Below are positions 1 to 8,424 of a stretch of DNA of 8,424 nt, piece by piece; the first letter of the stretch is position 1; every line of letters starts with the position of its first letter. The notes under the pieces were generated by a model. That model had not been told where the DNA came from, did not search any database, and saw only the letters and a program-made list of their open reading frames with translations. The position numbers and the translations under genes are program-made. The stretch comes from Candidatus Heimdallarchaeota archaeon (lineage in GTDB: Archaea > Asgardarchaeota > Heimdallarchaeia > Heimdallarchaeales > Heimdallarchaeaceae). The stretch covers positions 1 to 8,424 of the forward strand of contig DAOVER010000083.1 in the NCBI GenBank assembly GCA_030668875.1, written 5' to 3'.

Positions 1-1778
1 GTAGGATTTTGTACTGTAAGATACATTCGTGATACATCATATTCTCCTACATTATAGAGATTCAAACTATAAAATTGAGCAGGATAATATCCTCCAAAAT
101 CAGTATTTTCAACAACTCTATAGAAGAAGCCAACTTGAGAACTAATTGTGTTATGTGAACGAATAAATGTAAGTTGATCATTAACGTATATTCTATATGA
201 ATCAAGAAATGCATTTTTTATGATTCTGATAGAAACATCACTTTGAATATTATTTATTAAAGGAATGGAATCAACAATAGCATAATTGTGAATAAGCAAA
301 GCTAAATCATCACTGTTTTTCATTTTTTGAACTGCTATTGCCCAAAACTCGTCTCTATTCAGATATTTATATACAACACCAGCAGCTAAACCATATTCAT
401 AAACAGAGAAATAAGTTTCAAGAGTACCAGTAGAGAACTTAAATTGATTTGTGTCAACAGCTACAACACCCTTAGATTCTTCTTTGATATCGAAAGTAAG
501 AGATTCTCCTGTATCGTCAGATTTCCATGAACCTAAAGCATCAGATGGTTCATCTAGATAATCTGATAAGACATAATTTGAACAACTAACATAACTGGAG
601 TTAGTTCCAAGAAATGTTCGATAAGTTGCTATGGTTCCTTCTCTATCTCTTGCTAGAACGAGTTTATTGTCATCGGATACAACAGCAGGAGTAACTTGAG
701 TATAAACATCCTTTGTAGCATAATCCATCGCATCTATCTCTCTTCCGTTAAGTTTGGGATTAGCTTTTGCAGTGATACCTAAATAGGATAAAATCAAAAT
801 TGGAGAAGGTGTCTCATACCATGAAAAAGCAGTCATATAAATAACAAAAGACACATCTTTACCTTTAAGAGAATCAAGAGGGATATAGATAGAACTAACT
901 CTTCCATCCAAATATTCAGTTATATCGACTAATTTCTTGTATTCAACAGAACGACCATGATGGTATTTAGCTTTTAAAACAAATCTCGCTGTAGCATTGA
1001 AAGCATTTTCATCTTCAAATTCAAGTTTAGTCCTGCCAATCTGACCTATTAAAGAGAGATCATCCAAATAAGGTATGAAGTAATCTCTAGTTTCAATATA
1101 ATACTGACTCGTTCCTTCATCTGGATTAAAAGTAACTTGGCGACTATAAGATCTGAACCTTCCTTCTTGATTATCTTCTAGTTTAGTGTATTCGATGACT
1201 TCGGAGGTTAAAACGGATTTAACATTTTCGTCTAACAAAAGATTAGTGATAAAAAGATTGGGAGTATAAATCTTAATATCATCAAACTTGACAAAACCTA
1301 TGACTTCTATTTTTAGATGACTGGAAGTAAGATCAACATAAGGGAGAAGGTTAATTATGTCTGAATCAATGGTCGTAGGATGACTACTATAGAGTATCTC
1401 AGAAGTATTAGCATCACGAATGAGTATTCTAGAGCTTGATGAAGACGAGAAGGGTTCTATGTTAATCTTGAGAAAGAGATCTGTATATCCACTCCAACCC
1501 ATGATATTACAGTCTGCCCAAACACTTTTTCCTTCATCTATGTACATCTGACCATATTTAATTTCATAAGTTCCAGACCATATTTTTGTAGAATTTACGG
1601 TAGTATTCATGAAATCATCATAGAAGAAAGTATATTGATCATTAATATCTCCTTGAACAAAAACGTGAGAAATATCCATCATTAATATACTGGATATGAA
1701 CAGAAATGTCATTAAGATGACATAAGGTTTCTTTTTGCGAGAAATCAAATTTTGGTTTTTGAGTAGGTTGTTATTCAT
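1..1778 (-). CDS. Large exported/surface protein with ConA-like (jelly-roll) beta-sandwich domains; 3'-truncated by the window edge (592 complete codons visible)
   Basis: Manual translation from ATG at 1778-1776 gives no stop to position 1: MNNNLLKNQNLISRKKKPYVILMTFLFISSILMMDISHVFVQGDINDQYTFFYDDF...YLTVQNP. It has a basic n-region (RKKK) plus a hydrophobic h-region, a GGAGGT SD 7 nt upstream, and an 8-nt overlap (ATGAATAA) with the upstream gene. Five N-x-S/T sequons by hand count. It is absent from the ORF track, presumably because it has no stop codon in the window. Confidence 0.92.
   Translation of the reverse strand, partial: MNNNLLKNQNLISRKKKPYVILMTFLFISSILMMDISHVFVQGDINDQYTFFYDDFMNTTVNSTKIWSGTYEIKYGQMYIDEGKSVWADCNIMGWSGYTDLFLKINIEPFSSSSSSRILIRDANTSEILYSSHPTTIDSDIINLLPYVDLTSSHLKIEVIGFVKFDDIKIYTPNLFITNLLLDENVKSVLTSEVIEYTKLEDNQEGRFRSYSRQVTFNPDEGTSQYYIETRDYFIPYLDDLSLIGQIGRTKLEFEDENAFNATARFVLKAKYHHGRSVEYKKLVDITEYLDGRVSSIYIPLDSLKGKDVSFVIYMTAFSWYETPSPILILSYLGITAKANPKLNGREIDAMDYATKDVYTQVTPAVVSDDNKLVLARDREGTIATYRTFLGTNSSYVSCSNYVLSDYLDEPSDALGSWKSDDTGESLTFDIKEESKGVVAVDTNQFKFSTGTLETYFSVYEYGLAAGVVYKYLNRDEFWAIAVQKMKNSDDLALLIHNYAIVDSIPLINNIQSDVSIRIIKNAFLDSYRIYVNDQLTFIRSHNTISSQVGFFYRVVENTDFGGYYPAQFYSLNLYNVGEYDVSRMYLTVQNP
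50..530 (-). other. ConA-like lectin/glucanase-fold domain (DUF1080/LamG-like) within the partial CDS
   Basis: Ordered motifs W...FSTGTLETYF...AAGVVYKY...EFWAIAV...VSIRIIK...SYRIYVNDQL...QVGFFY...AQFYSLNLY match the strand pattern of ConA-like domains (f..f.le.ef / aGivfry / fY..l / l.i / i.vyvnG.l / G.vgl / v.f.ni.v). Judged by eye. Confidence 0.6.
1260..1630 (-). other. Probable N-terminal jelly-roll/carbohydrate-binding-type domain of the partial CDS
   Basis: Begins FFYDDF...W and ends VKFDDIKIY, the typical first and last strands of jelly-roll modules in secreted proteins. The interior is not recognisable. Confidence 0.4.
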
Positions 1779-4700
1779 TTTTTTTACCTCCAATTTTAAG
1801 GTTTTTAGAAATGAGAAGAGAAAGTACTCCTATCATAGCTCCCCCACAAATTAAGTAAATAGATAAGTAAGTCCAGTTAGAGTTATTGTTCATCATTGAA
1901 GATTCATCAAAATTGAAAACGATAAATTCAAACAAACAGGAATAAGAACTATGACCATTATTATCAATAACTTCGAAATAAATACGAATAGTTTCTTGTA
2001 ATCTATGAACACAAGAATATTTATTGCTCTCTTTTTCAAAAAGAGAATGTATAGAGTATTTTGTTCCATTTGAAGTATAGCACTTAACTTCTTGTATTCC
2101 GCTAGAATCGAATACAAATATGTCAAAGAAAAGTTCATCGTTGAAATTAGGGACAAATGGTTCATATGTACAATATACTAAAGGTGCAGTTAAATCAACT
2201 AACTCTATACTGTATATTTCTGAAATCAGAACATTCTCGTCTCTCAAATTCACTTCTAAGTAGAAGCTTACTTGTAAGGAAGTGTTAGATGCTATATACC
2301 CAAAGAAGAATGATGAAGAATCTTTCGCATAAATTCTGTGCCAAGTAGGTTCCCCTAAAGACTGATAGCAAATAGTAATAGAAGAAATAAGATTTGATGG
2401 AATATTTGAAAGATACGCTTTGTCGATTATTAGGAAACCTTCATCATATGTTGTAAGGATATCTAATGTATCTATTTGACCTTCCATTGATGGTTGAAAC
2501 CATCCTCCACCTCCACTACTCTGTTGTACTGTATAAGAATAGGTAGAAGATTGTTTATAATTATACGAATTATCTTTAGCTAAGATGTAATAGTAGTCTG
2601 TAATTCCTGCTAAACCAAAAGCATTGAATGAACCATAATATTTTCCACTACTATAAGACATATACGAATAAGACCATGAACCAGAAGGAGTATGTCGATG
2701 GTATAACCTAACATAATTCAAACCACTTCCACTATCAGTAACTGTTGCACTAACAGTCACCAAATCATTTGTATAAACAGAGCTAGGTGATCTTGAAATG
2801 CTACTAATTGAGGGTGGAGTGGTATCAGAAATCGTAAACGGCCCATATAAACCAGTAACTTTACTATTTCCAGCACAATCATAACTATAAATTTTGTACT
2901 TTAACTGATCACCAATATTCCAATTACCAACATATATTGAGTATGACCATTCACCATTAGAAAGAGTCATGTATCTATTATTTTGGTAATAACCATTACG
3001 ATAGTATTTTACCGTAACATGATTTATTCCTGCTCCACTATCTGTTACGGTTGCATAGACAGTAACATAATTAGTTAAATCACTAATAGGGCTGGGTGAG
3101 TGATAGACATTACTAATAACGGGAATAACAGTATCCTCAATGTAAAATGTTAGTTGAGATGTTGTTGCTTCGTTTCCTCTAAAATCAGTAGCATGTACAA
3201 TATATTGTATTTTAGTGTTATAAGAGAAAGAACCAATGAAATCTGTCCTATATATACTATCAACATAATTGAATAAATTTAGATTAGTTTGTTTGACATC
3301 ATTTTTCCACCACTCAATCCAAATTTGATCTATTCCTGAACAATCATCTACACTATCCACATAAAATCGAAAAACCTCATTATATTCAGGATTTGATGGA
3401 TTTACATAGTGATTATTAATAGTCGGAATAACAGAATCAATTGCAGTAAAACTGTGAGAAATGTCAATTGTTGATTGACTATCAGTGTCCTTATGGCACC
3501 AATAACCAAGATTGTAAATCAACCCATCTCCATCAATAAATTGAAATTCAATGGAAATCACACCATCATAGCTGTATGGTATTTGCCAGTTGCTGAATTC
3601 CCAAGTTCCATCAAAATAGTCACCTGAAATGAGTGTCATATCATACCAGGTAGTGGTTGTACTCTCATAGGAGAATCTTAACTGAGCAACATCTATTGTT
3701 TTGTAGTCAGCAGCATCTAATTCAAAAGTTGGATAAGTTCCTGTTAGAGCGGAGCTCGGGATAACAAAATTAGACAATAAGGGGGAAGTATAATCATAGA
3801 TCTCAAAACAGGTAGAATCATCATTCCAAAGATAGAATTCTGAAATGTGACTAGCATTATCTTCTGCCCAAATCTTGAGAAATAACATCTCGTGAGTTAA
3901 GGAAGGATTGACAGAAGAAATGTATAAATCAGTTAGAATTGAAGAGGTTAAGATTACTTCAAAACTATTTCCTCCAATGTGTATCATTGTAAGATAATTA
4001 GAATATGATGTATCAGACCCATAATAAAGACGCACTTCAACTAGTGTTTCATCTGTAACAGTAGCAGTGATCGTAAAATCATGTTGAAAATCAATGAGCC
4101 AAGCATCTGAATAGACATTATTTGGGTCTTTATCTAAAGAGTGTATGCTTTTCCAAGCATCCCCTTGATATGATAAATTGGGATTAATATCTGGAACAGA
4201 AATATCTCCAACAGTGAAATAATATGTTTGTGAACTACCTGAAGATCCTAGTAAATCTTCAGATTCAAAGTAGTAAGAGATATAATCGTGTGCAATCCAA
4301 GCATAGTCAACATAGAAATGAAAATAACCATTTGTTACACTAGTCAGAGTAAACTTGTAATGTTGATTTTCTTTTAAAGAGTAAAATGTAAAATTCACAT
4401 TAGTTAGTACAATTCCACTTGGATCTTCTAGCCAGAGTTCAACATGAATATTGGAAGTTGTATCAATTATAGGTTCCACATCGTTCAGCTGCCAATCAAT
4501 ATTTTCAGGAGGATGAATATCTATTGTTGAGTAATTGAAGAGGAAAGATTGAGAAGGATTACCGTACCAATCGAGTGCAGAAAAACAATATTCCCTAGTG
4601 ACATTAAGGTCAAGTGTTGGAATATCGGTAATAGACCACCAATAATCACCAACATAACATAGAGATAATGAGAAATTAGTCATCCAACCGTTATCACTAT

Positions 4701-6450
4701 AGATTAAAGATACCGATTGAACTCCAGAGCCACCCAAATCATCTATTTTAACTTCAAGATTGGGATTATCCAGATAGCCAATTATAGGAGGAGAATTAAA
4801 ATCTTGAAAAGAGGGACCAGTGTGGTCTCCAATGAAGAAAGAGTGTTCAGGTGAATTCGTTGTGTAACCATGAATATCTTGTGCCTCAAATCTATAAGTT
4901 ACCCAAGTTAAAGGTGATAAGTCAAAAGGAGTAGTATTCAAAGTATAATAATAAAGATGGTCTCCACCTTTAATCATAAGAAATTCATCATAATATTGTG
5001 AACCATTAGAGATCCAAAGATGTAATTTAACATAATTGAGCTGACTAGTGTCATTAACATAAACATAAAGTGTCTGTTCATAAGTATGGCAAATTTGTTC
5101 TTCTCTAAGGTCTTTAATGCCATATAAAACAGGGGGACTTCCATCATTAATGAAAAATCCAGAATAACTAATACAAGATTCCCCATTAATATCAATTGCA
5201 GTAATTGTAAGTACAACACTCTCATTTTCGACAAGAAATTCTGTGGGAACAGTACATGTCCAGATGTTAGTTGTCTCAATATTAGTCAAGGTAAAACTAG
5301 AATCAGAAGTAATACCAGGTATTGAAACAATACAATCTACATATAACACACTTTGATCTGTAACTGTAACATTGATTGAAACAGAATCCCCTTTTCTAAT
5401 CAAGGAAGGGTTGATAACAATACCTGAAATAATGGGTGAATTGTACTCAACTACAGTTTTGAAATAATGGGTGGGTTGTTCAGGATATATATTATAACCG
5501 CTTCCTATGGAATAATTAAATTCTTCCCAATATTCTATAATATCTCCTCCATCTAGAAGAAAACCTTGAAGTGGCTCAGACGTCCAGATTATATCATCGG
5601 TTTGAAATAAAGAGAGAGAATAGATATTACCGCTATTTATTTGATAGTATATCTTACTGGAGTAAATTTCACAGCGATAAAATAAGCTACACTGAAAAGT
5701 TAAATCTAGATTTTCTGTAGCATTGGATGGATCAGTCCAGATTTCCCAGAGATAAGGTGATTCTCCTACTGTAACGTAATAATCTTTTCTTGAAACACCA
5801 GTATGTCCGAGAATGTTAGTAGCTTCAACCCAGTAAGTAACAAGAGTGTGAAAATTATTAGTGCGAGGAATAATCGCTGAATAGGAATTTGTAGTCTGAT
5901 TATAATCTAAAGGAACGAGTGTAGGAGAACTTTGGTTGAATTGATAACACAAATACGAATAATCAATGTCAAGGAGATCAAAAATACGCAGAGAAATTGT
6001 AACATCCTCATCAAATTTTGGTAAAGTAGGATCTCTTTTTATCTCACTAAAAGAAGGAATAAGATGTTCTTTGACTGTATAAGAATAGTTACTTGAGGTC
6101 TGAACATAACCTGTAAGAGATACTGCACGAATGCAGAACACTACAACAGTATCAGTAGGATAAGGGTCAATTTTGTTATAGAATGTGTCAGCATAATAAT
6201 TTTTCATAAATAAAGTATTCCAAGAAGTTTCAGATTCTGATTTAAATACGAGAGATACTTCCTTTAAGCCTTCAGAAAAACTAATGTTTGCATAAACAGT
6301 GACATAATCCTCAGAAGAAGGGGAGGAAGGAGTAAAGACTATATTCGAAATAACAGGAAATAAAGATTGGGCATTCAATAAAACTGAATTATTCAATTGA
6401 AAAGTAAGAAAGACCAATAACAGCACAGTGATTGATTTTTTATATTTCAT
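1771..6450 (-). CDS. 1559-aa membrane-anchored cell-surface (glyco)protein with about 14 tandem Ig-like repeats; adhesin/S-layer-associated type
   Basis: Sec-type signal MKYKKSITVLLLVFLTFQLNNSVLLNA. Repeats of about 100 aa follow the pattern P.I..i...P..p....vti.a.v.D.sG...V.l.y......m.....y...i.......v.y.i.a.D..G. C-terminal TM TYLSIYLICGGAMIGVLSLLIS followed by a basic tail KNLKIGGKKNE. About 22 N-x-S/T sequons by hand count. GGTGA SD upstream. Confidence 0.96.
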   Translation of the reverse strand: MKYKKSITVLLLVFLTFQLNNSVLLNAQSLFPVISNIVFTPSSPSSEDYVTVYANISFSEGLKEVSLVFKSESETSWNTLFMKNYYADTFYNKIDPYPTDTVVVFCIRAVSLTGYVQTSSNYSYTVKEHLIPSFSEIKRDPTLPKFDEDVTISLRIFDLLDIDYSYLCYQFNQSSPTLVPLDYNQTTNSYSAIIPRTNNFHTLVTYWVEATNILGHTGVSRKDYYVTVGESPYLWEIWTDPSNATENLDLTFQCSLFYRCEIYSSKIYYQINSGNIYSLSLFQTDDIIWTSEPLQGFLLDGGDIIEYWEEFNYSIGSGYNIYPEQPTHYFKTVVEYNSPIISGIVINPSLIRKGDSVSINVTVTDQSVLYVDCIVSIPGITSDSSFTLTNIETTNIWTCTVPTEFLVENESVVLTITAIDINGESCISYSGFFINDGSPPVLYGIKDLREEQICHTYEQTLYVYVNDTSQLNYVKLHLWISNGSQYYDEFLMIKGGDHLYYYTLNTTPFDLSPLTWVTYRFEAQDIHGYTTNSPEHSFFIGDHTGPSFQDFNSPPIIGYLDNPNLEVKIDDLGGSGVQSVSLIYSDNGWMTNFSLSLCYVGDYWWSITDIPTLDLNVTREYCFSALDWYGNPSQSFLFNYSTIDIHPPENIDWQLNDVEPIIDTTSNIHVELWLEDPSGIVLTNVNFTFYSLKENQHYKFTLTSVTNGYFHFYVDYAWIAHDYISYYFESEDLLGSSGSSQTYYFTVGDISVPDINPNLSYQGDAWKSIHSLDKDPNNVYSDAWLIDFQHDFTITATVTDETLVEVRLYYGSDTSYSNYLTMIHIGGNSFEVILTSSILTDLYISSVNPSLTHEMLFLKIWAEDNASHISEFYLWNDDSTCFEIYDYTSPLLSNFVIPSSALTGTYPTFELDAADYKTIDVAQLRFSYESTTTTWYDMTLISGDYFDGTWEFSNWQIPYSYDGVISIEFQFIDGDGLIYNLGYWCHKDTDSQSTIDISHSFTAIDSVIPTINNHYVNPSNPEYNEVFRFYVDSVDDCSGIDQIWIEWWKNDVKQTNLNLFNYVDSIYRTDFIGSFSYNTKIQYIVHATDFRGNEATTSQLTFYIEDTVIPVISNVYHSPSPISDLTNYVTVYATVTDSGAGINHVTVKYYRNGYYQNNRYMTLSNGEWSYSIYVGNWNIGDQLKYKIYSYDCAGNSKVTGLYGPFTISDTTPPSISSISRSPSSVYTNDLVTVSATVTDSGSGLNYVRLYHRHTPSGSWSYSYMSYSSGKYYGSFNAFGLAGITDYYYILAKDNSYNYKQSSTYSYTVQQSSGGGGWFQPSMEGQIDTLDILTTYDEGFLIIDKAYLSNIPSNLISSITICYQSLGEPTWHRIYAKDSSSFFFGYIASNTSLQVSFYLEVNLRDENVLISEIYSIELVDLTAPLVYCTYEPFVPNFNDELFFDIFVFDSSGIQEVKCYTSNGTKYSIHSLFEKESNKYSCVHRLQETIRIYFEVIDNNGHSSYSCLFEFIVFNFDESSMMNNNSNWTYLSIYLICGGAMIGVLSLLISKNLKIGGKKNE
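1786..1791 (-). promoter_or_regulatory. Shine-Dalgarno GGAGGT for the gene starting at 1778
   Basis: Minus strand reads GGAGGT-AAAAAAA-ATG, embedded in the last codons (G-G-K-K-N-E-stop) of the upstream gene. Confidence 0.85.
1807..1872 (-). other. C-terminal transmembrane anchor of the 1559-aa protein
   Basis: 22-residue hydrophobic stretch followed by a short Lys-rich tail (positive-inside rule). Confidence 0.85.
1880..6357 (-). repeat. About 14 diverged protein-level Ig-like repeats (not near-identical at DNA level)
   Basis: Repeat starts: PVISNI, PSFSEI, PYLWEI, PIISGI, PPVLYGI, GPSFQD, PPENID, VPDINP, SPLLSN, IPTINN, IPVISN, PPSISSI, a degenerate repeat 13, and APLVYC. The closest pair is repeats 11 and 12 (VTVYATVTDSGAGINHV vs VTVSATVTDSGSGLNYV, 13/17 identical). 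Confidence 0.85.
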
Positions 6451-7061
6451 TTTTTCACCATAAAAAATTGATTTTGGATATTAAATTTAACAAGATTAGA
6501 GGAATTCAAAGAGAGAAATGTAAACCCACTTTTTTTGCCTATTTTGTTCTTACACTCTCTCAATGAATACTCAGCATAAAGGGATAAAAGGAGAAATTTG
6601 ACGAATTTCTTTATACTTGTAAATTTAAGTAAAAATGATCGAAGAGGATACTCATCCCACTGGAATGATAATTTACCCTTCTTGTTCAAGTATCCTCCTC
6701 GAAAAGATTTCTCCTGGGAAAGATGTCGGGTATAGACTTTTTCCACAGGGAGCATGAGAGAGTTCTGTACGCACTGATCTATCTCACATAAGCCAATGTC
6801 TTCCAGGACACGGATGGACTGTTCTCTGGAGAATAACCTTTTCAACCAGAAATTATAGGTAGAAACGTAAGGAGAGAGTATGAGAGAAACCCAAAACCTA
6901 TTTGATGAATGGTTTAGTCTCTTCCATCGCCTCTCAGTTCTCTCCTCTTGCACTGTTTGACGTTTAGGGCGTGCAAGCATGATAGTTGCTTCATATCCCA
7001 AAGGTTTGGATTCAGATGGAAAAACTTCAGTGTGATGAGTTATTGAATTACTACCATTCAT
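6447..7061 (-). CDS. Hypothetical basic protein, 204 aa, putative first gene of the surface-protein operon
   Basis: 204 open codons in AT-rich DNA, an ATGA stop/start overlap with the 1559-aa gene, and a TATA-like box 27 nt upstream of its ATG. Against: no recognisable motif, atypical composition, and an AT-rich intergenic-looking 3' third. Confidence 0.55.
   Translation of the reverse strand: MNGSNSITHHTEVFPSESKPLGYEATIMLARPKRQTVQEERTERRWKRLNHSSNRFWVSLILSPYVSTYNFWLKRLFSREQSIRVLEDIGLCEIDQCVQNSLMLPVEKVYTRHLSQEKSFRGGYLNKKGKLSFQWDEYPLRSFLLKFTSIKKFVKFLLLSLYAEYSLRECKNKIGKKSGFTFLSLNSSNLVKFNIQNQFFMVKK
6455..6459 (-). promoter_or_regulatory. Archaeal-type Shine-Dalgarno GGTGA for the 1559-aa gene
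   Basis: Minus strand reads TGGTGA-AAAA-ATG; similar register to the SD at 1786-1791. Confidence 0.7.
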
Positions 7062-7088
7062 CTAAAGAACGAATCTGTTTTTTGTACA

Positions 7089-7096
7089 TATATAAA
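7089..7096 (-). promoter_or_regulatory. Candidate archaeal TATA box (TTTATATA) for the leftward operon
   Basis: Matches TTTAWATA; 27 nt from the ATG at 7061, with no SD, implying a leaderless or very short leader transcript. No clear purine-rich BRE, hence moderate confidence. Confidence 0.5.
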
Positions 7097-7128
7097 GGAA
7101 ATGTTTTGGGGTGAAAAACGGGAATTTT

Positions 7129-7150
7129 CTCTAACATCCTCTAACATTCT
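7129..7150. repeat. 10-bp tandem direct repeat (ctctaacatc/ctctaacatt/ct)
   Basis: About 2.2 copies with one mismatch, in the divergent intergenic region. Confidence 0.6.
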
Positions 7151-7295
7151 AGCTCATCAAAAAGAATCAAACTAATTGGAATAAACACGTAGAATAGTTG
7201 TTTATTGATAATTAGTTTAAAAAAATGAAGTTATTAATAAATTGAAATAGAGCGACACCTATGATTTTTCCCGTTTATTATAAATATAAATTAGA

Positions 7296-7303
7296 TTTAT
7301 AAA
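7296..7303 (+). promoter_or_regulatory. Candidate archaeal TATA box (TTTATAAA) for the ParA-like gene
   Basis: 29 nt upstream of the ATG at 7333, with an A-rich upstream flank and no SD before the ATG. The region is very AT-rich, so a chance match is possible. Confidence 0.5.
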
Positions 7304-7332
7304 TGAAAAATTAATAGAATGTTCATTATACA

Positions 7333-8019
7333 ATGGAGATTATATCTTTAGTGAGTATAGATGAGAAGATTCTTTTCAAAACAAACTATAGTATACAACT
7401 TTATCAACAGTTATCACACAACAAAATTGAACACTGTGTGATCTACAATAATATCAATGATTTATTTCAAGAAAACTATGAGATTGACGTTAAGTTTCTA
7501 TTAGAAGATGTTTTAGATGGAAGATGCACAGTTGAAAAAGTAATCTATCAAGTTTCCAAATATTCCTCTGTTATTTTTACTAAAACAAATCCGATAACTA
7601 AAAGTGAAATCATGCAAAACTATAATCACCTCAACCAAGTTATATCTAGCATTAGGGATACAAATCCTTCAACAGAATTTCTTTTTATAGATTGTCAATC
7701 TAGTTTGAACAACTTATCATTAAATGCCATGATTCTTGCGAAAGTCTCGATTTTTTTCATGGTTTATGATTATTATTCTCTAGAAGTTTTGGAACATTTA
7801 GTTAGAAAAATATATCTTAAACAACCCATTAGTAAAATTCTACTATTATCGTTGGATTTAAGACTAAGAAAGGAATTTGAGAAAAAGAGTTTGAAGGAAA
7901 TAAGCAAAATCATACCCATCTCTGCAATAACAAAAAAGAACCAACTATACATTATTCAAATGGGTGAAATCAGAGAAGAACTGATGAACGCAATTAGGAA
8001 CTCATTTTTATCTTCTTAA
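7333..8019 (+). CDS. ParA/Soj/MinD-family (SIMIBI) protein with degenerate nucleotide-binding motifs; predicted pseudo-ATPase
   Basis: Colinear by-eye matches: EIISLVS..KT (KIIAI..KGGVGKT), LEDVLDGRCTVEKVIY (MinD l.dvl.G...l..ai), FLFIDCQSSLNNLSLNAMILA (Soj YIIIDCPPSLGLLTINALTAS), DYYSLEVLEHL (EYYALEGLSQL), ILLLSLDLR (VLLTMLDAR), KIIP (TVIP). Confidence 0.85.
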   Translation: MEIISLVSIDEKILFKTNYSIQLYQQLSHNKIEHCVIYNNINDLFQENYEIDVKFLLEDVLDGRCTVEKVIYQVSKYSSVIFTKTNPITKSEIMQNYNHLNQVISSIRDTNPSTEFLFIDCQSSLNNLSLNAMILAKVSIFFMVYDYYSLEVLEHLVRKIYLKQPISKILLLSLDLRLRKEFEKKSLKEISKIIPISAITKKNQLYIIQMGEIREELMNAIRNSFLSS

Positions 8020-8025
8020 CATATT

Positions 8026-8289
8026 CTAAACATATAAATCATAAAATAATATAGTCAAAATAAATTCTCTCCTTTTATCGTTACTGTGATGAAAAATATA
8101 TTGAAAGCTTGTTTCCTTTTGATAGGACGTTTCTTTCCTAACAAAATTACTATGTTTATCAACAGCAGTATCTACTTGTTTTAGAATATTACTGAATTCC
8201 TTATTTCTACAGAATTTTATTATGGCAGTTTTGGAATTTCTCCAGTTTTTATAGCTTAATAATTGATCGATTTTTTCTATAAGAAGCAT
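8026..8289 (-). CDS. Hypothetical protein, about 87 aa (start reassigned from GTG 8310 to ATG 8289)
   Basis: GGAGGT SD lies 8 nt upstream of the ATG at 8289. The GTG at 8310 sits inside another SD-like motif. The gene is convergent with the ParA-like gene, with a 6-nt gap between stops. No recognisable domain. Confidence 0.55.
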   Translation of the reverse strand: MLLIEKIDQLLSYKNWRNSKTAIIKFCRNKEFSNILKQVDTAVDKHSNFVRKETSYQKETSFQYIFHHSNDKRREFILTILFYDLYV

Positions 8290-8297
8290 GTCCCAAA

Positions 8298-8314
8298 ACC
8301 TCCTATTCACCTCC
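8298..8314 (-). promoter_or_regulatory. Tandem SD motifs GGAGGTGA (8314-8307) and GGAGGT (8303-8298)
   Basis: Minus strand reads GGAGGTGAATAGGAGGTTTTGGGACATG. Confidence 0.65.
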
Positions 8315-8424
8315 AGAGGGGCTGAGCATACAAAAGAAAGTTGTACCAGAGGAAAGGGCAGAGTAAGGTCTTGAGTTTATTGTTCGTCTTGCGGTCAGAA
8401 ATAGTGAGCGGACGGAGCTTGATT
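8303..8424 (-). other. Possible 3' end of an upstream gene entering from the right edge (frame ambiguous)
   Basis: Two minus-strand frames are open from the edge: ...MLSPSGGE* (TAG 8305-8303) and ...YAQPLWR* (TGA 8309-8307). Too short to decide. GC is about 47% by hand count. Confidence 0.3.

Follow-up and report, generated by a model that had tools for sequence, protein, structure and literature searches.

The protein P0001 is probably a pseudo-ATPase of ParA/MinD (SIMIBI) descent, which lacks the phosphate-binding loop, retains the core motifs of the fold and would work as a nucleotide-blind binding module. Its gene lies in the window, that is, the entire 8,424-bp contig C62 of a 3.23-Mb MAG (99 contigs, 33.8% GC). 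Translation bears out the intact frame of 228 aa at 7333-8019 that a preliminary description of this DNA had reported, and also the motif coordinates given there, the translations matching exactly at all five sites checked; upstream of the ATG, the frame stays open for five codons and no more. An exhaustive scan of 1.84 billion representatives yielded one true relative, P0002 (227 aa, 27% identity, E 1e-17), which is also the sole true homologue among the ~15 billion proteins searched. The gene and its motifs are located as follows.

7333..8019, plus strand: P0001 gene, encoding a P-loop-less ParA/Soj-like protein; intact ORF, 228 aa
7354..7383, plus strand: former deviant Walker A, reads SIDEKILFKT (translation; alignment with intact relatives)
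7441..7452, plus strand: IYNN in place of switch I (DxD), where strand 2 ends (alignment; IISN in P0002)
7678..7704, plus strand: Walker B strand, reads FLFIDCQSS (translation and alignment)
7765..7785, plus strand: YDYYSLE, matching the Soj/ParA-type EYYALEG motif after strand 5 (HMMER alignments to 8ray_B)
7852..7863, plus strand: LDLR, with R177 invariant between P0001 and P0002, three residues before helix 180-193

Sequence matches of P0001 to ParA/MinD are weak but consistent, and confirm that the proteins are homologous. P0001 hits Pfam AAA_31 with an E-value of 3.2e-5 (24.4 bits, under the curated cut-off of 27 bits, which P0002 exceeds with 29.1 bits) and NCBIfam minD_arch with an E-value of 5.4e-5. 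Its top PDB sequence match, the ParA protein 8ray_B, was retrieved by HMMER with an E-value of 7e-4 when the single sequence was used and 5.7e-5 with a two-sequence profile. Beyond P0002, the matches in the HMMER scan of the 1.84 billion representatives were bona fide intact ParA-family proteins (E ~1e-5). The protein language-model features of P0001 fall nearest to BcsQ/MinD/ParA clusters (score 0.95), with BcsQ the nearest, and a comparison with PHROGs gave a weak match to one ParA-like partition family and nothing else.

The AlphaFold2 model of P0001, obtained from an alignment with 11 intact relatives (pLDDT 77, pTM 0.78), has the three-layer alpha/beta fold of MinD and Soj; the alignment behind it included ParA/MinD rows. 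The best 50 Foldseek matches of this model all belong to the same fold group, comprising MinD, Soj, FleN, BcsQ, plasmid ParA, NifH-like Fe proteins and relatives of 'cobyrinic acid a,c-diamide synthase', and VIA-align gave Z-scores of 16.5 for a Borrelia plasmid partition protein, 15.4 for MinD and 15.2 for Soj over 196-211 aligned residues. The structural match to the ParA/MinD family that had been proposed as a check was thus found, in a model that leans on ParA/MinD rows, and the profile, PDB, 1.84-billion scan and fold matches support the earlier description of P0001 as a derivative of the ParA/Soj type. The structural result depends on homology inferred from sequence, because a model with the two family members as the whole alignment failed (pLDDT 39.7, unusable). 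A homodimer prediction for two P0001 copies (alignment A2) scored 0.00, which weighs neither for nor against. By descent, P0001 appears to belong to the ParA/MinD superfamily.

As listed in bioRxiv 10.64898/2026.10.19.760177, the ParA/MinD clade is defined by a deviant Walker A (KGGxGK[ST]), a DhhhhD Walker B, a DxD motif and a degenerate [NT]KxD motif. Since two of these four sequence features, Walker A and DxD, fail in P0001, the protein ought not to be classed with the ParA ATPases. In an alignment of P0001, P0002 and 11 intact relatives (13 rows), E11-K12-I13-L14-F15-K16-T17 of P0001 aligns on K-G-G-x-G-K-T, which means that K16 and T17 are kept while none of the three Gly, nor the signature Lys, survives; the corresponding residues of P0002 are E-K-A-Q-L-K-Q, with Gln at the position of T17. 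Neither protein has the KGGxGK[ST] motif with its extra signature lysine, and just the second Lys is retained. The preliminary reading that the Walker A glycines are gone and the terminal KT is kept agrees with both the translation and the alignment with intact relatives. Seven or eight residues are required for a P-loop, and the Gly that precedes the Lys in GxxxxGK[ST] has to make space for the beta-phosphate. In the P0001 model, helix 1 starts at residue 13, which leaves a four-residue loop at the former P-loop; the position of the Gly before the Lys is taken by a bulky residue (F15 in P0001, L15 in P0002), and no loop Gly is left.

Switch I has changed too, Y38-N39-N40 in P0001 and I-S-N in P0002 replacing DxD, with both switch I Asp gone in both proteins. 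Among the intact rows covering this stretch, nine of ten keep DxD (the exception, L019, reads E-A-D; the fragment P0003 is without the stretch). Given what GxxxxGK[ST] is known to do, the sequence of P0001 makes a loss of nucleotide binding very probable. The Walker B motif DhhhhD on strand 3 is present, as E115-F-L-F-I-D120 in P0001 and D-F-I-I-I-D in P0002, and D120 is the sole invariant column of the 13-row alignment. The earlier statement that every ATPase motif is eroded therefore holds for the Walker A Gly and signature Lys and for DxD, but not for K16, T17 and the Walker B D120. These residues, together with K12, could in principle form a non-canonical site through which P0001 still binds nucleotide, a reading that draws on the retention of the P-loop Lys and Thr and the Walker B Asp and on the conservation of the former active-site segments, which exceeds that of the rest of the protein. 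Against this stand the bulky side chain where Gly must make room for the beta-phosphate, the loop devoid of Gly, the Gln at T17 in P0002 and the loss of both switch I Asp from both proteins, and we consider such a site very unlikely.

Toward the C-terminus, the EYYALEG-type motif of P0001 is conserved in its homologue, where the counterpart of YDYYSLE reads YDDYSM. At the position of the degenerate [NT]KxD motif, LLLSLDLR aligns with gaps in a region of the model with pLDDT 52-56, and S173 may occupy the first N/T. R177 of LDLR may correspond to the Arg through which Soj binds DNA, in an alignment that is ambiguous and gap-dependent, MAFFT setting R177 one column off the Arg of P0003. The equation of LDLR with Soj LDAR made in the preliminary description gains from the conservation of R177 in the sole homologue, but where the gaps are set decides the match, and pLDDT is low there. 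P0001 is also poor in glycine as a whole, its 2 Gly in 228 aa placing it at the 0.15th percentile of ORFs of at least 200 aa in its own genome; P0002 has 4 Gly.

P0001 and P0002 share VSIDEK at the former P-loop as well as K16, their motifs are collinear and both frames are full-length. With six residues, VSIDEK is the longest identical run between them (shuffle p ~0.05, marginal), followed by IDC at Walker B; conservation is thus highest at the former nucleotide site, as judged from two members. Orthologues had been proposed as a check on whether the loss of the P-loop glycines is shared, and the sole homologue indeed has VSIDEK...K; because P0002 carries the same replaced loop, the loss would be old and inherited. 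A third, partial allele comes from a 232-nt contig of a cold-seep metagenome from a different study, which covers 7410-7638 with 34 differences (~85% nucleotide identity). Codon position 3 accounts for 15 of the 27 listed differences, position 1 for 10 and position 2 for 2; they amount to 11 silent and 13 replacement codons, all 13 conservative. The resulting dN/dS is ~0.17, computed on 75 of the 228 codons, with the P-loop outside the covered region and the 7 unlisted differences left out. These comparisons argue for purifying selection on the P0001 family after an ancient loss of the P-loop. On this evidence from alleles and homologue, P0001 is a pseudo-ATPase that is being maintained and no pseudogene in decay, and the earlier verdict that the protein is retained holds, given the same loop in P0002 and conservative replacements only in the partial allele.

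The contrary reading, of a decaying or spurious ORF without function, is highly improbable. It could appeal to the extremely narrow distribution, to the low GC content of the gene (28%, very AT-rich) with its odd, glycine-poor composition, and to the absence of any RNA run among the public runs listed as holding the DNA. It is contradicted by two full-length intact frames that have diverged to 27% identity with collinear motifs, by the dN/dS of the partial third allele, by identical intact copies of P0001 in contigs from three runs (the DNA being present in four runs of that study) and by significant homology to a known fold. That P0001 is a selected, nucleotide-blind protein of the ParA fold we regard as highly likely.

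How such a protein would act is suggested by where its conserved segments lie. In ParA/MinD proteins, one face makes the contacts of the ATP-sandwich dimer and is also where the activating peptide of ParB or MinE docks. The conserved segments VSIDEK, IDC and YD-YS-LE of the P0001 family would sit on that dimer/peptide face, which is the reason for proposing that either a ParA/MinD-type protein or a ParB-like peptide may dock onto P0001; a partner of the ParA/MinD or ParB type is a tentative suggestion. P0001 would need no nucleotide switch; its binding would be constitutive, and it would engage its partner through this face, most likely as a cap, decoy or adaptor, perhaps with residual DNA affinity conferred by R177 and the basic residues after it. 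We infer a scaffold, cap or decoy role from these considerations.

Searches with the protein or a profile found no relatives of P0001 in 23 other genomes of the genus, in 45 other genomes of the order or in 81 of the class, and phmmer found no paralogue in its own genome. Scans of genomes, metagenomes and viral contigs, as well as word-indexed searches with the protein or the two-row profile, gave no more family members. In the Heimdallarchaeaceae, P0001 is accessory and very rare; it lies in a variable region, and a core role in cell biology is unlikely, because the gene is rare, accessory and was not found in the 23 same-genus genomes searched. P0002 comes from a different Heimdallarchaeaceae genus, the flanks on its contig being 88-89% identical to genomes of that genus. 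Within these flanks, L011:24-567 and L011:2454-2640 show 77-91% identity to different contigs of four genomes (G040, G041, G021 and G011), and the matching stretch of G040 has no ORF of at least 70 aa; the flanks may be repeated or mobile sequences.

The context of P0001 is variable and island-like. The features that surround the gene in the window are the following.

6447-7061, minus strand: 204-aa ORF heading the surface-protein operon, its stop overlapping the start of the 1559-aa gene
7296..7303, plus strand: TATA-like octamer TTTATAAA, 30-37 nt 5' of the P0001 ATG (sequence only)
8026..8284, minus strand: 3' part of a convergent PDC-S54-like candidate defence gene (PADLOC)
8284..8424, minus strand: terminus of an IS5-like insertion sequence present in several copies, spanning the contig's final 141 bases

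Upstream, a 271-bp spacer separates the P0001 gene from a divergent operon of giant surface proteins, which consists of the 204-aa ORF, a 1559-aa Ig-repeat protein and a protein of 597 aa or longer. The 204-aa ORF matches nothing in Pfam or NCBIfam, nor in the 23 other genomes of the genus, and has 36.7% GC compared with 24-33% around it. By analogy with FlhG, TadZ/CpaE and BcsQ, P0001 might be a localisation factor for this operon, with which it shares the divergent spacer. There are ParA/MinD relatives with a role in placing envelope machines, the structural matches include FleN, FlhG and BcsQ, and the language-model features of P0001 lie nearest to BcsQ clusters. Such a role is nonetheless doubtful in the extreme: the pairing is not conserved, the neighbours of P0002 being unrelated, the 204-aa ORF is itself without homologues in those genomes, and the known positioning factors use an ATP switch or at least bind nucleotide.

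Downstream, the convergent neighbour is complete (398 aa) in another contig of the same study (L013:1038-2231 (-)), where the whole protein matches PDC-S54 with an E-value of 2.5e-104 and an ABC transporter pair comes after the gene. PDC-S54 occurs in 2 of 82 genomes of the class, the window's own being one. A PDC-S54 copy in genome G049 carries a C-terminal D...E-C-K nuclease-like motif; the window's neighbour reads E-C-A at this place, and may be missing the presumed catalytic Lys. A literature search on PDC-S54 found nothing. The terminal IS5-like sequence is 99% identical to G000:C83:38825-38965 and 86% identical to C2:13375-13236, and the C2 copy of the element encloses a 312-aa DDE-transposase-like ORF (the transposase call having been made by eye). 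Read depth over this end is 86-138, compared with 22 elsewhere. After base 8284, the window departs from three independent same-study contigs (L013-L015), and because all three run past this point into the intact gene, the junction would be an assembly join or else an insertion carried by a minority. Nothing relevant came out of searching the window for Rfam families and tRNAs.

P0002 is flanked by an ORF without matches and, downstream, by a small transmembrane protein with an nSTAND3-like P-loop. Two candidate pairs of shared neighbours were discarded for want of similarity, namely the 204-aa ORF of the window with a 251-aa ORF of the P0002 contig, and the 398-aa protein with a 247-aa protein of that contig. 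P0001 and P0002 thus have no neighbour in common, so that context indicates no partner. No gene for a ParB-like or other centromere-binding protein was found in the window, L013 or L011, and the sole ParB_N protein of the genome lies on contig C29, in line with the earlier remark that no parB is visible in the window. A ParABS system takes an adjacent parB or other centromere-binding protein and a centromere, and neither shows at P0001.

The candidate defence gene next to P0001 suggests another role, that of an anti-mobile-element factor: a nucleotide-blind Soj-type ParA of a defence island that would interfere, by itself or together with the PDC-S54-like gene, with the partition machinery of invading plasmids or viruses or with their DNA. 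P0001 stands tail-to-tail with this sporadic PDC-S54 candidate and beside an IS element, and its presence is patchy and strain-specific, as is typical of defence genes. Moreover, an nSTAND3-like NTPase adjoins P0002, and no Soj-type ParA was found in the host genome. Repeated recruitment of ParA into immunity, with standalone ParAs proposed to interfere with the segregation of rival elements, is described in the accessible part of Li, Burroughs and Aravind (bioRxiv 10.64898/2026.10.19.760177), but the immune ParAs presented there keep an active P-loop. P0001 and the PDC-S54-like gene are convergent, and so do not form an operon; PDC-S54 is a single-gene candidate, the G049 copy of which has no ParA-like ORF within the 3.2 kb examined; and PADLOC matches neither P0001 nor P0002, which share no neighbour. 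Taken together, we judge this role unlikely. Decoy immunity by a pseudo-enzyme, in which an ATP-independent, locked P0001 would cap the ParA of an invader or sequester its ParB or DNA, thereby blocking plasmid or virus segregation, is quite improbable; if true, it would be an immunity mechanism built on a pseudo-enzyme.

The genome of P0001 (G000) encodes intact ParA/MinD-like paralogues on contigs C40 (at 106.8 kb and 42.8 kb), C3 (59.6 kb) and C20 (1.0 kb), which are conserved across the genus, some of them in a fixed operon. In contrast to P0001 and P0002, which occupy a long separate stem, the intact Asgard paralogues all keep the P-loop, as (K/R)GGxGK(T/S) or, in the L018 paralogue, EGGTGKT. 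P0001 and P0002 score higher against a Soj-type profile (51.9 and 26.5 bits, respectively) than against the MinD-like paralogues of the host, in whose genome no ORF with both a P-loop and an EYYALEG-type motif was found. In the tree, P0001 and P0002 pair with support of 100/99 on a stem of 1.64 changes per site and join the Soj-type rows weakly (76/83). The Soj-type rows had been selected as the best matches of P0001, which biases both the profile comparison and the tree; P0001 may originate from a Soj-type ParA, as these sequence comparisons weakly favour.

A conserved operon of the genus (L033 G000:C3:54500-62500, L031 G005:C76 and L032 G019:C194) contains genes for an ABC ATPase, an ABC2 permease, a 370-430-aa protein, an active ParA/MinD-like protein (268 aa, P-loop SYRGGTGKS) and a ~440-aa protein. 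The ABC pair near P0001 in L013 is a paralogue of the ABC pairs of this operon (44-49% identity). Descent of P0001 from such a host ABC-X-ParA operon was considered and rejected, the nearest relative of the adjoining ABC pair (G019:C4) being without a downstream ParA. Likewise, no relationship was found between the PDC-S54-like protein and the 370-430-aa partners of the active ParA paralogues of the host.

Among characterised proteins, P0001 most resembles the partition ATPases of the Soj/ParA type (8ray; H. pylori Soj 6iub/8jmj; Borrelia 3k9g/5tvk), with which it shares a size of ~230-260 aa, collinear secondary structure, the Walker B sequence 'hhhhD-C-x-x-S-L', the 'NA(l/m)' motif and the 'EYYALEG'-type motif (YDYYSLE in P0001), and which provide both its top PDB sequence match and its best structural matches (Z 15-16.5). 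Unlike these, P0001 reads DEKILFKT in place of KGGxGKT, is without DxD and has no ParB- or centromere-like partner nearby; to judge by its motifs, it should be incapable of serving as an ATP-driven switch. P0004, one of the nearest intact relatives and annotated as 'ParA family protein' in a Promethearchaeota MAG, belongs to the same superfamily and host lineage and has 28% identity to P0001 over residues 38-163.

Degenerate MinD/ParA domains of the TadZ/CpaE type have an N-terminal receiver-like domain, are encoded in pilus or envelope operons and in many cases still bind ATP. They resemble P0001 in using the MinD/ParA fold as a scaffold, with catalysis weakened or lost, whereas P0001 is a bare domain with the entire P-loop replaced. 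Inactive ParA homologues have also been described next to T7SS by Li, Burroughs and Aravind (bioRxiv 10.64898/2026.10.19.760177). As described there, those homologues are bacterial (Gram-positive) and tied to a conserved T7SS neighbourhood, whereas P0001 is archaeal, standalone and without a conserved neighbourhood, the two groups being set apart here by description, not by sequences. A literature search on ParA/MinD as 'pseudo-ATPase' found nothing. Pseudo-NTPases of the ParA/MinD fold are thus already recognised, and the P0001 family adds to them a standalone archaeal form in which the whole loop is replaced.

ParA and MinD proteins are the textbook example of nucleotide switches, used to position DNA and cell machinery. 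The P0001 family would show what their fold does without the switch, and could serve as a natural 'locked' variant for studying the binding of ParA partners. The cell biology of the Heimdall-group Asgard archaea is of interest for the origin of eukaryotes; as a rare accessory gene, P0001 says little on core Asgard biology. Its location beside a candidate defence gene fits the proposal, in bioRxiv 10.64898/2026.10.19.760177, that ParA is reused in immunity, a link of position only.

Finally, the octamer TTTATAAA is a possible archaeal promoter for a P0001 transcript with little or no leader. The gene had earlier been credited with its own promoter; this single TATA-like octamer speaks for the claim, but it is weak evidence, and its weight is low because the spacer has 24% GC. 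The spacer upstream of P0001 contains no notable repeats, just short AT-rich palindromes and one 10-nt tandem pair (CTCTAACATC / CTCTAACATT, window positions 7129-7148). A 9-nt inverted repeat (7143-7151 and 7315-7323) encloses most of the divergent spacer, and, like the tandem pair, it may be a product of chance in such AT-rich DNA.
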